A DNA stretch of 63,997 nt, counting the filler, from Ionaspis alba (Eukaryota): NCBI GenBank assembly GCA_964255285.1. It is 4 parts of 4 records of this genome, joined end to end, with 100 filler letters (N's around TTAATTAATTAA, not from the genome) between each part and the next. Parts side by side here need not be neighbours in the genome. Positions count along the whole stretch, not along the records: positions 51,054 to 63,997 come from CAXUUL010000482.1; 3 more parts are not named here. One strand, 5' to 3'. Of this stretch, positions 1 to 63,997 are shown piece after piece. A program made the position numbers and the translations under genes. How positions within the stretch are numbered: position 1 is the first letter of the stretch; the number at the start of each line of letters is the position of its first letter. Under the pieces are notes generated by a model, which was given only the letters and a program-made list of their open reading frames with translations, searched no databases and was not told where the DNA came from.

Positions 1-4
1 ACTT

Positions 5-1961
5 CTACTTCCTGACCCTCCTCGCATGCCTTACCAAATTCTCAATCACCCCTTCAAACGCCTCCTTCTCCTTAACCGCCTCCTCCTTCCTCCTCAACCA
101 ATAAAGCAGCACCTCCCTCCCCCTCTCAGTCACACTTTCCAGCGTCCTGACCCTCTCTTGCAATTCCCCATCCCCCAAATCCTCCACCTCTTCCCCGGTA
201 GCCTGACACAGCTTCCTCACAGCATCCTCATCCCACTCAGGCGGCGGTGCTGGACCCTTCCTCTTTTTCGACGACTTGCCCCCGCCGTGATGCGGCGTAG
301 ACGTACTACCGGCAGAGTCGACCGACGTAGTAGAAGCATTGGCGCCTACTTCTTTTAATCGTGAGACGGAGCTCTTAGGCGCGCCGGTACTGGACGCGGG
401 TGCTGTGGGCGTGTAAGGGAGGATTAGCTTCTTCTGTTTTGTGGGCGGCAGGATCTCGTCGAGATCGACGGGAACGCCGAGGGAGACGAGGAAAAGTCGG
501 CGCGTGCGGGAGCGGGTCCAATTTGGAGGGGAGAGAGGCGGCGGTGCGACGAGTTGCGTATAAAGGGAGGCGGAGCGTGGAGTTTGGAAGGGAGTCGAAG
601 GTGCTGGTGTCGTGGTTTTAGAAGGAGTGGGGAGGGAGGTAGTGCGGGGAAAGAGGGCGTCGAGGTGGGGAGTTGTGGCTGTTATTATATCGTCTAAAGT
701 TTTGAGTTTTGAGAAGTCGACGAGAGGCTGGTGGGGAGTTAGGTGTCAGCGTGGTTCAGATTGCACGAGTGGTTTGTGATGAATAGATCTGATTGCTATG
801 GGTTCTACTCACTAAAGGTGTAATGGGAACTGGTAGTGACTGTGGTGGGGGTTCGGGAACGCTGGCTTCCTCGGGCTCTTGAAAGCCGTCGTCGAAATCA
901 CCAAAGTCATCATCAGCTGCTTCTCCTCCTTCCTCAAAATCGTCAAAGTCGTCGCCGACTTCCCCACCACCTTGATCTTCAGCGCTGCCGTCTTGAATTT
1001 CGTGCTCCCGTACAGCACTTTTCTCCTCACGGTGTATATATGCCCTTCGCTCCTCCTCTTCCTCCTCCTCATCTTCATCTTCATCGTAGTCCATTGGTCC
1101 AAATCCACCATCTGCAGCAATTGGCGAAGTACCCTCGCTGGGCAATCTTGGAGCTAATCGATGGGAATACAAGGATCTAGTTTCAGAAGACGTTGGCCAA
1201 CCTGACTCGGTCAATCGCTCGCTGGACGGTTTCCAGCACTGGGATCAAGCTTACTGGGTTGGTCATCCTCTTCTTCGACAACATCGGGCTGCGCATCCTG
1301 CCGTCGCATCTGATAGGCATCTGTGCCTTTCACCTCGCCGTGACTCGGCGTGTGATCAATCTTCGTAACAACAGTTTTCGGTACAGGAATGTTATTGGAG
1401 AGATGTCCAGCTATATCACTCGACGAGGTCCCGTCAAGTGGAGGAGCCTTGAGTATCTCGTCTGGCTCCGCATCGGCTTCGCGTATCGAGTATGCAATAG
1501 TCCCTGGCACTTCACCATAGCTAGGCTCCAAGGGGTCGACTTTCTCAATGACAGTTTTTGGTACCGGAATTCCTCCAGGTCCCGAGCGACCGTCTCTTGA
1601 ACTTGCCCTCGAAGAGGATCTACTAGTCTCTCCATCTGCTATTACTTCCACCTCATCAGGTACTGCATCTTGTGTTCTCAGATCATAGGCAGCCGTTCCT
1701 GGAATCTGCCCATGGCTTGGGACGTCATCAACTTTCTCGACTCGTGTGGTTGGTGTTGGGATCCTTGGGGGCTGTTGTCCATCTTGTGCGTCAGAAAAGA
1801 CGTCTTCTTCGTCGTTCGAAGATTCTATTCACTCATTAGCAGTACTCCAATTGTGGAATGTGTGCAGCCTTACCCAAGTCGTGTGCACCTCGATCCTCAA
1901 GCTCTACGCTTTTCCGAGGGGGAAAGAGTGTAGGACTCTTGGGAGGCTGGCTATCTGCCAT
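5..1961 (-). CDS. LAA2/DUF5102-like conserved fungal protein, probable AP-1 adaptor accessory factor (4 exons)
   Basis: Spliced ORF starts MADSQPPKSPTLFPPRKSVELED at ATG 1961, with GT-AG introns at ~1874-1825, ~1253-1201 and ~812-729. It carries three ~38-aa internal repeats, acidic DDFDDF/DDDFGDF motifs and the C-terminus WLRRKEEAVKEKEAFEGVIENLVRHARRVRK*. Confidence 0.7.
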
Positions 1962-2656
1962 TTCTCAACTGTCCAGGAGGTTTGCTCTTAATTGCCGCTA
2001 TTTGAGGTAGAAGATTTAACAGTGGCAATGTCCATCGAATGCAAATGCGATTGCTGGAAATGATTGGTGGATGAGAGACTTCACAAAAAGGCTTGGCAGT
2101 TGCCTTCACATAATTCAAGCACGCTTTTATGCAGGAACTCCGTTTCCGCGTTTCCACAAAGTGTCCGATCAGTTCATGTATCTTGTTTGTAGAGCACATC
2201 AACTCATGAGCTTCGGAGACTAAATTGCAAGAGCGTGCTGTGTTTTTCTGAACGATGAGAAGTCCACTGGAAGGCGTCCTCAGCACTTGCCAATAAGGAG
2301 AAGCGTCTCCCGGCATATTCGTTGGAATGTGTATTACACAATATGGATTGAAAAATTATCCTACAAAGCTGTCGTTGCAATGGTATCTCTCTCGTTCACA
2401 TTTATTTGTCCTCTTCGCATCGCCTGTAGCTATTCATCTACGCGCAAAATCGAAATTATCTGAATCATGCACACGTGAAGAAATGGTCGATCCTGTATCC
2501 CAGTCATGGAAATGGGCAATGTGTCATATCTCGACAGCACAAGAGGTATATACAACCGTTTGAGGTCCTGTTATGTCTTCTCAAGCAGAATCACCTTTGC
2601 TACCTGGAATAGCCGAGACAGTACGATACCATCCGTGATACAACGGGATCGGAGCT

Positions 2657-3786
2657 ATGAGCACTCAATCTTCCTTAATGGACCCATCAGAGTCCTCCTC
2701 CGAAGCAATATTCGATGAAGATGGATTTCTCATTCATGAACAAGAGCCGTGGTTCAGCGGGCAGGAAGCCAGGGATCTTGCTACACCTATGCAACCCGAG
2801 CCAAATCCATTGGAAGGTCGGTCGCTTTGAGCTCACTGTCATATTGGACCATTGGCTGACACTAACCGTGAGAGACAGGTGAGAGCACAGCACTTCCTCC
2901 CATAAGACCAGGAATACAGACAACGGGACGAAGGCCCATAACTACAGAAGGTTCGATACGATCGCTTAGCTGCCACGACACCGACTGACATGTGGAAGTC
3001 AACGATTTTCCCCACCGTTACCCTCGCATTGCAGCCTTTGTTGAGAGTAATCCAACGCATGCCCAGTATCGTCAATTTCGATATCTGCGACACAGATGCA
3101 TGATGCATACGCAAGACGAGCTTTCGGATTTGGAAAGGCGTATGCATGAGCTTGATGCCAAGGACGAGGAACGGAACAAAGAAGATCTCCATTCGCGGAC
3201 TCGTGATGGCAAACAAAGAATGCCGGAGCGGAAATTTCTTCTAATGGATATTCGCACCAAACTTGACCAACAAGGCATGTCTAATCATTCAGTTCTTTGT
3301 TATGCCTCGACAAATGCTGAATGCAAGTAACAGACAGAATGATGTCCCAGATTCGGGATCTCATGCAGCTTGAAAAGCCCCACTGTCGCCATAGAAGGAG
3401 CTTCATCGACTTTATGGGGAACCAGCAAGCCTTGGTTGGAGAAGACATGGCCAGAATAGACAAGGTATTTCGTATCGTGGTAACGATAGCTCTGACTCTT
3501 CTGTTGATGGGACCCGTAATCTTCTTCAACACTCTTCTTGCCCTCGGTCTCAAGGAAGATGTTATCGTTCTCCTATCGACTCTAGCATTTGCAGCTGGTC
3601 TCGCTGGTCTCACATCGTCAACGAGACATGAGATATTCATAGGTACTGCTACGTGAGTCATACCTCGCTCTTCTTCCTCTTCGAATACAACCTAATCAAT
3701 CGCTTGCCAGCTACTGCCTCTTGATGATGATATTCCTCAGCAATTCATCGGTTGGCTTGGACCCGCAAGGCAGCGTTGCGCATTAA
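2657..3786 (+). CDS. DUF6594-like membrane protein, copy A (5 exons, internally shortened)
   Basis: Spliced ORF MSTQSSLMDP...VNDFPHRYPRIAAFVESNPTHAQYRQFRYLRHRCMMHTQDELSDLE, then three hydrophobic helices ending EIFIGTATYCLLMMIFLSN...AH*. It includes a GC-AG intron at 3275-3333. The 5' exons are less certain. Confidence 0.75.
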
Positions 3787-6526
3787 AATTCTCCGTCATC
3801 TTGACTCAGTAGCTTAAAGCAATCCCACCTAAATCTNNNNNNNNNNNNNNNNNNNNNNNNNNNNNNNNNNNNNNNNNNNNNNNNNNNNNNNNNNNNNNNN
3901 NNNNNNNNNNNNNNNNNNNNNNNNNNNNNNNNNNNNGTGAAGCTTTTCCGCGCAACTTCTTCGGGCCCCTTCAATGAAGTCTGGACATCACCTTGAAAGA
4001 ATTTTTGCTCCACGAAGGCTTTTTATGAGCCTAGTGCGCAGTTGACAAGGCGAATGAGAATATGTTGATTGCGGGGTCACATAATCTCAACAGAGCCGTC
4101 CCCTGAGTCGAAAAGATGGTGTCAAAGAGACCCCTCCTCGCGATTGTCCTCTGGCTGCCAACAATTTTGGCATTGGGGTACCGGCCAATCAGTTGCCAAG
4201 AAGTTAAGGTCCTTATCTGTTCTGTATGCACACCATTTCCACGACGAGTTCATGCCCGTTGACATCATCGCCATGCTTTCACTGCAAGGCTGTCGAAGCG
4301 GCCTGGCAGCGCTGGGTAGTTGACTCATAATATCAGAGCGGTATCCTCCTACATTCTTGTTTAGGCAGCGATGCATCTTTGGAAATGTATGGGTGATGAA
4401 ATATCTGGTTGGTTGGGCTTTACCAATCAGGAGTGTATGGCTTTCCAACGACGAACGACTGCAACCCAGCGATTTTGCCGAACTGTCGGAAGAAAGGGTC
4501 AGTGTACTGTCCCGCGCCGCGTGACAACCCTGATACACTACAAGTGCGGCTCAAGTAAGGCGTTCGCCTGGTCAGGCGATGACCTAGCATTAGGTCGGGA
4601 CGGGTCAGCAGTGCGAGAATCTCAAATTCGACCGGGATGGCCAACCAAGGATATGAATGAGAAAGGTTTCAAGGAAGACTGATGGGTTACCAGCTGTATA
4701 TTTCTCATATCTCATGCATTCTTCGTGCCAAGAACGAGATCGGTAACATTGTATGTACCCTGCTTTCGCGAGCCCCATAATCCTACTGAATGTTGACGTG
4801 AAGCTAGTCTTGATTACTTTTGTTGTCGGCGCTCAGCAGTCCTGGCTTCAAGGGCCCCAGTTCCCTGGATCTCTAGATCTTTGTCAATCGGCAGTTCACC
4901 TCTATCAAGATTCTCGGCGGCCAAAGGAATTGAGAATATCAATCTGTAGAATTGTGGAGGTTGGACTTTCGAAGAACTTCAGCTTGGGTACTGATGAATA
5001 GCCTAGAGCCGTGTGGAGAACAATTTATTTGTCCTCAATGTTCTTAAACCCTGTTGCAGGAGATCCCTTCAGCTTAATTCTAACTCGCAAATCCAGATTT
5101 GCCTTGTTATTCGTGCCGCACCATACATGCCATATTGCAAGGGCTGTGTTCATCATCATCTAAATTCGGATACGGAGAGAGTGCATATAACACCCTCGCG
5201 ACGCGCAAAGCAAGGTAACACAAGGATTGACCAAGAGCCGACGTGGCACCTGCGAATGCGAGTTGGATTTTATGTACATGTGTATACCACCACCGGTGCG
5301 GCTCAATCCCATTTCTGGTTCTAGTAGGATGGTGGGGACTAGATAAGGATGGCCAGAGGACGTCAAGGAAAGAGACTAATCTCGAACTTCAGTCCATTCC
5401 CAAGATTTCAATCAGACCTCTGTGAAGTTTTTCTTTGGATGATGTGTGTGGATCACGACCATATCAGAAATTGCAATGGTTTATGCACGTAGCAGTCGGC
5501 AGGTATGCTTGCACGGATCCCAAGGATTACAATTATCGTTTCTTAATGCGAATAAAGGAACCCGATCTTACATCTCACGATTCGCGAAGCATTCGAAGCG
5601 CTGCCAATGCACAAAACGCGGGCAAACTTGGAAGAAAGAAGGGACAGAAACCAGAGAAGGTAGGGGCACGGTAGAGGGAGTGACAGTGACTATGTTGACT
5701 GCGCACAAAGCCGATACCCGACGCGGTCTATGCAAAAGGGGAAGCAGTTCGCGTCGTGGATGAGAGAAATTCGGCTGGTAATCTCGTCTCTAATACATAC
5801 TACATCTGTTGCAAGCAATGGGATTCAGCTGTGAAGGAGTGGAAGTACAGGCTCAAGACTTCGGAACAAGCAAAAGTTGGAGAAAAGTGGTATTGGGAAT
5901 CAATTCTATTTGCGCGACCTAATTAGTCGTAGGAGTTGGCGGGCTGCTGGGGTCAATTGGAGTTGCTGTCTATATTTCTAGTTTGGATACAGTCAGATAC
6001 AACAACATAAGATACTGGTTCCTTCCTCGCTAGAGCCCAAAAGCTTCGAAGTGATCGGCGTTCACCGCGATCGAAGATCCTAACGCACGCAGCGAGTGTC
6101 TATCGCATGAAGCGGTATGTTGCGGGCGAAGGCTCAAGTTTGCCTGATTCAGGCAAGCCATACGATCCGCATTTGTTCGCGGGGGTCAAGATAAGCTCGA
6201 AACCCTGGGATAAATCCAGGATCTGATTGGACGGCTCTAAAGTAATTGTCATTGAATTCCGAACCTCAGCTTGCTTCCGTTTGTGTGTAACCACACCTCA
6301 AATTCCTGGCACTCCACGTCTTACCTGCCACCGCAGAAGGCCTAAACATACATTTGAGTACTTGGGGTTTTGAATCGGCAAGGAGCTATGTTGGGATCGT
6401 CAGCCTCGTCTGCCCTATCTCCCAAAAGGAGACAGGAAGATGAGGCTTTTTCCTTCTCTCCCGACATTACAACATTGTTCGAGGGATTTTTTAGAATGAT
6501 GTGGTCTCGGACAGACATTTCACATT

Positions 6527-7850
6527 ATGCCAGATTTCTCAAAGATCAATGAACAGGTGGCATCATCTTCGGAGCCGCAACTTGAACCGAAGTACAGCCC
6601 TGCTTCACTCCAAGGACAGAACGCTAGGTCCGCATCATGCCTTGGATTCCATGAGCAGTCAGATCATATTAGTGATGCTGAGAGTAGGGATCAGTGCATA
6701 AATTGGGAGATATTTATTGATTTCAACTACAGATGCACAGTCTCCAAGATTCCGTGAGCGCATCAAGCTTGCACTCCACCTCACTAAAGAAACAGACGAT
6801 TTCGACTTAGAGCAAAAGATTCGCTCGGGTAAAATGGCTCTAATTTAATGCTATATATGTTACTGATGAATGGCGGCAAGTTGATGAGTTTCCGGAAGGA
6901 TATAGCAAGGTAGCTGCCTTCGAGGACTGCGATCCCAATTTCCTTATTTTTCGGAAATTTGGATACCTTCACAACCGTGTATTACTCTATCATCAGGACG
7001 AGTTAGTGGCTCTTGAAGAACGATTAGATCGGCTCGATGCTTTCGACTATGGGAGCGATTTTATGAAGCTGAAGTCTCGTCGAAGGGACTATGGAATGGG
7101 TACAGACCGGTCAGATATGATCAAGAGTATTGAGCAGAAACTGGCGGTATATGGCATGCTTCTCTCTCGTTGCTATTGTCGGGATCATGCTAATCGAGCC
7201 TGTAGACGAGTTTCTCCTTCGTCTTCAACAAATTCATGCTATCAAAAAGCCTACCCTGCGAAATCAGACTAGCCTTTTCAACTTGATCCAAAACACAAAA
7301 TCGTTGGTAGGGTCTGAGAGTCAATGGATCCGCCGTGCAGACGATCTCGTTGCACTGGCACACGATCAAGAGCGCGGGTGGTTCAATGGGTTTGTCGAAG
7401 ACATAATGATAAAGATCTCAAGGAAAGCCACGACGGTACGTGTCTTCTCTGTGCGCGTAATTATGACCCTATCTCATTCTTCATACTCGCTTTAAGTTCA
7501 TTTTCCGCACCAAAACACAACGCATACAGTCCGGCGGCGAGGTCCTCCTCAATCTGCTCTCCCGAGAACGGTTTGATGCCTTTATCAATATCCTCATCAC
7601 AATTATTGCGACTGCTATGCTATTGATACCAGTCTTCATCCTCTATGCAGTTCAGACTAGTGGGATCCATCAAATACTGGTAATCTTTGCATTTACCTTG
7701 ACATTCGCTGGATGCTGCGCTGTTTTCACGAAGGCGAAAAAGCAAGAGATCTTTGCTGCAACGGCTGCTTATTGTGCCGTACTGGTTGTTTTCCTCAGCA
7801 ACAATCAGAGTTACCAGGCTAGCATCAAGCAGTCGAAAGTGCCGACCTGA
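6527..7850 (+). CDS. DUF6594-like membrane protein, copy B (5 exons)
   Basis: VDEFPEGYSKVAAFEDCDPNFLIFRKFGYLHNRVLLYHQDELVALEERL...DDLVAL...EIFAATAAYCAVLVVFLSN is the typical pattern of this fungal family. Introns at ~6692, ~6829, 7154-7205 (GC-AG) and ~7436. Confidence 0.82.
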
Positions 7851-9501
7851 ATTCCTCTATTCCTCTCTGTATCGTTCGAGTTGGAGTTTGCTGGATTTTG
7901 GTGAGCAAAAGAGCAGCTCTGTATCATTACGGTTTTGGGGAGTTTTATTGGCGCAAATTGGAAACAAGCGCAGGGTCCCAATCATTAGTGGAAGCAAGAG
8001 TATCCTTGTAATCCCTAAAGACTGGTGCAAGGATCATGATCGGTGGAGATCGTTGGAGTTGATATCAGGCTTGCTAGCATTCTGGGCTCTTTCTTTGTTA
8101 TTGGATATTGAAATTGTATCTGACTAGAGCGAGCCATACCATAGAGGATTGAAGGGAAGGATATGCAAAGGATAAGGTATCTTTACATCGGTACATGATG
8201 CAACTAGCCTGCCAGGGAGTCCTTATGACGTGGTCCACAGTATTGATGCCTCTCTTTACTCGATCACTAGATACATATCTTCGCAAATTCAAGCAATCTA
8301 CAAATATACGTAACAGAGTGCAAGATGACACAATAACCCTACGTGTATTCAAATGGCACTATAATAAGTCTCTTCGTCGAGAATCGCACACAAGGTAGCT
8401 ATACAGGATAGCATCCGAACAGTTCCTATACTGTACACACTGCCGACACGGAAGCCGGTAATCTAGATCTGCACTCGTTGCAAGCATACCCCACCACCCG
8501 AGCTTCCCACCAGTTTTAGGGGTCATGGAGCTTCAAAGATCTTGTCCCCGTTAGGAAGGTTTTGTGGTTTCCTGGTGCGCATCACCAATCAGTTGAAGCG
8601 CCGAATTGATAGATGTAGGTGCCCCACCTACAGCTCCGCGCGGATGGACAGATGTCGTTGCCCAACATTACTAGCATAGTCCAACGGAAGCAAGAGCCTT
8701 TTTTTAGGGGGCTATCACCTACTTCGCTACCCCTGTTGCGCTCAGCCTGAGGTCCTGGGGGGGCCATTCCTGCGCATTATGCGAATCATATTCGACAGTG
8801 ATTGCTGTCCTTGCGCCTTGCACTCAATTATGGGTGTGCCTGCCATGGTACCCTGGACGGTGCAAACAAAAATTCATGGCACCTTGGGGTTTGATTACTG
8901 TATAAAGACTTGGGCTAAAGTCAGAGGGAGTCCACGTCCAATCATGAAAGTATTTCAGTGTGTCATATCCGTAATAATTTGCTCTACTACACCTGTCCAG
9001 CTGTAGTTACGAAAATCGACGGTGGTCACCCAGGCGTGTACCAGTAAATCGTTGTCGAAGCACAAGAAGTAGCACATTTCTTGCTGAGATGAGCGTTGTA
9101 AGGGGCCGATCCCTTGTTTTGCACCCCGGTTGCACCTGACTAACGCCGTTAGCGATTGTGCTAATTAAGGTATGCTTTTGCAACGATTTATTGGCCTCAG
9201 AGGCAGTTGTTGCAGGGCTGGACATGTATTAGCGAAAATCGAAAGTCGCGTACTTTGATCATACTGAGAGGTGCTCGCGTTCGTGAAATGAGAAACCTCT
9301 CGATGTCATTGCGCATTCACATCCTTACCATTGGACATATCGCAGCAGTGACTTCTAGCTTCTCGCTGTGCCAGCGGCCTATATTTGAAGGCTGCGTTAA
9401 TCCTTGTACCCCTTCTTTTCAATCTCTCTACCTGGAACTTCACGATCCTGTTCTAAACACGCAACTTAATTCTTAGCAACTTCAATTCCTCGTTCGCCAT
9501 A

Positions 9502-11722
9502 ATGTCTAATCCGCCGAAATCCAGCTCTACCTTTTCTTTCGGAACTCCAGCCACAAGCAGTGGTGGCCCAAGTCTCTTCGGTTCAACGACTTCTACCAAC
9601 AATCCATCAAGCGGTCTATTTGGGTCAAGTGCCCCGAATACTGCAGCATCAGGCACGTCCATCTTCGGAACAGCTGGCACTGCACCTACAACTTCCTCAT
9701 CATCTTCTCTATTCGGTGGGGCAACCACAACCTCTGCACCCTCGCAACAACCCTTGTTCGGAGGAGGAGCTGGCACGGGACAGGCTGGCTCAATATTTGG
9801 AGGGCAAGCATCTACTGGAAACAGTGGGGGACCAAAGCCTGCGGGTGGAGCCTGGTCAGGGTTTTCTACACCCAAAAGCAAACCCTCAGATACTCCTAGC
9901 ACAGGAGCTCCTGCGAATACGAGTCTCTTCGGAGCTGCGCAGTCGTCTGGGACTGGTAACATATTTGGTAATCAAGGATCAAGCTCTGCTCCAGCTGGGA
10001 GTACGACACCTGCACCGAGCAAGCCAGCTGGAGGCTTCTCTTTCAGTGGCGTATCAACCACTCCAGCAGGGCCACCTCCATCTGGCAATGCAGCTGGACC
10101 CGGTAGCAGCTCAGTATTTTCATTGAACAAGCCCGTAGAGGAGAAGTCGTCCATATTTGGTGCATCAACACAACCTCAAAGCTCGACCCAGACTTCAGCC
10201 TCGACGGTAGCTCCATCAAATCTCTTCGCCACGGCTGCCAGCGCTGGCACTAGCAATATCTTCGGACAACCAAAGGCAGCTGACACGTCTAATCCGAGCT
10301 CAAGTGCGCCCTCTTCGAACCCTTTTGGGGGTGCTTCAGCTGCATCAGGTACAAGTTTGTTCGGTAATAAGCAGGATAACACCTCACAACCGAAAGCTTC
10401 GTTCTTTGGTGGTTCAAATGTGAACTCGGGAGCTTCAGGAGGTCAGCCATCACAGAGCGGGGCGCTAAATTCGACAACACTTTTTCCAAAGCTCGGCGAA
10501 CAAAAGCCGGCAGCTTCTGCAACGAGCCAAGCCCCAAGCACGGGCTTGTTTACGAACACGCAGGTACCCAAAGAAGCACCAACTACAACAGCGCCAACGT
10601 TCAGCTTCCCGATGGCCAGCACCTCGCAACCCTCAGCCTCTGTGGCTCCAGCTCCAACGGCTCCGGCCTCCACGGCACCGGCTCCACCAGCTACAGCCTC
10701 CGCTCCACCAGCAGCTCCAGCTTCAAGTGCACCTACTGCGACGAACCCATTTGGCAACCTTGGCGGCCAGACCGTGACCTCGCCAACAGCCACGGGACAA
10801 GCCTCAGGCCCTGCTGCCTCTTCGGCTTCGACGACTTCGGCAGCCCCACGAGCAACTGGCGACGCTGCTCCTTCAGTAGCTCCGACGGGTACTACCGCTG
10901 TTGGGGATACTGGAGCATCGACTCTCGGAGCGTCAACGTCAGGACCACGACCACCCCCGCAGTCCAGGCTCAAAAATAAAACCATGGATGAGATCATCAC
11001 ACGCTGGGCAGCAGATCTTTCGAAATATCAGAAACAGTTCCAGCAGGATGCTGTCAAGATCGCTGAATGGGATAGAATGCTTGTTGAGAACAGCGAGAAG
11101 ATCCAGAAGCTCTACGGCAGTACTCTCGAGGCTGAAAGAGCGACGGTAGAAGTCGAGCGACAGCTGTCTGCGGTTGAGAATAGCCAGCAAGAGCTTGAAG
11201 GATGGCTGGACAATTATGAGGGACAGGTTGATGACATGATGGCAAATTTGGGACAGGGGGATGCGCTACAAGGTCCGGATCAGGAGCGGGAGCGGACGCA
11301 AGTGATAATCTTTCTTCGTCGATACAGCTTACACTAATACCACTCTACAGATACAATCTTGCAGAACGGCTTTCTGAGCGACTGGATGAAATGGGGAAGG
11401 ATCTTACGAGCATGATCGAGGAGATCAACGATGCTTCGTCGGTTTTGAGCAAGAATAATAAGACAGATGATCCCGTAAGCAGTTGATCTGTTTGTGTTCT
11501 GCTGTCTATGCTAATCTGTGGTTTCAGCTCTCTCAGATCGTCCGCGTTCTCAATGGCCATCTATCCCAGCTGCAGCAGATCGACCAAGGTGCAGCGGCGT
11601 TGCAAGCGAAGGTTTCGGCCGCACAGAAAGCTAGCAGGAGTATGGGAGCTACGAATGGGATGAATGGACTTGGAAGTGATGCTGCGGATGACTTTTATCG
11701 GTCGTACATGGGGAGGAGATGA
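9502..11722 (+). CDS. NSP1: FG-repeat nucleoporin Nsp1/Nup62
   Basis: Many SLFG/IFG/FSF repeats, then the coiled-coil domain LKNKTMDEIITRWAADL...WDRMLVEN...IVRVLNGHLSQLQQID. Introns 11298-11350 (GC-AG) and 11475-11527. Confidence 0.95.
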
Positions 11723-12078
11723 TGGTTTAGACTGATCTCCTGATGAAGCGATTTGAATACCATAGACACGGTGCTGTGGTTGTACATCACAGTTGAGCAT
11801 GTAGGGCGTTCTGAAATGGTGATGCTTGGCACTAGCCTTTCAAAATCGTGTTCGATATGTTAATGTGCAGGAGTGAGAAGAGTGTCAACAAGCGCTGCAC
11901 TTGGTGCTTGTCCCATTGTGCAGAACGAGGCAGATACGTAAATCCAAAAGCCAAGCGTTCGGACCGTGTCTGACAGTATGCAATGAATAGCGTAGTTTCA
12001 ACCTCTCTGTTCTTAAAGATATACACAAAATCCCCGCTTTCTCACTTCCGCGTTCAATCACCTCAGCCTCGGCTGCGT

Positions 12079-12776
12079 CTAGTTCTTCTCTCCTCCAGAC
12101 TCTCTCGCTATCTCATCGCTGNNNNNNNNNNNNNNNNNNNNNNNNNNNNNNNNNNNNNNNNNNNNNNNNNNNNNNNNNNNNNNNNNNNNNNNNNNNNNNN
12201 NNNNNNNNNNNNNNNNNNNNNAGTGAGGTGCTTCTTTTGCTCCGCCAACTTCGCTTTCAGTGCCGCAAGCCTATTGGCAAATTGTCAGCTTACAATCCTG
12301 TAGGACATGTTACTCTCTGGGTAATCAGGCTCTAGCTGTGAAGCCCAGAACAGCGCCTGCATTGTGGAGCGCCGGAAGGTGTGGATATGGTAGAAGATTT
12401 TGAGAGAAGACGGAAGAGACTCTCTAGGGAGCAAAGAAGTCATTCCATCATATGGACCCTGGTATACGGGATTTATCGGATATGGGCATTCGTACTTCTC
12501 CTTCTCCTTCTGCTTGACGTAGTAATCCTCGTTCGCCTTTTCACGCTTGTTGAATGCATCTCTGCCAGCACGAAACACATCAGCTCCCTGCAAATAGACG
12601 ATCATATCCCCAACTTCGGGCGTGAGTGCTCACTGGGATGCGGATCCCCCGGAGCGGATTCCGCCAACGTCTCCTTCTGCCATGACAGTTGTGCTGATTG
12701 AAAAGGCACGGGTTGTTATAGGTACGGTGGTGCGAAGAGCGGGCTTAGATAGAGCGAGTAGCGTGGGACGGATCAT
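12079..12776 (-). CDS. INH1: Mitochondrial F1F0-ATPase inhibitor (IF1/IATP family), interrupted by an assembly gap
   Basis: Arg/Thr-rich presequence MIRPTLLALSKPALRTT...RAFS, then EGDVGGIRSGG..DAFNKREKANEDYYVKQKEKEKLAALKAKLAEQKKHL, and after the gap a last exon DEIARESGGEKN*. Confidence 0.9.
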
Positions 12777-13478
12777 TTTCGAGGCGCGTGGACAGACGTA
12801 CTGTTGGTCGCAAGAAAAGTGGTGTTTGGAGACAGCTTGATTGGGGGTGGAGCTTAGAGCTTGGGAGGGGACGTCATGTGCCAAGCACGTGATTGGTTGT
12901 TTACCTTTAGTGGCCATTTTCTACAATCAAGAGGCGTGAATTAATTTTGGTATACTGCTGTTTTTCTGATGAATCGAGGGCTTTTTCCCCGTCCTGGAGT
13001 ACTCGGTAGCAAATGCTCTCCTAGGTAACAGCCGCATTAGCTATTTACCTGGTCATTTAAAGGAATTTCCAGTTTCTTAGACATATATGCACTTCTTTGG
13101 GAGATCACTCCGTGCTATGCTTAGTTTATTCGTAGGCTTCTTAATACATAAGTTCACCAATTTTATTCTCACATATCTAATGCAGTCTCCTGGATCTTGA
13201 ATCTGGTGACCATCTTAGACAAGGTCAATAGTGGGAGTAAGGCAAAAAACCAAGGCATAGGGCTGAGGCCTAGCGCCTAAGATCTCAGGGACCGCTTTCC
13301 GCACTCTTCTTTCAACGACTTCCTTCCCAACACACAATTCCCTTGCAATTCGGCTCCTTTAGCCTTCAAAACACAGAATTGATCGCTGCTCATCGGGATA
13401 TTAAAGTTGTTTTCTTGACAAAGAATTGAGTAGTGCGCCCGAACCACTCTCTACGTTTCGACAAATCTTCCCACAAAG

Positions 13479-13757
13479 GTAAGAAGCCTAATTCTGCTAT
13501 TTGCCTATCGCCTTGCATCCAGCCATCAGAGCATCAGAAAATCTACAATGAGTCACAGAGGAGAGTATAAAGACTCGACTACTTACGTCAAGCGGCTCCC
13601 GCGACCAAAAAAGAGATTGAGATTTCCATTGCGCGAGAGAGGCAGCGCTGCGAAGTGCTTGGCTTGGCATTCTCGCATTGAATCACACTTTTTCCAATTC
13701 GCCTAGTCCTCAGAAGATCCGAGCTATTTGAGGTCATTGCTGATAGTCTTAAAACAG
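13479..13757 (+). other. Probable 5'-UTR intron of the 14-3-3 gene (279 nt)
   Basis: AAG|GTAAGA donor at 13479, GCTGAT branch-like site at ~13739, and AAACAG acceptor ending 13757, 17 nt before the ATG. Confidence 0.7.
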
Positions 13758-13774
13758 TCCCACTTCTCGTCAAC

Positions 13775-14863
<1,089 letters not shown>

Positions 14864-15847
14864 TAAGGGTTAGACATACTGGTTGCAAAACATAGATTCC
14901 GAGTTGTTTTGCTACTGTCTATGGCTCTTCATACATTCCCGCTTAGATTCAAAACATTCTATGTCTTCTTAACTTCTTTAGCGACCTGTGGGTTGGTACC
15001 TGTATGGTCTTTGATTCGGGTGGATGGTGAGAATTCGCATTGTGTCATGGTACTGCATCGATAGATTGCTATTCGACGGCTTCTCTTAGACGTGGTAACT
15101 GAAAATTTCTTTTCAAATGCTGTAGGAGATGTGGGCTTAAACTTTCTACTCACATTTAGGTTCTATGCCTGCCTACTTGCAGACTCGAACCCTACATATC
15201 TCATTCACCATATCAGACATTGCTTGGCGCGACCACTGAGTACTAAGCTTCAGCGTCCATTAAGTTCTCCTCTCTCCACCCTACGCCCCTCCATCGAAGT
15301 GACAAAGGTTACCCCCGAATTCAAGCTCGAACACCTCTGGCCAGTGTCTACGATATTACTATCCTAATTTGCGTAGGTGCCACGATCCACGGACACCGCC
15401 TTCACTCCGACTCGTGTGGTGAATCTTTACCCAGTTTCCGAGAAGTCTCAAAGGTAGCTAACTTGTCACCTTGGGAGATCTTTCAGCTTTTCATCACCAT
15501 TCAAGCTGCGTGTTACTTTATCGACTGTCTCCAATCTCACTTGCTCAGCCTTTCTTAACACTTATCTACTACTCTTGAAGTCCTAGTTTTCATGTCGAAA
15601 AAGTCTGTACCACACTGCATAGGTTGGTGTGCTACTTGAACTAAATGTCTAGACCGCCATAGTCAAGCACCAGACTCACTTCTGAAGTTACTGTGAACTT
15701 CACAATGACGTCACTTCCTTGAACCTAACACCATCTGAAAACATAATTATCACGTCATCTGCCTCTAATCACTCTTCTTCTACACTACCAATTTTTCGTC
15801 CTTTAGCTCAACAGCACCACGACGAGTGAGTAACCAAGGGCTCTATC

Positions 15848-16957
15848 ATGGCACCAGCCAGACCCAAGACTCCTTCAGACTGTGGCCGTGGTCGCCCTCC
15901 CAAGACCAAGCGTGGTTCTCTCAAGACTTATACCGCGACACACAAACTACAACAGGGCACTCCAACTTCAGCTGACATCTCTAGTCTCGAAGGAGATCCT
16001 GGCGCAACTATAGCTGACTCTTCTCCTACGACTACAATCACTCCCACCACTAATCTCACTCCCGCAAGGTGTGGACGTGGACGCCCTCCAAAAGCTAGAG
16101 TTATGCTCTCACAAGAGTCAGAAGAAGAGGCGCTCACTACATCACCATCCAGCAACCGTACTAGAGCTGTACATACGCCAGCTGTCCGTCAAGGCTTGGT
16201 GTCTCAGAAAACGAAGATGAAAGCCCCAGATCCGGTTGTTGCAGCTAACGATCTATCCGAGGGAATGGCTGGCGTTATTGGAGGGCAAAGCCTTGTACTA
16301 CAGTGGCTTCAGACACAAGCAGGAAAAAGCTGGGCGGCGAAGAAGAACAAGGAGTTGATGGAGATATCATCCATGTGAATTGATCATCCGGAGAGACCAC
16401 CAACATCCCACCGCTTTTTAGACCTACCGATTGAGATCCGCAACATGATTTACGAGGAAGTACTGGTAGCCGGCACAGTTTTCCCGTTTGCGCGTCACGA
16501 GGACGTCGACCGAACACACCATTCCTGGGACGAGCATATGCACGATCATCGATATGATTAGATAGCAACGACTCCTACACCATTGGTGCAGCTATTTGCC
16601 GTCTGTCGCCAAGTCAGAAAGGAGACACAAAAGATCTATTTTGCCAAAAACCATTTCGTGCTTCCACGAATCTCAAGCCTACGTAAGCTTCCATGCCATC
16701 CAGATAATGAAGACGAAATCAGCGGTGTTTTTCGTCAAAGTCTGCTCCCTTTTGCAGCTTGGTCTTGTGTGAAATCAGTGAGTTTGACGTTCGACTGTCG
16801 CGACTACTTGGAAAGTAACTTCTGGCTCGACATGCACGGTACCCTGCTCATGGTCACCTATGGTGGCAATGCACCTCGCGAACGGGACAACGCGACTCCA
16901 AAGGAACACTGCCAAGATCTGGAGAATCTGCACTGGGCTCACCTCAACTGGGCTTAG
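15848..16957 (+). pseudogene. AT-hook plus F-box-like gene with in-frame stops, ending at the scaffold edge
   Basis: One reading frame holds GRGRPPK twice, then TGA (16376), RFLDLPIEIRNMIYEEVL, TAG (16559), LFAVCRQVRKETQKIYFAKNHF, and TAG (16955). I saw no splice signals that remove the stops. Confidence 0.7.
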
Positions 16958-16959
16958 GG

Positions 16960-17059
16960 NNNNNNNNNNNNNNNNNNNNNNNNNNNNNNNNNNNNNNNNN
17001 NNNTTAATTAATTAANNNNNNNNNNNNNNNNNNNNNNNNNNNNNNNNNNNNNNNNNNNN
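16960..17059. other. Artificial scaffold linker (44N + TTAATTAATTAA + 44N)
   Basis: Six-frame-stop 12-mer at 17004-17015 embedded in Ns. The identical construct occurs three times. Confidence 0.97.
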
Positions 17060-17713
17060 TTTGGGTTTGGGAGAAGGTAAATGGTTGTCGCTGGGATGGC
17101 TTTGTGGGGAGTTGTCATGAATTGGCAGTGGATGATTCCTATGATTGTCTGAGTGTATGAATGACAGCTGTTTGGTTTAGACTGTTCTACGATTTGAACC
17201 TAGCGTTGCTAATTTGATCTAGATACTGGGATTACTGTTCTGAGGGGGATTTAACTTATCTGTAGATAGTAACGACGACGAGAAGAAGAAGAAAAAGCGC
17301 TTAGAACAATGTATTGGTGTTGTGATGATTGCACCCTTTCGCTAAATTGTATTAGGAACAGTGGATAGGCCAACCAAAACAACCCCCCTGAGCTGCGTGA
17401 GACTAGTTGGACAGTGGCTGACAACAGGGAGTCGCCGGAGCGGTATGGGTGGCTACGGATCACATGCCGTCATCCTCGGCTTGAGCACTTCCAGTGCTTG
17501 CCCAAGAACTTCCAAGATAGATGCAGCCACTATTTTTGACGTGACGATTTTCTTTGCCATCGCTTTGAGGTTTACGAAGTATGCACCGGAGGTAGCGTAA
17601 TGACTGGCTACGCTTTGTATGGCTGCTTTTGGTACGCACGATCTCCCGAAGGAATCCCAACCATTGTCTGTACAAAATGCTGATTATCTCCAGAAACACC
17701 CTGGCTACAATCT

Positions 17714-19349
17714 ATGGCTTCACCTGCGAAAGTTCCGGAACCTGGCTCCCCAAAGGTTGTCCAAGACAAGAACCCTCCCACTATTGCACCATTCTCACCT
17801 AATGGCCCCTCGAGCCCTGGTCGTCAACGCAAGACCGTTCTGGTACAACAAAAGTCTCCACTACTCGTCGCGACACCGCCTCAGATCACACGGGCTCTAG
17901 CCTTTTCACACCCTTTCCTCCTCCCTCTCAACAAGTTAGTGGGACTGATTACATGGTCGAGTGGGGACCCTTGGGAGAGCTTTCTTCTCGTTGCATCGTT
18001 CTGGGCAATCGTGCTCTATGGCGATACGGTAATAAGATGGGCTGGTCCCGTATTGCTAGTAATGGGCTTGATAGTTGGGATGTACTCGCGGAGATATTCT
18101 CCCTTGTCATCGACGGGCCTCACAGGAGAGAAGGTAAAAGGGCATAAGAGGGGCGAATCGGAAGGGAGTATGAGGCATCAGAAGAGTCTGGATGAGATTG
18201 TGGACACGCTGAATGTCTTTACTTCTCGCTGCAATATACTACTAGATCCACTTCTCCAATTGACAGACTTCTTATCGACGCAACGGACTGCTACTTCGGC
18301 CACTACACGCCCTGCTCTTACTACGCTATTCTTGCGTATACTCATGATCACGCCTCTTTGGATTGCGCTCACTCTGTCTCCGCTATATATCATAACCTCT
18401 CGGCGTGTGATCTTGGCTGTTGGTACGCTGGGGTTGAGTTGGCACTCCCGTCCGGCACGCGTTTCTCGTACCCTCTTATGGCGATCTCTCACAGTTCGAT
18501 ACATCATATCTGTGGTCACAGGTCTTAGCTTTCTAGGCTCATCATCTGGATCTAGGACGCCACCAGCACTTCCCCCTCGAAGAAGGAGCCAGCACGACAG
18601 AGCAATTTCGATCGCCAAAAATGAGAAGGAGAGTTCTGGAGGAGTACGATTCACCTTTGTTGTGTACGAGAATCAGAGGAGGTGGCTTGGGCTTGGATGG
18701 ACGTCATCCATGTTTGCTTATGAGCGAGCAGCCTGGACTGATGAGCATCTTCAGCCATCTCCACCAAAGGATCAATTCAAATTACCCGATGTCGAGGGTG
18801 GCATGGCTAAGTGGCAATGGGTGCCGGGTAGTGAATGGCGAACTGAGAGCAGTTCCAAACCAAACTCGTCAAGCCCGGGCAAGGCCAGCAACGAGGGCTG
18901 GATATATTACGACAACAAAGTAAGTTCCTACCCTAGTGTCTATTACTTCGTCACGCATGAACTAAGATATTCAGTGGAACGACGGCCGTAGGCAAGATGG
19001 TTGGGGCAAATACACTCGCCGTCGCAAATGGTATCGAGATGCCGAACTTGTGGACGTCTCACAAGAAACTGCAACACCGACTGAGCTTCCGGCCACAGAA
19101 GCAAAAATATCGCGAACGCAAGATCAATCCATAGATTCATCAAGCAGTATGAAAGACGGACAGGAGGCGAGCAATGGCCAAGTCAAGCGTCGGTCCAAAA
19201 GGAGAAGTAGTCGGGCAAGCGCACAGAGTAGTGCTCACTCGAATAGGACTCTATTTAGCGATGAAGATCAGGATCATTTGTCTCTCGAAGTCCCACCACG
19301 GAATGAGGATTGGGGCGTGGGCGACGATATAAAGATGGGACTAGGATGA
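17714..19349 (+). CDS. Pex23/Pex24-family (Pex30-32-like) integral peroxisomal/ER protein with dysferlin domain
   Basis: SPLLVATPPQITRAL...W SSGDPWESFLLV, hydrophobic segments, and the DysF motifs FVVYENQRRWLGLGW and GWIYYDNK|W...WGKYTRRRKWYRDAEL. One intron at ~18920-18973. Confidence 0.9.
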
Positions 19350-20591
19350 GAGGACGAGGGAGATCGAACCGTGTCAAGGACAGACCACTTTTCTGCCTAT
19401 TTCGGCTTCACAAAGCAGATGGGAGTTTCGCAGTCTACCCATAGCAAGTGAATCACCGCTAGAGGTCCAGACAGCATAGTGCCCCGAGCCCGTCTTTCAC
19501 CGAAGGCGCCGAGTAATTCAGCGCCTTCAGGACATGCTTCATACTACATGCTCATACTGCGGACGCGATTTTACAATGCATATTCAGATTTACGAATACT
19601 TCTTTCTTATCACGTTTCGCGGTTTAAACTCTCAGCATTACACGTTGATGATGCCTGACATGTCCATAAAACCTTTCAATCCTACTTAAAGAATGATACG
19701 TGCTCCTCTCCCCCAGACGCTATTCTCCTACCGCTGCATACAGGATCTTCCCCAACACCAGTGCCTGCTACCACAAGCTCCCGACTGTTCTCAATTTGAG
19801 AGAGTATCGTCATGTGCAATCTTCCTAGTGCTGGTGTATCTGTTAGCTCAGCTACTTCCGCGGCTAGTGGAAACTTACACTGCAAGAGGAGCAGCCGCAA
19901 TTCGAGCACTCACCACTGCAATTGCAGCTAGAGCAGGTACAAGGGGCCATGCTGGATGGTTATGGAGACGGGTGATACTTTGGCTAATCGAGAAAATATT
20001 TGGATGTGCTTTAGTCGAGGCTGAACTTGGAGGAAATTGTTAAGAATGTGACGGACAACAGTGGGCACCAGTGGCCTTATTAAAGCTCCTAAGGTGGGAT
20101 TAATCCTTCGAGCCAAGCGCGGGTTTTCGAGGACGCATCAAAACATGTTGACCGTACGATTGGCTACTCGCTGTTTGTTATAGAAGGTGACACAAGTCGA
20201 TAGCTCCCCCCGGACGCGGGGACATCATTTGTTTTTCCTTCACATGCAATAGTGCTGGCATCATGCAACAAACCTGGGAGATAAACGTCTAGAACGTGGG
20301 ATGGTAGCTCTTGGCGAGCAAGTTATCCCTACTGTTCGATAATCCAGCAATGAGACACCAATTGCGGTACGTACCTGAGTCCCGTGCGTAGAATAGGAAG
20401 ATCTAGACCAAGCGGATAGGCAAGTCAGCGGTATACTCGGCAGTATCGGCTAATAAGCTTGGCGTCGGCGAAACGTCGGAGCGTCCTTGGAGCAGGAAAA
20501 GCTAGAGTAGGGCAGAGGCGAAACCATTTCTAAGTCTACATTAAACATGAATTCCTTGTTCTTCCTTCCCTGACACACCGAGCCGTGTCCT

Positions 20592-21104
20592 ATGGTAAGT
20601 CCAACCCTCTGTATGCCTCTATCTCTGCCTCGAAAGCCAGCCAGCATATCCATCCGTTCAAACTCAGGATGCTAACCTCAACCCCAGGCGCACCGGATCA
20701 TCACGCAAATCGTCTTCGTCGGCACCCGCGTCGTCGGCCGCGCCTTCGCAGAAGCCTACCGACAAGCATCCGCCTCGCAAAAATACGCCGCCCAAGCAGC
20801 CAAAGCGGGTCCCGGCGCAGTGAAGAACCTCGCCTCCTCAGGCCTCACGCTTCAAGAGGCATGCAAAATCCTGAACGTCAAGCCCCCACAAGGCGGCAAG
20901 GCCAATATGGAAGAGGTGATGGAACGATTCAAGAGGCTGTTCGATGCCAATGACCCGAAGAAGGGGGGCAGCTTTTACCTGCAGAGCAAGGTGCTGAGAG
21001 CGAGGGAGAGGATAGAGATGGAGGTGCGGGAGGCGGCTGAGGCCGCGCGGGAAGAGGCTGAGCTGAGTGAAGGTTGGAAGCCGAAGGTTTACAGAGATCG
21101 ATGA
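20592..21104 (+). CDS. PAM16: Mitochondrial import motor subunit Pam16/Tim16
   Basis: ATG-only first coding exon, intron 20595-20687, then AHRIITQIVFVGTRVVGRAFAEAYRQA...LTLQEACKILNV...GGSFYLQSKVLRARERI. Confidence 0.96.
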
Positions 21105-21726
21105 GTCTTGTTGCTGAGGTTGCGGAGCGTAGAACATCGATCGAAAAAATGATCTTTTGAACGTCCTGCCGTTTCGACTACCTACAGCATCAGCTCGTTT
21201 ACCCGATGATACATCCTCCTCGATAACATATCACTTTGGTACCGGGCACGACACGTTTTCAACTCCACTTTCCAGCATAGCGAGGCGTTTGGGTTGGGCT
21301 GGATTTGTTGTTTATTTCGGTTCCGTGGTTTCTGCTGCCATGATACTGGAACTGCAGCAACGATGTACATGCGCTGTAGAGTCGAGGAGGGTTGCTGTGG
21401 GACAAGGTCATGTACCATATTCCAGGCATTTGGCAATTTGTCGGACACAAATCAAGTCCGGAAATACAATTACTGCGTTTCTATAGTGAAAGTATTACTA
21501 ATACCTAGTCCTTGACTCATGCATTCAGTACCCCTATACCACGAGCAAAGAAGCAGAGAACAGCAAGGAAGTCAAGAATACACAATGTCATCCCACAACT
21601 CATTCGAAAACCTTNNNNNNNNNNNNNNNNNNNNNNNNNNNNNNNNNNNNNNNNNNNNNNNNNNNNNNNNNNNNNNNNNNNNNNNNNNNNNNNNNNNNNN
21701 NNNNNNNNNNNNNNACAGCAAGGAAG

Positions 21727-24041
21727 TCAAGAATACACAATGTCATCCCACAACTCATTCGAAAACCTTGCTTTGATATCCTCCAGCCCCCATCCTTGAG
21801 CCTTCCCAATCTCCGCAAGCGTAGCCTTGAACTCCGGAATCCTCTCCTTATACGCTACCTCCTTCAAGTAAGTCTTCGCATCCTTCCCTCCCATCTTCAA
21901 CTCCGTCCACTCCTTTGCCCAATGCGGTCTCACATTCAACTTTTCCCCATTTGCCTCATATCCCGCCCAAAGCTCATACACCTTTTGACAGAAACCCTGC
22001 CACTCCCCATCGCTGACAGAGTCGGGGACTGTAAGGATCTCGATGCTCGCGGTGCCGAGATCATTACCGTATTGCGGTGCCATGAGGATGCTGCTACCAC
22101 CCATAATACGGAGCTCGAGGGTAAGGCGCATGGGGCATTCGGAATCGGCATACACGAGGTTGATGACATCCCACCAGGCTCTGCGGATGATGGTGAAGTC
22201 GGGCTTGGTGGGATCGGAAGCAAGAGCTGGCAAGGGAATCTGGAACTCCATGTCCCTTACACGCATGTTTTGAATCTATGCGGCACGAGTTAGCTGATAT
22301 CCTTCGGTCACAGAGGGCAATTAGCATCGTCTTACTCCACGCCGGAAATGCAGAGCATCTGGAATATATGTTTTGATCTCAGGTGTAGGATTATCGAAAA
22401 GAGTGGGCGGCAATACAGCCATTCCCATGGTGGCCAGGAGTTGAGCTTGCCACCGACCTGGTAATGCGTTGAAGAACTCGCTGGAACTGACTGATAGAGG
22501 TGTCAGCCGAAATAGAATATTGACTATCATTATTTGAGAAAAGCCTACTTATTCCCCCAAGCCATCCTTCAATCCACTGCAACCATACTCCCCATGGCGA
22601 AGGATAATCAATGACATCTGAAGTTTTCTCGATGGGATTCCAGGTATTGACCCACGCAGTCTCCTGGTACGTGAACCAGAACCACTCGGAATAATAGTCA
22701 TTTGCTGCCCGCGTCTCAAAATCTGTAAGCGCATCGGCGAGCTGTCGATCTGACCAGGTCTTCTGCAGCGCCAACGGCACGTCCTTCCTTGACAATGGCG
22801 GGATTGCCAGCGAGATATCTGGCTTGCGTGGTTTCAGGAGCGCACATCTCATGGCCTCAAGCTCGAATGTTATATGAGTGACAATGCCGAGTAAGCCAAA
22901 ACATCCTGCCGCCGCAGCCAGGAGTTTGGGATCCGAGATCTCTCGATGCACTCCATTGACGTCAATGTACTCGACCATACGGACCTGGTCGGAGAGGGTT
23001 TTGTGTTGACGACCTGCACCATGGCATATTGGCCCGTTGACGCCTCCAATGGTCACTTCTACCAGAATCACGTCCATCGGCAGTGTCCATGCATTGTTCG
23101 CCACAGCCCACCGCCGGAAATCTTCGTTGGTGACTGATACACCTACGCGCACGAGCCTCTTGTCTGACGACTTATCCGTACTGGAGGGGGCAAGTTCAAT
23201 AGACTTCAGCTCGTTCTTTTTATCTGACTCGGACGTAGGAAGTAAGCTCGTTGGGTCAGGTATATCAGTGACTTGCTGCAAGTTCAGAAGTGAGACCAGA
23301 ATCTCTCCGTTCGTCGAGAACACCGGGCTCCAGCTGTGGCGATATCCACTGCATCGGATCCGAAGATTACGCTCTTTGGCGAAGATGACAAGGTTCTGTA
23401 AACCCTTGACTTTGGTGGGAACGACGGTCAATTTCGGCTTGTTGTGGACAGAGAGACCCCAATTGTCAAAGGGGACGTCCGAATAGACCTAGTGTGCATG
23501 GATTGTTTAGAATCAAGGTCCTCTTCACCAATTGAGGGGTTTGCCCTTTCTATAGTGAACATACCTGCATAAGCTCCGTTCGAGCATCATTCTCATAGAT
23601 AACGGGAAGATCAAGCGCTGTAGGGTCTTTCGCTAGGTGCTCCGCAAGCTCACGCTTGGTGCGAAGCTTCTTGAAAAAATCCAGAAAGTGGAAATGATGC
23701 TTTGCAGCTGGGGAAGGAGGGATAGCAAAGGACTTTGTGCCAACAACCTGCTTCGCAGATTTTCCACCAATGAACTCATTCAGCTGAGACTTTGTTGTCT
23801 GGTCCAACTTGTCATAGCCATCCTTGAAGATTGGAGTTTGCTGGAAGACTTTGAGGAAACCACGGACCTGCACCTCTGGGTCAAGCTGCTTGTTCCTGAC
23901 CTGGGTAAGTTGGTTTATAAGTTCCGGGAGGTCAACATGAGGAAAATCGTCAGAGAGAACGTCAACATTGTCAATGATCTCCCCCAAGATGAAATGATTG
24001 TTGAGCTTCGCGGGATCTGGGAGGGGGAGATCGAGCGGCAT
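21727..24041 (-). CDS. FAD-linked oxidoreductase, aldonolactone/alditol oxidase-like (FAD_binding_4 plus ALO-like C-terminus)
   Basis: FDNWG..., FAD-His motif RCSGYRHSWS, VTIGG...HGAG, GCFGLLGIVT and C-terminal RPHWAK, with three GT-AG introns. The substrate cannot be determined from the sequence. Confidence 0.85.
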
Positions 24042-25527
24042 GTTGTGGTTACAGATGGGTAGAACGGCTAATGGGCCAGGACTCGAGGACTGAGAAGTAC
24101 AAAACGTGACACAAAGAAAGAAGGAACAAGTGAGACCGGTGGGACAACAGCCTTCTTAGGCAAGTGCTGAGGTGAGGGTGACGAGATGCAGACCGATGAA
24201 GCAACTGGGATTTCCAAGAAGTCTCTCAAGCCCCTCCATATCTATATAAGCACAGTTGTACGCATCTAGACGAATTCCATGAGCCATCAAGCAATACACG
24301 TCAGATGATTAAGGCTTGTCACACACACAAACATGCACATGGTGGAGCTGACATGCAGGCCATCGACCTTTGGTGGAAAGCACGAGGAATTGGAGCGGGA
24401 GTCCAAGACACGAAAGGCGGCCAAAAACGCTCTGTCCGGCTCCGACATGTGCCTCGCCACGGCTTTCTCTTTCAATGATTGTTTACACTCGGAGCATTTC
24501 AGCCAGCCTCACAAATTCCACACGAACGGCTGAAGAAAGCAAGATCTCCGAGTCAAGACCAGCCCGGCGGTGGCGGTTATGCACAACGGCCATGGCGGGG
24601 CTGAGGATATGCAATATAACTTAGGTTCCGGAGAGATCCGTAGGTCTTGTGTTCAACACCAGAGGGGTGTCTGTTGGCCCGCTGAGATAGACACGTTCAA
24701 GGGTTAAGTGTAGCCGGACCGGAGTTGTCAGCCTGGCAGTAGTACAATCTGTAAGCACATAGAGGTGGAGAAACGCGGTGTACGAAGGGTATGTAATGTT
24801 TAAGCGTAGCTGTAGGTGGATAAATTGTGGTGAGACGGAAGCAGCGACATTGTTTGGGACCGGGCTGAACGGTGTCTCAGCAAGTCAGTCCTTTGTGGCT
24901 TTGATAGGTGGCCGCCGGGCTTTCGCTGAACTAGGGTGCCAAGAGAAATTAGTCATCAGGTTCTCCAGGTCGCAAGCTCAGAGCTATACTGTCTTAGGAT
25001 TGGCGTGCTTCTCAGCACTAGGTCCAGCTCCTGGTTGTTAGTGTCGACATGCCATACAGCTACACGCTACACTTTACTTGGGGTAGCCGTCTTTTGTGAA
25101 TTTGTAGGATAGCTTGTGGTAGGATGGATCACTAAAACGAGGACAGCTACCAACCACGGAAGAAGGTACGTATCATTAGTAATGTAGCGTGGGTGAGCGA
25201 GAGAGAGAGAGATCGAATAACACCTATAGGTTCTGCCCGTTTGGAGATGCAGCGAGAAGAGGAATATTTGAATATAAGATAATGAATGCAACAGCCACGC
25301 AATTCATCATACATCAAATTCACGTAGCCTAGTCCTCGAATACCACTGAGCTTCCTAGTCGACTCAGGTAAGCCAGGGGATCTAGTAATTCGACGCATCT
25401 ATCCTTCCAAATAATCCACAACACCAGCCTGCCCACCAGTATGTGACAACCAACTCCAGCCGTCATCCTCGTAACCTAAACACCATGAACAGGCCCTGGA
25501 TACCATGCACGATGCAAACAAAACTCA

Positions 25528-28260
25528 TCAAACGCTGCCAGTTTCCCTCCGCCCATCCTCGTTATTCATAGCCTGCATCTCCCTTTCTTTAGAACCCATT
25601 TCATACTCACCCCGCCGGGTCACTTCGACTCCATCGACCCGACCATCCCCACCATTTGCAGGTTTCTCATTTTCGTCCAAGGCCCGACTACCACCAGAAG
25701 CACTTGCTGAGCCCTCATTTCCCATCCAACTTCCACCCTCCTCAAAACCAACCACATCTTTCGAGCTCTCCCCTCTCTGATGGCCATGTCTAGGCTGACT
25801 ATTCCCCGCAAATTCCGCATGCTCAGCACTCGACCGCTCCTCCGCTTTCTCATCTTTGCCAATCATCGCCGCCAGACTGCTGAAATTGAACATCGGCTCC
25901 ATTCCCGCCCCGCCACCAGGCGGAGTCGCAGAAGGAAAGGCATCGTTGACGTCCGGACGCGGGATGTGGATGCCACTGGCATTAGGCGATGGCTCGAGGG
26001 AGGTCTGCGATGCGAGTCTGTGGGAGCCGGGGAGTGACTCGGCGATGGACGACGCTGAGGATGAGACGTTGGATAGGTTTCGAAGGTGGGAGGGCTTGTA
26101 CGCTGGACTTGTGGAGGACGATAGAGGCTGCATGGCGTCAGTTGGTGTCAGTTGAGCTCTGCTTCTTTCTAGGTGGAGCTGAGCATTTTCGGCGACCGAG
26201 TTTCCGAAAGGTGCTGATTTGCTCAAGCCTGCTTGTGGACCATCTGCATCAGATGATCGGGATGGGCCATCTCTGCGGATCTCCTTGCCCTTGGCACTGC
26301 TGATGGAGAAGGTACCGCTTTGTGGACTATCCAAAGTGGCCGCGCTCTGGTTAGCACTCGAGGGATAGATCCCTGACTTCTTAGCGACCTTTTCAGCCTT
26401 CTTTTCCTCCTTGCTCTTCTTCTTCGCTTCCTTTTTCGCCTCTTTCTCCTCACGTCGCCGTCGCTCCTCTTCTGAAGCCAAGCTCAGACGAATAGCCTCC
26501 ATCATCATCATCTCCTCCAGATCGTCCATTCGACTTCTTCTCGAACTTCCTCGTGGCGGTCCCAGCATAGCAGGTGAGGGTTCCCCTTGGTTTGAATCGT
26601 TATCGGAGCGAGTGCCACCAGCGGCAGCGTATCGCTCGGACATCAAGGTAAGCATGTTGAGTTGTGCTGAGCCTGATCCTCCCGAGGGACTATCTGATCC
26701 AGTCCCTCGTCGCAGTAGACCTCGCCGACCAAATCCTGCGAAACCTCTCCCATCTGGCAGTCCATTTCGACCACCCATCAGATATGCTGCAGTGTGCAGA
26801 GCCGTTGCGGCAGCAGATCTCCGAGCTGCATGAGCTCGTGCAGTCGAAAGCTTGGTTGCCCAATCAGGCCGAACTCGGTCTGTAGTGATGACAGTTGGAG
26901 CGCTTGCAGACAATGACGTTGTCCGGCGTCGATTGGCTGTCGTTGGTGAGAGTCTACCTCCGTTGCTGAGTGCAGAGTTCAGGGAAGAGGATGAGGACAT
27001 TGCCGAGGCCGCATTAACAAGGGAGTGGCTGGTAGGCTGATTGATATACGTCAGACCACGACGAAAGGAAGGTGGTTCATAGGTAATGCCAAATTCCGGC
27101 TGTACGCAGAATGGACAAGCTGCAGGTTCTGACACCAGGACTGCATCCGAGTCAGCTTCGCCAAGATCAGGATCGTCAGCTGCCTCTTGAGGAGGTGCTG
27201 TTGGGTCAGCGTGTTCAGGTGGATGTGGATCGGGACGTTTGATTTGAACGAAACATTCCGAGCAGATGGGTTGATCGCAACATCTCGTTTTGTTGAGGTA
27301 AGGAGGGTAGTAAAGGAAACAGATCGGACACTCGGATGCGTCCTTGTATAGATAGGCTTCGATTGCTTGACCATTGACATATGGATCTTTGGGCAGCATC
27401 ATCTCGCGAGGCATCGGGTCAGTTTGAGGACTGCTCCTCGAGGACGTTGTGAGGGACGCTAGAGTCTTGGCGCGACCTCGGAGGAGGGCGGATCCTGCTG
27501 TGGAAGACGATGGTGCTGGGAAAGTGGGCTGGGATGGAGATAGATTCGTAGATGAGTCAGAATTGAATGACTGCGACCTGGAAGATATGGGTACGGTCAA
27601 GTTGTTGAGATTGACAGGGTTGAACTCGGGACTGCCAGTATGTGCTACAATCGTGGTCTCACCAGCACTCTGCGAGTCTTCCGATGGTACTTCATCAGGA
27701 GGTGGGATCGGTATACCTCTAGCGGCTGCTACCAATTGGTTTTCTGTCCAAGAATTCGAGTGATCATTGAGACCCCGCCAGAAGGGAGCTATTCTTCGTT
27801 CGATCTACCAGCCAGGATTAGCCATTTGTTGATCCTTGGGTTCAGAAGACAGTACCATCAGCTGCCGCACAATAGCTTTGTTGTAATCTTCCGTGCCGGT
27901 ATAGACACCTTGAGTGACCATATAGCCTCCGTCCACGTGCTCCTCCCGCATACTTCTTTCCCGCTCCTTTTCTCTATTCACTCGTTCCTTCTCGAGCTTT
28001 CGGGCTTCACGCTCCTGCTTTGTCTCCCTCCTGACCTCCGTAACGCTGGTATCCCGATCATTACTGCTGCCGATTCCCAACAAGGAAGACAATTCAGCTC
28101 GACTACCTCTACCCTGCCCTGAAGAGTAGACATGATCTCCTTGGGCCGTGCTTGGCGGAGAAACTGGACTAGTTACCCGTGGCAAGGAGTTCCGGCGGAA
28201 GTGAATGGAGCGATGCTGGGGAGTTGGCGGCCGTTGCTCTTTCGTGGCGGAATTACCCAT
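25528..28260 (-). CDS. SIP5: Sip5 family RING-like protein
   Basis: Myristoylation-type start [33 protein letters not shown] and [33 protein letters not shown]...ACPFC, plus UIM-like [10 protein letters not shown]. One intron at ~27852-27805. Confidence 0.93.
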
Positions 28261-29092
28261 GACAGCAAGACTGTGGAGGCGATTGACCGTAAGGTACTAA
28301 AGGACTGCCGAGGCACGGCCCCCGGGATCGCGGTGTCTCAGATCTCCAGCTCTATTGCTGGCGATGGATAGATGAGGCGATAGGGTGCATTGGGGACATC
28401 GTAGAGAGGTAGGATGTAAAGAGGGCGGGTGGAGAACTAGAGCCGACGGAGCTTGTTGTGAAGCTTTCAAGCTTTAAATGACAGACAGGTGAATGTGTTA
28501 GAGTGCCGTGTTGAATGATATTGAAGGATTCATGTGGCTCGAAATGTAGATGTGTAAAGTATGCCTAACAGTTACGACCATTGCAAAATTTGTGTTTGGG
28601 GATAGCGTTGTCACAAGCAGATGTCGTTCTTCATCGGGATACTGGGCAGTGACCGAGTGCTGACCATTGGACATGGTTTCCCGTTCTAGCTCTAGATTAG
28701 CTGCACCCCTCGCTCCGACGTTCCGGCCGCCGGTCTTTTACCGCTGTCAAAACAAACCGTGGTTTCTCCAACCGCCACAATCTAGTTGAATCACGAAATA
28801 TGTAATCTGCTACAATCATAGACCGATAGAAACTATCAGGCATTCACAACTCATATCGAAGCCTCAATTTGCCATTCCCGCAGAGCTCGAGAAACGGCCA
28901 GTTGCAAGTTTCAGAATCGGTCTGTTGCACAAGCGCTTCAAAATTCTGTTGTCAAAGCAAAAAGGGTCTTGCACAGGGCTACGTCATTAGTTNNNNNNNN
29001 NNNNNNNNNNNNNNNNNNNNNNNNNNNNNNNNNNNNNNNNNNNNNNNNNNNNNNNNNNNNNNNNNNNNNNNNNNNNNNNNNNNNNNNNNNNN

Positions 29093-30165
29093 TCAGCAAT
29101 CTTATCCGCATCCCCAGTAGCCGACTTCTCCCCACCACCAGACTTCTCACCGTGAGCACCACTCTTGGCACATCCACTACAAGCACACTTGCCCTCCTTG
29201 CAAGGACAAGTTCCAGTATTCCCACCACACTGGCACGTCGTCTTCTCCGAGCCGGGCACATGCTGCATAGTCTTCTCGTTCTGCTCCATCGATCCGCCCG
29301 ACGACGATTTGCCGCTCTTGAGATCGGCAAGACGACGAGCCTCCGCATGGATGTCCCGAACCTGTTTATCTCCCATGGTATAGAAACTGGCGAGCTTTTG
29401 TCCCGTGGGGGTACCGAGCGCCTTTTCAAAGTAGCTGTGTAGACCTCTCCATCCAGATGCAGCCTTGTCAGTCAGACCGTAGCTGGCATCCATGCTTTTG
29501 GCCTTGTCCGTAGCCTTGTACTTGGAGTCGAACGAAGCGAGCGCATTTGTGAACCGGGTAGAGACACCATGCTTATTGTCCAAAGCGATGGCGCGCTGAA
29601 TGGCGGTGTCGGAAAGGGCGTAGCCGTGTGCCAGGTACTCGGCAACAATTCGGGCACGTGGCTTATCTTCCTGATTGATATCGCCATCTTCTGTTGAACT
29701 AGCTCCACCGGCATGCGCGCCAGAGGATGCAAGATCGTCGATATTGGCGGCTGAGGAGACTTGAACCTGGGACGGCCCGAGTTGTGTGTTATCGAGTAAG
29801 AGGGCTGTTTTGGCAGCTCTGAAGGATGGTTAGTCATTGCATGCAGGAAATAGATGGGGTGCGTAAGATGGTCATACGTTTCTTTCTCGAACGTTACAGT
29901 CGCTGACTTGGGGCTGTCGGGAGCTTCCGAGGCTGGAGTCACGGAGAGGGAGGTAATTTTGCCACTGGATACTCCGTCAGCGAGGGTGCTCAGGAAGGAC
30001 TTAGGATGCGTTCTGCCTTACCAGAAGCTGAAGAAATCCCTGACCTCTTTCTCGCTGGTCTGATGCGAGATGTTCTTCACCTGCACGTCATCCGATCAGT
30101 CCGTAATATCTACTGGATGAGCTTGGTGGGGTGGAAGAGCCTACGTGGACAACAGTTGACGACAT
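29093..30165 (-). CDS. VIP1: Vip1-like RRM protein, C-terminus runs into a gap
   Basis: Spliced MSSTVHVKNISHQTSEKEVRDFFSFCGKITSL...ATVTFEKETAAKTALLL...QEDKPRARIVAEYLAHGY, with three GT-AG introns. Confidence 0.9.
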
Positions 30166-31737
30166 GGCGATTCTGTGGTTTTGTCTGTAATTTGCTGGGT
30201 TCGTAATCTGTTGAAGGTTTGGTAGTAGTGAGTTTGAAGTGGAACTATGTTTTTTTGGTTGATGAACTTGTAGAAAGTATTAGTCAAGGCAGGCGACAAC
30301 GAAATCAATCAAGGGCTCAAACGGTGGGGCGAAAAGCTGACGGTGTTCCGTACGTCATATCGCACCCGCTTGAACTTTCCTCCGGTCAAAACATCCTCGG
30401 TCGCTTGATCTTTCCCTTGTTTCTGAAAGTCACAACTGCGAATATCGGCTTTTCAAGCACGCATTATCCTTTCCCCGCTATACCGAATTCATAGTCGTCA
30501 ACAAGGTGATGAATTCAGCTTCTAAATTTACCTCTACTCAGAATACTCACGGCCGTGTGATCACTCTCTAAAGAGGAAATCCTACTCTGGCGCCTGCACT
30601 CTCCCTCCTCCAGAAAGCCGGTCCTGCATGATTGATAATAAAAAAAGGACCATCGTCTCGTGTTGATCCTGACCGCCAGTATGTAGAGAAACAACGACAC
30701 ATGTCATCTTCAACCAAGGAACGATGACGAGCTCCAATACGCACGTACGATCCTCGAGGGAGCTGAATCACCAGAACCGTGGGTCTCCTTCTCAAACATG
30801 CGATTCTGACCTGCAAATTTCATGCAGTGGAACCTTGCCTCATGGCCGCCGAAGCATAGGGAAAAGGGGGCTGTGTTCATCCATGGGGAGGAAATCTGCG
30901 ATTCGGGCCCGGGTTGTGTGAGACACGCATTGCACGTGCTGGGAGTGGCTTAGCACAGCCCTGATGCTACCCGGTCCGATGCGGTTTAGCGTGTAGGTCG
31001 TGGGTTGGGCCCGAGGACTACTGAAGCTCTAGTTCTTACTCGAGTACGTGGAAGAGTGAACGGGAAGTTGATAACGAAGGAAGTGGTCGCTTTGATGATG
31101 AAGACGAGACGGCACCACGAGGCAAGAAGCTTTCGTCATTGGATTTCGGTCGGTAGGATGATAGCGGCAGGTCGACTCTGTCATTGTTCCAACAGGATGA
31201 CAGCATGGTCTGGCGTTTCCTACCGGGTAATTATTTTTGTTCTACGGCGGGATTCCCCTTCTAGTCTGTTTTGCATTGTGTCACATCGTGATCAGTGAGT
31301 CAGTCCGAACAAGATTATCAATGCTTCGCTAGATCAGCACGGAGTCTATCAGCAACCCAACCCAACATTTTCAACAAGCATTATCCAATTCGTCCAACCC
31401 ATGCCGTAGATAAGATCAGAAAGGAATTTTTCGTAAGCGTGTACAATCCCACTATCCCCATCAAGGGAAGTGCCAAATCCAAAACGCCCGGTATTATGAT
31501 CCTAGCGCATTATTAAAGTCTGCCTCGAAAGGGCGTTCCTTTTCCAGCCTCGCGCTGCCGACAAGCGATACCAAAAAAAGAAGTGGATAGGAAAAAGAGC
31601 CTTGGCAAAAAAGAAACAAGGCCAAAGAATTAGAGTACATCAAGGCATTATACATGCGCCTAATTTTACAAAAATGCTATTTTCATCATACCTGCCCAAA
31701 CGAACCGAAGTCATGCACCGTTACTCAAGCTGCCGCC

Positions 31738-33480
31738 CTAATGCTCGTTGAGGTATCTCCGATCTCTTCCTCCTAGTGCTGCCCCTCCAACCGCCGTCAT
31801 TGGAGGCGCTATGCCTGCTTGTACCATGTGTTGAGGGTATACTCCATGTGCAGGAGGTAGCCAGTCTTCCAAGCCCAGCGACAGATAAGGGTATTGTATG
31901 AATTCGTTGGAATCGGCATGACCGGTCCTCGGGACCATGCTGGGATGGAACGCTGGAGTAGACAGAGAGGGGGCTAAGTTGAAGGAGCTGTTCGGATCGG
32001 AGCCTGGTACGAAAGGCGAAGTGGAGCTAATAGTGTTCAGTGTCCGTGTACGTAAGAGCTTCTTTGGGCGTTCGGGAGTGGATGAGATGGTTTGTGGCAT
32101 GGAGCGTGAAACAGAGACCGGGGAAGCGGAAGTTGATGGCTTTCTTTTCAGCGAGTGCTTCCGACGGTAGGAGATCTCGGGATTGGATTGTGCGTAAGGA
32201 GATAGAGGAATGGACATTGGGAGATCCGAAGGCGATGCGGTTGATAGGGTACCTTCCGAGCAAACCGGAGTGCCTCGCCATTCGTAGCTTCCTACAGACG
32301 CTTGATCATGATGATATGCGTCGGTCACGGGAATGCCATGCTCTGAGCTCTTATCAGCATTCGCGTGCAAGGAATGGTGATTTGAATCGGAACTGGCCAT
32401 CCGGTGCAGTGGAGGCGAATTAAGGGCTTTCCGCATCGATCCTCCCGAACAGCTCAGAGGAACATCTTTGCGCTGTTGGAAGTTTCTCGGACTGCGACCT
32501 CGCACGATGATCGGTCCCGAGAGTATCTCGCAGATAGGTACTTTGTTGCCGTTCTGGAGAGTTGCGAGTATGCTCAGCTTGATCGTGAAATGCTGCTGCA
32601 ACTCCTTTCTGCGACCGTTATTGGCTGTAGCTACTCGGAACTGCAGTCTTTTCCAGGCAAAAGGAACAATGGCGTATTCAGTATCCATGTCATGATTGGA
32701 AGCCATATCAAGCGGGATTGGAGCTGGCTCTTTCTCGGTTTTCTCCTCTGGAGAGGGAGCTGTTGAGGAAGCGGGTGTCTTCCAAGGTACGGATATGATC
32801 TTCACCGGGCTACCCTCGACGGATTCTCTTGCTGAGATGACCAGTTCTTGGGCCACAATGGGGACTCTCTCGCCTCTTTCAGTCAGGATGTATTGCATCA
32901 TACGGGGTGTGGCCACCGATCCCGTGATCTGGAACAGGTTCCGTCGATAGCAAGTCAACTCCGCGGGCTGGCTGAAACCGTCAACCAAGCCGGGTCTCGA
33001 TGACTCCGCGAGGAAGAACATCCCGTGCAGTTGTGCGGACATGGACATGGACACTTGGCGTGAAGAGTAGTCTAGGAGTGCGTAATTGGAGACGGGCTGC
33101 TGAAAGCATAGTAGCTTGTTTCCCTTCTCGATGGACGGAACTTCGGGAGATGCAGGAAGCCGTGCACCGATGTCAGAATGTCCTAATGCTTCTGGAAAGG
33201 ATTCTTCGTATCCAGATGATAGCGAATGCCTGCCATCAGTCTGCAGAGAGGGAGAAGGGAAAGAAATGTCGTGGCTTGGGAGCGAGTCAGCCTTCTCTTC
33301 CGTAGTGCGATACCAAGCCAGAGCCACGTACCTGATGAAGTCGCTTCCGCTATAGGTATCGAATTGATCGGGATAGCTGTAGGAGTGCAGACCGTTCATG
33401 TGCTCAGTACTGGTAACAGGATCGTACTGCATGGGGCTCTCCATGTAAGACATCGCCGGCGGGTCGTATGAGCCCTCCAT
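31738..33480 (-). CDS. NDT80/PhoG-family transcription factor (XprG/VIB-1-like)
   Basis: LTCYRRNLFQITG, WKRLQFRVATANNGRRKELQQHF and IIVRGRSPRNF. Probable 57-nt intron at 33331-33275. The start is taken at MEGSYDPP, although in-frame ATGs exist upstream to 33636. Confidence 0.92.
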   Translation of the reverse strand: MEGSYDPPAMSYMESPMQYDPVTSTEHMNGLHSYSYPDQFDTYSGSDFIRYVALAWYRTTEEKADSLPSHDISFPSPSLQTDGRHSLSSGYEESFPEALGHSDIGARLPASPEVPSIEKGNKLLCFQQPVSNYALLDYSSRQVSMSMSAQLHGMFFLAESSRPGLVDGFSQPAELTCYRRNLFQITGSVATPRMMQYILTERGERVPIVAQELVISARESVEGSPVKIISVPWKTPASSTAPSPEEKTEKEPAPIPLDMASNHDMDTEYAIVPFAWKRLQFRVATANNGRRKELQQHFTIKLSILATLQNGNKVPICEILSGPIIVRGRSPRNFQQRKDVPLSCSGGSMRKALNSPPLHRMASSDSNHHSLHANADKSSEHGIPVTDAYHHDQASVGSYEWRGTPVCSEGTLSTASPSDLPMSIPLSPYAQSNPEISYRRKHSLKRKPSTSASPVSVSRSMPQTISSTPERPKKLLRTRTLNTISSTSPFVPGSDPNSSFNLAPSLSTPAFHPSMVPRTGHADSNEFIQYPYLSLGLEDWLPPAHGVYPQHMVQAGIAPPMTAVGGAALGGRDRRYLNEH

Positions 33481-33958
33481 TGTATGAAGCCAAGGCATAA
33501 ACAAGAGAGGTGGAAGATGCTGTGACGAGATATCTGAACAGTATCGGTAGGTAAAAGATGGTAAAGCTGACAGCAACGGGTTGACGATCTGGAAGCAAAG
33601 AAGTGGATGGCATAAGACAAATATTATAGAGTCCAATTATAAGAATGCAAGAGGGTGCCTAGTTTCATGAAGGTTACCGCAGCCGAGGGCTTCAGCTGAC
33701 GAACTTCGGTGCGACGGTGAAGTTAGGGCTGGGAGCTTGGCTGTCTGACGAGGGGAGAAATGGCGGTCATGGGCAGGTCTCTGGAAGACGAGTGGAGGGG
33801 AAGAACGAGCCAGGGCAAGCAAGGCATCTTTAACTTCTCGTGAAGGGCAGCACCGAGAGGCATTAAGTTAGGGTCTTGTTTGACACATGGCGCAGGGATG
33901 GCCGAACCAGGTCGCCTGCAACTGACAGCAACAGAGACCGGCAGGGGCAGGGGGGGAG

Positions 33959-34058
33959 NNNNNNNNNNNNNNNNNNNNNNNNNNNNNNNNNNNNNNNNNN
34001 NNTTAATTAATTAANNNNNNNNNNNNNNNNNNNNNNNNNNNNNNNNNNNNNNNNNNNN
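33959..34058. other. Artificial scaffold linker
   Basis: 44N + TTAATTAATTAA (34003-34014) + 44N. Confidence 0.97.
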
Positions 34059-35868
34059 ATGACCGGTCGTACAGGAATGATATCAGGGATATCGACCCCT
34101 ATAGGCGCCTTAGTCTTAGCCGGGGCGGTAGGAGTAAGAGCAGCAGGTGAGGCCGGATCCACTGAGACTGAAGTCGGGGCGGCAGAGGGTGACGGGGGAG
34201 GGAAGTCAGCAGGGACGTCATCGGGGTCATCCGAATGCTCGGAGTGCAAGCCGATGGGTCGGAGAGGGAGGTGAAGGGTGCCATTGTTGGGACGGCAGGG
34301 GAGGAGGAGGGAGTCGCAGATGATGTTGTAGACTTCAGTGTTTTCTATCCTGCATTAGTCTAAAGTGTCCTATGAACCGGGATCGCGGATTTCGCTCACG
34401 AAAGACCGCAAGCCTGCTATTCGGCTCATGCGGAAAAGCAGGTCCTCTGGCCACAAAAATGGCTCGCATGAGCGGGTGCTCATGGTCGTAACCGTGTAAG
34501 CCTCGTGGATGATAGACAAGGCCCTTCTGCTTCGCTTCTTGGACATCGAAGTCCTCCTTGTGGACGATGGCCCAGCCAGTTCTCGGGATCAGCCAGAGAG
34601 GGGCAATGCGTTTGTTGTTGTTGAAATGGTATCTCTCGGGCATATTCTCATCTCGGAGATAGACTTCGATGTTTGGGTTCTTCGAGGCGGCTGCTGAGAG
34701 GTTTTTGTAGAGTATAGGGAGGTCGGACGCACGTTTGGGACGGAGACCGTAGAGCGGCCAGCCTTCGATGTGTTCGATCAATGATACGTCGATGAGGTCT
34801 TCGAGTTGGACGAGACGATCAATTGATGTGGTCGCCATACCATGGTCCGATACAACGATCACATTGACGATGTTGGTAAGGTTGCGAGCCTGGAGACCGG
34901 CAAAGAGATCGTGGAGCATGGTGTCGACGTTGCTAATAGTCTTACGGATTTCCGTGCTGTTGGGACCATAAAGATGACCGTCTTGGTCGACGTTAGGAAC
35001 ATAAGAAGCGATGAATTGAGGTCTGGTATCGGTGACTGTGACAATACCTGGGTCATAATCTGTTGGTAAATCCAGGAATTCGAGTATTCGATCAACCTTT
35101 CGAGATAGGATCTCAGTACCATTGTATTTGTCCACGAAGGTGGGCTCCAATGNNNNNNNNNNNNNNNNNNNNNNNNNNNNNNNNNNNNNNNNNNNNNNNN
35201 NNNNNNNNNNNNNNNNNNNNNNNNNNNNNNNNNNNNNNNNNNNNNNNNNNNNAAGGAATTGAGGGTAGGTGTCAAGCCTCGATTGAGGAAGTCTGCACGG
35301 AAACCGTCGAGAGATATAAGAATGGTCGTAGGGGCAAAATTTGATGTGCCATTTGATAATAGAGGTTTCGGTGCTGGAACAGTTCTGGACTTCGAGGCAT
35401 TGTAGGCCCCCCATAAGAGAAGGCCAAAAATTGTAATGATGCTCGTGGAGAATAAGGCGGTGCGCAGGACCCTCGTTCTTCGGGACTTGAGCCCGTCATC
35501 AGTCAATGGATGATCTCTGATAGGAATTGGTGACCTACGGTGGTGTACTCGATCTCCGGCTCCATCGAGCTCCTCGAGGACGATGACGAGCTCGGAGTAC
35601 CTCGCCCTCCTTGCTCCATTTTATACATGAGTTTGCCCTCTTCATCCTTACCCCCGAGCCTTCCTCTCCCATTCGTCCTTCCCTGTCGCCGTCGTCTATG
35701 CTTCCTGTGTTCTTTTTCTGTGCCACGGTGGCTTCTTGAAACTCCCTGTGTGGGCGACGTAAGGAGTTTCTCCGTTTCTTCTTCTTCAAGTAGCACATTT
35801 CTGTCACGCTCCGACGCCGCGTGAATATCGTCATCGGATTCGGAACCTGATTTGACGGAGCCCGCCAT
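34059..35868 (-). CDS. Type I phosphodiesterase/nucleotide pyrophosphatase (Npp1-like), partial
   Basis: TM anchor, TILISLDGFRADF, VPNVDQDGHLYGP, VIVVSDHGM, GLHGYDHEHPLMRAIFVARGP and NTEVYNIICD. The catalytic-Thr region lies in gap 35153-35252 and the C-terminus is cut by the scaffold end. Confidence 0.92.
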
Positions 35869-36176
35869 GATTGTAGACACAACTACATTGGATGCAGTCG
35901 TAGTTCGAAGATAGCTATGAAAGCGGCTATAATGAGGGCGGGCTTGGCGTCGCGTACTCGTAGGGTTACACAAGATATTTCCTCTTTAGTGATCAGCGTA
36001 ATCGCTATCATTGAACATCACATCACTTTTCTCATACGAGTTGGGACTAAATGGAATTGCGACCACAATTGTTGACTCCTGCCATTCCATTTTGCTAAGG
36101 AACATCCGGAGTTCAAAACCACCCCAAACCATGATGCCCTGAGAAACTCCGCCGAACAAAAACTTCATGATGTCCT

Positions 36177-37911
36177 TCAGACCTTCTCTCCCTTCCGTTC
36201 CCTCTTCTTCATCCCCACCCGACAGCTCAACGGCTTCCTCAGAAATCCCTCCCGAGTCTCCAACTCCCCATCCATCAGCTCGAAGTCGAATCCCCCTATC
36301 ACAGTCGCAACAATCAGGGTCAACTCCATCTCCGCAACATTTCTGCCTACACAGCTCCTCGGCCCATAACTGAATGGGATGAAAGCTGCCTTCTGCTCCT
36401 CTGTGAGCTTGTCCGGTGCCCAGCGTTCGGGACGGAACTCGTCGGCGTCGTCGCCCCAGATGGTTTTGGAATGGTGGATGGTGTAAGATGGGACGGAGAG
36501 AGATAGGCCAGGGGGAAAGGAGTGCCCGAGGATGTTCACAGGGTTTCCCGGGGGGACGATTCGAGGGAGGCCTAGGGAGGAGGTAGAGTGGATCCGCAAT
36601 GTCTCTGAGATGACTTGCTGGATGCTGGCGAACTATCAGTAACGCTACAGACACTTATATCTCCGTTCAAAGACAGAAGTAGCTGGGAACTCACTAAGGT
36701 AAGTCCTTCACAGTGTTATAATTGGGAATAGCCACGTCAGCGGGTACTGCGGCGTCAATCTCTTTCTGCAGCTTCTCTATCACGCCCGGCGTTTTTAAGC
36801 ACCAATACAGCAGCGCGCAACTCGTGTTACTCGTGGTATCACTCCCAGCAATCAGCTGCGTCAGCGCCTCGGCAGTGAGTTCCGCCCTTCCCAATTTCTC
36901 CCCGTTCTCATCCTTTCCCTCCATCAATCTCGCCAACAGATCCACCCTCTCATCTCCACCCCTTCCCTCTTCGACTTTCTGCAGTCTCTCATTGACCCTC
37001 GCTACCGCAATACCAGCCAGATTTTCGACGGCTTGGAGGCCATCGCGGAAGAAGCGGTCAGGGAGGTACTTTGCGTATGGTTTGAGATCCGGAAGACAGC
37101 CAAGCGTGCCAGAGACTTCTCCACGGCGGTTCAGTACTTCGATCGCGGGAGCGTAGGTAGGAGGACTGTCTGGTGTTTTGCGGACTTCGGCTATGTCTTT
37201 GCCCTTTTCGAGCATGCCAAAGGGGGCTCCGAATGCCTTTGCGGAGTCAATGGATATAGACCTTCACAATACGATACGACGCGGAAGGGCTACTCACCAA
37301 ATCACCTATGATATCAAAGGCGAGGTAGTTGAACCAGTGCAAGCAATCCATATCCGCATACTCCTGCCCAGAGCTCCTTGCGGTTGAGGAGAGTCGATCC
37401 CATTGTTTGACAAGCTGTTCAAGATTGTGGTGCATGTACTGTTCGAACTGGCCAATTGAATTGGCGCTGAAAGTATGGGAGATTGTCTTCCGCTTTCGAG
37501 AGTGTTCTGCTCTGTCTCGGGTATTGAAGAGACCTCTTTGGATAGAAACGAAGGCGTCATAGTATTCGCTGAGTACATAAATCAGCAAAGCCCCATCTAG
37601 TACCGGTATTGACCGTGCCTCTTCAAGAACCCGTTGCCATGTCCGTATATGATGGGGATAGCTCCAGCATCTGCAATAGAGACATGGTTGGGTTGGATCC
37701 GTACCAGCGGGCCCAGTCTTTTATGTGCTCGATCGACCGCGAGGTATCGTTTGCCCTTGCGACATTGATAGAGAAGCCAGAGGTTTGAGAAAGCTGCAGG
37801 AAACGGAGCAGGAATATCGCGGATGGACCAGTTTCTGATATAAGGCAAGAGGTAGTAAAGGAAAGGTAAGCAGAGAAAGGAATACGGTGTGAACAGGAAT
37901 GATAGAAGCAT
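36177..37911 (-). CDS. bphA: Cytochrome P450 CYP53 (benzoate 4-monooxygenase)
   Basis: VRIQPNHVSIAD...YGHGNGFLKSEYYDAFVSI.RGLFNTRDRAEH, I-helix AEALTQLIAGSDTTSN, ETLR, PERW and heme motif FSYGPRSCVG. Three introns, the first GC-AG (37618-37569). Confidence 0.93.
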
Positions 37912-38825
37912 GATGAACAAGAAATCCTTGAATCGCTGCACTTTAATGCAATATGTGACTTCACATGTTCTCGATCATTTGTCGCAGAGGTTTACACATG
38001 TACAGGATCAAGTATATAGGACCAACAGTCAATAATCGGGAGGCCCCCTGCAGCGTGTCTTCCCCGCTACCCCACATTATGCGGCTTCGTTCAGCGGGAG
38101 TGCTAGGTATCTGCTCTCGCATAAACGGCACGTTTGCTATGGAACTGTGACCTGATACGTGGCTGGCGTGCGCTGCGGGACGAGATTGACCTGAAGTTCA
38201 TGGCAATATCTCGAATATCTTATCCGTGTGTATTGGAGCAGTCCAGTACATGAACCCTAAGCCACTGCAGTGGACTTATTGCAGCTTGACGTCATTGCCC
38301 GAACACGAAGAACGATCTTAGGGATCCAAGATCTGGATACGTCTTCTCGGGCCATAGTAGCATAATTATCGTCATGTATATTCGTTCAAGGTCAAGGCGC
38401 CAGAAGAGGCAGACTTATACGCCATTGAACACGTTTGGTCTCATGTCTATTTTTGCAACTAGATCTCGAATTTTCACGTGCTAAAGTGGACAGCCAATCG
38501 CCGTTAGCTTGTCCTACGTAATTTCCCATGGAATTTGGCATTAGCCACTGGTGGATCGTGCCGTTGTCCCACACTTTGATATAATCTGTGTCGTCCAACC
38601 GACAGTTTTTCAGGACGAAAACGCTGTCAACGGTCGCTCGGAGCAGGATTTGCTTGCACCAGTTACTTGCTTGTCTGCAGAAGGCGGCCTCTCTTATTAC
38701 ATATCAGATTCTTACTACCATTCTACGCATCACAGGATTCAAAGGCCGCAACATTAGTTCTTGCTATGGAGCTCGAGTCTCAACGATAAACAATACTCCG
38801 GCCACACTCAATTGATCGAAGGAAG

Positions 38826-41256
38826 ATGGCCGCGAAGCTTGCCGACAACAAGACTGAATCCGCGATTCGATTTGCCCGTCAAGCGGAGCAATTGAGCCTG
38901 TTACCACGAAATGGAGGGGACGAAGACTTCGAGGGAACAACCGCTGTCAAAGCGCAATTCATAACCCCCCAAGATCCTGTCATCGAGACCGCTAATGGAG
39001 GCCGTCTTCCTGCCGTGCCTTTAGCCGAAGCCCACAAGCTCAATGCATTGAAGGATGAAGTCGAGGGCAAAGACTCGAGCAGAAACAGAGCAGCCTCTGT
39101 TCGCCTCGGACAGCAGAATCCCGTCATAGACGCCAAAAATGGCGAGCCTGTTCTCAAAAACAAAGCTCTCAAGGGGATCTTTCGATCGAAGGGAGGTGAA
39201 AAAGTCGCTACAGAAGAAGGAGAAACCTCGCTACGAACTCAAATACCTCCATCCCGCACAAACCCACTATTTCCACAATTACCCCTCTATGGACCACCGA
39301 CATTATTACGCAACATCCACTGCGGCGTTTTCCGCTGCTCATCATTCTTCCTATCATTAACATTCTTAGGCGTCATTGTCCTCGGTTCAGCATTCACCAG
39401 TATCCCATTAATGTTCCGGCACATCGGTCTTCGGCTCACCTTCCGTGACCCCAACGCCAGACGACCATTCTACCAGGAGGAGAAGGAGCGGAAGAAGGCG
39501 AGGAAGGAGGCGAACAAAGCCTGGAAGAACAAGCAGCGGCGGAGAAATAGCATTGTGAAGGCTGGAGGAAACGATCAAGAGGAGGATGCCGGGTATGTGG
39601 AGGAGTATATACCGACGGAAGGAGGCAAAGACCCGTTGATTTGTGACGTCGGGTACTACGCGAGAAGGGTTGGATTGGACGTTGAGGAGTTCAAGGTTCA
39701 GACTGAGGATGGATTTATTATTACCCTTTGGCATGTCTACAATCCTAAGGAATACACGCCTGTGTCGGATGAGAAACGGCGGCAGCGCAGCTCAGAGGTG
39801 TTCCCGGACGAACAAAGTGCGCAAGGCTATATGTATGGGGCTTCTGGCTCGCAATTCGAGAAGGGACGTCGGAAATATCCTGTTTTGATGGTTCATGGCT
39901 TGCTTCAGAGTGCGGGAGCTTATTGTACGAATGATGATGACAGTTTAGCGTTCTTTCTTTGCAAGAGGTAAGACCTTCTTCTTCGATGGCTTTTAGTCAG
40001 TGCTGACTATTTTCTAGTGGTTATGATGTATGGCTGGGTAACAACAGATGCGGCTTCGAACCCCGGCATCAAATGCTCAAATACTCCGATCCACGAATGT
40101 GGGCATGGAACATCCGTCAGATGGGAGTCATGGATCTTCCGGCTCTGATCTCACGTGTGCTATCCGAGACTGGTTTCGAGAAGCTCGGTCTGATCTGCCA
40201 CTCACAAGGTACCACAGAAACATTCGTTGCGTTGGCCAAAGAGCAACGGCCGGATCTCGGGAACAAGATCAGTGTCTTCTGCGCGCTGGCTCCTGCTGTT
40301 TATGCTGGTCCACTAATTGGGAAGATGTATTTCAAATTTATGCGCGTCATCTCACCAGGCATGTTTCGAATATTCTTTGGCATTCATGCCTTTATTCCAT
40401 TCATGATGACTATGCATTCGCTCTTACCAGGCAAGCTGTACGGTGCGCTAGGGTACAGAGTCTTCTCCTTTCTGTTCAACTGGACAGANNNNNNNNNNNN
40501 NNNNNNNNNNNNNNNNNNNNNNNNNNNNNNNNNNNNNNNNNNNNNNNNNNNNNNNNNNNNNNNNNNNNNNNNNNNNNNNNNNNNNNNNAGCTGTACGGTG
40601 CGCTAGGGTACAGAGTCTTCTCCTTTCTGTTCAACTGGACAGACGATCGATGGGATCAGGGTCTGAGGGATAGGATGTTTCAATTCGCCCCCGTCTATGT
40701 CAGTGCAGAGAGTATGAGGTATGTGAAATCCTCGCGATCCATCTACGATATAGTGGAGTTTCTAACATCGCTTTGTAGATGGTGGCTTGGCCGCGAATGC
40801 TTTGCAAAGCACAAATGCATTCTAGCCACTCGAGAAGAAGGCAAGCAAGAGGACGCAGAAGACGAAGACGACAACGGCAACGACAGTCATGGCCAGCTAA
40901 ATGCAGACGCTGCCACAGAGAAAGACCTGAAGAACAAGCGCGGCCGACTAGCCTGGTACGACGAGCAGGCTCCGCCCATGGCATTATGGATAGCTGGGTC
41001 GGATGAGCTCGTTGATGGGCGCAGACTTTTGCGGAGATTCGAAAGAGGACGGGAACCGCATGTACGCATTGTGCATTCCAAAGTCATAGAGGAGTATGAG
41101 CATTTAGATGTCATCTGGGCTATGGACATGATAGAGAAGGTTGGAAAAGAGGTTCGGGATGTTATTTGGAAAACGGTATCAGTGGAGGCGAGGGAGACTT
41201 GTAGGATACCCAAGGGTTGCGAGGAGCTTGGTGATTTGGATGTTGGGAGTGTTTAG
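38826..41256 (+). CDS. AB-hydrolase lipase / steryl ester hydrolase (Yeh1/Yeh2/Tgl1-like)
   Basis: VQTEDGFII, VHGLLQSAG, GYDVWLGNNR, nucleophile elbow CHSQGT, GSDELVD and YEHLDVIWA. Two introns. The gap 40489-40588 is a duplicated overlap, so the frame is intact once collapsed. Confidence 0.92.
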
Positions 41257-42097
41257 ACCGGTTGACACCGTTTTCTTGGATACATGGAGGTTCAGGCGGA
41301 ATGCTGTTGGAGTACAATGGACATGGATGTACATAGAACAAGCCGATACATAGAGCCGGCAGTCGCCACGTTCCTGAATGTCGATATAACTCGCCTATCA
41401 AATTCTAATTCCCGTCTGGATAACCCGGTCTTCCCACAATCTATCCAGATGTGGCAAGTCCACGCGTGCTCCCGGAGCGCGGCACACACGGGGAAGGTTG
41501 GGGGAGTGGTTTTCGGGGGCATGGGTGCCTCGAGCCCCCAAACTATAGGTAGCAGTCCGCTAAGAAGGCACTCGAATAGCTGTTAGTCGAGTTCGTTGCG
41601 CGTGCCGCTTTTCTTCTCGAACTCCTCGCCTAGCAATCCTATATCTCCTAGCGAACTCTTATCACATCTTCCCCCGCTCCGATTCGATTAGTCCGAGAAA
41701 CGTCCCGAGCAACATCCCTCAAAGCCTCCAATATGCATCAAGGAGAGCACACCACCTCCACCAATGGCGTCCACTCAGAAAATCGTGTCCACACTCGCCT
41801 TCATGGATCCCGGTACCGTTCCCAGAGATAAGCGTATGCGTGACCAGGGCTGAGCTTGCCTCGAACAGGCTCTCGAATTCATATCGCCCGCAATGCCCGT
41901 TATCTCCCCTCAATGGAATGCAGGTCGATCTCTCCATGCACGTCTGATCACGATGCCGTGTGCCATACCTGTGTACATCTACGACCTCGACCCCACTTCC
42001 ATTGAATTTGGACCTCCGCGACGCTGCTGGAAAGCAGCTACTGTGAGACACCTATTCTCAGCGCTTGCGCACTGTCAATTAAGGCCGAAACGTAACC

Positions 42098-44227
42098 ATG
42101 AGTGCTGTCCATGGCCACAAGAAATCCGTGGCGGAGGAGCCCGTCACCTCTATTTTGACGGGCGGAGAGATCCCGATCTATGAGCGCGAACTCACGGCCG
42201 ATGAGGAGGTGCTGGCAGCTTTGGGTTACAAGCCTGAGTTTAAGCGCGAGTTTTCGTTATGGGTAGGTCCTTATGGAGGACCACAACTCGGTATATGAGT
42301 ACGATCTGACTTTTTGGTTACAGACAACTTTCTGTGTCTCCTTCGCTGTGCTCGGACTTCTGCCTTCCTTTGCGGCGACGTTGTACTATGGCATGGGATA
42401 TGCGGGGACGGCCGGGATGGTATGGGGATGGTTGATTGCTATGATATTCATCCAATGCGTTGCTATGAGTGAGTCATCCAGAAGGGCGCCTCCTTGGCAT
42501 ATCAACAAGCTGATTGTCTTTCACTTCTAGGCATGGCAGAGCTCTGCTCGTCGATGCCTACCAGCGGAGGTCTCTACTACGCATCCGCGGTTCTTGCGCC
42601 TCCCGGCTGGGGTCCTCTTGCAGCGTGGATAACTGGTTGGAGTAACTGGCTCGCTCAAGTGACTGCGGCGCCCTCCGTCAATTACGCATGTAAGCAACTT
42701 AAGCTTCCTGCTTCTACAGACGCCACCTTTGATTGACGCCTCTAGTGGCTGCAATGATACTGGCGGGTGCTTCGATCACCAACCCGGACTACGTCCCGCA
42801 ACCATATCAAGTCTTTCTCCTCACCACTTTCATCATGATAATCCACAGCTTCATCAGCAGCATGCCCACCCGCTGGATTGCCAACTTCAATTCTGTCGGC
42901 TCAACACTGAATATTATCTTTCTGGTCATCGTCATAATCATTATTCCGGCCGGCACCAACCGCCAAGACCAAAACTTGCCTAAATTCACCCCTTCTGCTG
43001 ATATTTGGGGAACCATATACAACGGGACTGATTTCCCGGATGGGGTCGCAATTCTCATGTCGTTCATTAGTATAATCTACGCAATGTCTGGGTTTGATTC
43101 GGCATTCCACCTCAGTGAAGAGGTTCGTTCACCTTACTCCTTCAGATCCAGGTTTGGACTTTCCCTCGATTTTTAGCAATTTTGGAAGTCTTTGTTGACA
43201 TTTCTTGGCACTTTTAGTGCTCCAACGCTAACATCGCGAGCCCTCGCGCTATTGTCCTTACCGCGGGTATTGGAGGTGTCTTCGGATGGTTCTTACAGCT
43301 CGTCGTAGCTTACACCGTCATTGACATTCCCTCTGTCATTTCGTCCGACCTTGGCCAACCTTGGGCTGCCTACCTCCTTCAGGTCATGCCACAGAACATT
43401 GCGCTGGCTGTACTCGCTCTTACGATCACCTGCGCCTTCTCAATGGGTCAAGGATGCATGGTAGCAGCGTCTCGAGTGACGTTTGCCTACGCTCGTGATG
43501 ACTGCTTTCCTTGCTCGTGGTGGATCAAGCGCGTCAACAAGCATACGGTGACACCTGTAAATGCTGTATGGTTCAACACAGTCATCGGCATTCTAACAAC
43601 GTTACTGATATTTGGAGGCCCCGTCGCTATTGGTGCCATCTTCTCCATTGGAGCGTTAGCTGCTTTCGTTGCTTTCACTATCCCTATCTTCATTAGGGTT
43701 TTCTTTGTCGGCAATCGCTTCAGACCTGGACCTTGGAATCTTGGTAAAATGAGTATTCCGATTGGTGCTGCGGCGTGCGCTTTTGTTATGCTCATGGTGC
43801 CGATATTGTGCTTACCTGCTGGCATCGGTGATAACCTTACGTAAGTCCCCTATCCATTTCTAACGTCATTTACATCCCCTGTCCTCGTCACATGCCACGC
43901 ACGAGGCGATCTTCGTTGCATCCGTCAAATCAGACGTTTCTGGCTCGAGTTCCCCTTTATCTACTGTGAGCTTCGACTGACCAACATCTCAGCCCAACGT
44001 CAATGAATTGGACCTGCCTTGTCTATGGTGGTCCGATGACTGCCATCCTGATCTGGTGGCTATTGGACGCGCGGAAGTGGTTCAAAGGTCCCAAAGTCAA
44101 CATCGAGCACGCGATGCTGGGACGGGAAGAGAACGTTATCGAAGCGAAGGGGGACGAGAGTGGTGGGTCTAGTACGCATAGCATCACAAGGGAGAGAGCG
44201 GATACCAAGGCTGCTGGTTTGGCTTGA
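42098..44227 (+). CDS. APC-superfamily amino acid/GABA/polyamine permease (Uga4/Tpo5-like, 6 exons)
   Basis: LAALGYKPEFKREFS, MAELCSSMPTSGGLYY, GFDSAFHLSEECSNA and ASRVTFAYARD, with many TM segments and five GT-AG introns. Confidence 0.93.
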
Positions 44228-45108
44228 ATTGATACTTGACATGTTGAGCTTGGACTTTAGTGTTTCATCCCATTAGTGGTCAGCCTCATTGATCATTTGG
44301 AAATGCTGTAAGGTTACGCTGTGATAGATGGAACAGTCCACTTTGAGCAATGATCCAGTTCTAATTCTCACAGATTATTCACTAAGAGTAATAACAGGGA
44401 GTGCCAATTCGACAGCTCTTGCATGGCGATCCGTGATAGGATGTGGAAGGACGATTGTGTATCGGAAGAGCTCCGTGTGTTTCTATCATCAAAGGGCCGA
44501 CTAGCTATCAGACTGGGAGGTTTCCGTTTAGCGAATTAGTATCGAGGATCGATATTGATAAACTGATTGGAGTTTGATGAGATGGATTTGATAGCAGTCT
44601 TGGAGATGCCACTGTTCTAACATCATATAAGTTTGACCGTGATACTCGGACTATCTGAGCAATTGATCCATGATTAACCATATGGACTGTCTTCCGCACA
44701 GCGTAGTATAACCCATACCTCACCATCTGATACCGATCATCCTCATGAACAGGTGTTTCACCCCCGGCGCGGGAATGGGTTCTTCCGCCAGGGCCTCGGC
44801 ATGCTGGCCATATTAATTTAAATGGTATACGAACAACCGTTCTACTGTATCGATAGGAATGAAAGGGGAATTACTCCACCGTGTCTTAGGGTCTGCTGTG
44901 TGTCAAGTTGGCTATATTCTTCTTATTTCGGCGGGGCTGAGACCCTTTCTGCGTCCCTGACCGAGAAGAGAAATGGTTGTGCCTCGGCACACGACGTTCC
45001 AATCGCAAGGAGCACGAGCAAACCGAGAAGCTATAAAGTGTGCTCACCTGCAGCAACTTCACCATGAACGGCGCTACTTTGGAGTACTGCTAGAGGCGCT
45101 CTGTACTG

Positions 45109-48100
45109 ATGGAGCATCTACAGTGGGCAAAAGACCACCCGAAACGAAGGCGCAGGAGACTACAGAGGTCACCCATCTCTGGTCGACTGCTTGTGGATGA
45201 TCATGGGACAGGCGACGTTGGCATGATATCGGAGGATCTCTTCTCGGACCTATTCGGTCGCCATTACAGACAGAACAGTGGTCACGAGAACGGCGACACC
45301 TACTATGTCGCGGTAGCACAATGGCGACCACTTTCGACGACGCAACTGGAGGACTCAAGGTGGAGTATTCTGCCGGTCATCGCCCAGACAGAGGACACAG
45401 ATTTGGCAGCCTCCTCGTTACGATTTCCGGCTTCTTCCCCAGCATTACAAGGATTCCTGGCGGACATACATTCTACTGAGAATACCTTAAATTCCAGGTC
45501 AGCGCTTGAGATATTGGTGTTGGATGTACAGCCACTTCCATTGGATACAATCTTTGTCAAGGTCAATGGAGACGCACTTCAAAAACATGAAGAGGTACAA
45601 AAGAGGTTTGGCGGTGGTTTCCATACACCTCAGACGAACGGCCATGTCAGGAAAGGCAAAGAAAGCTCCGCTGGGTCGAGAGACGCAGCGGCGGGAGGTA
45701 GAGAAGAAATCTTGAGATTTGCGATTCGGAGATCGTTCGCAGCTCCGACGGTGGTTCATCGCGGTGATCGCATCCCACTGCCTCTACCTGCTCATCCTAT
45801 CACGCACGTCCCATTTCCTCCTGTTAAGATCACCATGTGCGAGCCAGTAGATCAAGGTGTTATAACCGGGCAGACAAAGATCGTGTTAGATGTGACTTCT
45901 CATGGCCAACAAGCTGGCTATCAACCCGCTATACGTGCGCGAGGAAAAGGCTTGAAGAATCTCGTGGCGGAGGAGGATGATGAGACTTCAGCCGAGCAAT
46001 TCTTTTCTGCTGCCGAGACGGATGAGCGCAGAGGGCTTCATCAAGAGAACGGGCTGACTGATATGATTACGCAAAGCTCGACCTCTGGTAGTTCAGACTC
46101 TGGAGACGACAGTCTTTCCGATGAGTCTGATGACAATATCATATCTTTGAGTGCTCCTGCTCTTCCATTACAATTATCTGGTACCATGTCGTCGTTCGCC
46201 TCTGCTACTCCTCGTGCTTTGGTTTACAGACCCAACGGAATCAGTACTCCTGGATCTGTTTACTCGAACTACACGGCAGCCACAGCACGGCAGGGAGCGA
46301 AAACTTTTGGGAAACCATTTCGTGTTAGTCCACTATTTACTAAGATACCCGATATTGTTCTACATCCACCACCCTCGGACGAAGAGGACGACGAAGCGAG
46401 GGTATTTGTGGACGTGAAAGCTTTAGTCCGACTGGGTTGTTTCTCAGGGGATTGGGTCAAAGTATCAATTGCACCGGCAGCCAATGATACCAAAGAATCC
46501 CTCGCATATGCATTCCGCGATGAAGAACCAGAAGCAGAAAACTTTAGGGTCCTCAAGATTTATGGTCTGTCCGATTCTCCTGCCGAGCTAGGCACCGGAT
46601 ATCATATGAAGGACAAATCGAAGCCACCCATGCCACGAGCTCCGCGATTATCTCCGAAAGCCTATATCTCGCCCGTTCTATTCGCAAACCTTGGTCACCC
46701 GAAACAGGTCTCGATCTGTGCTATGTCACCTTCACAAACCGGAAAAAGATTTGTAAAATCGAAGACTGGAAGCTCTTCCATACCTCCAATCGCTAGGGAG
46801 ATCACTTTACTGAGACTTCCTACTCCTTTGTCGACGGAAAGGATAATACAAGCAGGTCTGCTTGTAGGCCTGAAACAATACTTTGAACGCAGACGTCGCA
46901 TACTGCAGAAAGGAGATCTAGTAGGGATTGCGATTGATGTGGAAGTCAGCAGATTCCTACCAGATACCGCCTCTGCTGACGACCCAGATCATGGTTCCGA
47001 AGAGATTTATACAAGCTGCACTGAGGGCTCCAACTCTAGGAAAGAATCAATCGGTGTGGCTTGGTTCAAAGTTGGGCAAATCCAGGTACCACCACCTGAA
47101 GAGGATGAAGGTCAGGTCTTGGACACCTGGGGTAGATCTGCGTCTATCGAGCCTATGACGACCCGCATGATCCAGGCTGGAAGTGAACACAACTCTGTAC
47201 CTCCAGCAATGGATAATCCTTGGGAATTCTATTTCGGTGTCCGGAATCCCCCAAGATCAATCAACCCCCATCCAAGTATCTTACACTCGGTGGAAATTCT
47301 GCATCCACGGTATGTGCCAACCTTAAGACGGCGCATACGGGAGCTCCTAGCAGCTGCGATGAGTCCACAAGCCCTACATCTTGACATGAAACCCATCGTT
47401 CTTCTTCTACATTCAACTCAAAGAAATATTGGGAAAGCGTCCTTGATTAGTGGCGCTTGTGCTGATCTAGGTATCCACGTATTTCCAATCGATGCATATG
47501 AAATACTCTCTGAGGGCGGTGCTGGTGGAGGAGGAGATGTGAAGACAGAAGCAACGCTCCGAGCCAAGGTTGAACGAGCGCTTACTTGCGGCGCTGAGTA
47601 CACACTACCAGTATTACGACATGCAGAAGCACTCACGGCAGACCGAATTGCATCAGCGCTCAAGGATATGCTCAAGGATCTAAGGGCTCTTGCCATGACA
47701 ACCACTGAGCTTGAGAAAGTACCGGAGAGCGTTCGTAGTCTTGTTACGCATGAGCTCGAAGTCTCAGCGCCTGACGAAGGTGAGAGACAAGGTATCCTGC
47801 AAGGCATCATTGGCGAAAGAAGGATGAGACTTGCTCATGATATCGACCTATCTGCGGTCGCGGTCAAAACAGCGGCTCTCGTTGCGGGAGATCTGATTGA
47901 CGTTGTTGATCGAGCTCTCGTGGCACGACAAGATCGCCTTGAGAAGCTTTCTACCAGAACCAAAGGTTCCTCACAAAGCTCTGAAGGCTGCTTGATACGC
48001 GATATACTTGTCTCTGGAGGCGCAACCGCACAATGTGTTACAAAAGCAGACTTCGATCTTGCTGTCGAGGCAGCACGCAAGAACTTCGCCGACTCTATTG

Positions 48101-49380
48101 GAGCGCCAAAGATTCCGAACGTCAGTTGGGATGATGTAGGTGGGCTTACCAACGTCAAGGATGCGGTCATGGAGACTATCCAGCTACCTCTTGAAAGACC
48201 CGAGCTCTTTGCCAAGGGAATGAAGAAACGAAGTGGCATCTTGTTCTACGGTCCTCCGGGAACTGGCAAGACTTTACTGGCTAAGGCTATCGCTACCGAA
48301 TTCTCTCTCAATTTCTTCTCTGTCAAAGGGCCGGAGCTGTTGAACATGTACATTGGCGAATCGGAGGCGAATGTTCGCCGGGTCTTCCAGCGAGCAAGAG
48401 ATGCAAGACCATGTGTGGTGTTCTTTGATGAACTCGACTCTGTCGCACCCAAAAGAGGTAACCAAGGTGACAGCGGTGGTGTGATGGACCGCATTGTGAG
48501 CCAACTGCTCGCTGAACTTGACGGTATGAGCGATGGAGACGGTGGTGGCGGCGGTGTCTTCGTCATTGGAGCAACGAATCGTCCCGATCTACTCGATCAA
48601 GCTCTTCTGCGGCCTGGTCGATTTGATAAGATGCTATATCTGGGTGTCTCAGACACACACGACAAACAACTTACCATTCTAGAGGCCTTGATACGAAATT
48701 TCACTCTTCATCCGGAGTTGTCCTTACGACGTGTAGCAGAGACTTTGCCGTTCACGTATACTGGAGCTGATCTATACGCCCTATGTTCAGATGCGATGCT
48801 GAAGGCCATCACTAGGCAGGCTTCAGCTGTTGATGCCAAGATCAAAGCTTTACCTGGAGGGCCTGTCACAACAGCATATTTCTTCGATCATCTCGCCACG
48901 CAGGACGATATCGCGGTAATGGTTACGGAGGAGGACTTCCGTGCTGCTCAGCAGGAGTTAGTTGGTAGTGTCAGGTAATGATATATCTCACTCTTATCAT
49001 GGGCAGAACTGATTTCATACAGTGCCAAGGAACTGGAGCACTATCAGCGGGTCCGCAAGACCTTCGAAGCTCCTGAGCAGAAGAGTCCCAGCTTACCAGC
49101 CCCGCCAACACAGAGCAACGAGCAGCACAGCTCCAGACCAAAATTTAAGACCCGGGCGAGTACAAAGGAAAATGTCAAAGGAAAGGGTAAGGCGACGCAG
49201 TGGGAGTCCGAAGATGATGAAGACGACGATGATGCCTACGTGACTAGTAATGATTATGGAACACCGGATCGCTATCGATCAGTAAACGGAAGTGCCAAAG
49301 GGAAAGAAGTGGTCCGGGATCCACAATGGAGCCCTGGGTTTGGCAATCCGGCTCCTGATGATGAAGATCTTTATGGATGA
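45109..49380 (+). CDS. PEX6: Peroxisomal AAA ATPase Pex6
   Basis: IGAPKIPNVSWDDVGGL, GILFYGPPGTGKT, FFDELDS, RGNQGDSGGVMDRIVSQLLAELDG and a degenerate first AAA module. Intron at ~48975-49022. Confidence 0.97.
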
Positions 49381-50304
49381 AAGGATGAGATCACCCTCTA
49401 CAAACATCCATGTCTCGACATACCGAGTGTATATAATGAAGATGTGAGTGAAATCGCGTACTAGCATGCAAAGCGTTTGCTAGCAGCGACATTGTACAAC
49501 TTTGCGTTCTTTCTTCCACTGTTTCACCGAGACAATAAGCTCTTTCGAGAACTTTCATGAAGCCGTTCTACAAAGGACAGCAGATTCGGGGGCTCAAGAC
49601 CCTCCGAAGTACCCAATGATCCCGTGCCAAGACATTCCGCCGGCTAGTCCACTCCCGTGATAAAATCCTTTGTCCTCCGCCAGCAAACTTGATCAGTCTC
49701 CGCTTTGCGCAATACGCTCCTTTGTATCTTCATATCGCAAATACCACAGCAGTGACTTCAGCGATGAAATACGTTCCTCTCTCAAAAATGGAAATCGCCT
49801 TCGAACAATGAATCCCGTGATCCAAACACACCCTCGTGACCACCCATCCGAGACACTGTCCCCACGCGCCCAGCGCACAATACACACTTCCCTTGTACCT
49901 TTCTTTTCGGGCACCCGAGACACGATGGGGGAACAAGGTCGCGCCTGGACCATGTTGCCTGGTGGAGAATGTTCCTGATGCCGGCGGGTGATTTATAGAT
50001 GAGCGTGTGCCTTCCTGGTCGTCATTCGATACTGCGCTTGATGATCGTGCCTGGTGTGCGATTAGATCTGCTTTCCGGCCCTGCTCTGTCTGCTCGTTCT
50101 TCATCTCTTTCGGGCCTACGGTAAAGAGGAAAAAGTATCATTCTATAACTTGTTGCTGCTGTGCTTTGAGTGAGTGAGTGCTCTCCCGCTCGTTCAACCT
50201 ATACATGCAAGCTCTATTCGGCTTTGAGGATCTAAGAAGACTCAGAGCCTGAGCCTCCTGCGAGCCTCTTCTCGTTTTCATACATCCTTCTTCAAGCTAG
50301 CAAA

Positions 50305-50953
50305 ATGTGTGTTCCTTACCTAGTCGTCTCCTCCAAACCAACCCCCAAGCGCGCCTCCACTCCAGTCCCACCTCTTTCAATCCAACGTACCCGCTGTAAC
50401 AGCGACAGCGAAACCTCAACACTCTCCTCTCTTAGCCACCGAACCCGCTGTCGTTCCCGCTCCTCAACCCCACCAACTGCCTCTCGAGCACGAGTAATCT
50501 CAATTTCGCCGAAGGATCGGGGGAGAGGGCGCAAGCGCGACAAGACTGTTGTGTACTCCAAAAAGGAAACACGGCTTTACGACGTCGAGAAGGAGGAGGA
50601 GGAGAAGACGGAGAGGAGGAAGAGTCCGAAGGCAGGAGAGAGGTGTCCGATGCCGGAGGGGGTGAGATATGCTAGTGGTGGGGAGGAGAAATGGGGGGAT
50701 TGGGCGAGAGCTATGATGGCCTTGGAGAGAGAACGGGAGCGAGAAAGGGAAAAGGAAAAGGAAAAATGCAAAGAAAAGGCACCGAAGCCGGAGGTGGCGA
50801 AGGAAAAGGAGAAGGAGAAGGAAGAGAAGAAAGAGCCGGAGTGCAAGCGGCGGCCGAGAAGGTGCTCTGACGCTTCGGATGTCTCGATGAGGAGTTTCCG
50901 CGGACTGAAGAGGAAGGTCAGTGGATTGTTTGAGAAGGTGAGGTGGGTAGAGG
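50305..50953 (+). CDS. Hypothetical low-complexity protein (Ser/Arg-rich then Glu/Lys-rich), truncated at scaffold end
   Basis: ATG in AAAATG context after a CT-rich leader, open for >216 codons to the linker. No recognisable domain. Confidence 0.55.
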
Positions 50954-51053
50954 NNNNNNNNNNNNNNNNNNNNNNNNNNNNNNNNNNNNNNNNNNNNTTA
51001 ATTAATTAANNNNNNNNNNNNNNNNNNNNNNNNNNNNNNNNNNNNNNNNNNNN
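50954..51053. other. Artificial scaffold linker
   Basis: 44N + TTAATTAATTAA (50998-51009) + 44N. Confidence 0.97.
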
Positions 51054-51061
51054 CCTTGCAG

Positions 51062-51608
51062 ACCCGCCTAGCCTACTCTCGAACATGGCATCACATCTCA
51101 CTCTCCTCCCCCAGCACTCCTCCTCTCGGCCGCCTTGCCTCCCGCATCGCCATCTTGCTAATGGGCAAGCATAAACCAATCTGGGACCCCTCGACGGACT
51201 GCGGCGATTACGTGGTAGCGACTTCGTGTACGGATATGTTCGTTACAGGCAAAAAGATGCAACTAAAGAAATACTACCGACATTCAACGCGGCCAGGGAG
51301 TTTAAAGGAGATCAACATGGAGGGCTTGATGCGGAAATGGGGCGGTGGTGAGGTGTTGAAGAAGGCGGTTAGAGGGATGCTGCCGAAGAACCGATTGAGG
51401 GATAAGAGGCTCGAAAGATTAAAGGGTTAGTCTTTGAAACCTTAGGATGGTAGGTTGGTCGAAGAAGCCAGCTGATAAGTTTGTTTCTACAGTCTTTGAG
51501 GGTGCCGCTCATCCTTACAAGGATAATCTGCTCAAGGTCGATGGGAGGACGCGGATTGTGGGTCTTCCGGAGGTGAGAACGGAGATGGCAAGGGCGACAG
51601 TGGTGTAA
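51062..51608 (+). CDS. MRPL23: Mitochondrial ribosomal protein uL13m (5' exon missing)
   Basis: Acceptor TTGCAG, then TRLAYSRTWH...LGRLASRIAILLMGKHKPIWDPSTDCGDYVV...AVRGMLPKNRLR..RLERLK|VFEGAAHPY. Intron at ~51425-51492. Confidence 0.95.
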
Positions 51609-51825
51609 GACATACGGTGGTGTGGATTCGGCGGTCGTGGTTCAAGCGCATTATCACGGACCAGGAAGCACTGCATTTAAAACGGAGTTGGGAATACTGT
51701 ATATGCTACAAAGCTACAAGGGAGGGATATTGAACCATCTTTATAAGACAGAAACTTTCAAGGTTGACAATGCAGATACACGACATAGGGTTGCTCACAC
51801 TTCGCCTCTTCCCACATCCTCCAAT

Positions 51826-52829
51826 TCACTTTGCCGATCTCGTTACAGTACACTCGATGAGACCATTAGGATTCGATTGAGGTGCATAGACCTCAGCATC
51901 TTTGCCCGTGTTCTTCAGACCTTTGTGCCAGCTCAGATCTGCGTCCACGTTAGCGGTGTTTGTGTGGGGGGAGAAAAAATCAAGGAGCTTACCGATCTCG
52001 AAATAGTGTTTATTAGGAAGTGAGTAGTCGACCGCCTCGACAGCGGGCTGTGCAGTCAAGATCTGGTCACACATCTTGTACATGGTATTTTGTACACTGG
52101 CGCTGCTATCCGTGGCAAAGGTCTGAAGAGTGATCTCTCTCGCAGCCTTCCAGGTCTCGTCGAATTTTGGCACTGAAGCTTCCACATCCTGGATCTTGTC
52201 GAACGTCTTCCAGGCCCATCCACAATCCACTTCCGTGCTCAGAATTCGATCATTGGTTTCCTGCAAAATCGTATACTCATCCTTGTTGAACCCATGGAAA
52301 GCAGAACCGGTACTCTTCAGGACCAGCAGTCCGGAAATGCTTGACCGAATCGAAATTCCCTTGCCCTCCCTCGAAACGGCCTGGACTTGTCGAGTCTCCG
52401 CACCATCCCGCATGAAGGAGTGCGGATGGGGTTCTCCATCTACCGTCATTCGAGTCCATCTATGCTGTATGACCTTGACATGTGCGGCGTGGATGTGCTT
52501 GTAGGTGTCGGTGAAATGAACTGCCATGATGGACGCGAAGAGCTCAGGTGGGTTCACGGGGTGTTGCTTTGCCATGATATAGGTAGTTTGCTTCATGGTG
52601 TCTGTAGGCACCACGACGCTGTTGTCGGCTTCCGTGTAGCTAATGAAAGTCAATTCATGCCAGCTCTCTGGGGAACAAACAGCATCACCTACGATGTTTC
52701 GATGTCACCCTCGAGTAACACACATACAGTCATCTCTGTAACAGACTGAACACCAGTCTTCTCATCTTTGTGCACTTTGTACACTCGGATGTTATCTTTG
52801 CCATAACGGGCAGCTGACAATTGAGGCAT
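51826..52829 (-). CDS. uaZ: Urate oxidase (uricase)
   Basis: MPQLSAARYGKDNIRV...SYTEADNSVVVPTDTMKQT, LKSTGSAF, DRILST, SASVQNTMY, LPNKHYFEIDL and PNGLI. Two introns, the second an in-frame 54-nt intron. Confidence 0.97.
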
Positions 52830-52992
52830 AATGATGGATAAATTGAAGAATAAATATGTAGACAGCGGAGTGCAATACTAGAGTGGCAGAGCTGTAGATG
52901 CTACTGAGGAAAAAGCAAGCAGTACGAGAGGAGATTAGAAGACGAATTCCATGTCTAAAATTGGAGCTATACCACCTTCTTATATCATTTGC

Positions 52993-53022
52993 CTATCGCC
53001 CGCAATCGGGGGACTCCGATAG
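52993..53022. promoter_or_regulatory. UaY-type site TCGG-N6-CCGA with flanking GATA (AreA-type) sites upstream of uricase
   Basis: TCGG GGGACT CCGA at 53006-53019, CGATAG at 53017-53022 (+) and at 52998-52993 (-), about 180 nt upstream of the uricase ATG. Confidence 0.8.
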
Positions 53023-53417
53023 GCGCTTTCTGCAAGTGCCTCTGAAGCAAAAGTAATGGTAGGCCGCTACCACCCGTGGATCAGACTATGGCTGTACCGA
53101 TCCGTTTACTTGATGCAACTAAGTTCTGCTGATCGAAGTCATTGCCACTATCAAGTGAGATTTGTTGTGCCATACTTAAGTTGCGTTTGCGTTATCCTCT
53201 TGCTATTCTACACCAGCATGCCCCTCGTCTTGAGTACCTGTACAGGGCTGAGGCTTGGCGACGATCATTCGCGGAACGCGGGGGATTACCTCAGGGCACG
53301 CGCAATCAAGACTAGAGNNNNNNNNNNNNNNNNNNNNNNNNNNNNNNNNNNNNNNNNNNNNNNNNNNNNNNNNNNNNNNNNNNNNNNNNNNNNNNNNNNN
53401 NNNNNNNNNNNNNNNNN

Positions 53418-56400
53418 CCTTCCACCGGGATTGGTTCTTCCATCACACCAACCCAGGCCAATGCCTTCAAACAAGCACGCTCAGGGTCTGCTACGGAGGG
53501 AGATGAGATCTATAGTGTCAAGGATGGTCTATACCCCCCCTCAAGGGCTGGAAAGGATGGTCGGTCACACTCGAATGCGAGCGTGTTCGGCCCACGAGGA
53601 ATGTCTCTTGCTACCTCTGGGGCTCAGCCGGGAAGCTTCAGTTCTGATATGAAGATCATGAGTAATAGTCGGATGGCTTCGTCAAGGCCGAATCTCAGTG
53701 CATATCCTAGTAGGGATGAAGTACCTTTCGACGATAGCTGCGCGTCTGAGAAACGGCAGGCAGAATTCAAGGACAAGATCAATAAGGAGATGAAGATCAA
53801 GATTGGCTCGGAAAATCTACTGGAAGCGCTACTTTCGAAGAATGCCAAACAAACCAAGGAGCAAAGGTTGAGGGTCGAATCAGAACTAAGCACCTCTAAT
53901 CGACGGATTGCTGAGTGGAAGATACAGCTCGAGGAGGAGATTGAGCGTTCCAAGCGACCTAGCACACCAAGCCAAAGTCGGCTGTCCTCTCTGTTCCGCG
54001 GCAGCCCATTGAGATCACCTATCCGGATAGACTCCAATCCCAATGGTGATCAGTACGAAGTCGAAGCTGCCTTTGACGCCGAATCTCCAACCTACGCTTT
54101 GGCTGAGATTCTACAATCACTGGAGGAGGAAGGTATGCAGCCTGATTATTACGTTTCAAGAGCCAACAGACTTGCGGAGCTCTTGAAGCGGCATCCAACA
54201 CTGAAGTATGACCTGGCATGGTCTACTTTTGGGCTTCGTGTACAAACCATGCTGTTAAGCGAAAGTCGAGATGTCGTTGCTGCTGGATTCCGAGTTACCA
54301 GGCATGCTATAGCGGACAGAAAATCCTTGCAGACTATCAGAGCTCTACAGACCGACTCGCTAGTGATATTGTCTCTCGTCAAGGAGAGTAAGGCCACGAT
54401 AGAACGCGAGCAAGCCCTCAAATTTGTTCGAGCATTTCTTGATGTCAAAGACGGTGTTCAAGAGCTCTCCAACGCTGTGGTTAGGACGATCGTCTCAATT
54501 GCAGAGCATTATGAGGACCGCCTGCGAAACATAGCCATCTTAACCTTGACTGAGATCCTTGTCAAAGACGCGGCGTTGGTAGTCGTTGCGGGAGGTATTG
54601 CACCACTGACAGACGCTCTGGGAGATGGGAATTATCCAGGATGCGAGAGTCTCGTTTCCGCTTTATTGCACATGAATGACACTCCACGCTTGCGCAAATT
54701 GCTTCTCTCTGGACGGGAGCTTGAGGCACCTTTTGCACCCTTCACAGATCCACTGGCCGTACATAGTCATGAGGATAGACTGAAGATGAATGTCAGATCC
54801 GTGGCAACCATATTGAACACCTGGCCTGGTTTGTTCAACTTGGCTAAAGGAAGATTCGCCGCCGTTCGCTCACTCCTGTTCTCTTTGTTTCATCCATCAC
54901 TATTTGTAAGGGACCTGATGTTAGACCTGTTGTTCGACGTCCTGCATATCAAGCCTCCTTCATGGACATCTTCGTTTCTTGCTGGTCGGAGACTGACAAC
55001 TTATGGGCGCGTCACCAACCTGAGGGCGAATTCTGCGACACAGCAGTCACAGATCGAGAGTGAGGATGACATTAATCGCGTCAACCTTGTTGATCATTAT
55101 ACAGCATTGGTATTAGCTATTCTGCTTGAGTGTGGGTTGATAAAGGTAGGACTCCTGTGTCTCGTGGCTTGGCTTAGGTCTAATATTAGGACTACAGGCG
55201 CTGTCTGGCCTCATACAGGAAGCGATCGATCCGTCGTTGAAACGAAAGACAACTCTCCTCCTGGGCGAGATATTGAAACTTGCAAACCATGCTCTTCCTA
55301 GTGGTCTGAGTGCTGGCGTGCAAATTCTACCAACCTTAATGGACCTCTCTCTAGACACTGAGGATGAAGAAACAGACGAAGAGTCTTTGGCTTCTAATAT
55401 GGTTTACCAAGTCGATAGCGTGATTCGAACCCTATATAGATCAGGTGCTCCTGCGAAGAGCACAGAGAAGTCGAGCATTTCAAAGAAGGATCTCGCTTCT
55501 GTTTCTCAGCCAGTGAACTCTGGGACATCCAAGCTTAGTGTCGATATGGACGAGATTCAATTCAGGTCGCTGCTGGTCGAGACACAAGTGGTCAACACGG
55601 TCAATTTCCTCAAATGGAAGTGGGATCTCATTAATGATATTATCGAAGGACCGCTACGAAATCCCAAGCGCCTAGATGATGCGATCAAAGGAACGAAGTT
55701 TCTCAAGAGACTAGTTGGCTTTTACAGACCTTTCAAATACAGATTCTCCAAAACAAGGAATACAAAGCCAAATCAACGTTATGTGCGAACTGGCTGTGCC
55801 TTGATGAAGACCTTGTTGCAAACGACGGAGGGTGTACAGTATCTTTCCGAGAGTAAAATGCTTGCCCAACTTGCAGAGTGCCTGGCACAACTAGATCGAG
55901 TACGTCCAGCCACGTTTGCATCAAAGACTACAAAGCTGACGGAATGTAGATGAGTGGATTGACATCTTCCTATCCTCTGTTCGGCGCCGAGCGCATATCA
56001 GAGACTCTTACTGGAGGATATTTTGCCATGTTGGGAACATTGAGCAGCGATCCTCAAGGTCTACTCATGTTGGGACGATGGAGAATGATCAACATGTTCT
56101 ACCACATTATCGACCTTAGGGATCGTGACGACCTGGTAGAGCTGCTGTTAGGCAACATGGACTTTACAATGTAAGTCGCTCGACCAACTCGATGGGAGTT
56201 ACGCTAAGCCAAACTAGAGATAGTCATTTACGTGTTATGCTCTCAAAGGCTCTGACATCTTCTCCTAAGGTAAGTCCATGGGATCAGGCTTTCAGACAAT
56301 GAGCACTAACGACGCGCAGGCTATCAGGATAAGCTCCACGAAGTTACTTCGGAAATACGCAACACAAGAGATATCCACGAACGAATCACAATCAATGGTG

Positions 56401-57798
56401 CCCACAGTGGCCTACTGGGCAATTCGTCTCCTTGTGACTCAACTATACGATCCAGATGTTGAGGTCAGCGAGGTTGCTGTGCAGATTCTACAAGAGGCGT
56501 GCAATCGAAAGCAATATCTCGAGTACGTCGTTAGGTGTCGTCCAGCATTGGACCATCTTGGCGAGATTGGCGCACCACTGCTCCTTCGGTAAGGTTGAGA
56601 CCTAAGATTTACTGCTCAAGAAAATTGACTTTAATGCTCAGATTCCTATCAACGTCACATGGTTACCAATACTTGCATGGTCTGGACTATATCACGCAGG
56701 AGATGGACGACTGGTTTCTGGTACAAAACTTACAATCTAGTCTATATGTTCGAGTGCTAACAAGCCTCTCATAGGGACGCAACGAAAAGTACGTGATGTT
56801 GGTAGAGGCCTCGCTAAGTCGAGCCTTCTCGCACGAGTCACATCGACCAAGCTCTGCACAGGAAGACTCTATGCTTCACCAACAACTCGGTATAGTCCCA
56901 CCGCATTTCTACAGAGAATTGACAAGAACCGTGGAGGGCTGTAAGCTACTTCGAGACTCGGGTCACTTTGAAGACTTCGTCTCCACCATCCAGGATTCTT
57001 GGGCAGAGAAAGAAGATCCAGAAACAATGCTCAAAGTCAAGGGTTGCCTATGGGCGGTTGGCAATGTTGGGTCTATGGAACTTGGCGCACCGTTTCTTGA
57101 AGAGTCGAATGCTGTGAGCGATATTATTAGGATTGTCGAGAGATCTGAAGTCATGACAATGCGAGGTACGGCGTTCTTCGTTCTCGGCTTGATCTCGCGG
57201 AGTCTACACGGCATGGAAATATTGGCAGAACATGGGTGGGATGCAGCGACGGATGGCCTTGGACAGTCTCTGGGGTATTGTCTGCCACCTTCATTGGACA
57301 TTCTGTTCTCGGTATGTTTTGGATAGCAGGACCTACAGTTTGAGTAAGAGCTGACGATCCTCAAGGTCGACGATGAGCGAAAAGAGTACCAAGTACCACA
57401 ACCGGGACTTTCTCTTGCGGACCTTTCTTTAGAAGTCGACGATCCCGTGGAAGCCAGAGTTATCACCTTGACAATCGACCTTGGCAATACTGTGCTCACG
57501 AAAAGGGCTGCCGGGGAACTGCATAGGTACGGTTTTCTTCCCAATCCCAACTGTTGGAGTACTGACAGGAGATAGTATCAAAACGAAGAGCCCAGGCTTA
57601 TTCAAATCCGTACGACTCTTTCGGAAAATCATGCATATTCTCGAATGCCACAATTATCGACTACCGGTGCGGCGTCATGTCATCGACATGTTCGACAAAG
57701 ATGTCATGAGGCAGATGGTTCTGGAAGAGCATTCCGACGATGAAGTCGAATCCGAACCAACCACAGCGAGACCTACCATCATGGCGCAATCGACATGA
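53418..57798 (+). CDS. AVO3: TORC2 subunit Rictor/Avo3 (start probably in gap 53318-53417)
   Basis: HR1-like KINKEMKIKIGSENLLEAL, EREQALKFVRAF, PPHFYRELTRT and KGCLWAVGNVGS...MRGTAFFVLGLIS. Eight GT-AG introns traced, and the frame stays open back to the gap. Confidence 0.93.
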
Positions 57799-59383
57799 GG
57801 ATGGTTGTCAGGAACAATGGTCTCCACTTAGCATTATTTGCAGCATAGCGATGGAGTTTACTTGCAGTAGCATCAGAGATGGTTGTTGAGGCGCAATGTG
57901 GATCTACAGGGGCATCTCAAAAAAGAAGTTTGGCCTAAGCATTACTATAGATCTATGCATGGCTTGCACGGCGATTGGATGTGAATCCATTCCGATCTGC
58001 TGCTCTCGGAAAGCATATCTACAATGTGTGTTTGAGAGTTGGATGGAGTAATTACGCGTGGCTCATCCACCACACTGCAAAGAGTTGCACCGGAGAGGCT
58101 CCGAGNNNNNNNNNNNNNNNNNNNNNNNNNNNNNNNNNNNNNNNNNNNNNNNNNNNNNNNNNNNNNNNNNNNNNNNNNNNNNNNNNNNNNNNNNNNNNNN
58201 NNNNNATTACGCGTGGCTCATCCACCACACTGCAAAGAGTTGCACCGGAGAGGCTCCGAGTAGTGGTGATTGGATCAAGCTGGCTTGGCATTGAAAGTGA
58301 GAAAGCCATAAGACGCACTCACATCCACCCGGATAAAAGCAGGGGTGGTCGTGGATGGTGAAGGATCACGGAGAGCAACTCCGCTGCCTAAATGGCTGAA
58401 TTGCCATGATAGTCACGATGGCAAAGTCATTGAGACTAGGGTCGTGATGATGGGAAAGCGAGTACTGAAGGTATACATTTTCTACCAATGATTTTTCTTT
58501 GCGCGAAAAAAATAATATAAATAGTGGAAATGCTTCAAAGAGTATGTAGACACCAGCCGTTGGTTCCACGCTGCCATAACCCTCACTAATTAAATAACTA
58601 ACACCTCGGCCTGTCAACAAGTAGTATCGTATTTTTCTGTCCGGTGGGTGCAGGAGCTGTATGGTGACATCATCGACCTGCCTTAGCCGGGGGACAGACG
58701 CACACAATTTGCAGTCGTAGAGCAGGCAAGCAGCCGCTTTGCACTAATAAGACCCATTCTCGGCTTTCGATCTGATACCGTCCCAGTAGAGTGACGCGAT
58801 CCTGGCAGAATTTGCGCTACGGCAAGGGCCATTGCGATCGAGCAGTGTCGTTGCTGGTGCATTCGGTCGGAGCACTAACTAAAGCAGGACTAAATGTGGC
58901 TCAATTGACCCTTCCGCCACAGCTCGGCGTCCGGACTTTCAAGGCTGCGATATCCTTGTGACTCTCTATTGCAGTCTTGTCGTCGTTGATTCAATAAGCC
59001 GTCGTTGTGATATTCTAAGCCGCTCGGTCTACCACACAGCGAGATCACGTTCACTTAAGGTCTATCAAAGAAGCTTGCTACACAAACTACGCACTATCCA
59101 CACTCATACACTCATACTCCTGTCATCATCTTTTCGCTGAATAAGTTGCTGCAGCAGTTGTTGCTAGAAACCACCGCATCGTACAGCCTCAAAAATACTT
59201 TGTCACACAAGGCGCAAATACAATTTCTAACGAAGATCCTCTTACTGGTATTGCACGACCACCGAACAGACCACATCTCCAATCAGCAGTCCTTGGAGAC
59301 AAACAACCACTTCCTCCACGATACTCCTGCACGATAAGAGTTGCATGGCGAAACAAAGCCAAGAAACTGCCATCTGAATACAG

Positions 59384-61428
59384 ATGAGTTTGTTCCATCG
59401 ACAAGGGTCAGCACTTCCCGCCCCTCTCGACGGACTTGAGGGGCAGGCCGCTTTGCAATCCGACAATTTGATGATTGGGAGCAATGAGAAAGCCGCCAAC
59501 CCACAACATCCTCCTGGCCTTGACCCTTACATTGATGCTAGGTCAATCATCCGGATCATCCAGTGCAAACAATGCTCTCTACCCATCCAGTCACCGATGA
59601 CCTTACCATGCGGCAATTCCATATGTCGAAAATGCCTTCCCGAACTTCACAAACGAGAGAACATCTCTTATCCTATGACACCCAGCCGGCAAGAAGGCTT
59701 CACCTGTCCATTTCCAGACTGTGGGCAAGACCACTCTCTCGGCGATTGCAGTCATGATGTTACATTGTCAAAAATATTAGAAAGAGTGGGCATAGAGATA
59801 GCACGCATCAGGCCTCTTACGAGCGAAACCCCGACGTTGCTGGATGAGAGACCGAAATGGAGGAATATTGTTGACAGCTCGGATCTGAAAGATCAGCCAT
59901 CGTCGAGGGTGCTACATGGAGGACGACTGGTTGCAACATATACAATGGCAGAGATAGGAGATCTGAGATACGATTCCGAGGTATCGTATCAGACCATGTC
60001 ACCCATTGCCGACAATTACCAGCATCTGGACATTGCCATGTTGGAGCACTTGAAGGAAGTGACAAGGAGTGAGCTGGATTGCCAAGTATGCTATGCTCTC
60101 ATGCTGGATCCACTCACGACTACCTGTGGACATACCTTCTGTCGCAAGTGTGTTGCTCGGGTACTGGATCATTCAAATCTCTGTCCCATCTGTCGCCGTA
60201 CTCTCCACATGCCTCCAGGTGTGCAGAACGAACCGAGCAACAAGCGTCTGTCTCAAATCCTCTTGAGCTTATGTCCCGAACATGTTGCTGCAAGAGCTGA
60301 AGCATCCGCCGAAGAAGAGGCTTCCATGTCAGGCGAACAGAGCATGCCGCTCTTCGTCTGTACCCTTGCCTATCCTTCCATGCCGACCTTCCTCCACGTC
60401 TTTGAGCCTCGATATAGACTCATGATGCGGCGAGCCATCGAGAGCGGAGACAGAAAATTCGGCATGATGCAATACAACCGACGAGGAGAGCCACAAGGCA
60501 ACCTCGGCCCCACACAATTCCTGGAATACGGCACCCTCCTCTACATCCTCAACATCCAACTCCTACCCGACGGCCGAAGTCTCGTCGAATCCGTCGGCGT
60601 CTCCCGTTTCCGCGTCAAAAGCTGGGCCATGCTAGACGGCTACGTAACCGGCAACATCGACCGCATCGACGACATCCCCCTGGCCGAAGAAGAGCACATC
60701 GAAGCGACCGAAGTTCGCAGCCACACCCCCAGCGACGATCCCCTCGCCCAACTAAACAGCATGTCAACGCGAGACCTACTACAAATCGGACTCGACTTCG
60801 TCGCCCGCATGCGCGCGGCCTCCGCCCCCTGGCTGCGGGACAACGTCATCGCCTCGTACGGATCTCCGCCCGACGACCCGGCTCTCTTCCCTTACTGGTT
60901 CGCCAGCATCCTGCCCATCAACGACGACGAGAAATACAAGCTTCTGCCGACCACGAGTGTCCGGGAACGCCTGAAGATTACTGCGCGCTGGGTGCGTAGG
61001 ATTGAGGCGCAACGATGGTTCGTCAAACTCTTTCCATGTCTTGCTACGCAGTCCCCCAAAGTCAATCCCTGAATTGGTTGTGCATTCTGCATCGCTGCCA
61101 CGTTCGTGAGTGAGTTCGAGCTCTTGTGCGAGATGCTTGAGTATTTTGCTCCGGTCTGACGGCTTGGTCTTGCGACTCTTGAAGGCCCTTACTCGAGCCG
61201 TTTGACTCTGACGATTTGGACTCGGATTCCGATGATGAATCCGACGACAACGACAACGACGACTATGACGGCTTCGTCGACGAGCCAGCCGACCAGGACC
61301 AGATTGAGCACCTCGCTACTGTTGCTGCGGCTGCGAACACAGTGACCACCAGTGCGCGATCTGAGAGCTCAAACTAACGCTTCCCCGTCTTCTGCAGGTC
61401 TTCGCATAGTGCCTGTACGGTTCTATGA
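59384..61428 (+). CDS. LONRF/CrgA-like RING ubiquitin ligase with LON substrate-binding domain
   Basis: Two RING-type fingers (CKQC..LPCGNSICRKC; CQVC...TTCGHTFCRKC...CPICR) and the LON-N motif PTFLHVFEPRYRLMMRR. Intron 61018-61397 leads to terminal exon WSSHSACTVL*. Confidence 0.92.
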
Positions 61429-62532
61429 CTAGCCGTTAGTTTCGCGATCGGCTTCGTGGCGTATTGGTTTGCTGTGCTTTCGAAGAGGAAGGAGGGGGAG
61501 ATTTGATGGAGGCTGAAGGGATGAGTTGATAGGAGGCATGGTGAAAGAAGGGGTGTTGTGGTGGGAGGAGGTGAGATGATTAGATGAATCTGTAGCTATG
61601 GAATGGCATGGGAGTAGCGTTTAAATTGGCATGGCTGCACGGCGAGGGAGTTTTTTTTTATATTTTTTTTTTGGCTTTTCGGGGGTGAGGAGATTTCATG
61701 GCATGAGATTGTATGGATGGGGTTTTCTTTGGGGCCTACGGTTTAGGACAGATGTGTCGATACCTCTTTCATTTGTTGCCTCTTGTGGTATGTGAGGCTT
61801 GCCTTTGAAATGGCTGGCTTGTATTGAGTGGTGGTTGTTGCTGTGCATTTGTTGGGAACTAGCCTGAGTTTAGGGGTTGCTGGATAAGCATGTCATTTAC
61901 TAAGCTCGATAGATAATGATATCTTGAGCGTTCATTGCTGTCATGCCTAAGGTGACCAAGAAGTCAGTATAAATAGAAACTTCTCTGGATCATGGTCTCT
62001 ACGCTCTCCGCTATGAGATAGATAGCGGAGATTCGCGATCATGCTTTTGGTCGTATCGTACTTTGGTGAGACGTGGTGAGAAGCACTACGAATTTAATGA
62101 GGCTAACTTGATGCCTCAACTCTGGGCCATGGTCACTGTCTTGATACTGGTAGCAGCCACAAGCTCTCTCTCTTCATAGATTGATTTCACCTGGCATGAG
62201 AATTGATGGTCTTCTACGTCGTCCCAATCAATGGTCTTAACTCACAAGTCGAACAAAAAGTCGTTCCAACAACCGTATACGACGATTTTCCAGGTCTTCC
62301 GTCCGGTTGTTTCTCTGATCTGGAATTGGTGAGCGCTGGTTTGATAATTTCAAGATCACCAAAGGGAGTAATATTGCTCGTCATAATTCAGTCAGAATTG
62401 TACTTCAGCTTTTACATGCAACGACTACATAGATAGCTGGTTACACAAAGGGCAGAGCATCAAAAAATGCACTCCGTATCTATCGTCGCCCCATCCCCAT
62501 CCCTATCCCCCACAACCACACACACCACCACA

Positions 62533-63137
62533 TCAACGATACGACTTCTGAAATCTCGACCTCGCGCCCTTTCCACCAAACTTCTTCGGCTCACACCGTC
62601 TATTATCCGCCACCAATAGCGTACGATCATATTGCACGAGGGTCTGCTTCAACTGATTCTTGGCATACTCGTCGATATATTTCTGGTAGTAGGCGACGAT
62701 GGATTTGGCAATGGCTTGGCGGATGGCGTAGATCTGGGAGGTGTGACCACCGCCCGTGACGCGGACGCGGATATCGACCATGGAGAATTTGTCGAGGCCG
62801 AGGAGGAGGAGAGGCTCGTAGACCTGTAGTGGGATGAGGGTTAGAGAGTCGTTCGTGGATGTGGAGTGAGGGAAGCCGAACCTTGAAACGGAGAATTTCG
62901 GGTTGCATGAGGGAGAGGGGTTTGCCATTGACTTTGACGAGACCTTTACCGGCCTGCAGATATCATGTGAGTTCTCTTGCCATAGTTGCGAGATTCGTAG
63001 GGAACCAAAATATACCTTGCAATGAGCCACCGCGGTTGCTACAGAGTGTTAGTTTGTTGCTCAATTCATCGTGGATATCATAGGCGCATACCGGTCTTCT
63101 TCTTGCCGAAACACTGCACACTCTGCGTGGAAGGCAT
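62533..63137 (-). CDS. RPS16: 40S ribosomal protein S16 (uS9)
   Basis: [33 protein letters not shown]...[17 protein letters not shown]...[19 protein letters not shown], with three introns. Confidence 0.98.
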
Positions 63138-63997
63138 CCTGGATAGATGACTTGCGCAGTAGTGATGGATAGAGTGAGTGCTGATTTAAGTCGATGGGAC
63201 TTCGATGAGGTCGGATTTTCGTGAGGATGTTAGCGTTGTGTGGACAGGGCTGACGCTCGCTTGAGAATTGGGCGCTAAGCAGTTTTAGACTGTTCGCCAT
63301 AACATTCTCCACGCAAATCCTACATTATATCTCGTGATACTACAGTGCCATGACTGAAGATGGCATGGCATAATGTTCAGAAGTGTCTACCTTTATTCGA
63401 GCAGGCCGTATGGCTGGGACGTCCTTTAACTAGACCACTGACATTCCAATATGCTCATCTATGAAGCAGCGCAGAGCCGTGCTCCTAAACGCCATGCCAT
63501 TAGCACTCCGTTCAACGGCCAAAGAAATACACATCATAGCGTGGCTTTGGCGATGATCGAGTCAGCTACATATCTCTGAAGCTATTGCAGCAATCCTTCT
63601 CGCCAATTATGAAACGGCGTGTTTGACGCGTATTGGGCGCAGCATACACAGCATGGGAATCCCTGCCAAATCCAGCAATTCCAAGACCAAAAGCCGCAGT
63701 GCCAGACCAGAGTGATTTGAAACGGAAATAGTGATCGATTCGGGCAAAGTATTGCTGTTGCAGTAGCCACTTAGAATTCATGGACATGTTTTTGGATCTT
63801 CGATATCATTGCAGAGAGGTAAAGTTTTCGAGCTATTCTAATCTTTGAGTTTCTCTGAGATGGAAGCTGCTGGTACTTTAGGTCAAGAACAGTCACGTGG
63901 GGTCGGCTGATTACGCGCAAGACATGCAACAAAACAGGGATTAAGAGCGGGTCGGTTCTGGATCTATCATCCCGTCTTCTGTCCCGATGCCAATCGC

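Follow-up and report, generated by a model that had tools for sequence, protein, structure and literature searches.

Gene structure and protein domains at the locus

The window (the whole stretch of DNA that was analysed, 63,997 nucleotides with filler) carries at 59384-61428 (+) a gene of a lichen-forming fungus which, by its sequence features, is an orthologue of the CrgA/CarS regulators, proteins of the ubiquitin-ligase type with a RING + RING + LON-N arrangement. All coordinates of the earlier note were re-read straight from the sequence and are correct. The coding part upstream of the intron comprises the following features:

59384..61017 (+), exon 1, a single open frame from Met1 to bases 1-2 of the Trp545 codon
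59564..59734 (+), first Cys-rich RING-like finger, residues 61-117
60080..60193 (+), second RING finger, residues 233-270 (Pfam zf-C3HC4_2, E=2.1e-13)
60344..60997 (+), LON N-terminal substrate-binding (PUA-like) domain, residues 321-538 (Pfam PF02190, E=5.4e-33)

Residues 1-545 match the relatives. The first finger is supported by alignment with CarS and by its Cys and His residues, C61, C64, C76, C81, C84, C108, C113 and H117 being invariant in an alignment of 37 sequences (A1). Several RING models matched the second finger, with E values down to 2e-13, and for zf-C3HC4_4 Pfam reported a second, weaker stretch, to which it gave no position. BLASTP of the window protein (P0001) against the CarS protein of Fusarium fujikuroi (P0417) gave an E value of 2e-72 in two blocks, with 45% identity in LON-N and 38% in the N-terminal part. 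The features by which the CrgA/CarS family is recognised, namely the LON-N domain, two N-terminal RING fingers, similarity to CarS and a CaaX motif, were all present in the sequence.

An open reading frame of 178 amino acids on the minus strand (60779-61315) was taken as antisense read-through of the coding sequence. The neighbouring gene in the window is uS9. The earlier note had described introns of 50-60 nt as typical here; checked on this adjoining gene alone, the range fitted one of its two introns (58 nt) and was slightly exceeded by the other (62 nt).

A single donor and the frame of the retained intron

The sole intron of the CrgA/CarS-type gene splits its last Trp codon. Three features were read at or downstream of its 5' end (a slash marks the junction here and below):

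61018..61023 (+), shared 5' splice site GTTCGT (TG/GTTCGT, phase 2, in the Trp545 codon 61016-61018)
61018..61072 (+), retained-intron read-through FVKLFPCLATQSPKVNP, then TGA at 61070-61072
61103..61115 (+), donor-like repeats GTTCGT/GTGAGT/GTGAGT within the intron (GTTCGT at 61103, GTGAGT at 61106 and 61110)

The donor has an unusual T at +3. Nearly all relatives have a donor in the same codon, which in the DNA of their loci reads GTAAGT, GTGAGT, GTATGT and similar, and among the best 120 homologues the unspliced reading frame terminates at the junction codon in 102 and continues as W-Y-V in 12. The frame of the third ending that had been proposed to arise by intron retention is present. Its protein sequence lacks conservation: P0002 and P0275, the two nearest relatives (87% identity), have only FVKLFPC in common and then diverge with changes in length. 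The nested GTGAGT donors noticed earlier were also recovered; since the donor-like repeats lie 3' of the read-through stop, no extension of the coding frame by them is possible.

DNA-like contigs of one sequencing run (X1) were continuous over 60827-61188 and 61267-61826 and showed no joint in 61018-61428. The 380-nt intron folded no better than its shuffles (z = +0.59; 73 of 100 shuffles were as good), and RNA structure was rejected on this ground as the selector of acceptors. A search of 60900-61700 against Rfam returned a sub-threshold match to a miRNA model only (E=0.89), and nothing reached the gathering score in six loci of the 'IVYSW' group, on which results a snoRNA or other RNA hosted by the intron was likewise rejected.

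The distal acceptor and the CaaX end

The following features were read at the 3' end of the intron:

61374..61378 (+), distal branch-point motif CTAAC (branch A at 61377, 19 nt before AG)
61395..61397 (+), distal 3' splice site CAG, ending a 380-nt intron (61018-61397)
61398..61428 (+), coding part of the CaaX mini-exon (G61398 completes Trp545, then SSHSACTVL and TGA at 61426-61428)

The distal acceptor thus gives the W-SSHSACTVL ending that had been read there before. With Cys at -4, an aliphatic residue at -2 and Leu at -1, the C-T-V-L end at 61414-61428 (stop codon included) has the pattern of a CaaX box of the GGTase-I type; the final Leu of a CaaX box directs geranylgeranylation.

The earlier note had called for a test of whether this exon is conserved in related fungi, and it proved to be so family-wide. 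Among 80 related loci, 62 had a phase-2 donor followed by a mini-exon of the form W-x(3-6)-C-a-a-[LMIFVA]-stop, with Leu in most of them, and another eight are intronless and code for the CaaX end directly, which brings the loci with a CaaX end to 70 of 80. The last five residues of the intronless loci L051 and L056-L058 are ACTVL, as in the window. A C-x-x-x end was found in 45 of 150 representatives of clusters at 50% identity. Since the Trp-split C-a-a-L mini-exon recurs in 70 of the 80 loci, it is, to judge from this comparison, the ancestral C-terminus of the family.

A proximal acceptor opens an acidic frame

Within the same intron, a second set of signals was read:

61156..61160 (+), proximal branch-point motif CTGAC (branch A at 61159, 24 nt before AG)
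61182..61184 (+), proximal 3' splice site AAG, ending a 167-nt intron (61018-61184)
61185..61377 (+), alternative terminal coding segment, acidic tail (G61185 completes Trp545, then 63 codons and TAA)

As the earlier note had stated, the proximal acceptor completes TGG and opens a stop-free frame of 63 codons, PLLEPFDSDD...SESSN, the TAA of which (61375-61377) is part of the distal CTAAC. The predicted tail consists of 33% Asp+Glu and 19% Ser+Thr and had no Pfam matches; it contains no Cys, so that its prenylation is impossible. The tails of L019, L020, L025 and L028 start with W-PLEPELD/E, similar to W-PLLEPFD in the window. Similar tails were found in gene models of other lichen fungi (P0005, P0116, P0120 and P0157), and acidic tails at the same point were present in gene models of the lichen fungi Circinaria, Caloplaca, Bacidia and Agyrium, as well as of Fonsecaea and Cryoendolithus.

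Such a frame might be open by chance, in which case only the distal acceptor would be used and the acidic frame would be a GAY-rich, low-complexity stretch of intron. Its composition is indeed simple, and T-poor frames of 57-108 nt were open in 14-58% of shuffles, the +1 frame often being open too; short open frames on their own are thus weak evidence. Against this explanation, the 189-nt frame of the window was open in just 4.3% of 2000 dinucleotide shuffles, and further evidence against it came from the relatives.

Two acceptors in the introns of relatives

The proximal acceptor was predicted by a rule fixed in advance, which took the first internal CTRAC as branch motif and, as acceptor, the first AG lying 8 nt or more beyond its branch A. 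The two-acceptor layout was found in 26 of 39 introns of at least 201 nt (38 loci and the window). It was absent from the other 13, which belong to 12 loci of the 'IVYSWIGRIRGQRW' group and to L068, and from 22 of 23 introns of up to 173 nt, the exception, L061, having an acidic frame of nine codons. Eighteen of the two-acceptor introns are distinct and represent about 12 independent lineages, given that L020/L025/L028, L009/L011 and L062/L065/L066 are close kin.

In all 18 distinct introns a CTGAC stood 12-28 nt before a proximal AAG, and the AAG opened an Asp/Glu/Ser-rich frame that continues the phase of the split Trp codon; the distal acceptor was CAG in nine and TAG in nine. With one Dothideomycete group set aside, the pre-set rule led to the in-phase Asp/Glu-rich frame in all of the 15 remaining distinct long introns. 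In the three introns of that group the first AG given by the rule makes a TGA; here the frame is opened by an AAG that lies 3 nt downstream and keeps the phase. In 14 of the 15 distinct introns not belonging to this group, the stop of the frame lay 20-32 nt upstream of the distal acceptor. All 18 tails contained 15-39% Asp+Glu and 0-6% Lys+Arg. The base after the proximal AAG was C or T in eight of the 18, which gives Cys instead of Trp at the junction.

The proximal acceptor and the acidic frame thus recur in Lecanoromycetes and Dothideomycetes; acidic tails were also found in one gene model of Chaetothyriales, and non-CaaX proximal tails in Hypocreales proteins. The comparison of orthologous introns for a conserved acceptor and a conserved acidic frame, which the earlier note had called for, therefore had a positive outcome on both counts, and its own counter-proposal, a GAC-rich tract that is a simple repeat, is contradicted by a frame that keeps its phase in 18 of 18 introns. 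A chance frame would likewise not be expected to follow CTGAC and AAG in every one of them and to end in most at the distal branch point or slightly ahead of it.

Constraint on the amino acids themselves was less evident. Between L020 and L028, 14% of the bases of the reading frame differ, versus 4% in the upstream part of the intron; the differing codons comprise 19 non-synonymous and six synonymous ones, with no excess at third positions (8, 11, 11). This near lack of constraint is what a frame open by chance would show. In three of four further pairs a third-position excess was observed (15, 16, 29; 4, 4, 10; and 3, 6, 9). Taken together, these counts point to a weak amino-acid constraint on the acidic tail.

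Another arrangement to be considered is that the acidic segment is an internal exon, joined through a second short intron to the CaaX mini-exon, the product being a single protein in which an acidic linker precedes the CaaX end. In favour of this, the two frames agree in their phase at Trp545, and the stop of the acidic one falls shortly upstream of the distal acceptor. However, a phase-2 GT with a donor-like hexamer occurred in the acidic frame of none of the 18 loci, any phase-2 GT was missing in five of them, and the only candidate donor in the window is GTTTGA, in the fifth codon. With the stop placed within the distal branch motif, no room is left for a second intron. Moreover, L067, P0278, P0279, P0281 and P0287 end at the stop of the tail, and the two small terminal exons of F. 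fujikuroi carS are described as mutually exclusive by Ruger-Herreros et al. (2022, PMC9581392). We therefore rejected this arrangement, which we regard as extremely improbable, on the lack of a consensus phase-2 donor in the 18 loci.

Contigs with both junctions in a Dothideomycete

Contigs carrying each of the two junctions were found in one Dothideomycete. L067 is devoid of exactly the GT...AAG segment that is present in L066 and L062. Proximal-type ends, ...W/[FS]GIFTPYD...SDSE[IS], were found in P0278 (6 contigs), P0279, P0281 (13 contigs) and P0287, and distal-type ends, ...W/YQSNSCRIL, in P0277 (31 members) and P0285, all of them 97-100% identical to exon 1 of L066. Because the intervening segment is missing from them, we infer that these short spliced contigs are transcript-derived.

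The presence of contigs with the proximal junction in this Dothideomycete also argues against a frame open by chance, as does the observation that the proximal-site form of F. fujikuroi carS is predominant in the dark (Ruger-Herreros et al. 2022, PMC9581392). Weighing both sides, we consider it very unlikely that the distal acceptor alone is used.

A further explanation is that the proximal splice is real but that its main effect is to reduce the mRNA with a CaaX end, the acidic peptide being tolerated filler or the mRNA unproductive; unproductive isoforms of carS were raised as a possibility by the Fusarium authors themselves (PMC9581392). The tail evolves fast and is unalignable between orders, the closest pair has more non-synonymous than synonymous changes, and the tails are class-specific, being acidic in lichen fungi, GIFTPYDIYGIGG...SDSES in the Dothideomycete and TKLIHGRSG...SSD in Fusarium. 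On the other hand, mere filler would not need to be free of stops as far as the distal branch point over about 12 lineages, nor would it account for the recurrence of net charge and Ser content in 18 of 18 tails or for the third-position excess described above. In addition, it was the proximal form that was cloned as 'the' CarS protein (P0417), and according to a review the carS mutation was complemented (PMC5715946), by a construct that may have encoded either isoform. On balance we hold this explanation to be unlikely.

A proposed splice switch of the C-terminus

Collectively, the sequence signals in the window and the RNA forms of relatives make it probable, in our view with good confidence, that the last intron is a splice switch between a CaaX-ended and an acidic-tailed ligase. 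Weighing against it are the weak amino-acid constraint on the tail, the absence of the layout from part of the introns, the Cys codon at eight of the 18 proximal junctions and the atypical +3 base of the window's donor. Two pairs of branch point and acceptor would compete for one donor. Choice of the distal CTAAC...CAG would add a mini-exon of nine codons with CTVL, expected to be geranylgeranylated; choice of the proximal CTGAC...AAG, the weaker acceptor, would add an acidic, Ser-rich tail of 63 codons ending at the distal branch point; and retention of the intron would truncate the protein after 17 unconserved residues. By its choice of 3' splice site, the cell could set the ratio of lipid-anchorable to non-anchorable ligase. 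We infer that both acceptors are used in this fungus, that the CaaX form is prenylated, and that the forms differ in localisation or activity.

A wider reading is put forward more tentatively, at somewhat less than even chances. The switch may be ancient across the classes of Pezizomycotina and may turn geranylgeranylation of CrgA/CarS on and off, with the prenylated form held at membranes and the acidic or non-CaaX form free for nuclear targets. The isoprenylation site of CrgA is stated to be absent in CarS (review, PMC5715946), a description that fits the proximal isoform only; under the wider reading, the 'CarS without isoprenylation site' would be an artefact of having cloned that isoform.

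If this is true, the control of carotenoid and secondary metabolism by light, heat or development would run in part through the choice of a 3' splice site. From the comparison it is suggested that the Fusarium isoforms B and C differ in a prenylation signal. Splicing events that are kept across fungal classes and yield two protein forms are few, and the one proposed here concerns a regulator already under study for its role in light-induced carotenogenesis and in secondary metabolism. For the lichen fungus, two forms of the ligase are predicted from one gene. An annotation correction also follows, as the Trp or read-through sequence forms the end of most database models of the family.

Comparison with known systems

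The closest known system is carS of F. fujikuroi, for which RNA-seq and RT-PCR revealed intron retention, a proximal intron of 168 bp and a distal intron of 336 bp (Ruger-Herreros et al. 2022, PMC9581392). The gene is orthologous, its intron likewise lies at the last Trp codon, and one donor, two acceptors and retention are common to both, with 168 and 336 bp in Fusarium versus 167 and 380 nt in the window. All three forms were shown in RNA for F. fujikuroi, whereas those of the window are read from the DNA. The proximal tail of Fusarium, unlike that of the window (63 residues, 33% Asp+Glu), has 18 residues and is mildly acidic. Intron retention in carS increases at 37-42 C (PMC9581392). The window gene is an additional case of the already known alternative-splicing event of carS, the reading in terms of prenylation being new.

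The deposited F. fujikuroi CarS (P0417) is the proximal form, ends in ...W/TKLIHGRSGPSTAAQSSD and has no CaaX box. Outside a mis-spliced block, P0409 (51 members) has almost the same sequence, and its C-terminus reads ...W/SIHGCTIL, from which the distal form of Fusarium would be expected to end in a CaaX box. The words 'prenyl', 'CaaX' and 'farnesyl' are absent from the main text of PMC9581392. Neither of two published carS primers had a match in any of the 80 loci, and no Fusarium locus was recovered among them in this way. In the open-access literature searched, we found no paper tying alternative splicing of CarS/CrgA to prenylation and no report of alternative splicing of the CrgA C-terminus. 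That the two carS ends would differ in the presence of a CaaX box has apparently gone unrecognised so far.

CrgA of Mucor circinelloides is a repressor of light-induced carotenogenesis that requires its RING for function, and it has two Gln-rich regions (PMC5715946). That CrgA/CarS proteins repress carotenogenesis and act on a White Collar protein is known from Mucor and Fusarium genetics only, as given in the same review (PMC5715946). The predicted distal form of the window protein resembles CrgA in its C-terminal isoprenylation (CaaX) motif.

The animal LONRF1-3 ligases also have one or more RING fingers followed by a LON N-terminal domain, as in the window, but they carry TPR repeats and are not known to have a CaaX end. 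In the two mammalian Cdc42 isoforms, splicing swaps the last residues together with the lipid-anchor signal; that family is unrelated, and the swap is made by mutually exclusive exons in animals versus two acceptors in one fungal intron.

The last intron of the ligase gene

The CrgA/CarS-type ligase gene of the window (59384-61428; protein P0001) was analyzed by direct reading of the sequence, which gave the following features.

59384 onwards, plus strand: exon 1, a single open frame from the ATG
61016-61018, plus strand: Trp codon, split after base 2 by the donor GTTCGT
61156-61160, plus strand: proximal branch motif CTGAC, with an AAG ending at 61184; product W plus a 63-codon acidic tail
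61374-61378, plus strand: distal branch motif CTAAC, with a CAG ending at 61397; product W-SSHSACTVL-stop

In the exon 1 product, a Cys-rich RING-like finger precedes a RING finger (Pfam, E = 2e-13), which is in turn followed by a LON N-terminal domain (PF02190, E = 5e-33). The named best protein matches all belong to lichen-forming or lichen-associated fungi (Circinaria, Toensbergia, Usnea, Letrouitia, Bachmanniomyces, Caloplaca and Bacidia). An earlier note had described one donor facing two in-phase 3' splice sites; all of its features were found at their coordinates and the observation is confirmed. The TAA of the acidic tail lies inside the distal CTAAC, and the retention form carries 17 extra residues before a TGA. 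The note had also called the 380-nt intron far longer than is typical here, and it is indeed long for this genome because the neighbouring uS9 introns measure 62 and 58 nt, the typical length being drawn from these two introns. The uS9 (S16) gene itself (62797-63119, minus strand) has at least two short introns, the second with an unusual GTCCGG donor.

The donor hexamer GTTCGT recurs within 61103-61115, where it overlaps two GTGAGT motifs 70-80 nt before the proximal acceptor; this cluster may be a decoy or nested splice site. A putative GTGAGT...AAG intron from this cluster would be of typical size (75-79 nt) and unable to join the coding frame, because read-through stops at 61070. In X1, the sole sequencing run containing the stretch, with no record of it as RNA, contigs are continuous through the intron. 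Across 58500-63900, 68 X1 contigs matched (27 at least 99% identical, 21 at 95-99% and 20 at 90-95%), with two contig versions at several places, which points to more than one related genotype in the run; none of the differences listed fell inside 61018-61428. A 100-N run (58107-58206) with identical 55-nt sequence on either side (58052-58261 in all) looks like a scaffold gap with overlapping edges, i.e., an assembly artefact.

Conservation of the CaaX mini-exon

Among the best 120 homologues, the junction codon is the exact stop of the predicted ORF in 102, while W-Y-V is read in 12, WFVKLFPC in two (one being P0001), WYDCTIF in one and acidic tails in three. Unspliced reading of TG/GTAAGT, TG/GTGAGT or TG/GTATGT produces ends of this kind. 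The CaaX exon is conserved in related loci: in the best 80 of 538 confirmed candidate loci from a scan of metagenome contigs, a phase-2 donor is followed by a W-x(3-6)-C-a-a-X-stop mini-exon in 62, and eight end in the same motif without an intron. Seven more have the donor but no CaaX exon found by the search rule (two are truncated at a contig end, and in L040 the exon sits behind an AAG acceptor), and three lack the anchor motif. Across these 80 loci the X residue is mostly Leu, and intron lengths lie between 51 and 553 nt. L051 and L056-L058, which have no intron, end in ...QRWYQSNACTVL-stop, whose last five residues, ACTVL, are the same in the window, and a C-x-x-x end was found in 45 of 150 representatives of 50%-identity clusters. 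Since the family as a whole has kept the CaaX mini-exon as its end, the distal junction is the ancestral one.

Two proteins of one lichen-fungus lineage, P0013 and P0274 (72% identity; one of them on a 13.9-kb contig), have the intronless ends ...RWYDCTIF or ...RWYDCTIL, so that intron and alternative tail have been lost in some close relatives.

The proximal acceptor and its acidic frame

We examined 39 introns of at least 201 nt, from 38 of the best 80 of 538 loci plus the window, and 26 share a common layout. The donor is followed, after 40-150 nt of intron, by CTGAC and, 12-28 nt beyond that, by an AAG acceptor, which leads into an Asp/Glu/Ser-rich frame that is in phase with the split codon. 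In most loci this frame stops at the distal CTRAC or a few codons short of it; then come an acceptor (CAG or TAG) and the CaaX mini-exon. All 18 distinct two-acceptor introns, which come from about 12 lineages and are not all independent, carry the proximal CTGAC, the AAG and the in-phase frame, and the distal acceptor is CAG in nine and TAG in nine. With the proximal acceptor predicted by a rule set before looking, it was the Asp/Glu-rich frame that proved to be in phase in all 15 distinct introns outside a Dothideomycete group (L062, L065 and L066). In these three loci the rule's first AG, within GAGAAG, yields TGA, and an AAG of the same phase, 3 nt downstream, leads into the frame. The window tail begins W-PLLEPFD, and those of L019, L020, L025 and L028 would begin W-PLEPELD/E with splicing at their in-frame TAG/G. 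In predicted gene models, as distinct from RNA evidence, acidic tails follow the same Arg-Trp or Arg-Cys in the lichen fungi Circinaria, Caloplaca, Bacidia and Agyrium, in Fonsecaea (Chaetothyriales) and in Cryoendolithus (Dothideomycetes). Collectively, the comparison indicates that conservation extends to the proximal acceptor and its acidic frame.

The layout is missing from 13 of the 39 long introns, namely twelve of the 'IVYSWIGRIRGQRW' group and L068; absence was inspected by eye in L068 and 11 of the twelve, the twelfth, L031, having the same distal-exon end as L022. Among 23 introns no longer than 173 nt, 22 contain no internal branch motif, and L061 has a 9-codon acidic frame. The base after the proximal AAG is C or T in eight of the 18, giving Cys instead of Trp. 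Short T-poor frames open by chance in 14-58% of shuffles and the window's longer frame in 4.3%. Between L020 and L028, 14% of ORF bases differ versus 4% in the upstream intron part, with 19 non-synonymous and six synonymous differing codons and no third-position excess, which is present in other locus pairs compared. Amino-acid constraint on the acidic tail appears weak.

In L020, L025 and L028, the stretch of intron that precedes the proximal acceptor mismatches at 4-16% versus 14-31% for the acidic frame, and there are hints of a regulatory element in this proximal intron. The 'IVYSWIGRIRGQRW' group introns (205-309 nt) have no acidic frame. L013, L023, L024, L027, L029, L033, L037 and L039, the majority of the inspected loci, share intronic blocks instead (L022, L026 and L052 do not), the first being CAACGGYGATCG, and about 60-80 nt past it a box resembling TGATGACGA or TATGACGA, missing in L039. 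None of six loci scanned in this group gave an Rfam match at gathering score.

Spliced junctions in a Dothideomycete relative

Both junction types are present in contigs of a relative. When L067 was aligned to the genomic loci L066 and L062, exactly the GT...GAGAAG segment was missing, with Trp joined to GIFTPYD... Proteins from short contigs, 97-100% identical to L066 exon 1, have two alternative ends: ...W-YQSNSCRIL in P0277 (31 members) and P0285, and the proximal tail in P0278 (6 contigs), P0279, P0281 (13 contigs) and P0287. These short contigs require removal of the segment, since the genomic sequence stops directly after the Trp, and we regard them as transcript-derived. Among named relatives, those nearest to the L066/L067 group are Dothideomycetes.

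Proposed mechanism

Behind one donor lie two complete branch/acceptor sets, each in phase and each conserved. Because fungal spliceosomes usually splice to the first suitable AG that follows the selected branch point, and because AAG acceptors are weaker than YAG ones, the choice would most likely be made at branch-point selection, between CTGAC with a weak AAG and CTAAC with a strong CAG. The final Leu of a CaaX box points to GGTase-I, and the distal product would be geranylgeranylated at the Cys of CTVL. The proximal product, with its acidic, Cys-free end, would escape lipidation, and the distal/proximal ratio would set the membrane-tethered share of the ligase.

An internal-exon model was rejected, usable phase-2 donors being absent, as were an RNA-structure selector (z = +0.59) and a small RNA hosted in the intron.

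Comparison with carS of Fusarium fujikuroi

RNA-seq and RT-PCR of F. fujikuroi carS have shown three mRNA forms, which differ in the fate of an intron located close to the 3' end: it is retained, or 168 bp are removed by use of the proximal 3' splice site, or 336 bp by use of the distal one. The small exons are mutually exclusive (Ruger-Herreros et al., 2022; PMC9581392). The proximal form predominates in the dark and retention increases at 37-42°C (PMC9581392). The terms 'prenyl', 'CaaX' and 'farnesyl' have no occurrence in the main text of that article.

In its deposited version (P0417), F. fujikuroi CarS terminates in ...EWETSRW followed by TKLIHGRSGPSTAAQSSD, which is the proximal-splice form, and P0409, near-identical to it in collinear blocks, ends in ...EWETSRW followed by SIHGCTIL. 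Relative to P0409, P0417 is also shorter by about 60 residues in the region of the second RING, which fits a wrong intron assignment remarked on in a review that describes CrgA and CarS (PMC5715946). Among 117 Hypocreales and other Sordariomycete matches, 20 have a CaaX end and five a TKLI-type tail. We infer that the published carS isoform C bears a CaaX box like that of CrgA of Mucor circinelloides; no paper saying so was found in the literature searched. Since P0409 ends in CTIL, the description in the review of CarS as being without an isoprenylation site would be true of one isoform only (PMC5715946).

The splice choice between a CaaX end and an acidic tail proposed in the earlier note is supported both by the comparison with relatives and by the experiments on the Fusarium orthologue. 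In F. fujikuroi carS the same kind of event has already been published, the window gene being a further case. What appears to be new is the putative connection with a CaaX switch, together with its probable spread over several Pezizomycotina classes.
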